64,000 bases of DNA from contig DDBO01000164.1 of the NCBI GenBank assembly GCA_002332755.1, positions 5,882 through 69,881 of the forward strand. The letters run 5' to 3'. Below, piece after piece: positions 1 to 64,000 of this stretch. The translations under genes and the position numbers were made by a program. Below the pieces are notes generated by a model. It made no database searches and was not told the origin of the DNA. It saw only the letters and a list, made by a program, of their open reading frames with translations. This DNA is from Bacteroidales bacterium UBA2030. GTDB lineage: Bacteria > Bacteroidota > Bacteroidia > Bacteroidales > TTA-H9. The stretch's first letter is position 1, and each line of letters begins with the position of its first letter.

Positions 1-375
1 CCTGCGGCATCGTATTTTACTGAAGAACAATTACAACGTGCCTGGCGCCTGTTTCTGGAAAACCTCACCGAGGAAGATAAAAACCTGGCCATATCTCTTA
101 AAGCTGCCAATATAAGAAAAGCATCAGAAGACACAATCGAGTTTGAGGCAATACACAGCCTTCTCGAAAAAGACCTCAACGATAACAGGCAGCGGATTTT
201 GAGTCATCTGAAAGAGCACCTCAATACCGGCCGGCTCAAAATGGTAATAACTATCAGCAATGATGAAACTGTCCAAGTAGCCTATACCCCAAAAGAGAAA
301 ATTCAGCAAATCGCTCAATCCTGGCCCAATGTGGCTGAATTTATAGAAAAATTGAACCTGGAAGTCAAACTTTAG
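1..375 (+). CDS. 3' end of a gene running off the left edge; C-terminal region reminiscent of Bacteroidota DNA polymerase III gamma/tau (DnaX)
   Basis: Frame 1 is open from base 1 to TAG at 373-375 (PAASYFTEEQLQRAWRLF...YTPKEKIQQIAQSWPNVAEFIEKLNLEVKL*). It is missing from the ORF track because it has no start codon in the window. The family call is from memory of DnaX C-termini, not a search. Confidence 0.4.
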   Translation, partial: PAASYFTEEQLQRAWRLFLENLTEEDKNLAISLKAANIRKASEDTIEFEAIHSLLEKDLNDNRQRILSHLKEHLNTGRLKMVITISNDETVQVAYTPKEKIQQIAQSWPNVAEFIEKLNLEVKL

Positions 376-547
376 TCGTATTCAAAATTCAAAGATACCC
401 TTGTAGCAAGGAATTTTCCGTTTTGAAAAAATCCCCTTTTCAAATCGAAAACCCAAACCTTTTGCATCAAAGTGAGGCTTCTTTACAACTAAAAACGAAA
501 AGCTTGCACCATCATCAATTTAAAATTTTTATTTTGATTATGATTTT

Positions 548-562
548 TGGCACAATTATTGT
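548..562 (+). promoter_or_regulatory. sigma-54-like -24/-12 element (TGGCAC-N5-TTGT)
   Basis: TGGCACaattaTTGT has consensus TGGCAC-N5-TTGC spacing with a C->T change at the -12 GC. It lies in the non-coding gap between convergent genes, about 55 nt upstream of the terminator at 618-644. Confidence 0.3.
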
Positions 563-572
563 TTATGATAAG

Positions 573-644
573 AGGTTTTGGTTAACATTCATTGGATTTT
601 GGTTAGTGATGAAGGTGCAGGCTACTGAGGTAGCCTGTTTTTTT
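573..644 (+). ncRNA. candidate ~70-nt small RNA, bounded by the sigma-54-like element and an intrinsic terminator
   Basis: No plausible ORF fits here, because the only open frame runs through the terminator into the antisense gene. It contains a direct repeat TTTTGGTTA at 576-584 and 597-605 and ends in the hairpin plus T7 at 618-644. The 5' end is inferred, not observed. Confidence 0.2.
618..644 (+). terminator. rho-independent terminator
   Basis: Stem caggctac (618-625) pairs with gtagcctg (630-637) around loop tgag, followed by T7 (638-644). Confidence 0.7.
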
Positions 645-673
645 ATACAGGCCCCCAGAAAGGGTAAAAAGGG

Positions 674-1255
674 TCATTCCTCATTGTCCCAGGGTATGCT
701 GGCAAAACCAGCAAACTGCCCATACCATTCTTCCATGAGCACACCGTTGGCATAAGTTGCCTTATATCTTACCGAGCCATCAGGAAAAAGCAACCTCCAT
801 TCTCCATCCATCCGACCGTTACGAAAGAATCCTTCAACTACCCGTTGTCCATACCGGTTGAAACGAATATAAACGCCCTCTTTTACCCCTTTCGCATAAA
901 AGCTCACTTCTTTAACTTTTCCATTGTTATAATACACTGCAGCTCTACCCTGTGGTAATCCTTCCGAAAACTCAACCATGGCCTTCAGTTTTTTAAGCTT
1001 ATTGTAGTATAAGGCAATACCTGTGTATGGGCGACCATCCAGCGTGGTATAACGTTGACTGGCTTTATCAAAACTTATTCGATGATTGCCTTTTTGAATA
1101 AAGTTGTCGGCCATAGTCCCTTTATATCCCGGCTGAGCCACTATTTCAGCCGCCATGGTTCTGTAATCAAATTTCTGAGGCTTTAAAAAAAAGGCGTAAA
1201 CGCTCAAAGCCAGTGATAAAAGAAATAATATCCAAAGGAATAATCTTGTTTTCAT
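674..1255 (-). CDS. secreted or membrane-anchored MORN-variant (YwqK-like) repeat protein
   Basis: 193-aa ORF with ATG at 1253-1255. It has a hydrophobic N-terminus (MKTRLFLWILFLLSLALSVYA) and repeated units of the G-x-G-x-Y-Y-x-N-G / F-x-x-G-x-x-x-G-x-W type (AVYYNNGKVKEVSFYAKGVKEGVYIRF..., FFRNGRMDGEWRLLFPDGS). Confidence 0.55.
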   Translation of the reverse strand: MKTRLFLWILFLLSLALSVYAFFLKPQKFDYRTMAAEIVAQPGYKGTMADNFIQKGNHRISFDKASQRYTTLDGRPYTGIALYYNKLKKLKAMVEFSEGLPQGRAAVYYNNGKVKEVSFYAKGVKEGVYIRFNRYGQRVVEGFFRNGRMDGEWRLLFPDGSVRYKATYANGVLMEEWYGQFAGFASIPWDNEE

Positions 1256-1351
1256 TTCAACATCAGCTTTGGTTCAAAGGTAATAAATAAAAGACACCTA
1301 TATGTTTTTCAATAGTTTTCTTTAGCAATATCTCTAACTTTGAATAGATAT

Positions 1352-1378
1352 AAAAAAAGAGCCGAGTGTCTCTCGGCC
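1352..1378 (-). terminator. rho-independent terminator after the M16 peptidase gene
   Basis: On the minus strand, stem gccgag/ctcggc (1361-1366 / 1372-1377) is followed by a T7 run (plus-strand A-run 1352-1358). Confidence 0.65.
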
Positions 1379-1403
1379 CTTGAAAATTTAGCTAATCGGC
1401 AAG

Positions 1404-4247
1404 TTATTTTTTAAGCATCGGATTTTTTACCGATTTACTGAGATCTGAAGGCAAAAGAGTAATAATAATGAGGTTATCGCCATTAAAGTAGCGTGCAGCA
1501 GCTTCCTTAACCATTTCAGGGGTCACAGCACTTACTAATCCGGGATAATTCATAAAATCACCCAAATTGTCGCCATTAAAATCGGCGTTAGCCAGATTGC
1601 TCATCCAGAAGTTGTTTTCCTCAAGGCTTTCCTTCCAGGTTTTGAGTTTGTTTTCTTTAAAATTTCTCACCTGGTCATCTTTAGGGCCATCCGTTCTCAA
1701 AACCTGAATCTCGCGCAGAACAATTTGGGTAAGACGTTCAGCATTTTCAGGGTCGCAATCAAATTGAACAGTAAGGACATAATTGCCTTTAGGGAGCTTA
1801 TTGGTTTGAACCCTAACCCCTGCACCATAGGTACCACCTTCTTCTTCACGGATGGTTTCCACATAACGGAAACTTAAGATGTCGCTGATAGCCTGCATGG
1901 TTACCCGGTCTTGCGGATTGTATTCAAATTCGCCAGATAAAGCGACAAACACGGTTGCTTTGGGGTCTTCCATGTCTCTTATTACAGTTTTTCTGACAAC
2001 ACCTTTGGGTGGCATTATTCCCAAATCTCTCCACGACTCCGCTCTATTCTGTTTAGGAAGTGAGCCAAGGTATTTCTCAACGAGGGGTTTGAGTTCTTCC
2101 GGTTTAAAGGCTCCCACAAAGAAGAAGGTAAATCCATCGGCATCGGCAAAGCGTTCTTTAAAAATCTTTTTCATGATCTCAGGATTAATTTCCTGCAAAC
2201 GATTCACCGTCATTGGTTTGCGATAAGGGCTGTAATTAGAAAGCACCACATTGATGGTATCTCTGAGAGCATTCACCGGGTTGAGGCTGGCATTCTCCAA
2301 AACTCCTTTCATACGGCTCAAAAAGGCCCCGAAAGTATTATCATCGAATCGAGAGCGAGTAAAATAAAGATGCGTTAATTGTAAAAGGGTTTCAATGTCT
2401 TTCTTTGAGGAACTCCCGTTGAATCCTTCTTGTAAATCGCGGATGTAGGGATTCAGATCGACAATTTTTCCGCTGAGGGCTTTTTCGAGCTGGGTGGGAT
2501 CGAAGTCTCCGAGACCGCTCTCGCCTATCACAGCTGCAGCATATTGGGCAGAAAGGGATTCATCGGGGCTGTATAGCGAAGAACCTCCCTTGCTTTGGGC
2601 AGCAAACAAAATTTCGTCGTCGCGGAATTGGGTGGGTTTGAGCACCACCTTTGCTCCATTGGAAAGCGTCCAGACAGTGACTCCAATCGTGGAAATTTCT
2701 TCAGTGTTTACCACCTTTCCGGCAGGAGGTAATTGCCCAAGGAGGGGTTTGTCGGCTACATTATCATTGTAGGGCTCAACAGGCTCTTTTTCAATTTTAT
2801 CGAGCAGGGCGAGCACTTCATCGCGGGTGGGATAAATCAATCCTTCCTTTTCGGGGCCGCCAATGGCCAACACACGGTTTCTATCGGTAATCCAACGTGC
2901 AGGCAATTCGTTCATTTCTTTAAGGGAAATTCCGGGCAGAACAGCCGATGCAAATTGGAACATAAAATCAGGTCCTGGAATGGGTTCATCATTTAGAAAA
3001 TGTCCAAAATAATTCCATACCAATTGGTCAGATTTGCGTTTATTCTTTTCCTTAAATTGGTTTTCATACCCTTTCAGTACCTCCTGTTTGGCACGTTCTA
3101 ATTCGCCGGGAGTGAAGCCATGGCGGAGCAGCCTTTCATTTTCGCGAAGTAAGGCTTCGAGTGCTCGCATGCTTTCGCCCGCCCGGGCAATGGCAAACGA
3201 CATGTAGGCGTCCTTAGATTTTACAAGGTTACCATAAGAGTTGTATCCATACACAAAAGGAGGATTGGCCTGGCGCTGTAGCTCGGCAAACCGGGCATTC
3301 ATCATCTGGTTAAACAGTTCTGTCTTAAGCTGTTCACGCAGGTATTTTTGGTTGCGTTCGAAATCAGGATTGTGTTTATAAATAACCCTCACCATCGTAT
3401 ATTGAGCCTCTTTATCAGTCTCAATACTTACCAGGGTTTTGTCATGGTCGGGAACAGGCTCTATCTCCCTTTTTCTCGGCTGGCTTGGATTTTGCAATTG
3501 ATTGAAAAGCACCTGAATTTTGGCTTCAATAACCTGTGGATCGAAATCGCCTACAGCAACAACGGCCTGCAATTGCGGACGATACCAGTCTTTATAAAAA
3601 CGGATAAGGGCTTCGTGAGGAAAATTATCAATGATATTAATGTCACCAATTACATCATGCTCGGCATATTTGGAGCCTTGCAGGATAACTTTATTCATCT
3701 TTTTATTCAGTCGCTCCATGGCTCCACGACCTGTGCGCCATTCCTCGTGAATAACTCCCCGCTCGGCATCAATCTCTTCGGGTTCGTAACTTACTTTGCC
3801 TGCCCAATCGAAAAGGATGAGCAAGGCCGAGTCAATATTTGATTCAGGATGAACCGGCACTTTCTGAAGCATATATGCTGTTACATCATGGCTTGTAAAA
3901 GCATTGATTTCGGGGCCAAATTTCATACCTATCGATTGCAGATAGTTGATTATCTGGTGCTTTTTGAAATGCTCTGTGCCATTAAAAGCCATATGCTCAC
4001 AAAAATGCGCCAAGCCATTCTGATCAGGGTCTTCCTGGATGGCGCCTGCATTTAGAATGAGATAAAATTCAGCTCTCTCGGCCGGCTGTGCATTGCGATG
4101 GATGTAATAAGTCAAGCCGTTGCTAAGTTTTCCAATCTTTACTTCCGGATCAACAGGAATATTTGCCTCCGGTTGGTAATTTACCTGTGCACGCATGCTG
4201 GTAAAAGCCAGCAGCACTCCCATTAAAAACAAGTACCTGAATTTCAT
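1404..4247 (-). CDS. M16 (pitrilysin/insulinase) family zinc metallopeptidase, secreted
   Basis: It has the HFCEH (HxxEH) inverted zinc motif and a ~950-aa two-half architecture. The start was moved from the track start (4319) to ATG 4245-4247, which gives the signal peptide MKFRYLFLMGVLLAFTSMRAQ. Confidence 0.85.
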   Translation of the reverse strand: MKFRYLFLMGVLLAFTSMRAQVNYQPEANIPVDPEVKIGKLSNGLTYYIHRNAQPAERAEFYLILNAGAIQEDPDQNGLAHFCEHMAFNGTEHFKKHQIINYLQSIGMKFGPEINAFTSHDVTAYMLQKVPVHPESNIDSALLILFDWAGKVSYEPEEIDAERGVIHEEWRTGRGAMERLNKKMNKVILQGSKYAEHDVIGDINIIDNFPHEALIRFYKDWYRPQLQAVVAVGDFDPQVIEAKIQVLFNQLQNPSQPRKREIEPVPDHDKTLVSIETDKEAQYTMVRVIYKHNPDFERNQKYLREQLKTELFNQMMNARFAELQRQANPPFVYGYNSYGNLVKSKDAYMSFAIARAGESMRALEALLRENERLLRHGFTPGELERAKQEVLKGYENQFKEKNKRKSDQLVWNYFGHFLNDEPIPGPDFMFQFASAVLPGISLKEMNELPARWITDRNRVLAIGGPEKEGLIYPTRDEVLALLDKIEKEPVEPYNDNVADKPLLGQLPPAGKVVNTEEISTIGVTVWTLSNGAKVVLKPTQFRDDEILFAAQSKGGSSLYSPDESLSAQYAAAVIGESGLGDFDPTQLEKALSGKIVDLNPYIRDLQEGFNGSSSKKDIETLLQLTHLYFTRSRFDDNTFGAFLSRMKGVLENASLNPVNALRDTINVVLSNYSPYRKPMTVNRLQEINPEIMKKIFKERFADADGFTFFFVGAFKPEELKPLVEKYLGSLPKQNRAESWRDLGIMPPKGVVRKTVIRDMEDPKATVFVALSGEFEYNPQDRVTMQAISDILSFRYVETIREEEGGTYGAGVRVQTNKLPKGNYVLTVQFDCDPENAERLTQIVLREIQVLRTDGPKDDQVRNFKENKLKTWKESLEENNFWMSNLANADFNGDNLGDFMNYPGLVSAVTPEMVKEAAARYFNGDNLIIITLLPSDLSKSVKNPMLKK

Positions 4248-4316
4248 GTTAATTAATTTTGAGATTGTAGAAATTAAATTGTTTAAACTTGTTTGTGTCA
4301 AACTATGCTTTTGGGG

Positions 4317-4324
4317 CAAAAGTA
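4317..4324 (-). promoter_or_regulatory. Bacteroidota -7 box TAnnTTTG (TActTTTG) upstream of the M16 peptidase
   Basis: Perfect TAnnTTTG on the minus strand, 70 nt upstream of the ATG at 4247. Confidence 0.45.
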
Positions 4325-4424
4325 ATTGTATTCATTGAATATATGAAACTCCGTGCCTTACATGGTTTAACATGAAAAATACGCAATTTAAAACAAGAAT
4401 AAATCATTCATTTTCAATATTTAA

Positions 4425-6488
<2,064 letters not shown>

Positions 6489-6542
6489 TATTGACCCGGG
6501 AGTAGATTGAATTCAATGGACAGTTTAGATCTAAATACTTGG

Positions 6543-6572
6543 TTAAGACGGTTTGTGCCGTCTTAATTTTTT
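6543..6572 (+). terminator. rho-independent terminator after gyrB
   Basis: Stem ttaagacgg pairs with ccgtcttaa around loop tttgtg, followed by T6. Confidence 0.75.
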
Positions 6573-6658
6573 CTGGCCTTTTCGATCTATTTAATATCCT
6601 TTTGGTCAATTTGCAAAACATCAAACCATATTATTTTTCTCAAAAGCAAGATTTACCG

Positions 6659-6666
6659 TACTTTTG
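6659..6666 (+). promoter_or_regulatory. -7 box TActTTTG upstream of asnS
   Basis: Perfect TAnnTTTG, 30 nt upstream of ATG 6696. Confidence 0.55.
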
Positions 6667-6695
6667 CGCTTTGTTTCGCAAACAGCAACGAAACC

Positions 6696-8084
6696 ATGAA
6701 AAGATCGAAAATTATTGACCTTCTGCGTAGCGGAGAAACTGGTCGTGAAGTTACCGTCATGGGTTGGGTAAGAACCCGCCGGGGAAATAAAAATGTGGCT
6801 TTTATCGCCCTAAACGATGGATCGATCATTCACAACATACAAATTGTTGCCGACCTCCAATTCTTTGAAGAAGAACTGATTAAAAAGGTTACCACCGGTT
6901 CGGCCCTTAAGGTTACCGGAATGTTGGTAGAATCGCCGGCACAAGGACAACCTGTTGAAATACAAGCAAAAGAAATTGAGATTTTAGGCGAAGCCAATCC
7001 AGAGGCTTATCCACTCCAAAAAAAGGGGCACAGTCTTGAATTTCTCAGAAGCATTGCCCACCTTCGACCACGAACCAATACCTTTGGGGCAGTTCTTCGC
7101 ATCAGGCATGCCCTGGCTTTTGCCATTCACAAATTTTTCAACGAAAAAGGATTTGTTTATCTGCACACACCCATCATCACCGCCTCCGATGCTGAAGGCG
7201 CAGGAGCCATGTTCAGGGTTACCACCCTCGATATTTCCAATCCTCCTCGTTTACCCGACGGAAGCGTAGATTTTTCACAAGATTTCTTTGGACGCGAAAC
7301 CAACCTCACAGTATCAGGTCAGCTGGAAGCAGAATTAGGAGCTCTGGCCTTATCGCTGGTATATACGTTTGGCCCAACCTTTCGTGCCGAAAATTCAAAT
7401 ACTCCGCGTCACCTGGCCGAATTTTGGATGATAGAACCCGAAATGGCCTTTTACGATATCCACGACGACATGGACCTCGCGGAAGAATTTCTGAAATACC
7501 TGATATCCTATGCCCTCGAGCACTGCCCCGATGACCTAAAATTCCTGAACGACATGTACGATAAAGAACTTATAGAGCGTCTTCAGGATGTAATTAATGG
7601 CGCATTTATCCGCCTGACTTACACCGAAGCCATTCAGATTTTGAAGGATAGTGGGCAGAAATTTGAATTCCCGGTAGAGTGGGGTTGCGACCTCCAGGCT
7701 GAACACGAACGTTATCTGGTTGAAAAACACTTTAAAAGACCGGTAATCCTGACTGATTATCCCAAAGAGATTAAAGCATTTTACATGAAACAAAATGAGG
7801 ATGGAAAAACAGTCAGAGCCATGGATGTGCTCTTCCCCCGAATCGGCGAAATTATTGGAGGTTCTCAGCGTGAAGAAAATTTCGATACACTATACAGACG
7901 TATCAAAGAATTGAATATGAATGAAGATACCCTATGGTGGTATCTCGATACCCGTCGCTTTGGTACCGTGCCCCATGCTGGATTTGGCCTGGGCTTCGAA
8001 CGTCTCGTACTCTTCGTTACCGGCATGACTAACATTCGAGATGTAATTCCCTTCCCAAGAACACCACAAAACGCTGAATTTTAA
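6696..8084 (+). CDS. asnS: asparagine--tRNA ligase
   Basis: 462 aa with an N-terminal OB fold plus class II core motifs ([30 protein letters not shown]). Confidence 0.95.
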
Positions 8085-8107
8085 TAGTTTGAAATAAAAT
8101 TAGAAAC

Positions 8108-8145
8108 AAAGGCTGCCATCGATTTGGCAGCCTTTAAGTTTTATT
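8108..8145 (+). terminator. probable terminator after asnS
   Basis: Stem aaggctgcc pairs with ggcagcctt around loop atcgattt. The following T-run is interrupted (taagtttta). Confidence 0.5.
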
Positions 8146-8170
8146 AACAATTATTGTGCCTAAATTTTCT

Positions 8171-8178
8171 TACCTTTG
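8171..8178 (+). promoter_or_regulatory. -7 box TAccTTTG upstream of rpoN
   Basis: Perfect TAnnTTTG, 77 nt upstream of ATG 8255. Confidence 0.45.
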
Positions 8179-8254
8179 TTCTTTCAGGATCGACCATGAC
8201 CTCCATCGGGATGAACATGAGGAATCCTGCTAACCAATTCTATTCAGGCATTTT

Positions 8255-9769
8255 ATGCTCAATCAGAAACTACAACAAAAACTCCTGCAAAAGCTATCCC
8301 CGCAGCAGATTTTACTAATGAAACTGCTGCAGGTGCCCACCCTTGCCCTGGAACAACGTATTAAACAAGAAATAGAAGAAAATCCGGCACTCGAAGAGGT
8401 AGCCGATGGCCTTGATGATGAGTACGACCAAAATGATGAAATGACTTATGAAGGTCAAGACTCAGATACATTAGGCGAAGAACATGAAGAAGAAGGTTTT
8501 GAAGAGGAAGAACCCGTTTTCGATCAATCAGAAGAATTTGATATTGAAGATTACATGAGCGATGACGACCTCGATTCTTATCGCTATCAGATAAACAATA
8601 CCAGTGCTGACGACGAAGAGAAAGAAATTCCTTTTGCGGCTACCACAACTTTTCACGAAAACCTCATACAGCAATTAGGGCTTCGCATAACTGACCCGCG
8701 TAAACTGCAGATAGCCACTCACATGGTAGGCAATCTTGATGACTCGGGCTACCTAACACGGCAACTGGAAGCCATGGTTGATGAACTGGCATTTCTGCAA
8801 AATATCGATACCAATGTTAAAGAGCTGGAAGAGGTTCTTTCGATAATACAAGAGCTCGACCCACCCGGGGTAGGCGCTCGCACTCTTCGGGAATGTTTGC
8901 TGATACAACTCAGGCGCAAGCCGGAAACTGAAAGTGTGAGACTGGCCATTTATATCCTCGAACGCTGCTTTGATGAATTTTCGAAAAAGCATTATCACAA
9001 AATCCTTAAAAAAGCCCATACTACTGAAAAAAAACTCAAAGATGCCATTGATGAAATTTTAAAATTGAATCCCAAACCTGGTGGATCGTTGGCCGAAACT
9101 TCCAGGGAAAACCAATACGTTGTGCCTGATTTCTTTATTTATAATAATGACGGAGAACTTGAATTGGTTCTTAACTCGCGCAATATGCCCGAACTTCGGG
9201 TTAATAAAGAATACACCGAAATGTTAGAGACATTCTCTGAGGCAAGGGCAAGGAAGGCGAATCAGGCCCAGCGCGAAGCCATAACCTTTATCAAACAAAA
9301 AGTCGACTCAGCCCGGTGGTTTATCGATGCTTTACGTCAGCGCCAAAACACGCTGTATATTGTAATGAAAGCCATCATGGAGCATCAGCGAGAGTTTTTT
9401 CTGACAGGTGATGAAACCCGACTGAAACCCATGATTCTCAAAGATATTGCAGAGAAGGTTGGCCTCGATATTTCCACTGTTTCCCGCGTAGCCAACAGCA
9501 AATATGTCCAGACCCCCTATGGTACCTATCTGCTAAAATATTTCTTCTCAGAATCACTGCAAAACACTGAAGGGGAAGAAGTCTCTACCCGTGAGGTTAA
9601 GAAAATTCTGGAAGAGCTGATTGAAAATGAGGACAAAAAAAATCCGCTCACTGACGAAGAGTTGATGGATAAACTCAAGGAGAAAGGTTACATTATCGCC
9701 CGACGAACTGTTGCCAAATACCGTGAACAATTAGGTATTCCTGTGGCTCGCATGCGTAAAGAACTCTAA
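8255..9769 (+). CDS. rpoN: RNA polymerase sigma-54 factor
   Basis: It has a Gln/Leu-rich region I (MLNQKLQQKLLQKLSPQQILLMKLLQ), an acidic region II, and the C-terminal RpoN box (ARRTVAKYRE). Confidence 0.95.
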   Translation: MLNQKLQQKLLQKLSPQQILLMKLLQVPTLALEQRIKQEIEENPALEEVADGLDDEYDQNDEMTYEGQDSDTLGEEHEEEGFEEEEPVFDQSEEFDIEDYMSDDDLDSYRYQINNTSADDEEKEIPFAATTTFHENLIQQLGLRITDPRKLQIATHMVGNLDDSGYLTRQLEAMVDELAFLQNIDTNVKELEEVLSIIQELDPPGVGARTLRECLLIQLRRKPETESVRLAIYILERCFDEFSKKHYHKILKKAHTTEKKLKDAIDEILKLNPKPGGSLAETSRENQYVVPDFFIYNNDGELELVLNSRNMPELRVNKEYTEMLETFSEARARKANQAQREAITFIKQKVDSARWFIDALRQRQNTLYIVMKAIMEHQREFFLTGDETRLKPMILKDIAEKVGLDISTVSRVANSKYVQTPYGTYLLKYFFSESLQNTEGEEVSTREVKKILEELIENEDKKNPLTDEELMDKLKEKGYIIARRTVAKYREQLGIPVARMRKEL

Positions 9770-9780
9770 ACCGGGGAGCA

Positions 9781-10401
9781 ATGAAAGACTTCTTTGCCCG
9801 CTTGCTGAGTACTCTTTTGCATCCTTTACTCATGCCCTCCTACTCCATTCTTACACTTTGGTTTGGGCCTTTTGAAAAGATGAAAAACCTCATGGGCACA
9901 GATAACCTGCCTGCCATAATTGGATGGATGTTTCTTTTCTCGGCTATAATTCCCGTGATTTTACTAATTACACTCAAGTGGGCTGGAATCATCAATTCTG
10001 TTACACTCAACAAGCGTCGCGATCGTAAATACCCACTTCTGGGAACCATGATATCGAATCTGGGCCTGTTCTGGACTTTTCATTACATGGGGTTTGGGTT
10101 AATTCTCAAGGTTATGGCCCTGGCATCGGCAACACTAATACTCATGTCATGGATCATCACCTTAAGCTGGAAAATCAGTATTCACATGGCTTCTCTGGGC
10201 GGTTATTTGGCCATGGTCGTTATGGGATTTTTAGCCGGTACCAAGCCCATTTTTCCTGCAATAGTGATAATGCTATTACTGTCGGGTTCATTGGGATGGG
10301 CAAGGGTTGAAAGAAAAGCACACAGCCCGGCACAGGTAATCGCCGGGCTGCTTTTAGGAATGTTTATCCTGGGTGCCTTTATGGCTCCTGTCGTCCTATA
10401 G
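9781..10401 (+). CDS. polytopic membrane protein, distant PAP2-like
   Basis: 206 aa with about 6 hydrophobic helices. SIHMASLGG and ARVERKAHSPAQVIAG loosely resemble PAP2 motifs C2/C3. It starts 11 nt after rpoN, so it is likely co-transcribed. Confidence 0.4.
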   Translation: MKDFFARLLSTLLHPLLMPSYSILTLWFGPFEKMKNLMGTDNLPAIIGWMFLFSAIIPVILLITLKWAGIINSVTLNKRRDRKYPLLGTMISNLGLFWTFHYMGFGLILKVMALASATLILMSWIITLSWKISIHMASLGGYLAMVVMGFLAGTKPIFPAIVIMLLLSGSLGWARVERKAHSPAQVIAGLLLGMFILGAFMAPVVL

Positions 10402-10402
10402 T

Positions 10403-11074
10403 TTAGAAAGGCATTATACTGATTCCTGCTGAAACCGGGAACATCTCGGGGCCCTGTTGATCTTTCCACGTGGGATTCAGGGTATACTGCCCAAATATAT
10501 TGAACCATTTGTAACCAATCCTGGCATAAACCACATACCGCCAAAAATTAACATACCTCACATCGTCTCTTTTTATGGTAACGTGGTAAGCATAGGTTTC
10601 AGGGTCTAAGCCCGAATATTTCGATTTATGATTAATCAGAAATCCTAACTTGATGCCTGCATAGTAGCGCCAATTGCTCTTCGCCCTGTATTTAAACTCA
10701 AGAGGGAAATCGAAATATGTAAGATTGATCTTGTATTTTGTGTGATGAAGAGTGTCGGGAATTTTCTCAAACACACTTACCTTGTCTACATCCTTTATCC
10801 ATGCATCCGTATAAAGATTGTGGGAACCAATACTAACCCCATATGAAAAATCAAAAAGACTTTCACCCATTTGATTGTTAACCAAAATGTTAACATTCGC
10901 CCCACGACTATACCACTTGGCATCTACCACTGTGGGCTGTTTGAGCCAAAAGTCCTTAAAAAAATCGAATCCGATAGAAAACTTACGGAAAGCACCAGGC
11001 TGGGTTTCCTGTGCGCCAGACTCATAAACGGTAGTCAGAAGAATAAGCAGCAAAAGAGGAATAAATCGTTTCAT
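10403..11074 (-). CDS. outer-membrane beta-barrel protein (porin-family-like)
   Basis: The start was moved to ATG 11072-11074, which gives the signal peptide MKRFIPLLLLILLTTVYESGAQ. The sequence has an alternating aromatic/hydrophilic pattern and a C-terminal ...ISIMPF (terminal Phe). Confidence 0.6.
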   Translation of the reverse strand: MKRFIPLLLLILLTTVYESGAQETQPGAFRKFSIGFDFFKDFWLKQPTVVDAKWYSRGANVNILVNNQMGESLFDFSYGVSIGSHNLYTDAWIKDVDKVSVFEKIPDTLHHTKYKINLTYFDFPLEFKYRAKSNWRYYAGIKLGFLINHKSKYSGLDPETYAYHVTIKRDDVRYVNFWRYVVYARIGYKWFNIFGQYTLNPTWKDQQGPEMFPVSAGISIMPF

Positions 11075-11098
11075 GATATTGCAGAATAATTGTGGCAA

Positions 11099-11106
11099 CA
11101 AAGGTA
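11099..11106 (-). promoter_or_regulatory. -7 box TAccTTTG for the 10403-11074 gene
   Basis: Minus strand aaaTTTGTAccTTTGttg, 25 nt upstream of the ATG. Confidence 0.55.
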
Positions 11107-11164
11107 CAAATTTCGGACCACGACATTTGCACATCTGTCTATAACACCGAATTAAGGCTTTTCG

Positions 11165-11172
11165 TATGTTTG
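11165..11172 (+). promoter_or_regulatory. -7 box TAtgTTTG for the Omp85-like gene
   Basis: Perfect TAnnTTTG, 24 nt upstream of ATG 11196. Confidence 0.55.
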
Positions 11173-11195
11173 CCTATGACAATAGTTTATTTAAC

Positions 11196-12548
11196 ATGAA
11201 AATTAAAACATTCATCGCAATACCTGCTATGTGGATCTGGGCCAATACTAATTTAATAGCACAGACCGACACAAAAACCGGAGATAGTATAAGTGAGAAG
11301 CCCAAACAAGGCTGGAATATAGGCGCTTTACCTGCAATCACCTTTAATTCTGACATTGGTTTTCAGTATGGAGTGTTAGCCAATATTTTCAACTACGGCG
11401 ACGGAACCCTTTACCCCGACTATAAATACTCCTTTTATACAGAATGGAGCAGGACGACAAAAGGAGGGGGAATCAATCAGCTTTTTTTCGACAGTAAATA
11501 CCTAATGCCCTGGGGCATGCGTATAACTACGGATTTGAGCTACCTGACACAACAGGCTTTGGATTTTTATGGATTCAATGGCTACCGTGCTTTATACAAT
11601 CCTGCATGGGAGGACCGTAACAGCCAGGAATACAAAACCCGGATGTTTTATCGCTTGGAACGCCGGTTGCTCAGGGTGGATGTGGGCTTACAAAAACCCC
11701 TGGATGAAATACCGGTTCGTCTTTTGGGAGGAATAGCTTTTTTTGATATCAAAACACAACCGGTGAATCTAAATAAACTCAACAAAGGTCTTGAGGGTGA
11801 CGAAATCTTGCCGGATGTGCCCGGACTTTACGATAAATACGTAGAATGGGGGATTATTCCTGAAAAAGAAAAAAAAGGAGGGAAACTGATTAGCCTTAAA
11901 GCAGGACTGATTTACGATACACGCGACAATGAAGCCAATCCCAATCGCGGCATCTGGAGCGAATTGCTGGTTGCTTTTTCCCCGTCAATTGACAAAAACC
12001 TGGAATCGTATTCAAAACTGGTTTTTATTCATCGACAATATTTTACGCTTATTAAAGACAAATTAACTTTCGCGGGGCGATTAGGATACCAGGGGACACT
12101 ATCAGGAAATACTCCCTGGTTTATGCAAAACTATATGGTCAATTCGTTTCCCAAAACCACAACTGTGGATGGGCTGGGTGGCAGCCGTACTTTGCGTGGG
12201 GTGTTACTCAATCGTATTGTGGCTGATGCTGTTGCCTACGGCAATGCTGAACTACGATGGAAAATGGTAAAGAAATACATATGGAGGCAAAATTTCTATA
12301 TTGCCCTCAGCGCTTTTGCGGATGGAGGGCAAACAGTGAAGGAACATGAAGTCAACCTCGACAGAATCCCTGTTCAGGAAAGGCAAGAGTATATAGGTGA
12401 TTCCGAGGATGCTTTACATTTAGGTTATGGGGGCGGGTTATATATCGCTATGAATCAAAACTTTGTTGTAGCCATCAATTATGGACGGGCTGCTGATAAA
12501 CGCGATGGCACCAGCGGGTTGTATATCAATCTCAACTTTATGTTTTGA
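11196..12548 (+). CDS. Omp85/BamA-family (surface antigen D15-like) outer-membrane barrel protein
   Basis: It has a signal peptide after ATG 11196 (MKIKTFIAIPAMWIWANTNLIAQ), the motif DTRDNEANPNRGIW typical of Omp85 barrels, and a C-terminal ...YINLNFMF. Confidence 0.6.
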   Translation: MKIKTFIAIPAMWIWANTNLIAQTDTKTGDSISEKPKQGWNIGALPAITFNSDIGFQYGVLANIFNYGDGTLYPDYKYSFYTEWSRTTKGGGINQLFFDSKYLMPWGMRITTDLSYLTQQALDFYGFNGYRALYNPAWEDRNSQEYKTRMFYRLERRLLRVDVGLQKPLDEIPVRLLGGIAFFDIKTQPVNLNKLNKGLEGDEILPDVPGLYDKYVEWGIIPEKEKKGGKLISLKAGLIYDTRDNEANPNRGIWSELLVAFSPSIDKNLESYSKLVFIHRQYFTLIKDKLTFAGRLGYQGTLSGNTPWFMQNYMVNSFPKTTTVDGLGGSRTLRGVLLNRIVADAVAYGNAELRWKMVKKYIWRQNFYIALSAFADGGQTVKEHEVNLDRIPVQERQEYIGDSEDALHLGYGGGLYIAMNQNFVVAINYGRAADKRDGTSGLYINLNFMF

Positions 12549-12551
12549 TAA

Positions 12552-13445
12552 TCAGACCTCAGGCTCATTAAGCGACCTGAACCCTTCTCCGAGTATTTCA
12601 CTTGCATCCATAACGGTTATAAAAGCTTTAGGATCTATCTCTTTGATAGCTGCCTGTAAAATAGCAGTCTCTCGACGGCTCATCACGGTGAATATCATGG
12701 GGCGTTCTTTTTCTGAGAATAATCCCTTGGCTTTGAAATAGGTACCCCCCCTTTCCAGTTGATTTAATATTCGGTCAGCAATTTCCTGGTGACGATCGGA
12801 TACAATTAGCAAACATTTATTATAGCTAATGCCTTGCATAACTATATCGACCACCTGCCCAATAACAAAAATGGCTACTATACTGTAGAGAGGGATTTTC
12901 CAGTTGCCAAAAAACACAAATCCCAAAAGAACTATCAAACTATCGACAGCCATCATCCATTGTCCCACAGGTCTGCCTGTAAATTTCGACAACATCATGG
13001 CAACCACATCAGTTCCCCCACAGGAAGCCCTGGCTCTAAACAGCAGCCCCACACCAACGCCGATAAATACGCCTCCATAGATTGACGACATAAGTACTTC
13101 GGAGCCTATTTTCAGTGGGTCTTCCCCTACCAAATAACTTAAGCCATCCATAAAAAAAGCTGTGAGAAAGAATCCGGTAATGGTTTTTATACCATACCGC
13201 GGGCCTAAAACCCTGGTGGCAATTATAGTGATGGGAATGTTAAAGGCAAGGGCAGTAAGGCCTACGGGTGTTCCCAGAAGGTGATGCAAAATAATACTGA
13301 TACCATACACCCCGCCCGGTACCACTTTGTAAGGAGTAATGAAAAGCACATACCCTACCGCCAGAAGTGCAGCTCCGGCAACGATTTGTCCATAAGCTAC
13401 AAACCAACGTCGACTGAATAGTTTTTCCTGCGAGATGAATGCCAT
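12552..13445 (-). CDS. YitT-family membrane protein (DUF161 membrane domain plus DUF2179 C-terminal domain)
   Basis: 297 aa. It has a polytopic N-terminal part and a soluble C-terminal domain (RGGTYF...TVMSRRE...DPKAFITVMDASEILGEGF). Confidence 0.8.
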   Translation of the reverse strand: MAFISQEKLFSRRWFVAYGQIVAGAALLAVGYVLFITPYKVVPGGVYGISIILHHLLGTPVGLTALAFNIPITIIATRVLGPRYGIKTITGFFLTAFFMDGLSYLVGEDPLKIGSEVLMSSIYGGVFIGVGVGLLFRARASCGGTDVVAMMLSKFTGRPVGQWMMAVDSLIVLLGFVFFGNWKIPLYSIVAIFVIGQVVDIVMQGISYNKCLLIVSDRHQEIADRILNQLERGGTYFKAKGLFSEKERPMIFTVMSRRETAILQAAIKEIDPKAFITVMDASEILGEGFRSLNEPEV

Positions 13446-13466
13446 AATCTCCCTCTGTTAAAAAAA

Positions 13467-14387
13467 TCAACCAACAACTTTATCGGAAAGAGACTTGAAG
13501 CCTTCCCCGAGTATTTCGCTCGCATCGGTAACAGTAACGAAAGCCCCCGGGTCAACCTGTCGAATATGATCCATCAGAAGCGAAAGCTCTCTGCGCGACA
13601 TGACCGTATGAATGATTTTTCGGGGCTGCCCCTGGTACATTCCGGCTCCTTCAATATAAGTCCCCCCCCGATGCAAATCATGAATAATTTTTTCTCGAAT
13701 GAGTTCAGGATGATTAGAAATAATGAATACCGATTTCTCGTAGCTAATACCTTCTACAACTACATCGATTACTCTGCCTGTAATAAAGATTACTATCCAG
13801 GAATAAAGCGGTATACGCCAATCTCCAAAAGTGGCCAAACCAATCAGCACGATGATAGAATCAACCACTATCAGAAGTTGACCTACCGGCCAGCGGGTGT
13901 ATTTAGCAATAATCATGGCTATAATATCGCTACCTCCGCTGGTTGCTCTGGCTCTAAAAATCAGACCCAATCCCAATCCCACAGTGACTCCGCCAAATAT
14001 ACAACTTAAAAGCACATCGTTGCTTAATCCTAAGGGGTCGTTTTCGCCTATAAACCAGGTTAGCAGCATCATAAAATTGGACATCAGGAGAGATCCAACC
14101 ACAGTTTTGGCCCCAAAATGAGCCCCAAGCAAACGCATTCCGATAATAATCAGAGGTATATCGAGGCTAAGACCCACCAGACCAATAGGAATGCCATCAG
14201 GCCAGATAGAAAACCACCCTCTGGTGAGATAATGCACAACAATACCAATACCATATACCCCACCAGGTACAATGTGGTAAGGATTGATAAAAAGCACAAA
14301 ACCGGCAGCCATGATAAATGCCCCGGCAACGATCATTGAATACGAAATCAAATTATCACGGGAGAAAACTTGCCGAATTTTTCCCAT
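13467..14387 (-). CDS. YitT-family membrane protein, tandem paralog
   Basis: It is collinear with the neighbour (RGGTYIEG...TVMSRRE...DPGAFVTVTDASEILGEGF). The start was moved to ATG 14385-14387 (MGKIRQVF). Confidence 0.8.
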   Translation of the reverse strand: MGKIRQVFSRDNLISYSMIVAGAFIMAAGFVLFINPYHIVPGGVYGIGIVVHYLTRGWFSIWPDGIPIGLVGLSLDIPLIIIGMRLLGAHFGAKTVVGSLLMSNFMMLLTWFIGENDPLGLSNDVLLSCIFGGVTVGLGLGLIFRARATSGGSDIIAMIIAKYTRWPVGQLLIVVDSIIVLIGLATFGDWRIPLYSWIVIFITGRVIDVVVEGISYEKSVFIISNHPELIREKIIHDLHRGGTYIEGAGMYQGQPRKIIHTVMSRRELSLLMDHIRQVDPGAFVTVTDASEILGEGFKSLSDKVVG

Positions 14388-14412
14388 AAGATGTATAAAT
14401 TTTAAAGAGGTG

Positions 14413-14420
14413 CAAAGATA
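14413..14420 (-). promoter_or_regulatory. -7 box TAtcTTTG for the YitT pair
   Basis: Perfect TAnnTTTG on the minus strand, 26 nt upstream of ATG 14387. Confidence 0.55.
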
Positions 14421-14497
14421 GAACAAAGCTTGGCGTTCTTAGAGCAATAATTTTAGCATTAAAACAAAGAAGAGAGAAAGGAAAACAATATTCGTTG

Positions 14498-14505
14498 TAT
14501 CTTTG
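14498..14505 (+). promoter_or_regulatory. possible -7 box TAtcTTTG for the porP-gldKLMN operon
   Basis: This is the only perfect TAnnTTTG I found in the 254-nt gap upstream of porP. It would imply a ~170-nt leader. Confidence 0.3.
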
Positions 14506-14680
14506 AGTTAATTTAGCAGCGTGTACCGAAGATTATACCCCTTTTCGAAACCTCTTGAGGGAAAAACAGGTATGATATATAGTATCACCTGAGAAAATCC
14601 GGGGATTTTGATGGGTGAATCATCGGTAAACGTTGCCTAATTCAACTATTCTGATTTACTTTATACCCGATTTCAGTGGG

Positions 14681-15652
14681 ATGGCAGAAATGAGAAAAAA
14701 ACGCATAGCGCCTGTAATAGTAGCGATAGCGTTGCTATTGTGGAGCAGTGTTGTGTGGTCGCAACAGGAACCCCAATACACCCATAATATGTTTACGCAA
14801 ATGGCTGTTAATCCGGCTTATGCCGGTAGCAGTGGCGATATCTCCGTTACGGGGTTGATGCGTGAGCAATGGCTGGGATTTAAAGACATGGATGGAAACA
14901 AAGTAGCCCCCCAGACTTTTCTGCTTTCAATGGATATGCCTGTAAGTTTATTAAGGGGGGGCATAGGTATTTCCATACTCAACGACAAACTAGGATTTGA
15001 GAAAAACATAGGATTACGCCTGAATTATGCCTATCGAACAGAATTCTGGAATGGGCAAATTGCTTTTGGTCCAGTCATAGGATTTTTAAATAAAACCATT
15101 GATTTTTCGATGTTCAAACCCACCCAGCCCGGAGATCCCATTCTTGCAACAGCAGAAGAGAAGACCATGATGCTCGATCTGGGTGTGGGGGTATTTTATG
15201 AAGTTCCCAAAAAGTATTATGCAGGAATTTCTACATCACAACTCCTGCAAACCGCGGCAACCCTTGGTATGGAAACCGCAAATTACAACCTGAAGCGCCA
15301 TTACTATATCCAGGGAGGTTTCTATTATGTTCTCCCGGATAATCCCTTCCTCCGTCTTGAACCCTCCATAATGTTCAAGACGGATTTTGTATCATCGCAA
15401 TTCGACCTGAACACCCTCGCTGTTTATAACGATAAATTTTGGGGAGGGCTTACCTACCGATATCAAGATGCGCTTGCATTATTGATAGGTATCAGTTACA
15501 AAAGTTTCAAGCTCGGTTATTCCTACGACATTACCACATCAAAGCTGGGTGGAGCAGGAAGTACAGGAAGCCATGAAATTGTTCTCAATTATCGGTTTAA
15601 ACTTGAGCTGGAAAAATCTCCACGAGGGTATCGTAACACACGCTATTTGTGA
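14681..15652 (+). CDS. porP: T9SS membrane protein PorP/SprF family
   Basis: The QQEPQYTHNMFTQMAVNPAYAGSSGD N-terminal signature follows a signal peptide, and the gene sits immediately upstream of gldK as in the Porphyromonas porP-porKLMN arrangement. The start is ATG 14681, or possibly 14690. Confidence 0.8.
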   Translation: MAEMRKKRIAPVIVAIALLLWSSVVWSQQEPQYTHNMFTQMAVNPAYAGSSGDISVTGLMREQWLGFKDMDGNKVAPQTFLLSMDMPVSLLRGGIGISILNDKLGFEKNIGLRLNYAYRTEFWNGQIAFGPVIGFLNKTIDFSMFKPTQPGDPILATAEEKTMMLDLGVGVFYEVPKKYYAGISTSQLLQTAATLGMETANYNLKRHYYIQGGFYYVLPDNPFLRLEPSIMFKTDFVSSQFDLNTLAVYNDKFWGGLTYRYQDALALLIGISYKSFKLGYSYDITTSKLGGAGSTGSHEIVLNYRFKLELEKSPRGYRNTRYL

Positions 15653-15733
15653 AATTGTTTTTACTTTTGCCTGTTTTGAGAATTTTGAAAGTGAAATACA
15701 TAGATGCTGACAAAACATAACCACCGGAATAAC

Positions 15734-17149
15734 ATGAAAAGACTGCTTTACCTGGTCATTGCTGCCGCAGTACTGAGCAGTTGTGGCAACACCGGAAACG
15801 GTGAGCTGACGGGTGTTCCCAACCGACCCAAGTTTTACCAGCCCGATCCCTACGGTATGACATTCATACCTCTGGGCAGTTTCACCATGGGAACTGGCGA
15901 TCAGGATGTACCTTATGCCAATGTTCATCAGCCCAAAACCATCTCGGTAGCGGCTTTTTATATGGATGAGACTGAAATAACCAACAATGAGTATCGTCAG
16001 TTTGTTTATTGGGTAAGGGATTCCATTGCACACACTATTTTGGGCAATGCAGGACCTGATTTTGGAGAACATTTTGTTTCGGACCGTCAGGGTCAGCCCA
16101 TACAGTTTGGCACTGCCAACCCCTACTATAAAATCAACTGGAAAGAGAAAATAGATTGGGAAGGGCGTAAGCTACAGGAAGGCACCCAAAACCCTCTCGA
16201 AGAACTATATCTTCCTGAAGAAGAACGCTTTTTCAGGAGAAAAGAGATCGATACGCGCAAACTCTTTTACCGGTATTTCTGGGTAGATTTACCCAAAGCC
16301 GCACGTCCTGAAAACCGCTATGAGTATAATCGCGACCAACAAGGCCGGATAACCGGTGAGGGGGGTACTTATCCTCAAAACATTGTAGCCGAAGGGAATC
16401 GCCGGGCATTTGTAAAAGAAGAAGTTGTGCCTGTGTATCCTGATACCCTCGTCTGGATAAGCGATTTCACTTATGCCTACAATGAACCTATGGCAAAAAC
16501 TTATTTCTGGCACCCGGCTTATGATAATTACCCTGTAGTTGGGGTTACCTGGAAGCAGGCCGAGGCTTTCTGCGTGTGGAGGACCGAATACATGAACAGC
16601 TACCTGATGACCCGAAAGCGTGAAACATTGGTAAATGATTTCAGGCTGCCTACCGAGTCGGAATGGGAATGGGCTGCCCGGGGAGGCAACGAGCTTAACC
16701 CTTATCCCTGGGGAGGTCCCTATCTGCGCAACCAGAAAGGTTGTTTCCTGGCCAACTTTAAACCCGGTCGTGGTAACTATGTGGCAGATGGTGGGCTATA
16801 TACTGTTATCGTTGCCCATTACCCCCCCAACGATTTTGGCCTCTACGACATGGCTGGTAATGTAGCCGAATGGACCAATAGTGCCTTCGACGAAAGCTCA
16901 TACAATTTTACCTGGGACCTCAATTCATCTTATACATACCACGCCAATTACGATGATCCGGCAGTAATGAAACGCAAAGTGGTTAGAGGGGGCTCGTGGA
17001 AGGATGTCAGCTACTTCCTGCAAGTAAGTACGCGCTCTTATGAATACCAGGATTCAGCCAGGTCGTTTATTGGCTTCCGATGCGTACAGTCTTATCTGGG
17101 TCGCAACAAAGACGATAACCCCGCTCGCTCGTCTGAAGTTTATAAATAA
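15734..17149 (+). CDS. gldK: T9SS/gliding lipoprotein GldK/PorK (FGE-sulfatase/SUMF1 fold)
   Basis: It has a lipoprotein signal MKRLLYLVIAAAVLSSC and SUMF1-type motifs (RLPTESEWEWAARGG, VVRGGSWKD). Operon position supports the call. Confidence 0.9.
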   Translation: MKRLLYLVIAAAVLSSCGNTGNGELTGVPNRPKFYQPDPYGMTFIPLGSFTMGTGDQDVPYANVHQPKTISVAAFYMDETEITNNEYRQFVYWVRDSIAHTILGNAGPDFGEHFVSDRQGQPIQFGTANPYYKINWKEKIDWEGRKLQEGTQNPLEELYLPEEERFFRRKEIDTRKLFYRYFWVDLPKAARPENRYEYNRDQQGRITGEGGTYPQNIVAEGNRRAFVKEEVVPVYPDTLVWISDFTYAYNEPMAKTYFWHPAYDNYPVVGVTWKQAEAFCVWRTEYMNSYLMTRKRETLVNDFRLPTESEWEWAARGGNELNPYPWGGPYLRNQKGCFLANFKPGRGNYVADGGLYTVIVAHYPPNDFGLYDMAGNVAEWTNSAFDESSYNFTWDLNSSYTYHANYDDPAVMKRKVVRGGSWKDVSYFLQVSTRSYEYQDSARSFIGFRCVQSYLGRNKDDNPARSSEVYK

Positions 17150-17215
17150 AAACCCAAATAAACCTCGTCACCAAACCATTACCAAAAAGAATATTAATAA
17201 AAAACCTCAAAGACC

Positions 17216-18409
17216 ATGAAATTCAGCGAACTTCTCAAAAGCAAGGCCTATAAAAAATTCATGAGCAAGCTCTATGGAATAGGAGCTTCTATTGTTATTG
17301 TGGGTGCGCTATTTAAAATCACCCATATTAAAGGAGCAGATATTATGCTTTTTGTAGGTCTGCTCACTGAGGCAACCATCTTTTTCTTTTCGGCTTTCGA
17401 ACCCCCCTATGTAGAGCCCGACTGGAGCTTGGTTTACCCTCAGTTAGCTGGTATTTATCATACCCCTGAAGAAATAGAACTCATGAAGGAACAAGGTCTG
17501 CTTCCCGAGGAAGAGAGCTTAACCTCTGAGTTTGATAAAATGCTGAAAGGAGCGAATATTGAAGAGGATCTCATACAAAGTCTGGGGCAGGGATTGAAAA
17601 ATCTGAATAATACATTGCAAAACCTGAATGAAGTAAGTGGTGTCGCCTTAGCCTCCAGTGATTTCATTAATACAATAAAAACGGTAAACCAAAGTGCAAG
17701 CCGTCTGGGCAATGCCTATCAGCAAACCGCTGAGACCCTTGAGCAGGAAGCCAAGTTGGCTCAGGATCATGTTCAAAATTTAAAGGGTGTAGCCAACAGC
17801 TCGGCCAATCTGAATGCTGCTTATGCACAAATCAGTGAATCGATGAAGCACGAAGCAGAACAACGTGAGAAACTGGGTGAAAGTCTTGCAAGTGCAACAG
17901 CTTCGGCTGCCATACTGGCTGAAAAATACAATGCCTCGGCCGAATCGCTGCAAAAGGCAGCTCAAGCCATTCAGTTGTCACCCGAAGACACTCAAGGTTA
18001 CAAAGAACAACTGAGCCGCATCACACGTAACATGTCGAGCCTCAATGCTATATACGAAATGCAGCTAAAGAATACAGAAGAAAGCAGCCAGGCTATGAGC
18101 AGTAGTATTCAGGCTTTCAGCGAGTTTCTCAGTAAATTGAAAAACACAGCCGAAATCACTGGTCATTTTGGTCAAAATGTAGCAGCTCTCAACCAGGCAG
18201 TTGAAGCCCAAATTAATGGAACAACCAGTCAGGTACAGAAAACCGCTGAGCTTCAGAAGGCATACGATACTTTGCTGCAGCAATTGCAGGCCACAATTGA
18301 AAACACCCAGAAGTACCAACAGCAAGCTGAACAATTGTCGAAAAACATGGCCGCGCTCAACAGCATTTACGGCAACATGCTTTCAGCTATGACGTCATTT
18401 AAGGCTTAA
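17216..18409 (+). CDS. gldL: T9SS/gliding motor protein GldL/PorL with a long Q/A/S-rich C-terminal region
   Basis: It has two N-terminal TM helices (GASIVIVGALFKITHIKGADIMLFVGLLTEATIFFFSAFEPP) and lies between gldK and gldM. Confidence 0.85.
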   Translation: MKFSELLKSKAYKKFMSKLYGIGASIVIVGALFKITHIKGADIMLFVGLLTEATIFFFSAFEPPYVEPDWSLVYPQLAGIYHTPEEIELMKEQGLLPEEESLTSEFDKMLKGANIEEDLIQSLGQGLKNLNNTLQNLNEVSGVALASSDFINTIKTVNQSASRLGNAYQQTAETLEQEAKLAQDHVQNLKGVANSSANLNAAYAQISESMKHEAEQREKLGESLASATASAAILAEKYNASAESLQKAAQAIQLSPEDTQGYKEQLSRITRNMSSLNAIYEMQLKNTEESSQAMSSSIQAFSEFLSKLKNTAEITGHFGQNVAALNQAVEAQINGTTSQVQKTAELQKAYDTLLQQLQATIENTQKYQQQAEQLSKNMAALNSIYGNMLSAMTSFKA

Positions 18410-18452
18410 CCGGATGATTTCGCCGGATATGTAACCTCAAAACAAACAAAAC

Positions 18453-20072
18453 ATGGCAGGATTTAAAGAGACACCAAGGCAAAAAATGATAGGGATGATG
18501 TACCTCGTCCTTACCGCCCTGCTTGCCTTGAACGTATCCAAAGATATCATCAACGCTTTCGTAACCGTAAACGAAAGCATGGAACAGACCAATGAAAATT
18601 TCGAGAAAAAACTATCAGAGACCTACACCAACTTCGAGAAACAGTCATTAATTGGCGGACCCGTTGCTCAAGACTGGTACAATAAAGCATTGGAAGCCAA
18701 GAAACTCTCGGACGATCTGGCAAAGTACCTTAAGGATTTAAAAACAGAATTGATATTATTCTCTGATCGAAACATTGAAAATAAAGCAGTTGCAGATACT
18801 ATTTCCCTGAGATATGTATCAGCTAAAGACAACTTCGACGATCCAACCCGCTTCTTCCTGGGTACAGACGTTACCAAGGGGAGAGCTGAAGAAATGAAAG
18901 TCAAATTTAAAGAATTTAGGGAAAAAATCGTTCAACTTGTTAAACCTGAAGATCGCGACAAACTACGCTTAACAGGTCTTGATACCGATGGTAAATACAA
19001 AGACGAGTATGGCAAAGAAATGTCGTGGGAGAAATATTATTTCTACCATACCATTCTTGCTGCCGACCTGGTAATTCTCAACAAGTACATTGCTGAGGTA
19101 AAAAACATCGAATACGATGTTGTTGCAAGGCTTTACAGTTACATTTCAGCTACCGACTTTAAATTCAACAAGATAGCAGCCAAGGTCATTCCTACGCGTA
19201 AATACCTGTTCAAAGGGGAAGAATACCAGGCAGAGATTTTAGTTGCCGCATACGATACTACAACTACACCCAATGTTAAATACCGTTTGGGTATAGATAA
19301 ATGGCAACCGGGTTATTCGGCTGGTGCCTCAGTAGTCAGCAACGTTCAGGACGGTTTGGCTCTACTGAAAATTGGAACCGGCGGCATGGATTTCGGACCC
19401 AAGAAATTTGCAGGGGTAATTACGATTACCAATCCCATGGGAATACCCGAAGAGTATGAGTTTGCAGATGAGTTTGTCGTACAAGAACCTGTTGCCGTAG
19501 TTTCAGCAGACAAGATGTCGGTGTTTTATATCGGACTCGATAATCCACTCAGTGTATCCGTACCGGGAGTTCCCCCCGACAAAATAAGTGTGAAAATCAC
19601 TGGCCCTGCTACCTTTACACAAAAAGGTGGAGGTAAATATGAAATAAAACCCACAGGAACCGGAACCGTGAAGGTATCTGTTTACTCAACCGTAGATAAA
19701 GGAGAAAAACTCATGGGCGAACGTACTTTCCGCTTATTACCTGTACCTGAACCCATGATTGTGGTGGGAGGCAAAACTGCAGGGCAAAACATATCCATTA
19801 CTGACCTTCAAAATGCCCGTGTAGATGCTATTTTAAAGGACTTTCTGTTTGACGGAGTACGCTTTACAGTTACCCGCTTCGAAGTATTGGCAAGTATTGG
19901 CGGATTAACCCAAAGCGTACAGGTATTGGGAAACACCATGGACGGACCCGCCCGAAACTTAATTGCCAAGCTTGGCGCCAAACAGATGCTGATTATCGGA
20001 AACATCTTTGTGAAAGGCCCTGACGGCAAAGAACGCCCTGTAAGCAGTGCAGTTAACCTGAAAACACTATAA
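18453..20072 (+). CDS. gldM: T9SS/gliding motor protein GldM/PorM
   Basis: It has the N-terminal PRQKMIGMMYLVLTALLALNVS single TM helix typical of GldM, is 539 aa long, and sits in the expected operon position. Confidence 0.9.
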   Translation: MAGFKETPRQKMIGMMYLVLTALLALNVSKDIINAFVTVNESMEQTNENFEKKLSETYTNFEKQSLIGGPVAQDWYNKALEAKKLSDDLAKYLKDLKTELILFSDRNIENKAVADTISLRYVSAKDNFDDPTRFFLGTDVTKGRAEEMKVKFKEFREKIVQLVKPEDRDKLRLTGLDTDGKYKDEYGKEMSWEKYYFYHTILAADLVILNKYIAEVKNIEYDVVARLYSYISATDFKFNKIAAKVIPTRKYLFKGEEYQAEILVAAYDTTTTPNVKYRLGIDKWQPGYSAGASVVSNVQDGLALLKIGTGGMDFGPKKFAGVITITNPMGIPEEYEFADEFVVQEPVAVVSADKMSVFYIGLDNPLSVSVPGVPPDKISVKITGPATFTQKGGGKYEIKPTGTGTVKVSVYSTVDKGEKLMGERTFRLLPVPEPMIVVGGKTAGQNISITDLQNARVDAILKDFLFDGVRFTVTRFEVLASIGGLTQSVQVLGNTMDGPARNLIAKLGAKQMLIIGNIFVKGPDGKERPVSSAVNLKTL

Positions 20073-20086
20073 ACTCTTAATATCCA

Positions 20087-20971
20087 ATGAACAAAAAGTG
20101 GTTGATTTTCTTTCTTGTTTTGTTCATCGCAGCCGGAGCTAATGCGCAAAGTATTGATCCGCCAAAGGTAAAACCGGCTGAAAGGCCCTGGCCCAAAATA
20201 CATACCCCCAATCGCAAACGGCCGGTCCCGTACCCTCCTATCCGCGAAGCAGATATCATATGGGCCAAAAGGGTATGGCGTGTTATTGACCTTAGGGAAA
20301 AACAAAATCAGTTCCTGTTATACCCTCTTCAACCTGTTCGCGATAGAAAATCTTTAGCTACAGTGCTTTTTGACGCCGTAAAAATTCCCTCTTCGGAATC
20401 TCCCTATGGGTCAAATTACCTTACAGCCTACAGCGACGAAGATTTAGCTGAAAGGCTTGCTACGGTAGAAGATATAAACAAAAAACTATCGTTTACCTAC
20501 ATGGACAGCAGGGTCGATTCTCTGGGAAATACGGTCACCGAAGAAAAGACCTATAACCTTACCCCGGGCGACATTATAAAATTTTATATTATCGAAGACT
20601 GGTTTTTCGACAAACGTCGCTCACAGCTCGATGTTCGTATCAGGAGTATTTGCCCCGTGTATTATCGCTTCGTCATGAGCAATGGGGAAAAGCAATACCT
20701 GACTGACCCCTCCGCTACTTTCTATATTTATTTCCCCGAAGCTCGTTTCTGGCTGGTAAACGCTGAAGCCTATAACCCCAAAAACGATGCTGAATGGCGT
20801 ACCTACGATGATATTTTTACGAAACGTCGATTCGCAAGCTACATCTACAAGGTCGAAAATATTCAGGATCGAATGATTTCGGACTATGCCACCGGCCTCG
20901 ATGCCTTATTGGAATCAGAGCGCATCAAGGGAGAAATTCAGCAGTTTGAAATGGACCTTTGGGAATATTAA
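20087..20971 (+). CDS. gldN: T9SS/gliding periplasmic ring protein GldN/PorN
   Basis: It has a signal peptide (MNKKWLIFFLVLFIAAGANAQ), is 294 aa long, and is the last gene of the K-L-M-N set, followed by a terminator. Confidence 0.85.
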   Translation: MNKKWLIFFLVLFIAAGANAQSIDPPKVKPAERPWPKIHTPNRKRPVPYPPIREADIIWAKRVWRVIDLREKQNQFLLYPLQPVRDRKSLATVLFDAVKIPSSESPYGSNYLTAYSDEDLAERLATVEDINKKLSFTYMDSRVDSLGNTVTEEKTYNLTPGDIIKFYIIEDWFFDKRRSQLDVRIRSICPVYYRFVMSNGEKQYLTDPSATFYIYFPEARFWLVNAEAYNPKNDAEWRTYDDIFTKRRFASYIYKVENIQDRMISDYATGLDALLESERIKGEIQQFEMDLWEY

Positions 20972-20990
20972 TCCCGCTTTTATATAAAAT

Positions 20991-21027
20991 AAATGCGGTC
21001 GCTGAGAAAAGTGACCGCATTTTTTTA
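20991..21027 (+). terminator. rho-independent terminator after gldN
   Basis: Stem atgcggtc (20993-21000) pairs with gaccgcat (21013-21020), followed by T7. Confidence 0.75.
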
Positions 21028-21075
21028 TTGGAAAAACACCTACCGGTTTATACTTCCAAAGGCTAAAAGTCATTT

Positions 21076-22359
21076 CTACTTCTTACTCGGTTTACTTAAT
21101 TCTTTTATAAAATCCCGAATTAAATCAAAAAAGCCTACATACTCGGTGAATGGGGGACCCTGCGCATTGTCTTCAGGATGATGATAATAAGGCCACTCTT
21201 TACCCGCAGTGTATATAAAAAACGAAGGAACCCCTTTACGGAAAAATGGGCAATGATCGCTATTGCATGATTCTCCCCTGCGATGAATCTGTTTCACATA
21301 ATTTCGCGATTCGTTAATTCTTTCCAAAAGACGGGCATAATTAACAAGTGTATCTCCATTTACCAAACCAATGCCCTCACTGCCGGTTCCTACCATATCA
21401 AAATTAAGTAAGAACCTGACTTTGGAAAGGTCGAAGGGTGGGTTTTCAGCACAAAAATTGGCACCTAACAGACCGGCTTCTTCTCCACTGGTTGCAATAA
21501 AAACCATGGTGTAATATGGCTCATTTCCAGGTATACTGAAATGCCGGGAAAAGTCGAGCAGAGCGGCCACTCCACTGGCGTTGTCGTTAGCACCCGGAAA
21601 CAGGGTATTTTTCCCCATCATCCCCAGATGATCGTAATGAGCAGTTATAACTACCAGACTATCAGGCTGAGCATAACCTGGTATCATACCTATTACGTTG
21701 CGGCTGATATATTTCTCGCGAAAACGATTTTCGAAGGCCAGATAAACAAATTTAGTTTGGGGAGAAATTACACCCTCTCGCATTTGTAGTACCACATAAT
21801 CCTTCATTTTAAGTCCATCGGAAGCTTTCCAGGTAAGTCGACGGGTACTGTCTTTTAAAAAAATATAGCCACCCGCTTTCAAAATATTTGTATCAGCAAA
21901 CTCTTTGTGATATTTATCGGTGACGATAAGAATCTGTGAAAGGTCTTCATTGCGAAGTGCCGAAAAGCGTTCGGATGAGGATACAGAGTCGTTGAGCAGC
22001 CAGCGCAATCCAAAAGCCTGCTCCCTCCCAGGTGAAGATAAGGCCACGAGGTAATCGTAGGCCGGTTTCAATTCCTTTCCATCGGCCATCACGAGCATTT
22101 TCCCGGGAAAAGTATTGATTGAAAGCTGATATTCTTGAAAATAGTTCTTCAAGAGAGGCTTTAAACCAAATCTCTTGTATTGGGAGGCAATAAAATCCGC
22201 CGCACGCTCATCTCCCTCATCTACATATCCTCTTCCCTTCATTTCTTTAGAGGCCAAATTCTTCACCACATAGCGCACGTAATCTACATCCTGGGCATAC
22301 ACCCCAGTCCATGCAATGCTTGCAACAAAAATCAATACTATCCAAGTTCTCTTCATCAT
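21076..22359 (-). CDS. M28 family aminopeptidase, secreted
   Basis: It has the metal-ligand motifs HYDHLG, NDNASGVAALLD, GEEAGLLG and NFDMVG, plus an N-terminal signal peptide. Confidence 0.8.
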   Translation of the reverse strand: MMKRTWIVLIFVASIAWTGVYAQDVDYVRYVVKNLASKEMKGRGYVDEGDERAADFIASQYKRFGLKPLLKNYFQEYQLSINTFPGKMLVMADGKELKPAYDYLVALSSPGREQAFGLRWLLNDSVSSSERFSALRNEDLSQILIVTDKYHKEFADTNILKAGGYIFLKDSTRRLTWKASDGLKMKDYVVLQMREGVISPQTKFVYLAFENRFREKYISRNVIGMIPGYAQPDSLVVITAHYDHLGMMGKNTLFPGANDNASGVAALLDFSRHFSIPGNEPYYTMVFIATSGEEAGLLGANFCAENPPFDLSKVRFLLNFDMVGTGSEGIGLVNGDTLVNYARLLERINESRNYVKQIHRRGESCNSDHCPFFRKGVPSFFIYTAGKEWPYYHHPEDNAQGPPFTEYVGFFDLIRDFIKELSKPSKK

Positions 22360-22429
22360 TATTTTTGTATCAGAATTTTTTCATCAATAGTCAAATTTCA
22401 CTGATTTGACAGTTTATAGGTCTCATCGT

Positions 22430-23230
22430 TTAAGAGGGCTCAATATTGAGGGTAAAATCGTCCCAATCGCGACTCACATTGAACTTTTTTCGGAACGCAG
22501 ATAAAGATTCCCAATCCAATTCTACCCTAAGAAGGTCTTCTACACCAGATTTCCCTTCAGCCATAATCCGGCCTTTGTAATCGATAGCCAGAGCAGGAGC
22601 AGAGTAAGTCATTCCCTGACCATCAGTACCGATACGGTTAACTCCAATAACGTAAGCTTGGTTTTCGAGCGCCCGAGCTATAAGAAGCTGCCGCCAAACC
22701 TCACCCCTGGGATCAGGCCAGTTAGCATGGTAAATCAATACATCATATTCAAAGCCCGTGGATGTTAACCGATTGCGGCTCCACACCGGAAAACGCAAGT
22801 CATAACAAATTTGTGGCCGAATATTAAAGCTCTTCACATGTATACAAATATTTTCCCTTCCGGGAGTGTAGAGCAATTGTTCGTCGCCCGGGCTAAACAG
22901 ATGCCTCTTGTTATAAAATCCCAGAATACCCCCGGCTCCAATATAAAAGCCACGATTATAGAGTTTTCCTTCTTCCTTTATGGGAAGGGTTCCGCAAACC
23001 ACGGCTCCTGTCTGCTTTGCCAGTTGTTTCATCCATTGAACTGTAGGTCCATCGGAATTTTCAGCCAGATCTCTATTGTTTACTGAAAATCCCGTATTAA
23101 AAAACTCGGGAAGCACTATTAAATCAACATCGCTTACCCCTTTTAATAATTCTGTTAAATGCTGACGATTGGCTTCCGGATTTTCCCAGACTATATCGTG
23201 CTGTACTAACAGAACAGTAAGTTTATCCAT
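22430..23230 (-). CDS. carbon-nitrogen hydrolase (nitrilase superfamily, omega-amidase/YafV-like)
   Basis: The Glu-Lys-Cys triad context is present: LPEFFNTGF, YNKRHLF, QICYDLRFP. Confidence 0.85.
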   Translation of the reverse strand: MDKLTVLLVQHDIVWENPEANRQHLTELLKGVSDVDLIVLPEFFNTGFSVNNRDLAENSDGPTVQWMKQLAKQTGAVVCGTLPIKEEGKLYNRGFYIGAGGILGFYNKRHLFSPGDEQLLYTPGRENICIHVKSFNIRPQICYDLRFPVWSRNRLTSTGFEYDVLIYHANWPDPRGEVWRQLLIARALENQAYVIGVNRIGTDGQGMTYSAPALAIDYKGRIMAEGKSGVEDLLRVELDWESLSAFRKKFNVSRDWDDFTLNIEPS

Positions 23231-23255
23231 AAATGAGTCATTTCAGGTATTATGG

Positions 23256-23263
23256 CAAATTTA
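23256..23263 (-). promoter_or_regulatory. -7 box TAaaTTTG for the C-N hydrolase gene
   Basis: Perfect TAnnTTTG on the minus strand, 25 nt upstream of ATG 23230. Confidence 0.55.
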
Positions 23264-23278
23264 GAGATTTGGCCTTTC

Positions 23279-23313
23279 AAAAAAAAGGCTGCCCCTTAAT
23301 TAGAGACAGCCTT
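23279..23313 (-). terminator. rho-independent terminator after groES
   Basis: On the minus strand, stem aaggctg pairs with cagcctt around a 15-nt loop, followed by T8 (plus-strand A8 at 23279-23286). Confidence 0.7.
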
Positions 23314-23341
23314 CATGCAATTATTGTTACTAAAAATCACA

Positions 23342-23629
23342 TTAGATTTCCTCAGTTTCTACAATCTTAGCCAGAAGGTCTCCATAAGGAATGAGGAGGT
23401 ATTTCTTGCCTTCAAATTCAATCTCGGTGCCGGCATATTTTTTAAAGATTACCCTATCGCCGGCCGAGATTTCAGGGTTTTCAACATTGCCGATGGCAAT
23501 TACTTTGGCAATCTGAGGTTTTTCTTTGGCAGTATCGGGAATAATAATGCCCGATGCCGTGCGCTGCTCACCCTGAACTTCGGAATAATCGAGGAGCACA
23601 TTTTGGTTGAGAGGTTGCAGTTCTTTCAT
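23342..23629 (-). CDS. groES: co-chaperonin GroES (10 kDa), with no groEL adjacent
   Basis: 95 aa. The mobile loop and core match GroES (TASGIIIPDTAKEKPQIAKVIAIG...AGDRVIFKKYAGTEIEFEGKKYLL). The next gene downstream is a C-N hydrolase behind a terminator. Confidence 0.9.
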   Translation of the reverse strand: MKELQPLNQNVLLDYSEVQGEQRTASGIIIPDTAKEKPQIAKVIAIGNVENPEISAGDRVIFKKYAGTEIEFEGKKYLLIPYGDLLAKIVETEEI

Positions 23630-23662
23630 GTCTATCAGTTTTATGTTAATTTATTTGTTGAA

Positions 23663-24250
23663 TTATCCGTTTATACCTAAAATTCTGTTGATTCTAACCT
23701 TGTCGAAACCCACAATAATTTCTCCATCAATATCAGCCTGAGGAACTCCCCGCTGTCCACTTTTGCTCACCATTTCTTCAGCAGCATTGGGATCAGAAGC
23801 TACATCCACTTCGGTGAAACGAATGCCATGTTTGCGCAGATGGGCTTTTAAAGCATTGCACCATGTGCAAGTGGGTGTAGTATATACTGTTACTCTTTTT
23901 TGAGGAGCCTCGCCCTCTGCCAAAGGAGAGCTGAAAAGAGAATTTTCAATGTAGGCCCTGTAGTAATCAGGGGGATTACATCCTTTTACAACATTCTTGA
24001 ACTCACCCCCATTAAATTCAAGAAGGGTTGGGACGGAAGAAACGTTGTAAACCGGGTGAATGTCGCGAACCTCACCCACATTGGCTTTCATCATGACAAC
24101 TTTGTCGGCAGGAATTTCTACTGACTCAAGGTTTTTTAATGCACATTCACTTTGGGGGCTGCCTTCTTTATACAGCAATAAAAAAGCTCGTTCTGTTCCT
24201 TTCAGCTTCTCTTGCAATTCCAGATAAGAATTGACTTTCAGTAATTCCAT
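23663..24250 (-). CDS. two-thioredoxin-fold protein: Trx-like N-unit with a degenerate active site plus a glutaredoxin-like C-unit (CTWC)
   Basis: The N-unit has only ...GSPQSECA... where a CxxC is expected, plus the cis-Pro context VSSVPTLLEF. The C-unit VTVYTTPTCTWCNALKAHLRKHGIRFTEVDV...GVPQADIDGEIIVGF is a classic Grx/NrdH-like fold. Confidence 0.7.
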   Translation of the reverse strand: MELLKVNSYLELQEKLKGTERAFLLLYKEGSPQSECALKNLESVEIPADKVVMMKANVGEVRDIHPVYNVSSVPTLLEFNGGEFKNVVKGCNPPDYYRAYIENSLFSSPLAEGEAPQKRVTVYTTPTCTWCNALKAHLRKHGIRFTEVDVASDPNAAEEMVSKSGQRGVPQADIDGEIIVGFDKVRINRILGING

Positions 24251-24274
24251 GGTAATTCTTTTTGCCCCAATCTG

Positions 24275-24290
24275 ACAAATAATGTGCCAA
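24275..24290 (-). promoter_or_regulatory. sigma-54-like -24/-12 element (TTGGCAC-N5-TTGT) upstream of the Trx/Grx-groES pair
   Basis: The minus strand reads TTGGCACattatTTGTcagattggggcaaaaagaattaccATG. Spacing is as in the TGGCAC-N5-TTGC consensus, with T instead of C at -12. I saw no TAnnTTTG box in this upstream region. Confidence 0.35.
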
Positions 24291-24382
24291 CAATTCTTGA
24301 TTAATTAAACAAAGAATTACAAATCAATATTTTAAATACAAATTTAAAAAAATATATGTGTCAATATGACAAAAGAATTATG

Positions 24383-25321
24383 TCAGGCCAAATCTTCCAG
24401 ATTTGAAATAATGTCAGGCAGGCGACGCAGGGCAGCTATTTCACGCCATTTGGCACGGGCTTCAATGGCGGGCACACCGAAATAGGTTTTTCCCCCTTCG
24501 AGCGATTTGGAAACACCGCTATGAGCAAGCAGTACGGCTCCTTTACCTATCACAAGGTCTTTGTTAACTGATACTCTTCCCCACAGTATGACATCGTCTT
24601 CGATGACAGTGACACCTGCAATAGCACAATGGGCTCCGATGAGACAATTGCGACCTATACGGGTATCGTGACCTACCTGGACATGATTGTCGAATTTAGT
24701 ACCGTCGCCTATGATGGTATCACAGGACACACCACGGTCGATGGCACAAAGGGCGCCAATTTCCACACGATTTCCTATGATCACGCGTCCGCACGATTCC
24801 AATTTACGGTATCCTTCAGGTTTACGCTGAAAATAATATGCATCGGCACCGATAACCGTATTGGAATGAATGATAACCTCATCGCCTATAATGGTATGGT
24901 CATAAATGCTTACATTGGCGTGGATGATGCAATTTTCTCCAATAGTAACATTGTTACCAATAAATGCACCGGGTTGAATAATTGTACCTTCTCCGATAAT
25001 GGCTGAAGGGCTAATGGCGGCTGCAGAAGGAACAAAAGGACGAAAGCGCCGGGCTAAAGATACCCAGGCAGCAAAGGGATCGTCGTGTATCAGCAAGGCT
25101 TTTCCTTCAGAGCAATCAACTTTTTGGTTGATAAGAATGAAAGTAGCTGCACTGGAGAGGGCTTTCTGATAATACTTTGGGTGATCTACAAAAGTAAGAT
25201 CACCCGGACGTACCCTGTGTATCTCATTCATTCCTGTTACCAGCCATTCGGTATCGCCCACAAGATCGGCACCCGTCAGCTGGGCAATCAGACCCAGCGC
25301 TAATGGCTCAGGGAAATTCAC
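24383..25321 (-). CDS. lpxD: UDP-3-O-acylglucosamine N-acyltransferase
   Basis: It has an LpxD-type N-terminal domain (DLTFVDHPKYYQKA) followed by a long left-handed beta-helix of hexapeptide repeats. It has an apparent GTG start and lies 20 nt downstream of efp. Confidence 0.8.
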   Translation of the reverse strand: MNFPEPLALGLIAQLTGADLVGDTEWLVTGMNEIHRVRPGDLTFVDHPKYYQKALSSAATFILINQKVDCSEGKALLIHDDPFAAWVSLARRFRPFVPSAAAISPSAIIGEGTIIQPGAFIGNNVTIGENCIIHANVSIYDHTIIGDEVIIHSNTVIGADAYYFQRKPEGYRKLESCGRVIIGNRVEIGALCAIDRGVSCDTIIGDGTKFDNHVQVGHDTRIGRNCLIGAHCAIAGVTVIEDDVILWGRVSVNKDLVIGKGAVLLAHSGVSKSLEGGKTYFGVPAIEARAKWREIAALRRLPDIISNLEDLA

Positions 25322-25340
25322 AGTTAAAGGGAGTTAATGT

Positions 25341-25907
25341 TCAATTTTTAACGCGTTCTACGTAATCTCCAGTGCGAGTATCGATACGCACAACTTCACC
25401 TGTATTCACAAAAAGAGGTACTCTAACGGTGGCTCCGGTTTCTACAGTTGCGGGCTTTAGTGTATTGGTGGCAGTATTGCCCCTTTCTCCGGGTTCAGTA
25501 TAGGTAATTTCAAGGTCAACAAAAGTGGGAAGCTCGCAGTTGATGGGTTGTTCGTTATCAGCCAAAAAGGTAACATCGCAAATCATACCTTCTTTAAGAA
25601 ACTGCGGTGCATCAATCATTTCCTTGGGCAGACTAATCTGTTCATAGGTTTCGCTATGCATGAAATAATAATCGTCGCCATCGGCATAGAGAAATTGATA
25701 TTGTCGGCGTTCAACCCTGATGATATCTATTTTCTCACCAGCTGTGAAGGTATTGGGAATAACACGTCCGGTACGGAGGTTTTTAAGCTTGGTTCGCACA
25801 AAAGCCCCACCTTTCCCTGGTTTCACATGCTGAAATTCTACAATGGTGTAAGGTTCTCCATTGAACTCAATGCAAAGTCCGTTCTTGAAATCCGCAGTAG
25901 TTGCCAT
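25341..25907 (-). CDS. efp: elongation factor P
   Basis: 188 aa with the VKPGKGGAFVRTKLKN loop motif. Confidence 0.95.
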   Translation of the reverse strand: MATTADFKNGLCIEFNGEPYTIVEFQHVKPGKGGAFVRTKLKNLRTGRVIPNTFTAGEKIDIIRVERRQYQFLYADGDDYYFMHSETYEQISLPKEMIDAPQFLKEGMICDVTFLADNEQPINCELPTFVDLEITYTEPGERGNTATNTLKPATVETGATVRVPLFVNTGEVVRIDTRTGDYVERVKN

Positions 25908-25944
25908 ATAATTGCTTTATTTCTTGGTATTTAGAAATTTTTTG

Positions 25945-25952
25945 CAAAAATA
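25945..25952 (-). promoter_or_regulatory. -7 box TAttTTTG for efp-lpxD
   Basis: Perfect TAnnTTTG on the minus strand, 38 nt upstream of ATG 25907, inside the palindrome atttttgcaaaaat. Confidence 0.5.
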
Positions 25953-26019
25953 CATCATTTCCTCATGTCCACAAAATACAGTCAATAAGGAATTTAAGAA
26001 ATTTTCCGGCTAATGAGAG

Positions 26020-26631
26020 TTAAAGTTGTAATATTTCAGTACAAAAGTCGTATTCACTGGGTTGATGATTTGAGCAAACAACCAGAGTGCGCTGATGGCA
26101 ACAGGTCGAAATGAGCTTGTGGAACCATTCCGTTGCACTAGCATCGAGATTGCTGCAGGGTTCATCGAGAAGCACAAGCGGAGTATCAGATAATAGGGCA
26201 AGCGTTAGCCTAGCTCGCTGCTTCATTCCCGAAGAAAAATGACGGATTAGCTTGTTTTTAGCATCTTCCAACCCTGAAACACCGATAATTTCATTTTCAG
26301 TCATATTATGAAATGGTTTTTTAAACTGAAAATGAAAATGTACCAATTCGGCCAGTGTAAACTCTTCTATAAGCTCTAGATAAGGCGAAGCAATGGATAT
26401 ATATGAATAAAGTTGCGAGGGTTCACTCAAAATCTGATTCTCAAGGGAATAGGTTATTGAACCTTCTGAGGGATTGAGCCAGCCTGAAATAATTTTCAAA
26501 AGAGTAGATTTGCCACTGCCATTGGCACCAAGGATAGCCAGCCTTCCTCCAGCTGAAATTTTAAGGTCAAGCCTGCGGAAAACCCATTGTCTTCCAAACT
26601 TCTTACCTATTCCATCGAGTATTATCTGCAT
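26020..26631 (-). CDS. ABC transporter ATP-binding protein (short, stand-alone)
   Basis: It has Walker A GANGSGKST, the signature FSSGMKQR and Walker B LVLLDEP. No permease gene is adjacent. Confidence 0.85.
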   Translation of the reverse strand: MQIILDGIGKKFGRQWVFRRLDLKISAGGRLAILGANGSGKSTLLKIISGWLNPSEGSITYSLENQILSEPSQLYSYISIASPYLELIEEFTLAELVHFHFQFKKPFHNMTENEIIGVSGLEDAKNKLIRHFSSGMKQRARLTLALLSDTPLVLLDEPCSNLDASATEWFHKLISTCCHQRTLVVCSNHQPSEYDFCTEILQL

Positions 26632-26650
26632 CTGCTTAATATAAAGCCAC

Positions 26651-26658
26651 TAATTTTG
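26651..26658 (+). promoter_or_regulatory. -7 box TAatTTTG for the nitroreductase-radical SAM operon
   Basis: Perfect TAnnTTTG, 20 nt upstream of ATG 26678. Confidence 0.55.
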
Positions 26659-26677
26659 CGGTAAAATTAAAGTGAAA

Positions 26678-27196
26678 ATGGACATAATCAGGGAACGACG
26701 GAGTATCAGAAAATTTAAGACCACAGACATTAGTCAGGAAGATGTTCACTCAATACTGGATGCGGCTATGCATGCACCATCGGCAGGGAATCAAAGGCCC
26801 TGGCATTTTATCGTTTTCCGAAATGAAGAGACTAAAAAAATGCTGGCCCAAACCGGACCCAATGCCCGTTTTGCAGCGGAATGCCCGGTGGTAATTTTGG
26901 TTTGCGGTGACACCTCTCGCGAAACCCATAAGGGCTATTGGCCTGTAGATTGCGCAGCAGCAGTTCAAAACATGCTGCTGGAAGCCACGGCCCGTGGTCT
27001 TGGGAGTCTTTGGCTTGGCGTCTATCCCCGACAGGAAAGAATTGATTATCTCTCTCAAAATCTTCAGCTTCCGAAACATATTGTTCCATTTGCCCTGGTT
27101 TGCTTCGGTTACGCAGCAGATCATCCTTCGAAAAGAGGATTTTACGATCCGGCCTTGGTCTCTTTTGAGCGTTGGAACAAACAAACTATTCAATAA
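26678..27196 (+). CDS. nitroreductase family protein
   Basis: It has RRSIRKF and PSAGNQRPWHF motifs. The start was moved from GTG 26672 to ATG 26678. Confidence 0.85.
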   Translation: MDIIRERRSIRKFKTTDISQEDVHSILDAAMHAPSAGNQRPWHFIVFRNEETKKMLAQTGPNARFAAECPVVILVCGDTSRETHKGYWPVDCAAAVQNMLLEATARGLGSLWLGVYPRQERIDYLSQNLQLPKHIVPFALVCFGYAADHPSKRGFYDPALVSFERWNKQTIQ

Positions 27197-27212
27197 TTTA
27201 AAAGCACTTATT

Positions 27213-27986
27213 ATGACTTTTCTTTTCTCAGACACGATTTTTGGACCTGTTCATAGCAGAAGATTTGGAAATTCGTTGGGAATAAATCTTCTACCCAATA
27301 GCTACAAAGTGTGCAGTTTCGATTGTATCTATTGCGAATGCGGCTATACCCTGGTTCCGCCCGAGAAAAGAGAAGACATGCCTACCCGCGAGTGGGTAGC
27401 AGAGAGCCTTGAAAAAAAACTGAGGAACATGCTAAGTGAGGGCAACTTTCCGGATAGCATAACTTTTGCAGGTAATGGAGAACCTACTCTTCACCCGGCC
27501 TTTCCAGGTATCATGGAAGATACTATAGCCCTCCGAAACAAGTATTTCCCTCAGGCGAAAATTACTGTACTCTCCAACGCAAGTCGGGTGCACAACCAAG
27601 AAGTTAGAATGGCATTGCTGAAAGCGGACTATAATGTTTTAAAACTTGATGCAGGGCTTGAGGCCACCTTTCACCTGATAAATAGACCACCCAAAGATCT
27701 GACCCTTCAAAAAATTGTTGAAAACCTTCTTTATTTTAAAGGAGACCTCATCATTCAAACCATGTTTATTAAAGGCATTATCAACAACCAGGCTTTCGAC
27801 AATACCACTCCTGAAGAAACAGCTGCATGGCTCAGTTTACTGTTGAAAATAAAGCCAAGGTTAGTTATGATTTATTCCATTGCCCGCGAAACACCTGCCG
27901 AAGGGATAGTTGCTATACCGAAAACCCAATTGCAAAATATTGCCCACATGGTAATGAAAACAGGATTAAATGCCGAGGTGTATTGA
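27213..27986 (+). CDS. radical SAM protein of unknown specificity
   Basis: It has the CSFDCIYC (CxxxCxxC) cluster motif preceded by FGPVHSRRFGNSLGINL. The start was moved to ATG 27213, because the track extension overlaps the nitroreductase gene. Confidence 0.8.
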   Translation: MTFLFSDTIFGPVHSRRFGNSLGINLLPNSYKVCSFDCIYCECGYTLVPPEKREDMPTREWVAESLEKKLRNMLSEGNFPDSITFAGNGEPTLHPAFPGIMEDTIALRNKYFPQAKITVLSNASRVHNQEVRMALLKADYNVLKLDAGLEATFHLINRPPKDLTLQKIVENLLYFKGDLIIQTMFIKGIINNQAFDNTTPEETAAWLSLLLKIKPRLVMIYSIARETPAEGIVAIPKTQLQNIAHMVMKTGLNAEVY

Positions 27987-28381
27987 TGCTACAATATCCT
28001 AAAGACATATTGCATGCTTTTGGTGAAACCATCACGGGTGATGATGAAAAACTCATGTGGTTATTTAATAATGGTTATCCCGAATTGGCTGCACTTTCGC
28101 GAAGCATCAGGGGGAGTGAAGAGGCTTTTAAATTTCTGCTCAAACATTACCCTCATCTGGCTGCACTGGATGCTGCCATAGATAACAACCCTAAAGCTTA
28201 TCTCTGGCTAAAAGAACATAAGCTTTTATTCAGCATCATATTTGCTGATGCATGCCGCAATAAGGCTGAGGCCATTAAGTGGCTTCAAGACAGGAAACAG
28301 GACATATTTCTGATGCTGGCAGCTAAAATTGATCACTTTAGGGAAACCCAATACTTTAATATTTACAAAAAGCATTTTTGA
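27986..28381 (+). CDS. hypothetical 131-aa helical-repeat protein
   Basis: Its ATG overlaps the radical SAM stop (TGATG at 27984-27988). It contains four ~24-aa repeats of the form x-A-x-x-W/F-L-x(7)-L-A-A-L-x-x-A-I (LMWLFNNGYPELAALSRSI / FKFLLKHYPHLAALDAAI / YLWLKEHKLLFSIIFADA / IKWLQDRKQDIFLMLAAKI). Confidence 0.5.
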   Translation: MLQYPKDILHAFGETITGDDEKLMWLFNNGYPELAALSRSIRGSEEAFKFLLKHYPHLAALDAAIDNNPKAYLWLKEHKLLFSIIFADACRNKAEAIKWLQDRKQDIFLMLAAKIDHFRETQYFNIYKKHF

Positions 28382-28396
28382 CTTTAGACGCACATC

Positions 28397-28843
28397 CTAA
28401 CGCTTTTTGCGAAAAAAATCTGTCATCAAAGAAGCGCACTCTGAGGCGCGTAAACCACTAACTACAAGGGTTTTGGGATGTAATAAACGTCCCTGAATGA
28501 GTGAATAACCCATTTTGGGATCGGGAGCTCCATAGACAACTTTACCCATTTGAGCCCAACCAAGTGCCGCTGCACACATAGGGCATGGTTCAATAGTAAC
28601 ATAAATAGTGCAATCGACCAGGTATTTAGCGCCAAGAAAATTCTCGGCTGCCGTTATGGCAATCATTTCGGCGTGGGCTGTGACGTCGTTGAGGCGCTCC
28701 GTCATATTATGCGCTCTGGCAATAATTTTACCATCGCATACAATTACAGCACCAATGGGAACCTCATCCTCAGCAGCAGCCAGTTTTGCTTCCTTAAGGG
28801 CTTCACCCATGTAATGCTCATCAGAAAATACACTAAACCCCAT
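28397..28843 (-). CDS. tadA: tRNA-specific adenosine deaminase
   Basis: It has CMP/dCMP-type zinc motifs HAEMIAI and PCPMCAAAL, is 148 aa long, and has the N-terminal MGEALKEAKLA...EVPIGAV context. Confidence 0.9.
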   Translation of the reverse strand: MGFSVFSDEHYMGEALKEAKLAAAEDEVPIGAVIVCDGKIIARAHNMTERLNDVTAHAEMIAITAAENFLGAKYLVDCTIYVTIEPCPMCAAALGWAQMGKVVYGAPDPKMGYSLIQGRLLHPKTLVVSGLRASECASLMTDFFRKKR

Positions 28844-29226
28844 TACTGTAGGTATTTATCAAGGGTTTGAAGTAAGAAGTCGAGAGAGATAGGTTTGGTC
28901 ATAAACTCGCTGCATCCTGCAGCCAAACTGTCTTTGGCATCTCCCGATTGAATATGCGCTGTTTGAGCTATAATGGGTAATGCAGGGAATTCTTCATGAA
29001 TAAGTTTAGAGGCCATGATGCCGTTCATCACAGGTAAATCAAGGTCCATAAAAACGAGGTCAGGAGGGTTGTTTCTGACGCTTTCTATTGCCTCAATACC
29101 AGTTCGGGCCCATATCAGGGTGGCTCCTGTTCGCCGGAGGGCAGCTGAAAAATAATGCCGGCTGGTTTCCGAATCTTCAGCAATGAGAATTACCTTACCC
29201 GTCCAGTTGTATTCTTTTTTAATCAT
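28843..29226 (-). CDS. single-domain response regulator (receiver only)
   Basis: 127 aa with a complete receiver signature: ED pair, phospho-acceptor D in LVFMDLDLP, T in AQTAH and K in MTKP. There is no output domain. Confidence 0.9.
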   Translation of the reverse strand: MIKKEYNWTGKVILIAEDSETSRHYFSAALRRTGATLIWARTGIEAIESVRNNPPDLVFMDLDLPVMNGIMASKLIHEEFPALPIIAQTAHIQSGDAKDSLAAGCSEFMTKPISLDFLLQTLDKYLQ

Positions 29227-30821
29227 GATTTTTGCGAAATTTTCTTTAGAATGCTAACCAAATCATTAATTCTAAAAGGCTTGCTGATGTAATCATCCAT
29301 GCCAATGGCTAAGCAACGTTCGCGATCGGCCTCGAATGAGTTAGCCGTCATGGCTATTATGGGGGTGTGTGTCCCTTTTTCAGCCTCCTCTGCACGTATA
29401 ATGGTGGTGGCCTCATAACCGTCCATTTCGGGCATCTGTATATCCATCAAAATTAAATCGTAGCAACTCTTACGAGCCATCTCCACTGCTTCCAGACCGT
29501 TTTTGGCAATATCAATCATGTGCCCAAACTTTTTCAAATTGGCCACCGCAACTTTCTGGTTAATAAGGTTATCCTCTGCCAGCAAGATGTGCAGGGGTTT
29601 CATTTGTGTTTCTATCACCTCCGCCTCGGGTTTTTCCTCTGGGATTTCGGAGGGTGGCACTTTTTCGAAAACAGCAGTAAACCAAAAAGTAGAACCTTTT
29701 CCCACCTCACTCTCTACCCCTATTTCTCCATCCATCATTTCGCATAAGCTTTTGGAAATGGCAAGTCCTAAGCCTGTACCCCCATATTTGCGGGTTGTAG
29801 AGGTATCAGCCTGTGAAAAAGCCTTGAATAACTTTTCCTTTCCTTCCGGTGAAATCCCGATTCCTGTATCAATTACTTTGAAAAGCAGCTTAACACTTTG
29901 GTCACCGTCTTTTTCAACCCCAACATCCACGGTTACGCTACCTTCATACGTAAACTTTATGGCATTATTTACGAGATTGGTTATAATTTGCTTTAAACGC
30001 AAAGGGTCACCCTTGATGTAACGAGGAACATTGTCTGCTAAAATGACGTTAAGGGCCACATTATTTTCATTAGCCCTGATAGTTAATATCTTAATTACCT
30101 CATCTATAGCCGCAGGGAGATTAAAAGCTATATTTTCCAGTTCAACCTGATTGGACTCAATTTTAGAAAAGTCTAGAATATCATTAATGATATTCAACAA
30201 ATTACGTCCTGAAGCGATAATAGTAGCAAGATAATCTTTTTGCTCTTCTGTGAGCGGTGTTTGAGCCAGAAGGTCAGCCATACCTATGATTCCATTCATA
30301 GGGGTACGGATTTCATGGCTCATATTGGCTAAGAAGATAGATTTTGCGCGGGTAGCAGCTTCCGCCTTTTCCTTGGCGATTCGATATTGCTCGCTAATGA
30401 TTTCCTTTTCGCGCACTAGCCGTGTCAACTCCCGTTTTTGCAGATAAAGATCAAGAAATACTTTAACCTTTCCTCTGAGAATACGTCCGTCGATAGGTTT
30501 AGAAATAAAGTCAACAGCCCCGGTTTCAATACCTTTAACAACATGAAAATCTTCCTTATAGATAGCTGAAACAAAGATAACAGGTAAGAATTTGCCCTTA
30601 GCTGTCTGCCGAATAAGGGTGACTGTTTCATAGCCATCCATTCCGGGCATTTGAATATCGATAATAGCTAAGGCAAAGTCATGGTTGAGAACTTTGGCAA
30701 TGGCTTCATTGCCACTGAGTGCCCTCACAAACTCAACATCGAAACCTTCGAGGAGAGTCTCCAACGAAATCAGGTTCTCCACCTTATCATCAACTATCAG
30801 TATTTGGGGTTTGGCTGACAT
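29223..30821 (-). CDS. hybrid histidine kinase, REC-HisKA-HATPase-REC
   Basis: It has an N-terminal receiver (AIIDIQMPGMDG), the H-box MSHEIRTPMNG, the G-boxes DTGIGI / GTGLGLAI, and a C-terminal receiver (LILMDIQMPEMDG). Its stop overlaps the next start (ATGA). Confidence 0.9.
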   Translation of the reverse strand: MSAKPQILIVDDKVENLISLETLLEGFDVEFVRALSGNEAIAKVLNHDFALAIIDIQMPGMDGYETVTLIRQTAKGKFLPVIFVSAIYKEDFHVVKGIETGAVDFISKPIDGRILRGKVKVFLDLYLQKRELTRLVREKEIISEQYRIAKEKAEAATRAKSIFLANMSHEIRTPMNGIIGMADLLAQTPLTEEQKDYLATIIASGRNLLNIINDILDFSKIESNQVELENIAFNLPAAIDEVIKILTIRANENNVALNVILADNVPRYIKGDPLRLKQIITNLVNNAIKFTYEGSVTVDVGVEKDGDQSVKLLFKVIDTGIGISPEGKEKLFKAFSQADTSTTRKYGGTGLGLAISKSLCEMMDGEIGVESEVGKGSTFWFTAVFEKVPPSEIPEEKPEAEVIETQMKPLHILLAEDNLINQKVAVANLKKFGHMIDIAKNGLEAVEMARKSCYDLILMDIQMPEMDGYEATTIIRAEEAEKGTHTPIIAMTANSFEADRERCLAIGMDDYISKPFRINDLVSILKKISQKS

Positions 30822-30830
30822 GGAACTGAG

Positions 30831-33800
30831 TTATTTGTGCAACCACACACGGATGAGGGACAGGAGTTTGTCAACATTTACCGGTTTGGAGATATAATCG
30901 CTTGCACCTGCAGCTATACAGCGATTGCGGTCTTCTTTCATTGCCTTCGCTGTAAGGGCTATGATGGGCAAATTTCGAAACTGAGGTATTTCTCTGATTT
31001 TTCGAATGGTATCATAACCGTCCATGACGGGCATCATAATATCCATAAGCACCAGATGGATGTCGGGCTCCTGATTGAGCATATCTATGGCCATCTGACC
31101 GTTTTCAGCAGCTCTGACAATAATTTCTTTTTCTTCGAGCACGCGGGTAAGGGCAATCACATTCCGCATATCGTCATCGACGATGAGAATTTTTTTGTTG
31201 CGGAAAATGGTATCCCTATCATGCAAGAAGCTGATGATTTCCTGTTGCTGGGGAGGCATTTCACTGACGACACGATGTAAGAAAAGAGCTGTTTCGTCGA
31301 GCAGGCGTTCTTCCGATTTCACGCCTTTAATAATAATAGAGTCTGTATATTGATGAAGCTCTTTATCTTCCTCGCGGGTGAGTTCGCGGCCAGTATATAC
31401 AATAACCGGAGGGGCTTTAAATTCAGGAGTATTTTTGATGGCCCGCAGCAATTCAAAGCCACTCATATCGGGCAAGCCTAAATCAAGTACCATGCAATCG
31501 AAATGCTTCGACCTTATGGCTTCCAAAGCAGCCTTTCCTGAATCGCACTCGGTAATCTTTATATCTTTTTCTCCAATGATGGTTTTGATGGATTTACGCA
31601 AGTTTTTATCGTCTTCAACCAGCAGAAGTTCACGGAGACCTCCGCTTATATAATGACCAATACGTTCGAAAGCAGAATCGAGCTGGTCAGGGTTGACGGG
31701 CTTAGTAAGATAACCAATTGCGCCCTTGCGGTAAGCTTCAAGGTCTTCATCGTAAGCCGACATGATATGCACAGGAATATGACGCAAGCTGGGGGTTTCC
31801 TTTAAACGATCAAGAACATCCCATCCGTTCATTCCAGGTAAATTGATATCGAGAATGATGGCAGCGGGCTTAAACCGGTTGGCCAATTCGAGCCCTTCTT
31901 CTCCTGTGGCGCTGGCAAGTACCTTAAATCCTTTTTCCCGAGCCTGTGCAGCCAGGACAGAAGCAAATGAAGCATCATCTTCAACAATAAGCAAAACCCT
32001 GTCGGCTGAAGTGATCAAGTTACGGTCATCGGGGATTGAATCTACTTTAGGGGGCTCGGGTGGAGTTTCTGCCAACAATGGGTCCTCATCAACAGGTTTG
32101 GAAGGGGGAGCAGGTGTTGTCGTTTGAGGTATGGGTTCAGGTGTGGGATTTACAATCTCTTTTTCTGGCATTTTCAAAGGCAGGTAAATAGTAAACCTGC
32201 TCCCTTTTCCCGGCTCACTTTCTAATTGGATTTCTCCGCCCAACAAACGTGCAAGTTCTTTAGAAATGCTCAAGCCCAAACCCGTGCCTCCGTATTTTCG
32301 TGAGGTACTTCCATCAGCTTGCTTAAATGCTTCAAAAATGAGGTCCTGCTTATCTTTAGGTATGCCTATACCGGTATCTGTTACCGAGAAAGCTATTACC
32401 GGACCTTTCTGAAGCGCGGGGATTACAAATTTATGATTCGGACCAGCCATTGAAATTTCAAAGGTAACAGATCCCTGACTGGTAAATTTAATGGCATTCG
32501 ACAAAAGGTTCTTCAGTATTTGCTCTAACCTCAGACGGTCGGTTACGAATTGTTCAGGGACGTCATCTGCAACCAAAACTCTAAATTCTAAGCCCTTTTG
32601 CGATGCAATATGGTTGAAATGCATTTTGACGTAGGAAGCCAGGGATTCGGTTTCCACTTTTTCGGGGTTTATATCCAAGCGACCGGCTTCTATCTTCGAT
32701 AAATCGAGAATATCGTTGATAAGCGTAAGCAGCTCATTGCCACTGTTATAGATAATTTGAGCAGCTTCAACCTGATCTGGTGTTAGGTTGCCTTTCTTAT
32801 TATCCATTAAACTCTTGCTTAAAATAAGAAGACTGTTGAGAGGGGTTCGCAGCTCATGCGACATGTTGGCCAGAAATTCCGATTTGTATTGGCTGGCCTT
32901 TTCCACCTCGCGGGCCTTACGTTCAATTTCAGCTTTAGCATTTTCAAGCTCCTGATTTTTAAGCGCAATGGCTGCCTTTTGCTGTTCGAGGATGCGTGTT
33001 TTTTCTTCCAACTCTTCATTGGTAACTCTCAACTCTTCCTGCTGGGCCTGCAGACTGGCTTCTGATTCTTTAAGTGCTTTGGCCTGTTGTTCAAGCTCTT
33101 CGTTGGCCTCTCGAAGCTCCTCCTGCTGTACCCTCAGCTCTTCAGCCATTTCCTGGGTAGCAACCAGCAAACGTTTCATCTCCTGGCGAGCCTGAATGGA
33201 ATGGAAAGCTATAGCAATGCTCTCCTCTACCTGGTCGAGGAAAGTACATTGCAAATCTGTCCAGTGACGTGTGGATGCCAGCTCCATAACCCCAATAACA
33301 TTGCCATGAAACAGGAATGGCTGTAAAATTACCTGAGGGGCTTCTCCTTCTGCCAGACCACTCTGTATGTAGATAAATTCAGCAGGCACATTATCGAAAA
33401 TAATTACCTTTTTCTCAAGGGCCGCCTGCCCTACCAATCCTTCTCCAAGTTTAAATTCAGTAATGGGTGATTTACGATGGCTAAAGGCATAAGTGCCCGT
33501 CAACTTTAGTACATCTCCTTGCACAAGATAAAGAGCACCAGCCTGAAATTTAAGGATTTGTGCCAATTTAGAAAGCAGTTCTCCTGCCAAATCCTCTGCA
33601 CTTTTTTCTCCTCTCAATACATTTCCGGTTTCAACGATAGAAGTCTGCAACCAGCTGTTTCCCGCATTGACCTCCGACAACTTTTTCAGGTTGTTGCGCA
33701 TCTGAATTAGAGCATTTCCAAGCAAATCCTCCTTGCTCAGCGGAGTATATGGTACCTCAAGATTGCCTTCACCAATAGCCAGAGCAAAATCGGTATTGGT

Positions 33801-34991
33801 TTTTAAAGCTCGAGCCAGACGCTGAAGGGCTTTGCTCATCTGTCCCAATTCATCCTTTGTCTTTACAATAACATGCTCAACATCGGGCAAGGCACCTCTG
33901 GCGAGCTCCTCAAGATGCTGTGTGGTTTGTTTAAGCGGGTTAGTGATTTTCCGGCTAATATAAATCACTACCAGACTCATAAATATAATGCTAAGAATAC
34001 CTGCGCCTATGGTTTTCCAAAAGGTTAGTTTTGCTTCTCTCAATACAGTATCCTTGGGAATAGCAATGCCCAATGCCCATGGGGTACCTGTTTGTCCAAT
34101 ACTCAAGGGTACAATAGAAAGCTCATATTCTTGGCGATTAAGTTTACAAAAATAACTTCCCTGAAAAGCCTCACCTTTGGCAATTTTCTGGTCAAGAAGT
34201 TCAATAGAGACCAAATCGCCAAAGACAGAATCAATGGGTGCCCCCACAAACTTCTTATTGGGATGAGCCACAAAGACTCCGTTGTTACTGATAAGAAATA
34301 CCATTCCATCGCCCATGGGACGGATACCCCGAAATTTCTGTTGAAGCTGATCGAGTGAGGCATCAACGCCCACCACCCCTAAAAATTTACCATCGCGAAT
34401 GATGGGGGTAATAAGGCTGGTTTGCAATATGGCATCCTCTGGCCGGCCGGTAAATGAATACTTATAAGGATTGAGAATGGTTTCCCTGAGTCTAACTTTG
34501 GGCAGGGTAAAATAATCTCCCTCGAAAAGAGCAGCATCGGGCGCAGAGACTTCTAACTTAATAGTATTACCTTGCCTGTAAAAAGTGGGTGAAAAATTAC
34601 CAATACGGGTAGAGCCGGGTGCCATTATATTTTTGCCGTCAAGCCTGTCGATGGTATAGGGTTCCCAGATGGTCCACACAGACAGAAAATCCACATTGTC
34701 TCTCAAAACATGTTTTAACATGTCCATATAAACCTGCCGGCGGGAAGCTTCAGGAATACTTTCGAATTGGCTAAAAACCTGCGCCAACGTTCTGGAAGCA
34801 TCCAGGTAAATCTCAAGTTCAGCCCTCGTGTAATTACCGTATTGGCCTGCCAGGGCAGTAGAGGTAACCCTTGTATGATTAAGAGATGCCTTTCGGCTTG
34901 CAAATCCGATAAACGCAATGGTTGCACCTGAAGTGATTAAAAGCGTGGCAATTATGTAAAACAACAAACGCCTGTTCAAGTTTCGTTTCAT
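30831..34991 (-). CDS. 1386-aa hybrid sensor histidine kinase: periplasmic Cache-like domain, TM, HAMP, GAF, coiled coil, HisKA-HATPase, Pro-rich linker, three receiver domains
   Basis: Two TM segments flank a ~300-aa extracytoplasmic domain. It has a QQEELRxxNEELE coiled coil, the H-box MSHELRTPLNS and the G-boxes DTGIGI / GTGLGLSI. The three receivers have intact Asp pockets (IILDINLPGMNG, MVLDLGLPDMSG, VLMDIMMPVMDG). Confidence 0.9.
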   Translation of the reverse strand: MKRNLNRRLLFYIIATLLITSGATIAFIGFASRKASLNHTRVTSTALAGQYGNYTRAELEIYLDASRTLAQVFSQFESIPEASRRQVYMDMLKHVLRDNVDFLSVWTIWEPYTIDRLDGKNIMAPGSTRIGNFSPTFYRQGNTIKLEVSAPDAALFEGDYFTLPKVRLRETILNPYKYSFTGRPEDAILQTSLITPIIRDGKFLGVVGVDASLDQLQQKFRGIRPMGDGMVFLISNNGVFVAHPNKKFVGAPIDSVFGDLVSIELLDQKIAKGEAFQGSYFCKLNRQEYELSIVPLSIGQTGTPWALGIAIPKDTVLREAKLTFWKTIGAGILSIIFMSLVVIYISRKITNPLKQTTQHLEELARGALPDVEHVIVKTKDELGQMSKALQRLARALKTNTDFALAIGEGNLEVPYTPLSKEDLLGNALIQMRNNLKKLSEVNAGNSWLQTSIVETGNVLRGEKSAEDLAGELLSKLAQILKFQAGALYLVQGDVLKLTGTYAFSHRKSPITEFKLGEGLVGQAALEKKVIIFDNVPAEFIYIQSGLAEGEAPQVILQPFLFHGNVIGVMELASTRHWTDLQCTFLDQVEESIAIAFHSIQARQEMKRLLVATQEMAEELRVQQEELREANEELEQQAKALKESEASLQAQQEELRVTNEELEEKTRILEQQKAAIALKNQELENAKAEIERKAREVEKASQYKSEFLANMSHELRTPLNSLLILSKSLMDNKKGNLTPDQVEAAQIIYNSGNELLTLINDILDLSKIEAGRLDINPEKVETESLASYVKMHFNHIASQKGLEFRVLVADDVPEQFVTDRLRLEQILKNLLSNAIKFTSQGSVTFEISMAGPNHKFVIPALQKGPVIAFSVTDTGIGIPKDKQDLIFEAFKQADGSTSRKYGGTGLGLSISKELARLLGGEIQLESEPGKGSRFTIYLPLKMPEKEIVNPTPEPIPQTTTPAPPSKPVDEDPLLAETPPEPPKVDSIPDDRNLITSADRVLLIVEDDASFASVLAAQAREKGFKVLASATGEEGLELANRFKPAAIILDINLPGMNGWDVLDRLKETPSLRHIPVHIMSAYDEDLEAYRKGAIGYLTKPVNPDQLDSAFERIGHYISGGLRELLLVEDDKNLRKSIKTIIGEKDIKITECDSGKAALEAIRSKHFDCMVLDLGLPDMSGFELLRAIKNTPEFKAPPVIVYTGRELTREEDKELHQYTDSIIIKGVKSEERLLDETALFLHRVVSEMPPQQQEIISFLHDRDTIFRNKKILIVDDDMRNVIALTRVLEEKEIIVRAAENGQMAIDMLNQEPDIHLVLMDIMMPVMDGYDTIRKIREIPQFRNLPIIALTAKAMKEDRNRCIAAGASDYISKPVNVDKLLSLIRVWLHK

Positions 34992-35038
34992 GGTAGGCTG
35001 ATTGAATGCTTAAAATTACAAAATACATCAAAGCATTT

Positions 35039-36466
35039 TCAACGAGGAATCTTTTTTCTAAAAAGCATTCCCACACCAAGGGTTAAAAATGATACAACCA
35101 TTGCCGGAATAAAGGATACCTTGGGGTCAATAATCCCCGGCTTTGTCATACCCAACACAAAAAGCAAAACATTAACAAGGAATCCGCTGAAAATGCTGAC
35201 AAGGGCTTCCTTGCGATGCAGGGCGGGATGTTTGTGAAGTAAGGCCAGAAGGGTTGCGGGAACAAAAACGGCAATGGTTCCAATACCCACTACCATAAGG
35301 TTTACAATACCCGGAAGAATCAGGGCAAGCAATAAAGCCATTACACCAAAGACAATACTTACCAGGCGGATGAGCGACATTTGCCTCCCTGAGGACATCT
35401 GACGGCCGGCATCTCGGTATTTCCAACCCGCAAAATCGCGCACAGCAGAGATGGAAGCAACATTCAGAAAACTATCGGCCGACGACATAAGCGCTGCCAT
35501 AAGTCCTACAATGGCAAAACCCATGGCAAATGGACCCGTATTCCGCTCTAAAAATGCATACACCATATCCTCTGATAACTGGCCATCGCCAAGCTTTAAA
35601 CGCATGGCCATGCCTGCCAAAGGGAAAATCACGTAAAAAGGTAGCATCCCCAGGGCCGACCAATAATTCATTCGAACAGCGGCCTTTTCGTTGCGTGCAG
35701 ACAAAATGCGTTGCCATATGTCCATTCTGACGAGCACCGATGGTGCAATGAATAACGGCAAGCCTACCAAAAAAAGCCATCCATACGACATGCCATTCAA
35801 CATTTCTTTGGGAAGCAACCTTAGCAGTGACAGTCCCTCCGTTTCGGCATCAATGCCGGGAATGAAAATGAAAAGAATCATCAACAGAATAAAGAAAAAC
35901 TGAAGCATATCTGTATAAATAACGCCAGCCAGTCCAGCAAAAGCTGTGTAAGCAATTACTATGATACATGAGAGTATGGCAGCAGGTAAATATTCTATTC
36001 CTAAAACATGTTTGAGAACAGAAGCCATTGCAACAAACTGAGCAGCCAGTAGAAAAAAGAAGATAAATACATTGACTCCTGTAACCATTCCAGAGAAAAG
36101 CTTGCGAAAAGCCGGAGAGCCCGTTTGGGTAAAAGTTTTATTAAGATATTGAGGATAACTATATATTTCGCGTTTCTCGCCTAATTGTCGGATATGGGCT
36201 GCAAATCGGGCAACGATAAAAAAACCCAAAACATAAGCAATACCAATACCTAATGCCGCAAACCCCGATTCGTAGCCCATGGCAATAAGGCCTACAGATG
36301 TCCCTCCTCCTACAAAGGTGGATAGGGTTGTGAATACCAGGAGTGCCGTCCCTGTCTTTCGATTATTGACAAGATAATGGTCCAGGTCGCGATGACGAAT
36401 ATGGCGTAAGGTGAACAAGATCACCAAAATAGCGTAGAATATTAACCAAAAAAGGAGCCAGTTCAT
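35039..36466 (-). CDS. sodium:solute symporter (SSF/SLC5) family transporter
   Basis: 475 aa with about 13 hydrophobic helices and an SSF-like layout. It ends 47 nt upstream of the large kinase on the same strand. Confidence 0.8.
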   Translation of the reverse strand: MNWLLFWLIFYAILVILFTLRHIRHRDLDHYLVNNRKTGTALLVFTTLSTFVGGGTSVGLIAMGYESGFAALGIGIAYVLGFFIVARFAAHIRQLGEKREIYSYPQYLNKTFTQTGSPAFRKLFSGMVTGVNVFIFFFLLAAQFVAMASVLKHVLGIEYLPAAILSCIIVIAYTAFAGLAGVIYTDMLQFFFILLMILFIFIPGIDAETEGLSLLRLLPKEMLNGMSYGWLFLVGLPLFIAPSVLVRMDIWQRILSARNEKAAVRMNYWSALGMLPFYVIFPLAGMAMRLKLGDGQLSEDMVYAFLERNTGPFAMGFAIVGLMAALMSSADSFLNVASISAVRDFAGWKYRDAGRQMSSGRQMSLIRLVSIVFGVMALLLALILPGIVNLMVVGIGTIAVFVPATLLALLHKHPALHRKEALVSIFSGFLVNVLLFVLGMTKPGIIDPKVSFIPAMVVSFLTLGVGMLFRKKIPR

Positions 36467-36490
36467 GGTTCAAGTGGGTTTAACTCTGGC

Positions 36491-36498
36491 CAAAATTA
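36491..36498 (-). promoter_or_regulatory. -7 box TAatTTTG for the symporter/kinase unit
   Basis: Perfect TAnnTTTG on the minus strand, 25 nt upstream of ATG 36466. Confidence 0.55.
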
Positions 36499-36516
36499 AA
36501 AACTTTGGTCAATGAG

Positions 36517-36540
36517 CTTTCATTTTGAAACGAATGAAAG
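36517..36540. promoter_or_regulatory. perfect 8-bp inverted repeat between divergent promoters
   Basis: ctttcatt (36517-36524) and aatgaaag (36533-36540) are separated by 8 nt. The repeat lies between the -7 boxes at 36491-36498 (minus) and 36554-36561 (plus). Confidence 0.35.
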
Positions 36541-36553
36541 ACAGGCAAAGGTT

Positions 36554-36561
36554 TACCTTTG
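36554..36561 (+). promoter_or_regulatory. -7 box TAccTTTG for pdxJ
   Basis: Perfect TAnnTTTG, 16 nt upstream of ATG 36577. Confidence 0.5.
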
Positions 36562-36576
36562 CAAAAATTTCAAGTC

Positions 36577-37293
36577 ATGATACGACTAAGTGTAAACATC
36601 AACAAGATAGCCACTTTGCGCAATGCCCGAGGGGGCAATATACCCGACGTGCAAAAGGCCGCCATTGACTGCGAAAGATTTGGTGCTCAAGGTATTACTG
36701 TGCATCCCCGGCCCGACGAAAGACACATACGATACAACGATGTTCGTTTGCTTAAGCCCCTGTTAACCACAGAATTCAACATTGAAGGCTACCCATCCCG
36801 ACAATTCATTGAATTGGTAACAGAAGTGAAACCCACTCAAGTTACCTTGGTGCCCGACCCACCTGATGCCATCACCTCGAATGCCGGCTGGGATACAATA
36901 ACCCATGAGGATTTTCTGAAAGATGTAATCGCAGAATTTAAAGCCCATGGCATACGCACATCCATTTTTGTAGAAACGGACATTAGACGGATCGAAAATG
37001 CAGTGAAAACAGGCACCGACCGTGTTGAACTCTATACTGAACCCTATGCAAGGATGTTTCCCGAAAACCCCGCCAAAGCCATTCAGCCATTTATTGAGGC
37101 AGCCAAAGCAGCCAACGCATGTGGGTTAGGAATTAATGCAGGGCACGACCTCAATCTGCAGAATCTGCGCTTTTTTGCTGAAAACATTCCCAGGCTGCTC
37201 GAGGTAAGCATTGGTCACGCGCTTATTAGCGATGCGCTATATTTCGGGCTCGAAAACACTATTCAGATGTACCTGGCCTGCTTGAGACCCTGA
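36577..37293 (+). CDS. pdxJ: pyridoxine 5'-phosphate synthase
   Basis: [20 protein letters not shown]... is a PdxJ N-terminus, and the ORF is ~238 aa of TIM-barrel length. The start was moved from TTG 36559 to ATG 36577. Confidence 0.93.
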
Positions 37294-37365
37294 GGCCCAT
37301 CCTGCTTCACCTTGGCCGGTAATATGGTAATTCCATATGAGTTTTAGGCAAAGCCGGCGAATGTG

Positions 37366-37373
37366 TACCTTTG
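37366..37373 (+). promoter_or_regulatory. -7 box TAccTTTG for prfA-pyrF
   Basis: Perfect TAnnTTTG, 26 nt upstream of ATG 37399. Confidence 0.55.
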
Positions 37374-37398
37374 CACCCGCAAATTCATATTTTAAAGC

Positions 37399-38472
37399 AT
37401 GTTAGAAAAACTGGAGGCCATTTACAGGCGCTGGCAAGAGATTGAGGAGGAAATGAATGATCCGGCGGTGATGTCGGACATGAAACGCTACGTCAAGCTA
37501 AGTAAAGATTATAAAGACCTTACACCTATTGTTGAGGCTTATAAAAAGTACAAACGCATCAGCGAACATCTGGAGAGCAGCCGCGAAATCCTTTACAACG
37601 AAAAGGATGAAGAACTGAAAGAAATGGCTCGCGAGGAAATAGAGAGTCTGGAACAAGAAAAAGCAACCCTGGAAGAAGAAATCCGCCTGCTCCTTTTACC
37701 CAAAGACCCTCAGGACAGTAAAAATGCAGTAGTGGAAATCAGAGCAGGAACAGGTGGCGATGAAGCCAGCCTCTTTGCCGGTGACCTTTACCGCATGTAT
37801 TCCCGCTATTGCGAAGACAAGGGCTGGAAAGTGGAACTGGTAGATTATACGGAAGGTACAATGGGCGGCTTCAAAGAAGTTATTTTTAATGTAAAAGGAG
37901 AAGACGCATATGGTACCCTGAAATACGAATCAGGTGTACACCGGGTTCAACGTGTGCCCAAAACTGAAGCCCAGGGACGAATCCATACTTCAGCTGCCAG
38001 CGTGGTGGTGCTGCCCGAAGCCGATGAATTTGATGTGGAAATTAAACCCACGGATATCAAAAAAGAGGTTTTTTGCTCCTCAGGACCCGGTGGACAAAGT
38101 GTTAACACAACCTATAGCGCCATACGCCTCACCCATATTCCTACCGGTATTACGGTTTCTATGCAAGATGAAAAATCTCAGATCAAAAACCTGGAAAAAG
38201 CCATGAACATTCTGCGTACCCGTATCTTCGAGCGCGAATATCAAAAGTACCTTGATGAGGTGGCTTCTAAAAGACGCACAATGGTATCTACCGGCGACCG
38301 CAGTGCTAAAATCCGCACCTACAATTATCCCCAGGGCCGGGTTAGTGACCACCGTATAGGATATTCTACATACAATCTGCCAGCCTTCATGGACGGAGAA
38401 ATTCAGGATATGCTCGACCAACTGATGATGGCAGAAAATGCCGAACGACTCAAAACCGAAATCTCGGAATAA
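37399..38472 (+). CDS. prfA: peptide chain release factor 1
   Basis: It has the GGQ motif (SGPGGQSVNTT) and an RF1-type PxT tripeptide (VPKTE). 357 aa. Confidence 0.96.
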   Translation: MLEKLEAIYRRWQEIEEEMNDPAVMSDMKRYVKLSKDYKDLTPIVEAYKKYKRISEHLESSREILYNEKDEELKEMAREEIESLEQEKATLEEEIRLLLLPKDPQDSKNAVVEIRAGTGGDEASLFAGDLYRMYSRYCEDKGWKVELVDYTEGTMGGFKEVIFNVKGEDAYGTLKYESGVHRVQRVPKTEAQGRIHTSAASVVVLPEADEFDVEIKPTDIKKEVFCSSGPGGQSVNTTYSAIRLTHIPTGITVSMQDEKSQIKNLEKAMNILRTRIFEREYQKYLDEVASKRRTMVSTGDRSAKIRTYNYPQGRVSDHRIGYSTYNLPAFMDGEIQDMLDQLMMAENAERLKTEISE

Positions 38473-38490
38473 CTCTATTCCCCAAAAAAC

Positions 38491-39330
38491 ATGACACGAA
38501 ACGAACTTATTTCACTCATCCACCGCAAGCAGTCCTTTCTTTGTGTGGGCCTCGACAGCGATATCACCAAAATTCCGGTACACCTGAAAGATGACCCCGA
38601 TCCTGTTTTTGCCTTCAATAAAGCCATTATCGATGCTACACTTCCCTTCGCTGTAGCATACAAACCCAATCTGGCCTTTTACGAAAGCCGGGGAATAGCC
38701 GGGTGGAAAAGCCTTGAAAAAACCCTGGAATACCTTGAGAGTTTCCGTAGCGAAGTATTTACAATAGCTGATGCCAAACGCGGCGATATTGGAAACACAA
38801 GTCAACACTATGCTTTGAGTGTTTTTAGCAAAGCACACTCCGGACTGGAATTCGATGCGGTTACTGTAGCACCCTACATGGGCTCCGACTCAGTAAAACC
38901 TTTTATGGAATTTGAAGGGAAGTGGGTGATTCTGTTAGCACTTACAAGCAATCAAGGTTCAAGAGATTTCCAGCACTTGAGGGTGAATGAAAACGGATTC
39001 AGGCTTTTTGAAGAAGTGCTTAAACGTTCCTTTGAGTGGGGAGGAACACCAGAAAATATGATGTTTGTTGCAGGAGCCACCCAGGCCCATTTATTTGACG
39101 ATATTCGCCGCATTGTTCCTGAACATTTTCTCCTGGTACCAGGGGTGGGTGCTCAGGGTGGAAGCCTGGAAGAAGTGGCCCGTCATGGCCTCAACCGTGA
39201 TTGCGGGCTGCTGGTAAACAGTTCCCGGGGTATAATTTTTGCTTCAGCAGACCATCATTTTGCAGAAGCTGCAGCAGAAGAGGCCTACAAAATACAACAG
39301 CAAATGGCCCGACTGCTGGCCGCCCTTTAA
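38491..39330 (+). CDS. pyrF: orotidine 5'-phosphate decarboxylase (type 2)
   Basis: It has the [12 protein letters not shown] active-site motif and is 279 aa long, the long-form length. Confidence 0.9.
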
Positions 39331-40013
39331 TATTCACCGCCTTTTATTACATCGTCGACCGGCCCATTGAAAAAATCCACAAAGGGCTTCATCACCTTAA
39401 ATACATTCAAGGCATAACTTATTAATTGTTCCCTTCCCGCCAGTTTTTCATCATAAAGCGAAGCCACAACAAAGTGCTTATGCTTTAAAAATTCTATTCC
39501 TTCAAAATCAATGGGAAAACCCCGGGGAGGCCGGCTGAGTTTCTCCATTTCTGATAACCCATTGAAAAATTTTGCAAACTTAGGGTCATCCAAAATAGAC
39601 TTGAAAACCGGATAATTATAGTAAATCTCCATCCTGGCACTTTGCAAAATATCTTTTTCAGGAGCGTACAATCCACCCCCCACAAAACAATTTCCAGGTT
39701 CTATATGAAGATAATAACCCGCATAAGGACTTTTCTTTCCCCCTCTCACTACATATACACCGGTAAAAGTCTTATAAGGCGACTTATCCGTTTTAAACCG
39801 AATATCGCGGTTGATGCGATAAAGGCAATCAGAAGGGCGAAGGGCTCCCACAGAGGGATCAAAGCGATGGATGCCTTCTATTAGACTTTGTGCCAGGTGG
39901 TTCAGATATTTTTTAATTTTTTCGTATTCAAGCTTGTGGGCCTGAAACCATTCCCGATGGTTATTCTGGGCCAATTCACTAAAAAAAGTTAAAATTTCCG
40001 GACAATCGGTCAT
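39327..40013 (-). CDS. DUF2461 (TIGR02453-like) family protein
   Basis: It has the [15 protein letters not shown]-terminal signature and the [16 protein letters not shown] motif. The start was moved from TTG 40019 to ATG 40013. Its 3' end overlaps the pyrF stop by 4 nt (convergent). Confidence 0.7.
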
Positions 40014-40030
40014 AAGCAAGTTTTAAAGTG

Positions 40031-40038
40031 CAAAGGTA
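40031..40038 (-). promoter_or_regulatory. -7 box TAccTTTG for the DUF2461 gene
   Basis: Perfect TAnnTTTG on the minus strand, 17 nt upstream of ATG 40013. Confidence 0.5.
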
Positions 40039-40126
40039 AGCTGGAAGAAGTTTTACAAGACGGGAAGAAGATTGTATGTTGCCCGAAGTGCCTGAAAATA
40101 TTGTATATTAGCTTCAAATATTCAGG

Positions 40127-40948
40127 ATGCGAAAAAACATTTTACTACTCATTCTGACGTTATTTTTCCTTTCATCGAGGGGACAAAGCTGGTTGGGGTT
40201 TCGCAGCCCGGCAGCAGCAGGCATGAGCAGCAGCGGATTGATGGAACAGGATGTTTGGTCTGCTTTTGGCAATCCAGCAGGTTTGGCAACGAAATCTGCA
40301 ACCATGGCAGGCGCGGGAGTCTCAAATCGCTTTGTGATGAAAGAATTTTCGAATAAAGGCTTAGCTTTCTCCGCCAAAATTCCCGGGGCTGTGGTGGCAT
40401 TAGCTGGCGCTCACTATGGAGACGCCTCTTACAGCGAACAACGATACAATATTGCATTGTCCAAACAGCTGGCGGGCGGCTTCTGGTCAGGAATTACGCT
40501 GGACTACTGTCATCTTTCACAGGGCGGAGGATATGGTAGTGCAGGGGCATTCACTTTCTCAGCCGGGATACTTTCACAACTCAGCAACGAAATAATGCTG
40601 GGTGCTTATCTCTTTAATCCAATAAAAGCTAAGCCCAAAGGACCTGTTCAAGCCGAAATTCCTGCACTTATGCGCCTGGGGTTATCCTATGATTTTTCGC
40701 CTGAAATGAAGCTTCTTGCAGAAGTAGAAAAAGCCAGCAACCAGAAGGCCGGCGTGAATATAGGTGCTCAATATAGGGCCTTTGAAAAAATTTACCTTAG
40801 AGGTGGCGTCAATACTTATCCGGGGACCTGGTCTTTTGGCGTGGGCCTGCATTTAGGCAAACTACAAATGGACCTTGCCACCGAAATGCACCCTACACTT
40901 GGTATATGCCCCCATGCAGCAATTTCGTATGTTCTGAAATCGAACTGA
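40127..40948 (+). CDS. predicted outer-membrane beta-barrel protein, PorV/PorQ (FadL-like)-type N-terminal motif
   Basis: It has the signal peptide MRKNILLLILTLFFLSSRGQ. SPAAAGMSSSGLMEQDVWSAFGNPAGLA resembles the ARAxxMGGA...NPAgl motif of PorV/PorQ-like barrels. The rest is Gly/Ala-rich with alternating strands. The family call is tentative. Confidence 0.45.
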   Translation: MRKNILLLILTLFFLSSRGQSWLGFRSPAAAGMSSSGLMEQDVWSAFGNPAGLATKSATMAGAGVSNRFVMKEFSNKGLAFSAKIPGAVVALAGAHYGDASYSEQRYNIALSKQLAGGFWSGITLDYCHLSQGGGYGSAGAFTFSAGILSQLSNEIMLGAYLFNPIKAKPKGPVQAEIPALMRLGLSYDFSPEMKLLAEVEKASNQKAGVNIGAQYRAFEKIYLRGGVNTYPGTWSFGVGLHLGKLQMDLATEMHPTLGICPHAAISYVLKSN

Positions 40949-40949
40949 G

Positions 40950-43028
40950 ATGAAAAAAATGCTCCTTCGTCTGGCATGGGTCACATGGATGTTGATACCC
41001 TTTTCGCTTTTCGCTCAGGTGCCCGACACCCTTACTTCCGATTTACGTAATCAGCTCGAACGCCTGACAGAAGATACTGAGACAGAGTATGATTTCAGTG
41101 AATTCGCTGAGGAGCTTGAAGAATTAATCCACTCACCTGTAAATCTCAATAGCCGAAATCCGGAAGAGCTACGCAGATTATTTTTTCTCAATGACAGACA
41201 AATCCGAAACATTTTAAAATATGTTGCCAGCTACGGTGATTTTCAGAGCATTTATGAACTAAAGGCTGTTGAAGGTCTCGACAGTGCAGTCATACAACAA
41301 ATGCTTCCTTATGTTGTAATTCAATCGACCTCCTCGAATGCAATGAGCTGGAAAGATGCACTTACCCGAGGCAAGCACCAGCTTCTCGTTCGCCATCAAA
41401 GAGTAATTGAGCAACAGGAAGGATATAAAACACCCACCGATTCTTTGCCTGAGGCAAGTCCCAACTCATTTTACCAGGGCAGCCCCGACCGGTTGCTTTT
41501 CAAATATGGATACGATTATCGGGGGCGCTTTCGATATGGACTCCTGGGAGAAAAAGACCCAGGGGAAGAATTTTTTAAAGGCTCACAAAGTCGAGGATTC
41601 GACTTTTATTCGGCCCATTTCTTTTATTCCGGGAAAGGTTTGTTGCGTAGGTTGGCAATAGGCGATTACCATGCTTCATTTGGTCAAGGTTTGGTAATGT
41701 GGAGCGGTATCATGTTTGGGAAAGCCTCTCTTACAGGAGGTAATCCTTCTCCTGCCAGGGGTATTAGGCCCAGCACATCGGCCAATGAATTTGCATTTCT
41801 GAGGGGTGCTGCTATCACTTTAGGTAAAGGCAACTTCGAGTTTACTGCTTTAGCAGGAAGAAATGCACTCGATGGCACTATTATCACCTCCGATTCACTC
41901 AGCGAATATATCAAGGGGATACAAAACACAGGACTGCATCGTACACCAGCGGAAATTGCCGGCAAAAACAGTTTGCACCTGACCACTGTGGGTGGAAACC
42001 TTGACTATACAGGTGATATCTTTAAAGCCGGCATCACTGCTGTGTCGGTGATTTTCGATAAGGAGTTCCAACCCCAACCGGGCCTCTACCGTCAATTTCA
42101 ACAACCCCAAAAGCAACAATTTACTTCAGGTATTCATTTTTCACTCTACCTAAGAGATGCGCTGGTGAAGGGTGAATTAGCCCGCGATAAACAAGGTCAT
42201 CTGGCGGGCATAGTCAGCACTACCTTTCAACCCGATCCCCGCCTCAGCCTGTGGGTGATTTACCGTAACTACCACAAGGCTTTTCAGAACTTTTTCAGTA
42301 ATGCTTTTGGCGAAAATTCGGGGGTGTATAACGAAGAGGGTTTATACCTTGGTTTCAAGGCGGCCCTGTCGAAAAAAGTGGAGATGAGCGGTTACGCAGA
42401 TTATTTTCGCTTTCCATGGTTTCGCTATAGGGTAGACGGACCTTCAACAGGACGGGAATACCAATTGCGCACTGATATCCGCCTCACGCGTTCTTCGCTG
42501 ATTTATTTCCGCTATCGGTTTAAACAAAAAGCACTCAACACCACCGACTCAACGCGCCCGGTCAATGTACTGGCATTGCCTTACTATCATAATTTCCGCC
42601 TTCACGCCGATTATCAACCTATTGCTACCCTGTCGCTTTCTTCACGGGTTGAGGTGATGTTCAATCATCCCGAAGGTACCGAAAAGCGGCGTCAAGGCTT
42701 CCTCATTTACCAGGAAATGGCCTGGAACCCATCCTCATTCCCTATTACCCTGGCAACCCGTTATGCTCTTTTCGAAACCGATACTTACGACGAACGCATC
42801 TATGCTTATGAGCGAGATTTGCGTTTTAGCTTCAGCATTCCGTCTTATTATTACAACGGGCAAAGGTTTTACCTCATGTTGAAATATAGCCCAAAGCCCT
42901 GGCTGGACCTATGGATAAGATATGCAGCCACTTTCTATGCTGATACCGAGACTGTAGGTTCGGGCCCCGATACCAGCGCAGGAAACACTCGTTCCGACAT
43001 CAGGGCACAACTTTTGCTAAAATTCTAA
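40950..43028 (+). CDS. predicted outer-membrane protein with an N-terminal ComEA-like helix-hairpin-helix module and a large C-terminal beta-rich domain
   Basis: It has the signal peptide MKKMLLRLAWVTWMLIPFSLFAQ. The tandem HhH-like segment is VNLNSRNPEELRRLFFLNDRQIRNILKYVASYGDFQSIYELKAVEGLDSAVIQQMLPYV. About 550 aa of aromatic/Gly-rich sequence follow, ending ...AQLLLKF (OMP-type terminal Phe). It starts 1 nt after the upstream stop. Confidence 0.55.
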   Translation: MKKMLLRLAWVTWMLIPFSLFAQVPDTLTSDLRNQLERLTEDTETEYDFSEFAEELEELIHSPVNLNSRNPEELRRLFFLNDRQIRNILKYVASYGDFQSIYELKAVEGLDSAVIQQMLPYVVIQSTSSNAMSWKDALTRGKHQLLVRHQRVIEQQEGYKTPTDSLPEASPNSFYQGSPDRLLFKYGYDYRGRFRYGLLGEKDPGEEFFKGSQSRGFDFYSAHFFYSGKGLLRRLAIGDYHASFGQGLVMWSGIMFGKASLTGGNPSPARGIRPSTSANEFAFLRGAAITLGKGNFEFTALAGRNALDGTIITSDSLSEYIKGIQNTGLHRTPAEIAGKNSLHLTTVGGNLDYTGDIFKAGITAVSVIFDKEFQPQPGLYRQFQQPQKQQFTSGIHFSLYLRDALVKGELARDKQGHLAGIVSTTFQPDPRLSLWVIYRNYHKAFQNFFSNAFGENSGVYNEEGLYLGFKAALSKKVEMSGYADYFRFPWFRYRVDGPSTGREYQLRTDIRLTRSSLIYFRYRFKQKALNTTDSTRPVNVLALPYYHNFRLHADYQPIATLSLSSRVEVMFNHPEGTEKRRQGFLIYQEMAWNPSSFPITLATRYALFETDTYDERIYAYERDLRFSFSIPSYYYNGQRFYLMLKYSPKPWLDLWIRYAATFYADTETVGSGPDTSAGNTRSDIRAQLLLKF

Positions 43029-43107
43029 TCATTTCCGGTCGAAATAAAGAAGCAGTTGCTACGTTTATGCTTGCGGATAGCTGTGTATCTCAACTCAAAT
43101 TATAATT

Positions 43108-44664
43108 ATGGAAAAAATTCGCATTTTATGGGCTGACGATGAAATTGATATGCTCAAAGCTCATGTCATTTTCTTGGAGCAAAAAGGGTATGAAGTAGTT
43201 TCTACCAACAACGGCAACGAAGCCCTCGAATTAATACGCACCGAAGCTTTCGATATCATATTTCTCGACGAAAACATGCCGGGACTCACCGGATTGGAAA
43301 CCCTGGCAGAGATTAATAACTTAAAACCAGGCATTCCCGTTGTGATGATTACGAAAAGCGAGGAAGAAAGCATCATGGAGGATGCCATAGGTGGCAATAT
43401 TTCGGATTACCTTATTAAGCCCGTAAAACCCAATCAGATATTACTAACCTTGAAAAAAAATCTTGAAAAGCGTGAATTGATTAGCCAAAAGACAACCATG
43501 GCCTATCAACAGGCTTTCAGGGAGATAGGTATGGAAATCAGCACTTCGCTTGACTATAATGGTTGGATGGAGCTTTACCGACGGATTGTCAACTGGGAAC
43601 TACGCCTGCAGCAGACCCGCGAGGACGGAATGCTTGAAATAGTACGTATGCAAAAGGAAGAGGCCAACAACGTTTTTTCTCGCTACTATGAAGACAATTA
43701 CCCCTTGTGGTTGAAAGGTAAAAGCCAGGAAAAACCTGTGCTCTCTCATACTTTGATAAGGGAAAAGCTGTTCCCGTTGCTTGAAAAAGAATCGCAGCTG
43801 TTCCTAATAGTTATCGACAACCTTCGGTATGATCAATGGAAAACCATACAACCGGTAATTGAAGAGCTTTTCAGAGTTGAAAAAGATGAGATGTATTGCA
43901 GTATACTTCCTACCACCACGCAATTTGCCAGAAATGCACTCTTTGCCGGATTAATGCCTTCCGAAATTGAAAAGAAATATCCCGCCTGGTGGATAAACGA
44001 ATGGGATGAAGGCACGAAGAATCAGTATGAAGAACAACTCTTTGCGGAACTGTTGAAACGTTTTGGGAGAAATATCAAATTTTCGTTCAATAAAGTACTC
44101 AACCTAACTGCGGGAACCCGCCTAGTGGACAATCTGCCCAATCTTTTGGGCAATCAGCTTAATGTGGTAGTGTATAATTTCGTGGATACCCTTTCGCACG
44201 CGCGCACTGAGATGGAAATCATCAGAGAGCTGGCCAACGACGAGGCCGCCTACCGTTCTCTCACACTTTCATGGTTCGAGCATTCACCTCTGCAAGATAT
44301 TATGCGCTTTCTGTCCGAAAAACGTATTCCTGTCGTTATCACAACCGATCATGGAAGTATAAGAGTTCAAAATGCAGTAAAAGTAGTTGGCGACCGCGAA
44401 ACCAATGTCAATCTGAGATTCAAGGCAGGTAAGAATTTAAATTTCAACAAAAAGGAATGCTTTCATGTTAGAAACCCGGAAGACGTTTTCTTACCCCGCC
44501 AAAACGTAACTACGTCCTACATCTTTGCTCGAGGCAATGATTTCTTCGCCTATCCCAATAATTTCAATTATTATTCAAATTATTACCGGAATACTTTTCA
44601 ACATGGAGGCATATCTCTGGAAGAAATTATGGTGCCTTTTGTATTTCTGAAACCTAAAGTGTAA
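43108..44664 (+). CDS. porX: PorX-type response regulator (receiver plus PglZ/alkaline-phosphatase-superfamily domain)
   Basis: It has an N-terminal receiver (ILWADDEIDMLKAHVIFLEQKGY...IIFLDENMPGLTG...LIKPV) followed by a ~390-aa PglZ-like domain (VIDNLRYDQW..., TTDHGS). The 518-aa architecture is characteristic of T9SS regulator PorX. Confidence 0.85.
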   Translation: MEKIRILWADDEIDMLKAHVIFLEQKGYEVVSTNNGNEALELIRTEAFDIIFLDENMPGLTGLETLAEINNLKPGIPVVMITKSEEESIMEDAIGGNISDYLIKPVKPNQILLTLKKNLEKRELISQKTTMAYQQAFREIGMEISTSLDYNGWMELYRRIVNWELRLQQTREDGMLEIVRMQKEEANNVFSRYYEDNYPLWLKGKSQEKPVLSHTLIREKLFPLLEKESQLFLIVIDNLRYDQWKTIQPVIEELFRVEKDEMYCSILPTTTQFARNALFAGLMPSEIEKKYPAWWINEWDEGTKNQYEEQLFAELLKRFGRNIKFSFNKVLNLTAGTRLVDNLPNLLGNQLNVVVYNFVDTLSHARTEMEIIRELANDEAAYRSLTLSWFEHSPLQDIMRFLSEKRIPVVITTDHGSIRVQNAVKVVGDRETNVNLRFKAGKNLNFNKKECFHVRNPEDVFLPRQNVTTSYIFARGNDFFAYPNNFNYYSNYYRNTFQHGGISLEEIMVPFVFLKPKV

Positions 44665-44735
44665 ACAATTCTTACTATAGGAGACCGGAATAATACCGGT
44701 AAAATAAAGTCTTAAGGATAGATTTAATTTTAAAA

Positions 44736-44785
44736 GCCTCAAGCGCAAAATCCTTCTCAGCCCTTGAGGCAATTTTTTATTTTTA
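44736..44785 (+). terminator. probable terminator after porX
   Basis: Stem gcctcaag (44736-44743) pairs with cttgaggc (44763-44770), followed by aattttttattttt. The 19-nt loop is long for a terminator. Confidence 0.5.
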
Positions 44786-44890
44786 GGGGAACCATAGAGA
44801 TTTTGCAGAACCACGCTGACTTTTTTGTTCTGTAACCTATACTATCCTACTTTGAAAAAAGCAATTATGACTGGTTTTATATAGAAATTA

Positions 44891-44898
44891 TAATTTTG
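44891..44898 (+). promoter_or_regulatory. -7 box TAatTTTG for the cargo gene
   Basis: Perfect TAnnTTTG, 23 nt upstream of ATG 44921. Confidence 0.55.
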
Positions 44899-47710
44899 TA
44901 AGGACAAGAAATTCAGACATATGAAAAAATTCTCCCTTACCCTGTTTATAATAGTTACGACCTTAGGTTTACGAGGTCAAGATAATCCAGTAAATCCGGT
45001 AATTACCGGAGAAGGCCGTTTTTTAGGAATTTCTCAGCCCTTGCGTGATTTACCGGTAATAACCGAAGAAGATTGGACAGGGATGAAAAACCGGGCCGAG
45101 CAAAAAAGATTGAATCCAAAATTGCAAAAACGAGAGTATCCCTATGCATCCACAGCCCTGCCCAAAGGTACTGACCCCGTATGGCAAAATTCCATGGGTG
45201 TTACTGAAAACTCAACAGAACTCATTCAGAGCTTCGACGGCCAAACCTCACCTTATTATCCCCCCGACTGCAACGGCACGGCAGGTCCCAATCATTATGT
45301 ACAGACCATCAATACCACCTTTGCGGTCTATAGCAAAACGGGCACGCTGTTGGCAGGCCCTACAAATCTGAATACTCTATATACAGGTCTTCCAGGTGCT
45401 ACCTACAACGATGGTGACCCTATCGTTCTCTACGATGAACAAGCCAACCGATGGCTTATCGCAGAATTTTCAGTGAGTGGTTCCAACGATTACATGCTCA
45501 TTGCAGTATCTACCACGAGCGATCCAACAGGTACTTGGTATAAATATAGCTTCGACGTAGCCGATATGCCCGACTATCCCAAATTTGGAATATGGCAAGA
45601 CGGATATTATATGGGAACCAATAACCCCTCAGGAGCAGATATTTATGTGTTTGAACGGACAGTTATGCTTGCTGGAGGAACTAACCCTAAAATGGTAGGT
45701 TTTGACAATCCTTGGCGTCCGACAACTATCGACGGTTTTGTTTGCGTTCCTCCCGTAGATAATGATGGAACCTTTGCTCCTGCAGGCAGTCCAGGAATTT
45801 TTATTGCCTTTAACGACGATGCCATTGGCGGTGGCAGCGACCAGTTGTGGATTTACGAACTAACGATAAATTGGAACAATACGGCGGCCTCTACATTCGT
45901 CAGAACACAGCAAATTAATGTAGCTCCTTTCGATTCAAATTTCGGCAACACATGGAACAATGTTACCCAACAGGGCACTTCCCAAAAAGTAGATGCCATA
46001 CCCCAGGTGATCATGAATGTTCCACAATACAGAAACTTTGGCAGCTATCAAACACTGGTGGCATGTCATACCGTAGATGTTGATGGCACCGACCACGCTG
46101 GCATAAGATGGTATGAGTTGCGAAAAACTGGCTCAACCTAGTCGGTAAGACAGCAAGGAACATATGCCCCTGATGCCCACAATCGCTGGATGGGAAGCAT
46201 CGCCATGAATGCTGCAGGAGAAATTGCTTTGGGTTATAGTATAAGCAGCAGCACTCTATACCCCGGTATTCGCTACACCGGACAGACTCAGGGCAGCTAT
46301 GCCGCAGGTAATAGTACGATGGACGTACCTGAAGTCACAATTCATACGGGACAATATTCTCAAACCGGCAGTAACCGTTGGGGCGACTATTCCCTGATGT
46401 GTGTTGACCCCTCTGATGATGAAACCTTCTGGTTTACTACGCAATACATTGGTTCAGGTGGCAGCCGCAAAACCAAAATTGCCTCATTTCAGATAGGACC
46501 TGTCGCCCCAACTGCATCTTTTACGGCCAGCACCACCTTACCTTGCTTGGGGCAAACCGTCACTTTTATCGATCAGAGCACTGCTGGTCCCACTTCATGG
46601 CAATGGACTTTTACTCCTAATACAGTGACTTATGTGAATGGAACCAGCTCCACCTCTCAAAACCCACAAGTACAATTTAATGCCTATGGCAACTACACTG
46701 TCTCACTCACCGTAACAAATGCAGTAGGTAGTAATACTAACACTCAGAACAATTATATTCAGGTGAATGAGGCTAACGCCGACTTTACAGCCTCACCCAC
46801 TACTGTTGTAGTAGGCTATAGCACAACTTTTACAGATGCTTCTACATGTTCGGTAAATTCATGGAGTTGGAACTTCGGTAGCGGTGCAAACCCTGCTACG
46901 GCTTCTACACAAGGACCTCATACAGTAACATACACTACTACAGGACAGAAAACAATAAGTCTGACGGTCAATGGCAATATCACCAAAACAAAAAACAACT
47001 ACATCAATGTTATTTCAGATAATATAAACATGCAAAATGGAGTCATATATACATGCTCTGGTACTTTTTATGACCCGGGTGGGCCTTCAGCCAACTATGC
47101 AAATAATCTGGATTATACCTTGACTTTCTTCCCGGGTACCACAGGCAACAGCGTTAAAGTAACCTTTACAAGCTTCAACCTAGAAGCCAGCAGCACATGT
47201 AGTTATGATTACCTCAAGATATACAATGGACCCACTACTGCTTCACCTCTTATTGGGACCTATTGCGGAACCAACAGCCCTGGAATTGTCACAGCAAACA
47301 ATTCTGATGGGGCACTCACTTTTGTATTTCATAGTGATCAATCGGTGACAGCCTCCGGCTGGGTAGCCACGATTAATTGTATAAGTACGGTAACAGTACC
47401 CAATCCGGCTAATCTTGTAGCCACTGCTTCGGGTACTTCTCAAATTGACCTTTCCTGGGCTCTTAATGCCAATAACGATAACGTGTTGCTGGCATGGTCA
47501 CCGACATCCACATTTGGAACACCGGTTAATGGAGCAACTTATACACCGGGAAGCACCTTGCCGGGAGGAGGCACCGTTCTTTACACCGGTACAAACACCG
47601 CTTACAGCCACACGGGTCTGACACCAGCCACCACCTATTACTATAAAGCCTATTCTTTCAATACTTCCAATATTTACTCTGCGGGTATTACAGCTAATGC
47701 TACCACCCAA

Positions 47711-49018
47711 GCCGTTACGCTATCTGTAACTCCATCAAACCAAAATGTTCCTGCGGCTGCAGGAAACACTTCTTTCAATGTTACATGCAACGGCAATTGG
47801 ACAGCCACAAGCAATCAAACCTGGTGCACAGTAACCCCATCTGGCACGGGTAATGGAAGCCTCGTCGCTACTTATACAGAAAACACATCCATAACACCAC
47901 GTATTGCTACAATCACAGTTAATGCTGTGGGTGCCCCACCGGTTTCTGTAACTGTTACCCAGGAGGGTGCAGCCCCTTATGTAAACGTTACCCCACCCAA
48001 CCATAACGTGTCGTCCTCAGCTGGATTTGTTGATTTTAATATTACCTCTAACACATCTTGGACTACCGTTAGCAACCAAGCCTGGTGCACAGTAAGTCCT
48101 CCCTCTGGTAATGGAAATGGCATTTTAACTGCGGTTTATGAGGAAAACACTACTCTTAATCAGCGAGTAGCAACAATCACAGTAACAGCCGCCGGAGCCA
48201 CACCCGTCAGCGTAACCGTGACTCAAGCCGGTGCCGGGCCATTCTTATACGTTGAACCTCAAAATCAGAATGTGGCAGCCACCTCGGGAAGTGTTTCATA
48301 CAATGTCACATCCAACACCACTTGGACAGCTGTGAGCAACCAAAACTGGTGTACAGTAACCCCTTCTGGCACAGGAAATGGTACGCTTGTGGCAACTTAT
48401 ACAGAAAATACAAGCACATTCCAGAGAATTGCTGAAATAACGGTTAGTGCCTCGGGTGTCAATCCTGTCATAGTTACACTTACCCAAGCTGGTGCAACAC
48501 CTACCCTTAATGTTATGCCTGACAACCAGAACGTAAGTGCTTCTGCAGGAAGCACTTCTTTTGATATAATTAGTAATACCAACTGGAATGCTGTCAGCAA
48601 TGTATCTTGGTGTAATGTTGCTCCTTCAACGGGCAATGGCAATGGTACAATAATTGCCACTTATGAAGAAAACACCAGCGTTCAAAGCCGAGTAGCATTT
48701 ATAACGGTGACAGCATCAGGAGCAGTACCTGTAACAGTAACGGTATCACAAGCCGGAGCTGCCCCGTGGCTCAATATTACTCCACAGAGTCAGACAGTAG
48801 GTGGTGCAGCAGGTACTTCTATATTCGACATTACCAGCAATACCTCATGGATAGCTTCGAGTGATGCTCCTTGGTGCACTGTTACCCCTGCAGGAACAGG
48901 TAATGGCATTCTGCAAGCCGACTATGAGGAAAACGCCACGGCTGAAACACGCACTGCCAATATCCTTGTTACTCCTGCCGGCGGCAACCCCCAATTGGCA
49001 CAACTTATTCAGCTACCT
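47711..49018 (+). repeat. five tandem BACON-like coding repeats (~88 aa, 261-267 nt period)
   Basis: Repeat starts are at 47711, 47978, 48242, 48503 and 48767. Each contains N-x-S/T-W-T/N-A-x-S-N-x-x-W-C-T-V-x-P-x-x-G-N-G...Y-x-E-N-T-S...R-x-A-x-I-T-V...V-T-V-T-Q-x-G. Confidence 0.8.
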
Positions 49019-49051
49019 TTGGGTGTTGGAGTTAGCAAAATTGAAGCCCTA

Positions 49052-49282
49052 ATCCATATCTATCCCAATCCTTCTCATGGACGCTTCAGCATAACCACAC
49101 CGGGTAAACGTATTATCAGTATTGAAATTTCTGTATTTGATGCTTCTGGTAGAAAAATTCAACATGCTTTGCTGGAGGGCAAAGAGAGTTATGTGATAGA
49201 CCTGAGCAATGTGCCCGCCGGTGTTTATACAGCAATGCTGACCACAGAAAATCAGACGATTTACAGAAAATTAGTAGTGCAA
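49052..49282 (+). other. T9SS C-terminal sorting domain (type A CTD) of the cargo protein
   Basis: The last 77 aa are IHIYPNPSHGRFSITTPG...ISVFDASGRKI...LSNVPAGVYTAMLTTENQTIYRKLVVQ, which is a typical Por secretion tail. Confidence 0.85.
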
Positions 49283-49310
49283 TAAAATTCTGACTCAATT
49301 CAAATCTTCA

Positions 49311-49347
49311 AGAGGCATATTCTATTTATGAATGTGCCTCTTTTTTT
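49311..49347 (+). terminator. strong rho-independent terminator after the cargo gene
   Basis: A 12-bp stem (49311-49322 pairs with 49330-49341, one G-U) around loop tatttat, followed by a T-run to 49347. Confidence 0.8.
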
Positions 49348-49565
49348 ATTCATTTGCCGGGTATAAAACACCTGCCTTAATATACATGGAGTACATTTTT
49401 TTACAGTGATTACTCCAAAAACATTTGAATAGATGAATTGGGTTTGCATTTTTATTGCCACAACTATGTAAATAACAGTAAAACAACTAATTACAAAATC
49501 AGGGTAATTCTTCCATAAACTTTTCGTAGATACCTTAAAAAAGTGCATTATTCATGTATTATTCT

Positions 49566-49573
49566 TAGTTTTG
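49566..49573 (+). promoter_or_regulatory. -7 box TAgtTTTG for maeB
   Basis: Perfect TAnnTTTG, 55 nt upstream of ATG 49629. Confidence 0.45.
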
Positions 49574-49628
49574 TTTGATCATCCACCAACCAGGAAAAAC
49601 ATCGACCAATAACCAAAACCTGAACCTT

Positions 49629-51914
49629 ATGAGTACGCCAGACAAGAGTTTCTTAACCAAACTGGCCCTAGCCTACCATGCAGAGGGCCGACCCGGGAAA
49701 ATAGAGGTGAAACCCACTAAACCTTATCATTCCCAACGCGATCTTTCACTGGCATATACTCCGGGGGTAGCCATACCCTGCCTGGAGATCCAGAAGAATC
49801 CTGAAGATGTATATAAATACACGACTAAAGGAAATCTGGTGGCTGTTATAAGCAACGGAACGGCAGTTCTGGGACTCGGTGATATCGGACCCGAAGCCGG
49901 CAAACCGGTGATGGAAGGGAAAGGATTTCTGTTTAAAATCTATGCAGACATAGATGTTTTCGACATAGAAATCAATGAAAAAGACCCGGATCGTCTTGTC
50001 CAAATCATTAAGGCCATTTCACCGACCTTTGGGGGAATTAACCTTGAGGATATAAAGGCTCCGGAGTGTTTCGAAATTGAAGAAAGACTTAAAGAAGAGC
50101 TCGACATTCCACTGATGCATGACGACCAGCACGGTACGGCCATTATAACATCGGCAGGCTTACTCAATGCCCTGGAAATCAATGGTAAAGACATATCTAA
50201 AATTCGTATTGTGGTTAACGGAGCAGGAGCAGCAGCAATTTCGTGCATCAAGCTTTACATCAAGCTCGGTGCACGCCCCGAAAACATTATCATGTTTGAT
50301 AGCAAAGGAATGCTGCATAAATCGCGTACCGACCTCAACCCCATAAAAAGGCAATTTGCCCGGGAGGGCAAAATATACACCCTTGATGAAGCCCTTGATG
50401 GAGCAGATATGTTTTTAGGATTATCGGTAGCCGGGGTTCTACAAAAAGAGTGGTTGATGAAAATGGCACCCCATCCTATTGTTTTCGCATTGGCCAATCC
50501 GGTACCAGAAATAACTTATGAGGAAGGGACATCAGCCCGAAGCGATATCATTATGGCAACTGGCCGTAGCGATTATCCCAATCAGATTAACAATGTACTG
50601 GGATTCCCATTCATTTTCCGAGGTGCACTTGATGTAAGAGCGACCAAAATAAACGATGAGATGAAATTAGCAGCTGCATATGCTCTTGCACATTTGGCCA
50701 AAGAACCCACTCCGGAAGAAGTCAATCGGGCTTATGGTGTGACTAATTTAAAATTCGGCCCGGAATATATTATACCCAAGCCCAACGACCCCCGATTGAT
50801 TTTGCATGTGGCTCCTGCCGTTGCACAGGCAGCCATGGAAACAGGGGTTGCACGCCAGCCTATTACCAATTGGGAGGCTTACCGCGAAGAATTAAGTCGG
50901 CGAATGGGGCTGGGTAATCCTATCATTCGGCAAATTAAGGCGAAAGCACAAAAAAATCCGCAGCGTATAGTATTTGCAGAGGCAGAAAATTATAAGATTC
51001 TGAAAGCTGCTGAAATCTGTTTGCAGGAAGGAATCACCAAACCCATTCTCTTAGGAAATGAAGCCCGCATTCGAAAATTAATCATTGAAAACGATCTGGA
51101 GCTGGAGGATGTTGAAATTATCGATCCTCGTTCAGAGAAAGAGAGGGAGCGCCGGCAGGAATTTGCCCGTTTGTTTCATGAGAAACGTTGCCGCAAAGGA
51201 GTCACATTGCAACTGGCCTGCGAACGTATGCACCATAGGAACTATTTCGGCCCCATGCTGGTTGAAAATGGATATGCTGATGGAATGATTTCCGGACTTA
51301 CCACATCTTATCCAGATACAATTCGTCCCGCATTGGAAATCATTGGAAAGCAAGACCGGTGGAACATTGTATCGGGCATGTATATTCTTAATACAAGCAA
51401 AGGCATGCTCTTTTTTGCCGATACCACCGTCAATATGAATCCCACAGCCGATACACTTGTAGAAATTACCTTACAAGTGGCTGAAGCCGTCAAAAATTTC
51501 GGCATAACACCGCGGGTGGCCATGGTTTCATATTCCAATTTTGGATCAGTTAAAGGAGCCATACCCGCCAAAGTACAAAACGCCGTGGCACGTCTGCACG
51601 CCGAGTATCCTGATTTAATAGTGGATGGAGACATTCAGGCAGACTTTGCCCTTAACCCGGAAATGATGAAAGAGTATTTCCCTTGGTCGAAATTGGCTGA
51701 TGCACCAGCCAATGTCTTTATTTTCCCCTATTTAACAGCGGGAAATGCAGCCTATAAACTGGTGATGCAGCTTTCTGACCGCGATGCCATAGGCCCGGTA
51801 TTACTTGGCTTGCGAAAACCAGTGCATGTCTTACAAATGGGGAGCACGGTAAATAACATTGTAAACATGGTATGCCTGGCTACCCTCGACGCCCAGCGAC
51901 TGAAAGAAAGTTAA
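49629..51914 (+). CDS. maeB: NADP-dependent malic enzyme (malic enzyme domain plus phosphotransacetylase-like C-terminal domain)
   Basis: The ~760-aa two-domain layout matches MaeB, with [22 protein letters not shown] and VVNGAGAAA (NAD(P) fold) and a PTA-like C-terminal half. The start was moved to ATG 49629 (MSTPDKSF). Confidence 0.92.
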
Positions 51915-52161
51915 ATAGTTTGATATCAACCCTATCGGTTCTGAAAAAGAACCACAATCAATCCCAGAACGAGCATCCCACATCATTCAAAAATTTGTAA
52001 CTTAAACAGGGTAAGAGGGACCTTTTATTCGAGCCCCCTTTTTAAGGTTTTCAGTGTTAATATGGATAAAGATGAGAATTAGCAGGGGGTTAAAAAAACA
52101 GAAAACGTTTGCGGATTCAAAATCAATTTAGATATTTGCATACTAAATAAAATACTCACTT

Positions 52162-53799
52162 ATGGCAATTAACATACAGAAAATCAAAGCCGACCTGAGC
52201 AGCTACGGACTTGAAAATGTTGGCGAAATTTATTACAATCTCAGTTATGAGGAACTTTTTAAACATGAAACAGACCCTTCCCTCGAAGGCTACGAAAAAG
52301 GTTTTGTCACCAATACAGGGGCTGTTGCTGTTGACACAGGTATTTTTACAGGACGTTCACCCAAAGACAAATACATAGTAGAAGAAGAAACCTCAAAAAA
52401 CCATATTTGGTGGAAAACACCCGGCCGTAAATCAAGCGACAATAAACCCATCAGTGAAGCTGTATGGAAAGATTTGTATGACATTTCGGCTCGCCAGCTA
52501 AGTGGCAAACGATTATATGTACAGGATGGTTTTGCCGGCGCAAACCCTGACACCCGCTTAAGGATAAGAGTGGTTACCGAAGTTGCTTGGATGGCCCATT
52601 TTGTTAAAAATATGTTTATCAGGCCTACCGAAGAAGAACTTGAAAACTTCGAGCCCGATTTTGTGATGCTCAATGCCTGCAAAACTACCGACCCCCAATG
52701 GAAAGAACACGGATTGAATAGTGAAGTGTTTGTTGCATTCAATTTAAAAGAACGCCGTGCTGTGGTAGGGGGCACCTGGTATGGAGGTGAAATCAAAAAA
52801 GGATTTTTCTCGGTGATGAACTATTATTTGCCCCTGAAAGGTATAGCATCGATGCATTGCTCGGCCAATGTTGGTGAAAAAGGAGATGTTGCCGTATTTT
52901 TCGGATTATCAGGCACCGGAAAAACCACCCTTTCAGCTGATCCGAAGCGTAAGCTCATTGGTGACGATGAACATGGCTGGGACGAAGACGGCATCTTTAA
53001 CTTTGAAGGAGGATGTTATGCCAAATGCATCAACTTAAGCAAGGAAAACGAACCCGATATTTACAATGCTATTCGTCGTGATGCTTTACTCGAAAATGTA
53101 GTTTACGACCCTGCTACCGGAGAAATAGACTTCAGCAGTGCTGCCAAAACCGAAAATACCCGTGTTTCGTATCCTATTTATCATATTAATAATATTGTCA
53201 AACCTGTATCGAAAGCAGGACATGCAACGAAAATCATCTTCCTGACGGCCGATGCTTTTGGCGTATTGCCTCCTGTAGCTAAACTCACCCGAGAACAAAC
53301 GATGTATTATTTTCTCACCGGATACACAGCAAAAGTAGCCGGCACTGAAAGAGGCATCAAGGAACCAAGTCCTACCTTCTCGAGCTGTTTTGGTGCCGCT
53401 TTTCTGCTCTTACATCCCACAGTTTATGCTCAAGAATTGGCCAAAAAAATTGATCAACACGGCAGCCAGGCTTACCTGGTAAATACGGGATGGATTGGTG
53501 GCCCTTATGGCATTGGTAAACGAATTGATATACCCAGTACCCGCGCTATCATTGATGCAATACTCGATGGCTCCATTGATGAAGCCGAATTTGAAGTATT
53601 GCCCTACTTCAATCTTGCTGTACCCAAAAAGGTCAATAAAGTTGACGGTAAAATTCTATTTCCTCGCAATTTATGGAGTAATCCTGCCGACTGGGATAAG
53701 GCTGCCATGGACCTTGCCAAAAAATTCATCGACAACTTTGAAAGCTTCACCGACAATGAAGAAGGTCGCAAATTGGTAGCTGCAGGCCCGACAATCTGA
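52162..53799 (+). CDS. pckA: phosphoenolpyruvate carboxykinase (ATP)
   Basis: It has the kinase-1a motif [13 protein letters not shown] and is 545 aa long, with the ATP-type PEPCK layout. Confidence 0.96.
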
Positions 53800-53863
53800 T
53801 ATTTTGATGCAAATTTGCCAACTCTTTCTATGACTTAAAGTATTCACCTAAAACGATAATTCC

Positions 53864-54808
53864 ATGAATAAAATCACAGTAATTGGAGCTGGTAATGTGG
53901 GCGCTACCGTTGCCAATGTAATAGCCCACAAGGATCTTTGCCGTGAGCTGGTGCTGGTCGACATTAAGGAGGGTCTTGCCGAGGGTAAGGCTCTTGATAT
54001 TTGGCAAGCCGGCCCTATCAACCATTTTAATACAAAAGTGGTGGGGGTCACCAACGACTACCTTCGCACCAAAGGTTCAGGAGTAGTGGTCATTACTTCC
54101 GGATTGCCCAGAAAACCGGGTATGAGTCGCGATGACCTGATTAAAACAAATGCCTTGATCGTTAAGGAAGTTACCGAAAAGGTCATCAAGTATTCTCCAG
54201 AAGCCATTATCATAGTTGTATCAAACCCTCTTGATGTGATGACATATGCTGCCTGGAAAGCTGCAGCCAAGTCGCACTCAAAGGTATTTGGGATGGCAGG
54301 TATTCTCGACACCGGTCGCTACAAAACTTTCATTGCCAATGCACTTGATGTATCCCCCAAAGACGTACATGGTCTTCTGCTTGGCGGACATGGCGACACC
54401 ATGGTTCCCCTCCCTCGTTACACCTCTGTAAATGGTATTCCTATCACCGACCTTTTAGGCAAAGATGAAATTGATAAAATTGTAGAACGTACCCGCAAAG
54501 GTGGAGGTGAACTTGTCAACCTGATGGGTACCTCGGCATGGTATGCTCCCGGAGCTGCTGCTGCCCAAATGGTAGAAGCCATCGTTGACGACCAGAGGAG
54601 AGTATTCCCTGTAAGCGCTTACCTTAACGGAGAATTTGGTTTGAAAGATGTATTCGTAGGAGTACCCGTAAAACTGGGGCGCAATGGCATTGAAGAAATC
54701 ATCGAAATCAAGCTCAACGAAGAGGAAATGAAAATGCTGCACGAATCTGCCAAAGCCGTTAAAGAGTTAATGAACGCACTGGACGATATGAAAATCTTTG
54801 ACGAATAA
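53864..54808 (+). CDS. mdh: malate dehydrogenase (LDH-like family)
   Basis: It has VIGAGNVG (Rossmann fold) and GLPRKPGMSRDDL with the substrate-specifying Arg. 314 aa. Confidence 0.95.
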   Translation: MNKITVIGAGNVGATVANVIAHKDLCRELVLVDIKEGLAEGKALDIWQAGPINHFNTKVVGVTNDYLRTKGSGVVVITSGLPRKPGMSRDDLIKTNALIVKEVTEKVIKYSPEAIIIVVSNPLDVMTYAAWKAAAKSHSKVFGMAGILDTGRYKTFIANALDVSPKDVHGLLLGGHGDTMVPLPRYTSVNGIPITDLLGKDEIDKIVERTRKGGGELVNLMGTSAWYAPGAAAAQMVEAIVDDQRRVFPVSAYLNGEFGLKDVFVGVPVKLGRNGIEEIIEIKLNEEEMKMLHESAKAVKELMNALDDMKIFDE

Positions 54809-54828
54809 GAAATCCCTTTCCAACAATC

Positions 54829-54876
54829 AAAAACAACCGCAGTCTGATATCCTTTGGACTGCGGTTGCTGTTTTTT
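54829..54876. terminator. bidirectional terminator between convergent mdh and the permease gene
   Basis: An 11-bp stem caaccgcagtc (54834-54844) pairs with gactgcggttg (54857-54867). It is flanked by an A5 run upstream and ctgTTTTTT downstream. Confidence 0.75.
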
Positions 54877-54892
54877 ATGTAGGCAAAAAAAA

Positions 54893-56158
54893 CTATTCAT
54901 TGATTTCCAAACCGGTTATCCGTCTTATTATCCATAACAGAAGCGAGAGCCCCATTCCCACCACGGCCGCAAGGGCCATACCTCTGAGCTGCACAACACC
55001 GATATTAATACTGGCCCCACTGATGCCGGCCACGAAGGTAAGGGCACCCAGCACCATATTTTTATTTTTACTGAAATCGACTTTCTGCTCTACAAAAATG
55101 CGTAAACCCTGTACAGCAATCACTCCGTAAAGCAACAAAGTAATGCCACCCATAACAGCCGTTGGTATTATCGAAATAGCGGCTGAAATTTTTCCTACCA
55201 ATGAAAACAGAATAGCCAAAACAGCGGCTCCCCTGATAACCCAGACAGAATAAACCCGTGTTATTGCCATTACACCAATATTTTCACCATAAGTAGTATT
55301 GGGTGGCGAACCTGCAAACCCAGAAATCAAATTTGAAACCCCGTCTCCTAATAATGAAAGATGAAGGCCGGGTTTTCGCATCAAATCTTTGCCGGTAATT
55401 CCGGCGGTAACTATCAGGTGGCTGATGTGCTCAGCTAAAACCACAATACAGGCCGGAGCAATGATTATGATAGCACGAGGATCGTACACAGGAGTGTGAA
55501 AACGGGGTAAAGCTATCCATGAAGCCTCTCTGACAGGTTCCGTATCAACCATACCCATAAACAATGCTAATAAGGTGCCAGCCACTACTGCAAGCAAAAC
55601 CGGAATGACCCGAAGAAACCCCCTGAAATACAAGGAAGCTACTACACCCACAGCAAGGGTAAATAAAGAAACCGTTAATACCCTTGTATCGGCCGAAGCA
55701 TCAGACTGATGTATAAGACCAGCCTGCCGGGCGGCAACGGGAGCCAACTCGAGACCGATAATGGATACTACTGCCCCCATAACTGCCGGTGGCATCACAA
55801 TATCAATCCAAGCAATTCCCCAGCGACTAACCACCAATGAAATTACAATAAAAAAGAGTCCAAAAAAGATAAAACCCGATTGAGCATGCTGGAATCCCCC
55901 ATACGACTGGATAACAAGCAGAACAGGAGAGATAAAAGCAAAACTGGATCCGAGATAAGCGGGAATCCCCCCTCGGGTTACCCAGGTATAAATAAGGGTT
56001 CCAATCCCATTCATGAGCAAGGCAATGGCAGGATCAATGCCAAGCAAAATGGGAACGAGGATAGTGGCACCAAACATTGCCGTCAAGTGTTGAAGGCTCA
56101 GTGGGAGGCTTTCCGCTAAAGGCAGGTGTTCTTCAATTCCGATGATTCTTCTTTTCAT
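54893..56158 (-). CDS. uracil/xanthine permease (NCS2 family)
   Basis: It has about 12-14 TM helices and an NCS2-like layout (…TAMFGATILVPILLG…, …GENIGVMAITRV…). The start was moved from TTG 56164 to ATG 56158. Confidence 0.8.
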   Translation of the reverse strand: MKRRIIGIEEHLPLAESLPLSLQHLTAMFGATILVPILLGIDPAIALLMNGIGTLIYTWVTRGGIPAYLGSSFAFISPVLLVIQSYGGFQHAQSGFIFFGLFFIVISLVVSRWGIAWIDIVMPPAVMGAVVSIIGLELAPVAARQAGLIHQSDASADTRVLTVSLFTLAVGVVASLYFRGFLRVIPVLLAVVAGTLLALFMGMVDTEPVREASWIALPRFHTPVYDPRAIIIIAPACIVVLAEHISHLIVTAGITGKDLMRKPGLHLSLLGDGVSNLISGFAGSPPNTTYGENIGVMAITRVYSVWVIRGAAVLAILFSLVGKISAAISIIPTAVMGGITLLLYGVIAVQGLRIFVEQKVDFSKNKNMVLGALTFVAGISGASINIGVVQLRGMALAAVVGMGLSLLLWIIRRITGLEINE

Positions 56159-56208
56159 TGTCAAAGTATTGGTTTGGGTTTATGATTTATTAGGTCGATC
56201 ATCTGAGC

Positions 56209-56240
56209 AAAAAAAAACTGCAGCCTTTGATGCTGCAGCC
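56209..56240 (-). terminator. rho-independent terminator (second of a tandem pair)
   Basis: On the minus strand, stem ctgcagc pairs with gctgcag around loop atcaaag, followed by T9. Confidence 0.75.
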
Positions 56241-56253
56241 CAATGAATTTCAT

Positions 56254-56276
56254 AAAAAAACCCGGGATTACCGGGT
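56254..56276 (-). terminator. rho-independent terminator (first of a tandem pair)
   Basis: On the minus strand, stem acccgg pairs with ccgggt around a 5-nt loop, followed by T7. Confidence 0.65.
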
Positions 56277-56416
56277 AAGGCAAAATTTTGATGTTGTATT
56301 AGGAGATAATTCTGATGCATTCCGGATGTTATTCCGGGCGGCAAAAGTAAAAATTTTTAAACAAAAATGCGTTGGTGATGAAAGAAAGTCGGGTCTTCCA
56401 GTAATCAATTTTCACA

Positions 56417-57154
56417 TTATTGATTTTTAGCAGCTTGAACAATATCCAGCATAAGAGAAAGATCTTTTTCGAGGCTGTTACCCACCACCAGAAGGTCGGC
56501 GCCTGCCTGAGCAGCCGATTTAGCTTTGTCGGGGTGGTTGATACCACCGCCCACAATGATAGGAATACTAATTGCCGTCTTAACTTTGGTAATCATCTCT
56601 GAACTAACAGGGTGAAAAGCCCCGCTTCCGGCATCGAGGTAGATTAATTTCATGCCAAGCATCTCACCGGCCATGGCCGTACAAGCAGCTACATCGGGTT
56701 TATTTCCGGGAATAGGAAAACTGTGACTGATGTAATGGGCTGTCGTGTAGTTTTCGTTGCCTACAAGCATGTAACCCGTTGCAATGATTTCGAGGCCACT
56801 ACGTCTCAGATAAGGTGCTGCCACAACATGCTGCCCAATGAGCAATTCCGGATTCCGACCCGAAATAAGGGAAAGTAAGAGAATGGCATCGGCTTCCGGA
56901 TGAATTTGCAAGTGACTTCCCGGAAATAAAACAATAGGTAATTGTGTGTTCTGCCGGAGAATATGAATACAAGAATCGAGTGCATCGGCCAGGAGCAGGC
57001 TGCCCCCAACAAAAATAAAATCCACTCCCGATTCAGTAGCTTTAAGGGCAACTTGTTCAAAGCTCTCGCTGTGCTGTTGCTCGGGGTCGACCAGCACGGC
57101 CACCTGGGTGCCGCCTCTGTGCTTGTTTTCAAGTATTTGTTGGTAAACCGACAT
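56417..57154 (-). CDS. geranylgeranylglyceryl phosphate synthase family protein (PcrB/GGGPS homolog)
   Basis: 245-aa TIM-barrel-length ORF with VDFIFVGGS, IYLDAGSGA and IPIIVGGGI motifs typical of the GGGPS/PcrB family. Confidence 0.8.
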   Translation of the reverse strand: MSVYQQILENKHRGGTQVAVLVDPEQQHSESFEQVALKATESGVDFIFVGGSLLLADALDSCIHILRQNTQLPIVLFPGSHLQIHPEADAILLLSLISGRNPELLIGQHVVAAPYLRRSGLEIIATGYMLVGNENYTTAHYISHSFPIPGNKPDVAACTAMAGEMLGMKLIYLDAGSGAFHPVSSEMITKVKTAISIPIIVGGGINHPDKAKSAAQAGADLLVVGNSLEKDLSLMLDIVQAAKNQ

Positions 57155-57179
57155 TAAGGGGATTAAAATGTTTGATTAG

Positions 57180-57187
57180 CAAAAATA
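57180..57187 (-). promoter_or_regulatory. -7 box TAttTTTG for the GGGPS-like gene
   Basis: Perfect TAnnTTTG on the minus strand, 25 nt upstream of ATG 57154. Confidence 0.55.
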
Positions 57188-57247
57188 AACAAAGAAGCAG
57201 GATTTTCGGGAAATTACATAAAGTTTAACAAATGAGGGTGAATCCTG

Positions 57248-58483
57248 TTATTGGATTATTTTTCTTAATTCGTTGAGTGCAGCCACAGCCGCCCGCTGAA
57301 TATTGCGTTCACGGCGATTACCCAAACGAAATTCAGTAGATACTATACCCTCAGGACCCGCAATAGCTATCCAGGTAAGACCCACCGGTTTTTCGACGGT
57401 TCCTCCATCAGGACCGGCAATTCCACTCACAGCAATGGCATAATCTGTCTTTAAGAGATTTCGGGCGCCAGCCGCCATGGCTTCTACCACCGGACGACTT
57501 ACAGCCCCATATTCATGTAATAAATTATTACTCACTCCCAGCAGATTCTCCTTAATTTCGTTGGCGTAGGAAACGACACTACCTTTATAGTATTGCGAGC
57601 TTCCCGGGATGGTTGTAATCAAGTGGGCGATATATCCGCCGGTGCAGCTCTCCGCTGTGCATAATGTCGCTTTGCGCGCTAACAGCATTCGGCCAATGGC
57701 CTTAGGCAAAGGTTCGTCTTCAAGGCTAAAAATATACTCAGGAATAATTTTCTGTAATTCTTCAACAAGGTTATTGACCTCAGCGTTGAGGGCTGCAGCA
57801 TCGTAGCCTGAAGCACTCAATCGCAACCTCACAACTCCGGGTGAAGGAAGATAGGCTAACTTGAAATGCGGAGGAAGATTCTTTTCCCATTCGGCAATTT
57901 TATCTGCCAGAAACGATTCTCCTATTCCGGCTGTCATTACCGTACGATGAACCAAAGCACCGCTTGCATACATTCTTTCAAGACGAGGCAATACCTCATT
58001 TTCCATGATGACTTCCATTTCGAAAGGTACTCCGGGAAGAGAAATCAGTTGACGGTTACCATCGGTAAACCACATCCCTCTGGCTGTACCTTCAGGGTTG
58101 GGCAGGCTGAGCGCATTTTCAGGTAACATGGCCTGTTGGCGGTTTGCCTCAGTAAGGGGTAAACCACGGGCGGTAAAAAAAGCCTCCACGTCTTTATAAG
58201 CCTCAGAATTGAAAACCAAATGCGTTCCAAAATATTCAGTCAGGGTTTGCTTGGTAATATCATCGCTGGTAGGCCCCAGACCACCTGTTGTGATTATTAA
58301 ATCCACCGAAGCAAATTCCTGATCGAGGCAGCGGATAATCTCTTCCCGGGAATCGCCAATGCTAAGCATCCTGTGAACCTTTATACCAATAGAATTTAGA
58401 CGCAAAGCAATCCAGGCTGAATTGGTATTGATAATTTGCCCTATTAAAATTTCATCACCTATGGTGACAATAGAAGCCTTCAT
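57248..58483 (-). CDS. cinA: CinA family protein (MoCF-type N-domain plus nicotinamide-nucleotide amidohydrolase PncC-like C-domain)
   Basis: It has MKASIVTIGDEILIGQIINTNSAWI and TTGGLGPTSDDITK in the N-domain and TAESCTGG in the C-domain. Confidence 0.9.
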   Translation of the reverse strand: MKASIVTIGDEILIGQIINTNSAWIALRLNSIGIKVHRMLSIGDSREEIIRCLDQEFASVDLIITTGGLGPTSDDITKQTLTEYFGTHLVFNSEAYKDVEAFFTARGLPLTEANRQQAMLPENALSLPNPEGTARGMWFTDGNRQLISLPGVPFEMEVIMENEVLPRLERMYASGALVHRTVMTAGIGESFLADKIAEWEKNLPPHFKLAYLPSPGVVRLRLSASGYDAAALNAEVNNLVEELQKIIPEYIFSLEDEPLPKAIGRMLLARKATLCTAESCTGGYIAHLITTIPGSSQYYKGSVVSYANEIKENLLGVSNNLLHEYGAVSRPVVEAMAAGARNLLKTDYAIAVSGIAGPDGGTVEKPVGLTWIAIAGPEGIVSTEFRLGNRRERNIQRAAVAALNELRKIIQ

Positions 58484-58505
58484 TCAATCATTGTTTTATT
58501 TCCGA

Positions 58506-58513
58506 CAAATTTA
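58506..58513 (-). promoter_or_regulatory. -7 box TAaaTTTG for cinA
   Basis: Perfect TAnnTTTG on the minus strand, 22 nt upstream of ATG 58483. Confidence 0.55.
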
Positions 58514-58611
58514 CGGGAATATTTAGAGAAGCTCTACGCTTGCTTCATCGTGCCAGTTATGAATATCCCAACGGACTTTTGATACCCCCTTCGGGCTCCG
58601 CTTAAAAAATG

Positions 58612-58619
58612 TATTTTTG
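58612..58619 (+). promoter_or_regulatory. -7 box TAttTTTG for gldF
   Basis: Perfect TAnnTTTG, 27 nt upstream of ATG 58647. Confidence 0.55.
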
Positions 58620-58646
58620 CCACAACTTTATTAAGTCATTGGTTCA

Positions 58647-59381
58647 ATGCTTACACTTCTCAGAAAGGAAATCAATGCTTTCCTCAACTCGGTAATTGGT
58701 TATGTAGTCCTGGTCGTTTTTTTGGTGGTAAATGGATTGTTTCTCTGGGTTTTCCCGCTCGATTTCAATATTCTTGATTTTGGATATGCCAACCTCGACG
58801 GGCTATTCATGTTGGCTCCTTTTGTGTTCCTTTTTCTGATACCTGCTATCACCATGCGATCATTTGCCGACGAAAGAAGCTACGGTACCATTGAAACTCT
58901 TTTCACCAAACCCCTTACCGATCTGCAGATCATCCTCGCGAAATACTTCGCTGCCGTGCTGCTGGTAGCATTCTCTCTACTCCCAACCCTTATTTATTAT
59001 TTAACCGTATATCATCTAGGATTACCCAAAGGCAACCTTGACTCGGGTGCCATTTGGGGTTCCTATATTGGTTTATTGTTTCTTGGTGCCAGCTTTGCCG
59101 CAATTGGTATTTTTGCCTCGAGCCTGACCGACAATCAAATAGTAGCCTTTATAGCAGGTGCAGGCATTGCCGCCTTTGTTTACCTGGGTTTTGAATTTAT
59201 TTATAGCCTTTCCTTTTTTGGCAAGGCCGACCTTTTTATCAAATCTTTGGGTATCAGCTCCCATTATGCTTCTATGAGCCGTGGAGTGATTGATACCCGC
59301 GATGTTATTTATTTTTTAAGTGTCATCGCTTTTTTCATTTTACTAACGCATTTTGTACTTGGACGCCGCAAATGGAAGTAA
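58647..59381 (+). CDS. gldF: ABC-2 type transporter permease, GldF-like
   Basis: 244 aa with 6 TM helices. LRKEINAFLNSVIGYVVLVVFLVVNGLFLWVF and LAPFVFLFLIPAITMRSFADERSYGTIETLFTKP match my recollection of GldF. Confidence 0.7.
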   Translation: MLTLLRKEINAFLNSVIGYVVLVVFLVVNGLFLWVFPLDFNILDFGYANLDGLFMLAPFVFLFLIPAITMRSFADERSYGTIETLFTKPLTDLQIILAKYFAAVLLVAFSLLPTLIYYLTVYHLGLPKGNLDSGAIWGSYIGLLFLGASFAAIGIFASSLTDNQIVAFIAGAGIAAFVYLGFEFIYSLSFFGKADLFIKSLGISSHYASMSRGVIDTRDVIYFLSVIAFFILLTHFVLGRRKWK

Positions 59382-59385
59382 CCTT

Positions 59386-59880
59386 ATGGAAGAAAAACTG
59401 AAGCATGTACGCCCCAGCTGGGACGAATATTTTATGGAAGTAGCCAACACTGTGGCCAAAAGGGCTACCTGCGACAGGGGTAGGGCTGGCTGCGTAATTG
59501 TTCGGGATAAGCAAATTCTTGTGACAGGATATGTGGGCAGCCCTGTTGGTTTCCCACATTGCGATGAGGTGGGTCATCTTTTCAAAAAAGTTATTCATGA
59601 AGATGGTACGGTTACTACTCATTGTGTGCGAACAGTACACGCCGAACAAAATGCCATTACACAGGCAGCCCGTCGGGGAATAGCCCTGGAGGGAGCCACT
59701 ATTTACGTAAGAATGACCCCCTGCCGGACTTGCGCTATGTTGCTTATCAACTGCGGGATAAAACGTGTGGTTTGCGAAAAAAAATATCATGCCGGCCACG
59801 AAAGCGAGGAGATGTTTGCTCAGGCCGGTATTGAATTGGTTTACCTGAACGAAGAGGTTTTAAAATACGATAACCAATAG
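59386..59880 (+). CDS. deoxycytidylate (dCMP) deaminase
   Basis: It has RPSWDEYFMEVA, HAEQNAI and PCRTCAMLLI zinc motifs. The start was moved to ATG 59386. Confidence 0.9.
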   Translation: MEEKLKHVRPSWDEYFMEVANTVAKRATCDRGRAGCVIVRDKQILVTGYVGSPVGFPHCDEVGHLFKKVIHEDGTVTTHCVRTVHAEQNAITQAARRGIALEGATIYVRMTPCRTCAMLLINCGIKRVVCEKKYHAGHESEEMFAQAGIELVYLNEEVLKYDNQ

Positions 59881-59919
59881 AGTCGATTTCATCCAAAATC
59901 AATCAAAATACAGCGAAAT

Positions 59920-61137
59920 ATGAAAGAATCCATTGTCATTTTGGCCGGCGGAGGTCCTGCTCCAGGTATTAATACTGTTATAGGAACTGTATGCAAAGTT
60001 TTCTTAAAGGCCGGATACAGGGTAATTGGAATGCACGAAGGGTATAAAACTCTTTTCAGCCCCAAACCAAACATTATTGACATAGACTTTACTCTGGCCG
60101 ATAACATATACAAGACCGGGGGCTCGTTTCTGCAGATGAGTCGCTATAAACCCAAAGACGAAGAGTTTAATACAAAGTTTTTTATAGAAAATAATGTAAA
60201 ACTCTTGGTAACCATAGGTGGCGACGATACGGCTTCTACTGCCAATCGTATTTCCGCTTTTTTACAGAAAAACCAGGTGGATGTTCGCAATATTCATGTA
60301 CCTAAAACTATCGACAACGACCTTCCCCTGCCTGAAGGGCAACCCACGTTTGGATATTATTCGGCTAAGGAAGAAGGCGTTAGAATAGCCACAACTGTTT
60401 ATGAAGATGCCCGCACCTCCGGCAATTGGTTTATTGTATCGGCAATGGGACGCGAAGCAGGTCATTTAGCTTTTGGTATCGGTGCTTCCTGCCATTATCC
60501 CATGATTGTAATCCCTGAGATGTTTAATAAAACGAACATCACCATCGAGAAGATTGTTCGCCTGGTTATCAGTGCAATGATTAAAAGAAAAATACTGGGC
60601 ATATCCTATGGTGCGGCCATCATCAGTGAAGGCGTTTTTCATTTCCTGCCTGAAGACGATATACTGGCAACAGGAATTAATTTCACCTTCGATGAACATG
60701 GACATCCCGAACTTGGCAATGTAAGTAAGGCACATATTTTCAATATTCTCGTACAACAACGTCTTAAAGACCTTGGAATCGCCATCAAAAGTCGTCCTGT
60801 TGAATTAGGATACGAGCTGCGCTGCGTAAGACCCATAGGATTCGATCTCATGTATTGCAACCTGTTGGGCATTGGTGTAAAAAAACTTTTCGATCAGGGT
60901 TACACTGCCTGTATGGTAACTTCTGACCATAAAGGCGATGTCGCTCCTCTTTTCCTAAAAGACGTTGCCGATGAAAAAGGGAAAGTAAAACCCAGATTGG
61001 TGAATATTGATTCGGAAAAAGCAAGGATGGTTTTTGAATGGAATACACAATACATTGAGTCTGAGGATTATGAAGCAGCTCGTAAATATCTGCCCAATCC
61101 TGAAGAATACGACTTCAAGAAAATTTTAAACTGGTAG
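59920..61137 (+). CDS. phosphofructokinase, probably pyrophosphate-dependent
   Basis: It has the PFK-A family motifs GGGPAPGIN and PKTIDNDL. The GGDD motif (TIGGDDTAS) replaces the GGDG of ATP-dependent enzymes, and that substitution is associated with PPi specificity. Confidence 0.8.
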   Translation: MKESIVILAGGGPAPGINTVIGTVCKVFLKAGYRVIGMHEGYKTLFSPKPNIIDIDFTLADNIYKTGGSFLQMSRYKPKDEEFNTKFFIENNVKLLVTIGGDDTASTANRISAFLQKNQVDVRNIHVPKTIDNDLPLPEGQPTFGYYSAKEEGVRIATTVYEDARTSGNWFIVSAMGREAGHLAFGIGASCHYPMIVIPEMFNKTNITIEKIVRLVISAMIKRKILGISYGAAIISEGVFHFLPEDDILATGINFTFDEHGHPELGNVSKAHIFNILVQQRLKDLGIAIKSRPVELGYELRCVRPIGFDLMYCNLLGIGVKKLFDQGYTACMVTSDHKGDVAPLFLKDVADEKGKVKPRLVNIDSEKARMVFEWNTQYIESEDYEAARKYLPNPEEYDFKKILNW

Positions 61138-61171
61138 GCTGACACATCACAGGCTAAGGTTAGACATCATC

Positions 61172-63538
61172 ATGTGGATAAGGCTCTCCCATTATATCCT
61201 TAGAAACCGAGTAGCAAACCTGATTGGAATTGGATTCATCACCTTGCTGATGGGTCTGATGGCAACCCGGGTACACATGTCGTATGAAATGGCCAGAATG
61301 CTACCTGCATCGGATACAGTTAATCGTGAGTATGAAGATTTTCGTAAGACATTCGGACAAGATGGGGCCATAGTTTATGCTGCTTTCAAAGGAGAAAACC
61401 TTTGTACTCACGAAATTTTCCGAGGACTTTATGAACTAACGGAAGAAATATCAGGTCTTCAAGGCATAAAGGATGTGATGTCGCCCGCAAGGGTTTTTGT
61501 GCTTTCGAAAGATAGTGTTAAAAGAAAATTTGTTTTTAAGCGCATTCCAATATGCCCGCCGGAAGAAGCAAAAGAGACAGACTCTCTCTGTCGCCAGCTC
61601 CAAGGTCTTCCCTTTTACGAAGGCATGCTCTTCAATTTTAAAGACGGCATTGCCCTCATGGCTATCACCCTTAATCAGGAAGTAATTAACGATAGAGGGC
61701 GAGTAGCTTTAATCAACGATCTCGAAAACCGATTACGCACATTTGGTCAGGCCCATCAACTCGAGGTACATATATCGGGCATGCCCTACATTCGTACCCT
61801 TACCACCCAAAAAGTTCAGCAGGAATTGCTCTGGTTTTCTCTGGGAGCATTGCTGGTTTCTGCCCTATTGCTGTATTACTTTTTCAGAAGCAAGAAGGCA
61901 GTAATATTCCCACTTGTCATTGTGGGAATTAGTGTGATTTGGGCACTGGGAAGTATTGCTCTGCTTGGTTTCAAAATTACTATACTTACAGGCTTAATCC
62001 CTCCTTTGCTCATCATCATTGGCGTCGAAAATTGTATTTTCCTGCTTAATCGGTTTCATTCCGAATTCAAGTTACACGGAAACAAAGTAAAAGCTTTGGT
62101 CAGAGTTATTGCCCGCACGGGCAAGGCCAACATCCTTACTAACCTCACCACTGCAGCAGGTTTTGGGGCATTTATGGTTACCGGCAACCGGCTACTGGTG
62201 GAGTTTGGACTGGTAGCCTCTCTTAATATTCTCATTATTTTCATTCTATCCATTATCCTTATTCCTTCCTTTTACAGTTTCCTTCCCGATCCTCAACCGC
62301 GTCACCTGGCCCATCTGGAGCAAGGTTTTAGCGGCCGGCTTATCATAAGGGTACTCCACATTATTCAATACAGGCGAAAAATCGTTTATGCGATTATGTT
62401 TGTTTTGATTGCCGCCGGACTTTTCGGCATCAGCCGGCTTACTACCTCAGGCAGAGTAGTGGACGATATCCCTCAGAAAGACAATCTTTATAAAGACCTT
62501 CAATTTTTTGAACAGCATTTCCATGGTATTTTGCCCCTCGAGATCGTGGTTGACACCCGAAAGCCTAAAGGAATCATGCGCCAACCAGTGCTCAGGCAAA
62601 TTGATAAACTCCAAAGAACCCTGGAGACATATCCCGAACTATCGAGATCGCTTTCTATTGTGGATGTAAACAAATTTGCCAGGCAAGCCTTCTATAATGG
62701 CGATCCCAAAGCCTATTCCTTGCCCAGCGAATATGAGATGGCCTTTATGCTCTCCTACCTACCCGACCGCAACTTAGGTCAACGCTCATTTTTAAAAGCC
62801 TTCACCGATTCTTCCTTCTCAAAAACCCGTATAAGCCTGCAGATGGCAAATCTGAGCACACCCGAAATTGAGCTCCTCCAACAAAAAATCTCTCACAACA
62901 TTGACTCCATAATGCCTGCTTCGAAATACAAGGTTCATATCACCGGTTCAACATTAGTATTTACCAAAGGCACACGTTACCTGATTAAAAACCTTTATCA
63001 AAGCCTATTGCTGGCTTTTCTTCTGATCACATTGTTGCTGGCCTTGTTGTTTACCTCCTGGAGAATTATTCTTATTGCCCTTATTCCCAACTTATTACCA
63101 CAATTGTTAACGGCTGCGCTCATGGGCTTTGCCGGAATACCTATCAAGCCATCTACTATTCTGATTTTTAGCGTAGCCCTTGGAATATCAGTTGATAATA
63201 CTATTCATTTTCTTTCACGCTATCGACATAATTTGAAAGTTTTCGGACGGAACATTCGCAAAAGTGTTCTTGCCTCTTTAAGTGAAGCCGGATACTCCAT
63301 GATTTATTCCACAGCCATTTTATTCTTTGGCTTTGGCATTTTTGCCTTTTCAGGATTTGGAGGCACCCAGGCCATGGGTCTGCTCATTCCCTTCACACTT
63401 CTTGTAGCTTTATTTTCAAACCTGCTTTTATTGCCGAGCTTCTTACTATGGCTCGACAAGTTAGTTACTACACCTAATTTCGAGGAACCTATGCTCGAAA
63501 TACTCGATGAGGAAAAAGAGGAAGACAATGATTACTAA
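61172..63538 (+). CDS. RND-superfamily/MMPL-type exporter with sterol-sensing-like domains
   Basis: 788 aa with two 6-TM bundles separated by large loop domains, which is the internal duplication typical of MMPL/HpnN-like transporters. Confidence 0.75.
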   Translation: MWIRLSHYILRNRVANLIGIGFITLLMGLMATRVHMSYEMARMLPASDTVNREYEDFRKTFGQDGAIVYAAFKGENLCTHEIFRGLYELTEEISGLQGIKDVMSPARVFVLSKDSVKRKFVFKRIPICPPEEAKETDSLCRQLQGLPFYEGMLFNFKDGIALMAITLNQEVINDRGRVALINDLENRLRTFGQAHQLEVHISGMPYIRTLTTQKVQQELLWFSLGALLVSALLLYYFFRSKKAVIFPLVIVGISVIWALGSIALLGFKITILTGLIPPLLIIIGVENCIFLLNRFHSEFKLHGNKVKALVRVIARTGKANILTNLTTAAGFGAFMVTGNRLLVEFGLVASLNILIIFILSIILIPSFYSFLPDPQPRHLAHLEQGFSGRLIIRVLHIIQYRRKIVYAIMFVLIAAGLFGISRLTTSGRVVDDIPQKDNLYKDLQFFEQHFHGILPLEIVVDTRKPKGIMRQPVLRQIDKLQRTLETYPELSRSLSIVDVNKFARQAFYNGDPKAYSLPSEYEMAFMLSYLPDRNLGQRSFLKAFTDSSFSKTRISLQMANLSTPEIELLQQKISHNIDSIMPASKYKVHITGSTLVFTKGTRYLIKNLYQSLLLAFLLITLLLALLFTSWRIILIALIPNLLPQLLTAALMGFAGIPIKPSTILIFSVALGISVDNTIHFLSRYRHNLKVFGRNIRKSVLASLSEAGYSMIYSTAILFFGFGIFAFSGFGGTQAMGLLIPFTLLVALFSNLLLLPSFLLWLDKLVTTPNFEEPMLEILDEEKEEDNDY

Positions 63539-63616
63539 AAAAATTCTGAGGGCCGGGAGTGCAATAATAATTCCGAATTGTTTTAATTTTACTGTTTACA
63601 ATAAAAACCTTTAGTC

Positions 63617-64000
63617 ATGAAAGGAATCATACTGGCCGGAGGATCGGGCACACGCCTGCATCCCCTTACGCTTGCCGTTAGCAAACAGCTGATGCCCATC
63701 TACGATAAACCCATGATTTATTACCCGCTGTCGGTACTTATGATGGCCGACATCAGGGAAATTCTTATCATTTCTACGCCTCACGACCTGCCTAACTTTG
63801 AGAAGCTGCTTGGAGATGGGAGCCGTCTGGGATGCCAATTTCATTATGCAGTGCAAGAAGTGCCCAACGGTTTGGCTCAGGCATTCGTGATTGGAGAGAA
63901 GTTTATTGGCAACGATAAAGTATGTTTAATTCTTGGCGACAATATTTTTTATGGCAGGGGATTACAGGAACTTTTACTTGAATCGAACGACCCCGACGGA
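63617..64000 (+). CDS. rfbA: glucose-1-phosphate thymidylyltransferase, 5' part (runs off the right edge)
   Basis: [42 protein letters not shown]... is open to the window end. It is not in the track because there is no stop codon in the window. Confidence 0.93.

Follow-up and report, generated by a model that had tools for sequence, protein, structure and literature searches.

Five genes lie on the minus strand in the 64-kb stretch of Bacteroidales DNA analysed here (the window). They run from a solute symporter through two histidine kinases and a single-domain receiver (REC) protein to a tadA-like gene. Open reading frames, coordinates and Pfam searches confirm the gene order, spacings and domain orders given in an earlier note on this DNA. 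The symporter gene and the hybrid kinase gene are separated by a 47-nt gap, and the hybrid kinase and second kinase genes by a 9-nt gap. The second kinase and lone receiver genes share a 4-nt ATGA overlap and the lone receiver and tadA genes a 1-nt TAATG overlap, both readable in the sequence. The four junctions contain no terminator-like sites, also in agreement with the note. A Bacteroidetes-type -7 box, TAATTTTG, is found at 36491-36498, 24 nt upstream of the symporter ATG, and the symporter gene is the only one with such a box at promoter distance. Spacing and this one promoter motif suggest that all five genes are probably on one transcript from the symporter promoter. It should be pointed out that both kinase genes together contain four more TAnnTTTG matches within their coding sequences, from which tadA or the receiver gene could be transcribed.

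Table 1. Genes and domains of the five-gene run (window coordinates)
Feature	Position	Strand	Size, evidence or class
SSF-family solute symporter	35039..36466	-	475 aa; ORF and Pfam SSF
CfcA-type membrane hybrid kinase	30831..34991	-	1386 aa; ORF and Pfam
Periplasmic double-Cache sensor of hybrid kinase, between both TM helices	34026..34874	-	Pfam dCache_1, 47.3 bits
Coiled-coil signalling helix, residues 604-700 of hybrid kinase	32892..33182	-	repeated QQEELRxxNEELEE heptads
Receiver A1 of hybrid kinase (D1048)	31644..32000	-	position-specific orthologous class
Receiver A2 of hybrid kinase (D1170)	31266..31634	-	class identity 47%
Receiver A3 of hybrid kinase (D1317)	30834..31196	-	class identity 60%
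Second kinase, REC-kinase-REC	29223..30821	-	532 aa; ORF and Pfam
Single-domain receiver (lone REC)	28843..29226	-	127 aa; ORF and Pfam
tadA-like tRNA adenosine deaminase	28397..28843	-	148 aa; ORF and Pfam/NCBIfam

The two outer genes have a history of their own. The symporter scores 61.5 bits with Pfam SSF and has weak similarity to PutP and PanF. The tadA-like protein has a cytidine-deaminase fold, and its best NCBIfam match, TadA, scores 117.5 bits against a cut-off of 150 bits. Of 60 loci with an orthologous symporter, 36 have tadA immediately after it and one has a kinase there, and therefore the signalling cassette is seen as an insertion. Signalling genes between the symporter and tadA are confined to the narrow lineage of the window, and other lineages have unrelated inserts at the same junction. 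These gene orders point to the symporter and tadA genes as an ancestral adjacent pair, direct neighbours in related Bacteroidota. Both are best regarded as passengers that do not belong to the signalling cassette by descent, tadA being a housekeeping gene. The earlier proposal of one five-gene unit is thus not supported in evolutionary terms.

The hybrid kinase has Pfam dCache_1, HAMP, GAF, HisKA, HATPase_c and three Response_reg domains, in the order TM-dCache-TM-HAMP-GAF-coiled coil-HisKA(H712)-HATPase-REC(D1048)-REC(D1170)-REC(D1317), with transmembrane segments at residues 9-31 and 325-347. In the PDB its sensor domain matches the chemoreceptor ligand-binding domain 9heh (E 1e-35) and the Methanosarcina kinase sensor domains 3li8/3lib. 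The coiled coil is near-invariant across the kinase family, members linked to CheR/CheB included, and its EELxxxNEEL repeats are conserved. Judged by its sequence, it is the counterpart of the RsbK S-helix, which is methylated by the CheR-like protein RsbM (PMC4574943).

The second kinase (Pfam Response_reg, HisKA, HATPase_c, Response_reg) reads REC(D55)-coiled coil-HisKA(H169)-HATPase-REC(D460). The H-box is kept in both kinases, and the N, G1, F and G2 boxes are readable in both translations, so both kinase cores are competent by sequence. The kinase-REC part of the second kinase scores best against models of BarA, TorS, ArcB, LuxQ and EvgS. The lone receiver has Response_reg above the Pfam cut-off and nothing else; its best PDB match is DivK.

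Alignment shows that all six receivers (phospho-Asp at D1048, D1170 and D1317 in the hybrid kinase, D55 and D460 in the second kinase and D61 in the lone receiver) retain the acidic pair, the phospho-Asp, Thr/Ser and Lys. The earlier count of six receivers and two kinase cores therefore stands, on alignment, H-boxes and Pfam alike. Each receiver position of the hybrid kinase forms its own orthologous class, common to 74 proteins. A1 has a mean identity of 47% within its class and about 22% to other classes. A3 is the best conserved of the three, and both A1 and A3 have every catalytic residue intact in 74 of 74 relatives. The phospho-Asp of A2 is kept in 70 of the 74 and its acidic pair in about 55; since the class is degenerate in some relatives, A2 probably has a regulatory role.

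Residues 331-1386 of the hybrid kinase align at 40-50% identity to proteins of many phyla, and the family core sensor-HAMP-GAF-coiled coil-HisKA-HATPase-REC-REC-REC recurs across phyla, with three receivers in 73 of 75 relatives. The usual gene order in relatives is the kinase, then CheR and CheB, then a partner with a receiver of one specific class at its start, fused either to GGDEF/EAL or to a second kinase. At the 58 evaluable loci, a same-strand neighbour beginning with a receiver is found in 44, CheR in 33 and CheB in 30. Such neighbours are REC-kinase proteins at 27 loci and REC-non-kinase proteins at 22, a few loci having both. Ten REC-non-kinase neighbours were scanned: nine have GGDEF, some with EAL, HD or PAS in addition, and one has AraC.

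The N-terminal receiver of the second kinase clusters with the partner N-terminal receivers of these relatives. Its mean identity is 48% to those of REC-kinase partners, 43% to those of REC-GGDEF-type partners and 20-25% to other classes. From gene neighbourhood and receiver-class similarity we infer that the second kinase is the direct target of the hybrid kinase. Lone receivers are seen solely where the partner is a REC-kinase protein (8 of 8, compared with 0 of 18), and orthologues of the window's lone receiver are present at four loci (L001, L002, L004 and L005). From the second kinase, phosphate would pass to the lone receiver, either as terminal acceptor or as a sink. Two of the four (L004 and L005) are sister cassettes elsewhere in the genome, with the order REC, kinase, REC-kinase-REC. 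CheR and CheB were not found in a six-frame translation of the whole window, searched with HMMs built from 36 CheR and 21 CheB neighbours, nor in the flanks of L001, L002 and L005.

Judged by architecture and cluster layout, the grounds also for its likeness to PP_3761 of Pseudomonas putida, the hybrid kinase belongs to the CfcA/RsbK-type family. P. putida CfcA, with a CHASE sensor, GAF, a kinase core and three receivers, heads the cfcABCDE cluster, which also encodes CheR/CheB and the REC-bearing CfcD; its H496 is required for activity of the REC-GGDEF-EAL regulator CfcR (PMC4951495; bioRxiv 10.1101/2024.11.25.625174). Both kinases have two transmembrane helices flanking a periplasmic sensor, a cytoplasmic GAF domain, a kinase core and three C-terminal receivers. 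In both clusters the kinase is followed by a REC-bearing protein, and in P. putida the CfcA phospho-His is needed for activation of a REC-first regulator, with no HPt (histidine phosphotransfer) domain invoked. A receiver of the CfcD/CfcR kind is found at the N-terminus of the window's partner protein, the tie to CfcD itself being by published description. Relatives of the window kinase share the cfc layout of kinase, CheR, CheB and REC-X, and some of these partners are REC-PAS-GGDEF-EAL proteins, which is the CfcR architecture. The window differs in having a dCache_1 sensor where CfcA has CHASE3, in having no CheR/CheB genes in the cluster, and in a partner whose effector is a kinase, accompanied by a lone receiver, instead of a GGDEF/EAL regulator.

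Bacillus cereus RsbK has the order sensor, HAMP, GAF, signalling helix, HisKA, HATPase and REC. It works without HPt, and its own receiver is an inhibitory element (PMC4574943), so that it shares with the window kinase, as read here, a regulatory attached receiver. Phosphate is proposed to pass from its kinase His straight to the N-terminal receiver of its partner (PMC4574943), as we propose for the window, and published models of CfcA/RsbK-type kinases have the partner receive its phosphate by direct His-to-Asp transfer (PMC4951495, PMC4574943). RsbK has one receiver, however, and the window kinase three. The RsbK partner RsbY is a REC-PP2C protein controlling sigma B, whereas the window partner is REC-HisKA-HATPase-REC, and Pfam scans of 28 of the 53 window ORFs show no PP2C domain. 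The methyltransferase RsbM is encoded alongside RsbK, but the window has no CheR-like gene. The three-gene cassette can thus be described as a dCache-sensing version of a widespread, known type, without linked CheR/CheB.

A precedent for the wiring comes from Rhodospirillum centenum, where CheA3 phosphorylates a receiver of the kinase CheS3, and CheS3~P alone phosphorylates the single-domain CheY3 (PMC3868531). The topology is the same: a first kinase, a receiver on a second kinase and then a single-domain receiver, with receivers on both kinases and no HPt protein. CheA3 is CheA-type and fed by chemoreceptors, whereas the window kinase is a HisKA-type membrane sensor. The likeness is one of wiring and not of family membership, because there is no homology beyond shared domains.

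The earlier note had called attention to the lack of an HPt or classical output domain, and a Pfam scan for a cryptic HPt indeed finds neither at E<0.1 in the five proteins. The stretches left after domain assignment are too short for a four-helix HPt, the long ones being the 97-aa coiled coil, which has no His, and a 57-aa Pro-rich linker. Pfam likewise gives no HPt in the 23 further ORFs of the window that were scanned, among them every one shorter than 250 aa. What does not hold is the interpretation of this absence as an anomaly. CfcA/RsbK-type kinases are modelled as direct His-to-Asp donors, and the first step, from hybrid kinase to second kinase, needs no HPt. Nor is an output lacking: in relatives the partner effector is GGDEF/EAL and here it is a kinase. 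The second kinase carries the partner receiver class and therefore is itself the ‘output domain’. Absence of HPt and output domains is ordinary because the cassette is of a widespread, known type.

The reading we favour, with moderate confidence, is that the region is a composite, in which a three-gene cassette within a symporter-tadA pair encodes a CfcA/RsbK-type cascade that would work without HPt. A periplasmic ligand would bind the dCache domain, and the signal would reach the kinase core by way of HAMP, GAF and the long coiled coil, leading to autophosphorylation on H712. The three attached receivers may modulate or drain the H712 phosphate. From H712, phosphate would go directly to D55 in the partner-class receiver with which the second kinase begins. 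Phosphorylation of D55 would switch the second kinase, whose H169 would then phosphorylate the lone receiver at D61, its own C-terminal D460, or both. The lone receiver may finally work by protein contact or as a sink. Of the relay or sink network envisaged earlier, this single-domain end receiver is the part that remains plausible; the suggested output on gliding or type IX secretion (T9SS) is not supported, since nothing links the unit to either, and the partner receiver class was not found on the REC of a PorX-like REC-PglZ protein encoded nearby.

It is possible, though on the unlikely side, that the proteins are part of a classical His-Asp-His-Asp phosphorelay, with genes elsewhere in the genome supplying the HPt protein and the output regulator, in the manner of LuxU or HptB. 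Phosphate would then leave the C-terminal receivers of one kinase, or of both, for an unlinked HPt and move on to a distal DNA-binding or enzymatic regulator, the lone receiver being a side branch. BarA, TorS, ArcB and LuxQ, among the best-scoring models for the second kinase, all relay phosphate onward via HPt. In addition, an orthologous partner in Thermotogaceae (L043) is a REC-HisKA-HATPase-REC-Hpt protein with a C-terminal Pfam Hpt of 42.8 bits. From these two facts together, the genome may encode an HPt protein and a distal regulator outside the window, the inspected sequence being 64 kb. Yet phmmer with the Thermotogaceae HPt domain gives no match in the window, and HPt does not recur in family neighbourhoods: it is found in at most one of 62 small same-strand neighbours of relatives and in one of four REC-kinase partners scanned with Pfam. 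The lack of HPt in the proteins scanned here and the direct donation modelled for CfcA and RsbK also speak against it. Such a phosphorelay would, however, be compatible with the favoured cascade as an extra branch.

A rather doubtful alternative is that neither the attached receivers nor the lone receiver signals onward, all of them being phosphate sinks; the outputs would then be changed kinase/phosphatase activity of both kinases towards a putative orphan regulator. The inhibitory RsbK receiver, which is no relay step, and the degeneracy of the A2 class agree with this, as does the fact that DivK, the closest solved relative of the lone receiver, acts on kinases. On the other hand, A1 and A3 keep every catalytic residue in all 74 relatives, and no orphan regulator of the partner class is found in the window. 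Lone receivers strictly track second kinases, but this fits a dedicated acceptor as well as a sink.

Perhaps, in non-chemotactic Bacteroidales, a CfcA-type kinase lost CheR/CheB, kept a putative methyl-accepting coiled coil unchanged and drives an HPt-free kinase-kinase-receiver cascade. Its DivK-like end receiver would act purely through contact with other proteins and in this way govern a Bacteroidota-specific process (such as gliding, T9SS or surface polysaccharide); the cassette would then have to be constitutively transcribed because it is upstream of the essential tadA. This we consider improbable as a whole.

CbrA and CrbS are kinases fused to a transporter, and the window likewise has an SSF-family transporter associated with a histidine kinase. 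That the symporter is a CbrA/CrbS-like co-sensor reporting transport flux to the kinase, the five genes forming one functional unit, is nevertheless very unlikely: the tight same-strand spacing without a terminator, the single promoter motif before the symporter, the symporter-kinase order kept at L001, L002 and L081, and a symporter gene directly before the kinase match in a short contig (L003) are outweighed by the 36 of 60 loci with tadA next and one with a kinase, by the unrelated inserts at the same junction, by the absence of a symporter neighbour from both sister cassettes and from any distant relative, and by the kinase having its own periplasmic sensor. The window's symporter and kinase are separate genes, adjacent by insertion into the symporter-tadA pair, and the kinase neither carries an SSF domain nor is coupled to one in evolution.

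The tight packing of these five genes thus does not make them a five-part machine; a conserved symporter-tadA pair took in a signalling cassette. This corrects a tempting misreading, although the practical consequence for this genome is small. An unannotated Bacteroidales system is now placed in the CfcA/RsbK-type family, a group that occurs in many phyla and has received very little study, and the predicted wiring, from H712 to D55 and then from H169 to D61, is testable. For the family, the findings indicate that the three receivers are separate classes, fixed anciently, that partners are set by one receiver class regardless of the effector domain, and that lone receivers accompany second kinases.

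The earlier note read five minus-strand genes as one anomalous phosphorelay unit with six receivers and two kinase cores, and with no HPt or output domain. The anatomy stands: the five ORFs lie exactly at the positions it gave, and their domain content is borne out by Pfam, which at E<0.1 detects no HPt and no output domain in the five proteins. Counted from the SSF symporter gene to tadA, the first two junctions are likewise gaps, of 47 and 9 nt, and the last two are overlaps, ATGA and TAATG. As a five-gene phosphorelay, the reading holds only in part. Three of the genes make up a kinase-kinase-receiver cassette of the CfcA/RsbK type, inserted in a conserved symporter-tadA pair.

In an alignment, the catalytic positions (acidic pair, phospho-Asp, Thr/Ser and Lys) are intact in each of the six receivers, and both kinases have the H, N, G1, F and G2 boxes. 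The dCache domain of the large kinase is periplasmic, as two hydrophobic segments (residues 9-31 and 325-347) bracket it on either side; its PDB matches are at the level of fold only. Housekeeping genes flank the run, with pdxJ, prfA and pyrF on one side and a radical-SAM gene, an ABC ATPase gene, efp and lpxD on the other. Besides the tadA-like gene, the window has a second ORF with a cytidine/dCMP-deaminase fold (listed in the table).

Features of the window and of related loci
Feature	Sequence	Positions	Strand	Length (aa)	Domains or remarks
SSF symporter gene	window	35039-36466	minus	475	Pfam SSF
Large kinase	window	30831-34991	minus	1386	Pfam dCache_1, HAMP, GAF, HisKA, HATPase_c, three Response_reg
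Coiled coil of large kinase	window	32892-33182	minus		QQEELRxxNEELEE repeats
Second kinase	window	29223-30821	minus	532	Pfam Response_reg, HisKA, HATPase_c, Response_reg
Lone receiver	window	28843-29226	minus	127	Pfam Response_reg, nothing else
tadA-like gene	window	28397-28843	minus	148	cytidine-deaminase fold; TadA is best NCBIfam match
-7 box TAATTTTG	window	36491-36498	minus		24 nt from symporter ATG
TAnnTTTG box	window	37366-37373	plus		
TAnnTTTG box	window	44891-44898	plus		
TAnnTTTG box	window	25945-25952	minus		
REC-PglZ protein	window	43108-44664	plus	518	
T9SS cargo	window	46190-49285	plus	1031	PKD, CUB, five BACON repeats, C-terminal Por_Secre_tail
Second deaminase-fold ORF	window	59353-59880	plus	175	cytidine/dCMP-deaminase fold
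CheB-like gene	L004	1505-2638	minus	377	
Second kinase	L043	13788-15743	plus		C-terminal HPt
Second kinase	L022	5365-7359	plus		106-aa C-terminal tail
Partner	L010	14808-16490	plus		REC-HisKA-REC-GGDEF
Partner	L014	5042-6712	plus		REC-HisKA-REC-GGDEF
Symporter-tadA insert	L097	5988-7923			
Symporter-tadA insert	L098	3395-5331			
Symporter-tadA insert	L100	8268-10204			
Symporter-tadA insert	L150	774-3026			
Symporter-tadA insert	L088	5188-5962			
Symporter-tadA insert	L107	4233-4988			

With the large kinase as query, a scan that took a single genome for each species gave 80 loci. Relatives that are full-length, dCache included, come from Bacteroidales MAGs (86%, 61% and 48% identity), a Chlorobiota MAG (46%) and two Desulfobacterota-type MAGs (labelled Deltaproteobacteria/Desulfobacteraceae, 40%). 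Residues 331-1386, which run from the HAMP and GAF domains through the coiled coil and the kinase to the three receivers, are 40-50% identical to proteins of many taxa, including Desulfobacterota, Paenibacillus, Gammaproteobacteria, Planctomycetota, Acidobacteriota and Chloroflexota. Exactly three receivers are present in 73 of the 75 relatives that could be delimited. Column-identity analysis of 313 aligned receiver domains from these loci places each of the three positions in its own orthologous class; the window's receivers have mean identities of 47%, 47% and 60% to their own class versus about 22% to the others. Catalytic residues are all intact in 74/74 proteins for the first and third classes; the second class is degenerate in some relatives. 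It follows that the triple receiver is of ancient origin, with differentiated positions, and did not arise by recent duplication. The attached receivers may have a regulatory role.

Two published systems are of the same general design. Pseudomonas putida CfcA (PP_3761) is described as a hybrid kinase of the membrane in which two TM helices enclose a periplasmic CHASE domain, and which also has a GAF domain on the cytoplasmic side, a kinase core and a set of three receivers (bioRxiv 10.1101/2024.11.25.625174). Its gene is the first of cfcABCDE, where cfcB and cfcC form a non-chemotaxis CheR/CheB pair; the CfcD receiver is closest to that of CfcR, an orphan REC-PAS-GGDEF-EAL regulator whose activity needs H496 of CfcA (PMC4951495). 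Bacillus cereus RsbK has the arrangement CHASE3-HAMP-GAF-S-helix-kinase-REC, and its S-helix is methylated by the CheR-like RsbM. It has no HPt, its own receiver acts in an inhibitory way, and direct phosphorylation of the REC-PP2C protein RsbY by RsbK has been proposed (PMC4574943). The large kinase appears to be of this CfcA/RsbK type. As PP_3761 and RsbK were compared through their published descriptions, the assignment is based on architecture, neighbourhood and phylum-spanning homologues. The cassette differs from these systems in its dCache sensor and in having no linked CheR/CheB.

Downstream of the kinase, most relatives have genes of about 275 aa and about 195 aa, which Pfam identifies as CheR and a receiver-less CheB methylesterase. 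CheR is found in 33, CheB in 30 and both in 25 of 58 evaluable loci. HMMs built from the relatives' neighbours detect neither in the whole 64-kb window, and there are none in the flanks of the closest relatives of the window kinase; L009, another Bacteroidales member, has the pair. The coiled-coil repeats of the large kinase are nearly unchanged across loci L001-L080 and are equally kept with or without linked CheR/CheB genes. In L004, a Bacteroidales MAG with a sister cassette, a CheB-like gene is located about 8 kb off, with ORFs of 706 and 699 aa as neighbours, and therefore some Bacteroidales do encode Che-type enzymes.

Of the 58 evaluable loci, at least 44 have as their next gene one that starts with a receiver. 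In 27 loci this partner joins its receiver to a HisKA/HATPase kinase, often with a C-terminal receiver, and in 22 to a non-kinase effector. Ten non-kinase partners that were scanned show GGDEF, PAS-GGDEF-EAL, GGDEF-HD and HisKA-REC-GGDEF arrangements, with AraC in one. The N-terminal receivers of all partners form one class, and that of the second kinase belongs to it: it shares 48% mean identity with partners of the REC-kinase kind and 43% with those of the REC-GGDEF type, compared with 20-25% for every other class. Class membership thus points to the second kinase as the cognate downstream partner of the large kinase. Its effector domain is a kinase, in place of a c-di-GMP enzyme, and this answers the puzzle of the missing output domain for the first step.

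Lone receiver genes occur in eight loci, all eight of which have a REC-kinase partner, and in 0 of 18 loci with solely a REC-non-kinase (mostly GGDEF-type) partner, an association with about a 2% chance under random placement when phylogeny is ignored. Orthologues of the 127-aa receiver are present in the related loci L001, L002, L004 and L005. Among solved structures its best relative is DivK, a regulator with a single domain that acts through binding of kinases. This fits phosphorylation of the lone receiver by the second kinase: phosphate would pass from H712 to D55, and then from H169 to D61. Biochemical work on Rhodospirillum centenum has demonstrated this wiring: there, CheA3 phosphorylates a receiver of the kinase CheS3, and CheS3~P alone phosphorylates the single-domain CheY3, with no HPt (PMC3868531).

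A branch from D460 to an unlinked HPt may also exist, since the kinase-REC part of the second kinase is similar to BarA, TorS, ArcB and LuxQ, and the orthologous partner in L043 (Thermotogaceae) carries a terminal, Pfam-supported HPt. Against this, HPt is a non-recurring neighbour of the family. None is detected by Pfam in 28 window ORFs (among them the five proteins, flanking genes and all ORFs <250 aa), 62 small neighbours on the same strand in relatives, pooled for a Pfam scan, show no recurring family, and the L043 HPt as a phmmer query gives no further significant match. A hidden HPt in the five proteins, for which the earlier note proposed a Pfam scan, is unlikely: none appears at E<0.1, the only long unassigned stretches are a coiled coil of 97 residues that has no histidine and a linker rich in Pro, and no unassigned part has the length for a further domain. 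The single match to an HxxKG expression is within the N-terminal receiver of the second kinase and is not an HPt. The unassigned tail of the L022 second kinase (Thiotrichaceae) might be a divergent HPt. The partners in L010 and L014, two Desulfobacterota-type relatives (labelled Deltaproteobacteria/Desulfobacteraceae), have a phospho-acceptor helix and no ATPase domain, possibly a built-in phosphotransfer module that replaces an HPt.

An output on motility or T9SS, which the earlier note entertained, finds no backing here. The T9SS cargo protein with its sorting domain indicates that the source organism is a T9SS-bearing member of Bacteroidota. Next to its gene, 6.6 kb from the five genes, is that of the REC-PglZ protein, which has the domain architecture of the T9SS regulator PorX of Porphyromonas; in L001 the corresponding position is taken by an ORF of comparable length (529 aa) that also bears a REC domain. 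As a missing output this PorX-like protein is rejected, since its receiver shares only some 26% identity with the partner class, and no link of the cassette to T9SS or gliding was found.

The five genes are likely co-transcribed. A sigma-70 consensus scan is uninformative for Bacteroidota (20 matches versus 18.8 expected, no enrichment); the Bacteroidetes -7 box TAnnTTTG points to promoters far better in the window, where about ten start codons have it 19-37 nt upstream. Within the run it precedes the symporter and none of the other four genes at that distance, and the junctions have no terminator-like sites, as the earlier note had also seen. It should be pointed out that tadA is generally essential, and co-transcription therefore tells little of shared function.

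A metagenome scan with the symporter gave 80 loci at 47-66% identity, save three distant matches at 28-31%, and 60 reach far enough downstream for evaluation. In 36 of these, tadA comes directly after the symporter on the same strand, no more than 150 nt away, and in about seven more it follows an insert of 0.4-2.2 kb. A kinase follows the symporter in one of the 60, L081, which is of the window's own lineage (SSF 66%, kinase 65% identity). Inserts in other lineages consist of unrelated genes (a 313-aa and 273-aa pair, a 737-aa gene or ORFs of 113-123 aa), and insertion at this junction seems to have recurred. The cassette is found between SSF and tadA in the window, L001, L002 and L081, and the short contig L003 has the same SSF-then-kinase start. 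The sister cassettes of L004 and L005, in the order lone REC, kinase, REC-kinase-REC, are in other contexts with no symporter or tadA near. The simplest reading of these comparisons is that SSF-tadA is an ancestral pair with an insertion-tolerant junction, and that the three signalling genes represent one insertion. The proposal of the symporter as a co-sensor of the CbrA/CrbS type thereby loses its comparative basis; symporter and tadA are both passengers, and tadA is no part of the signalling system.
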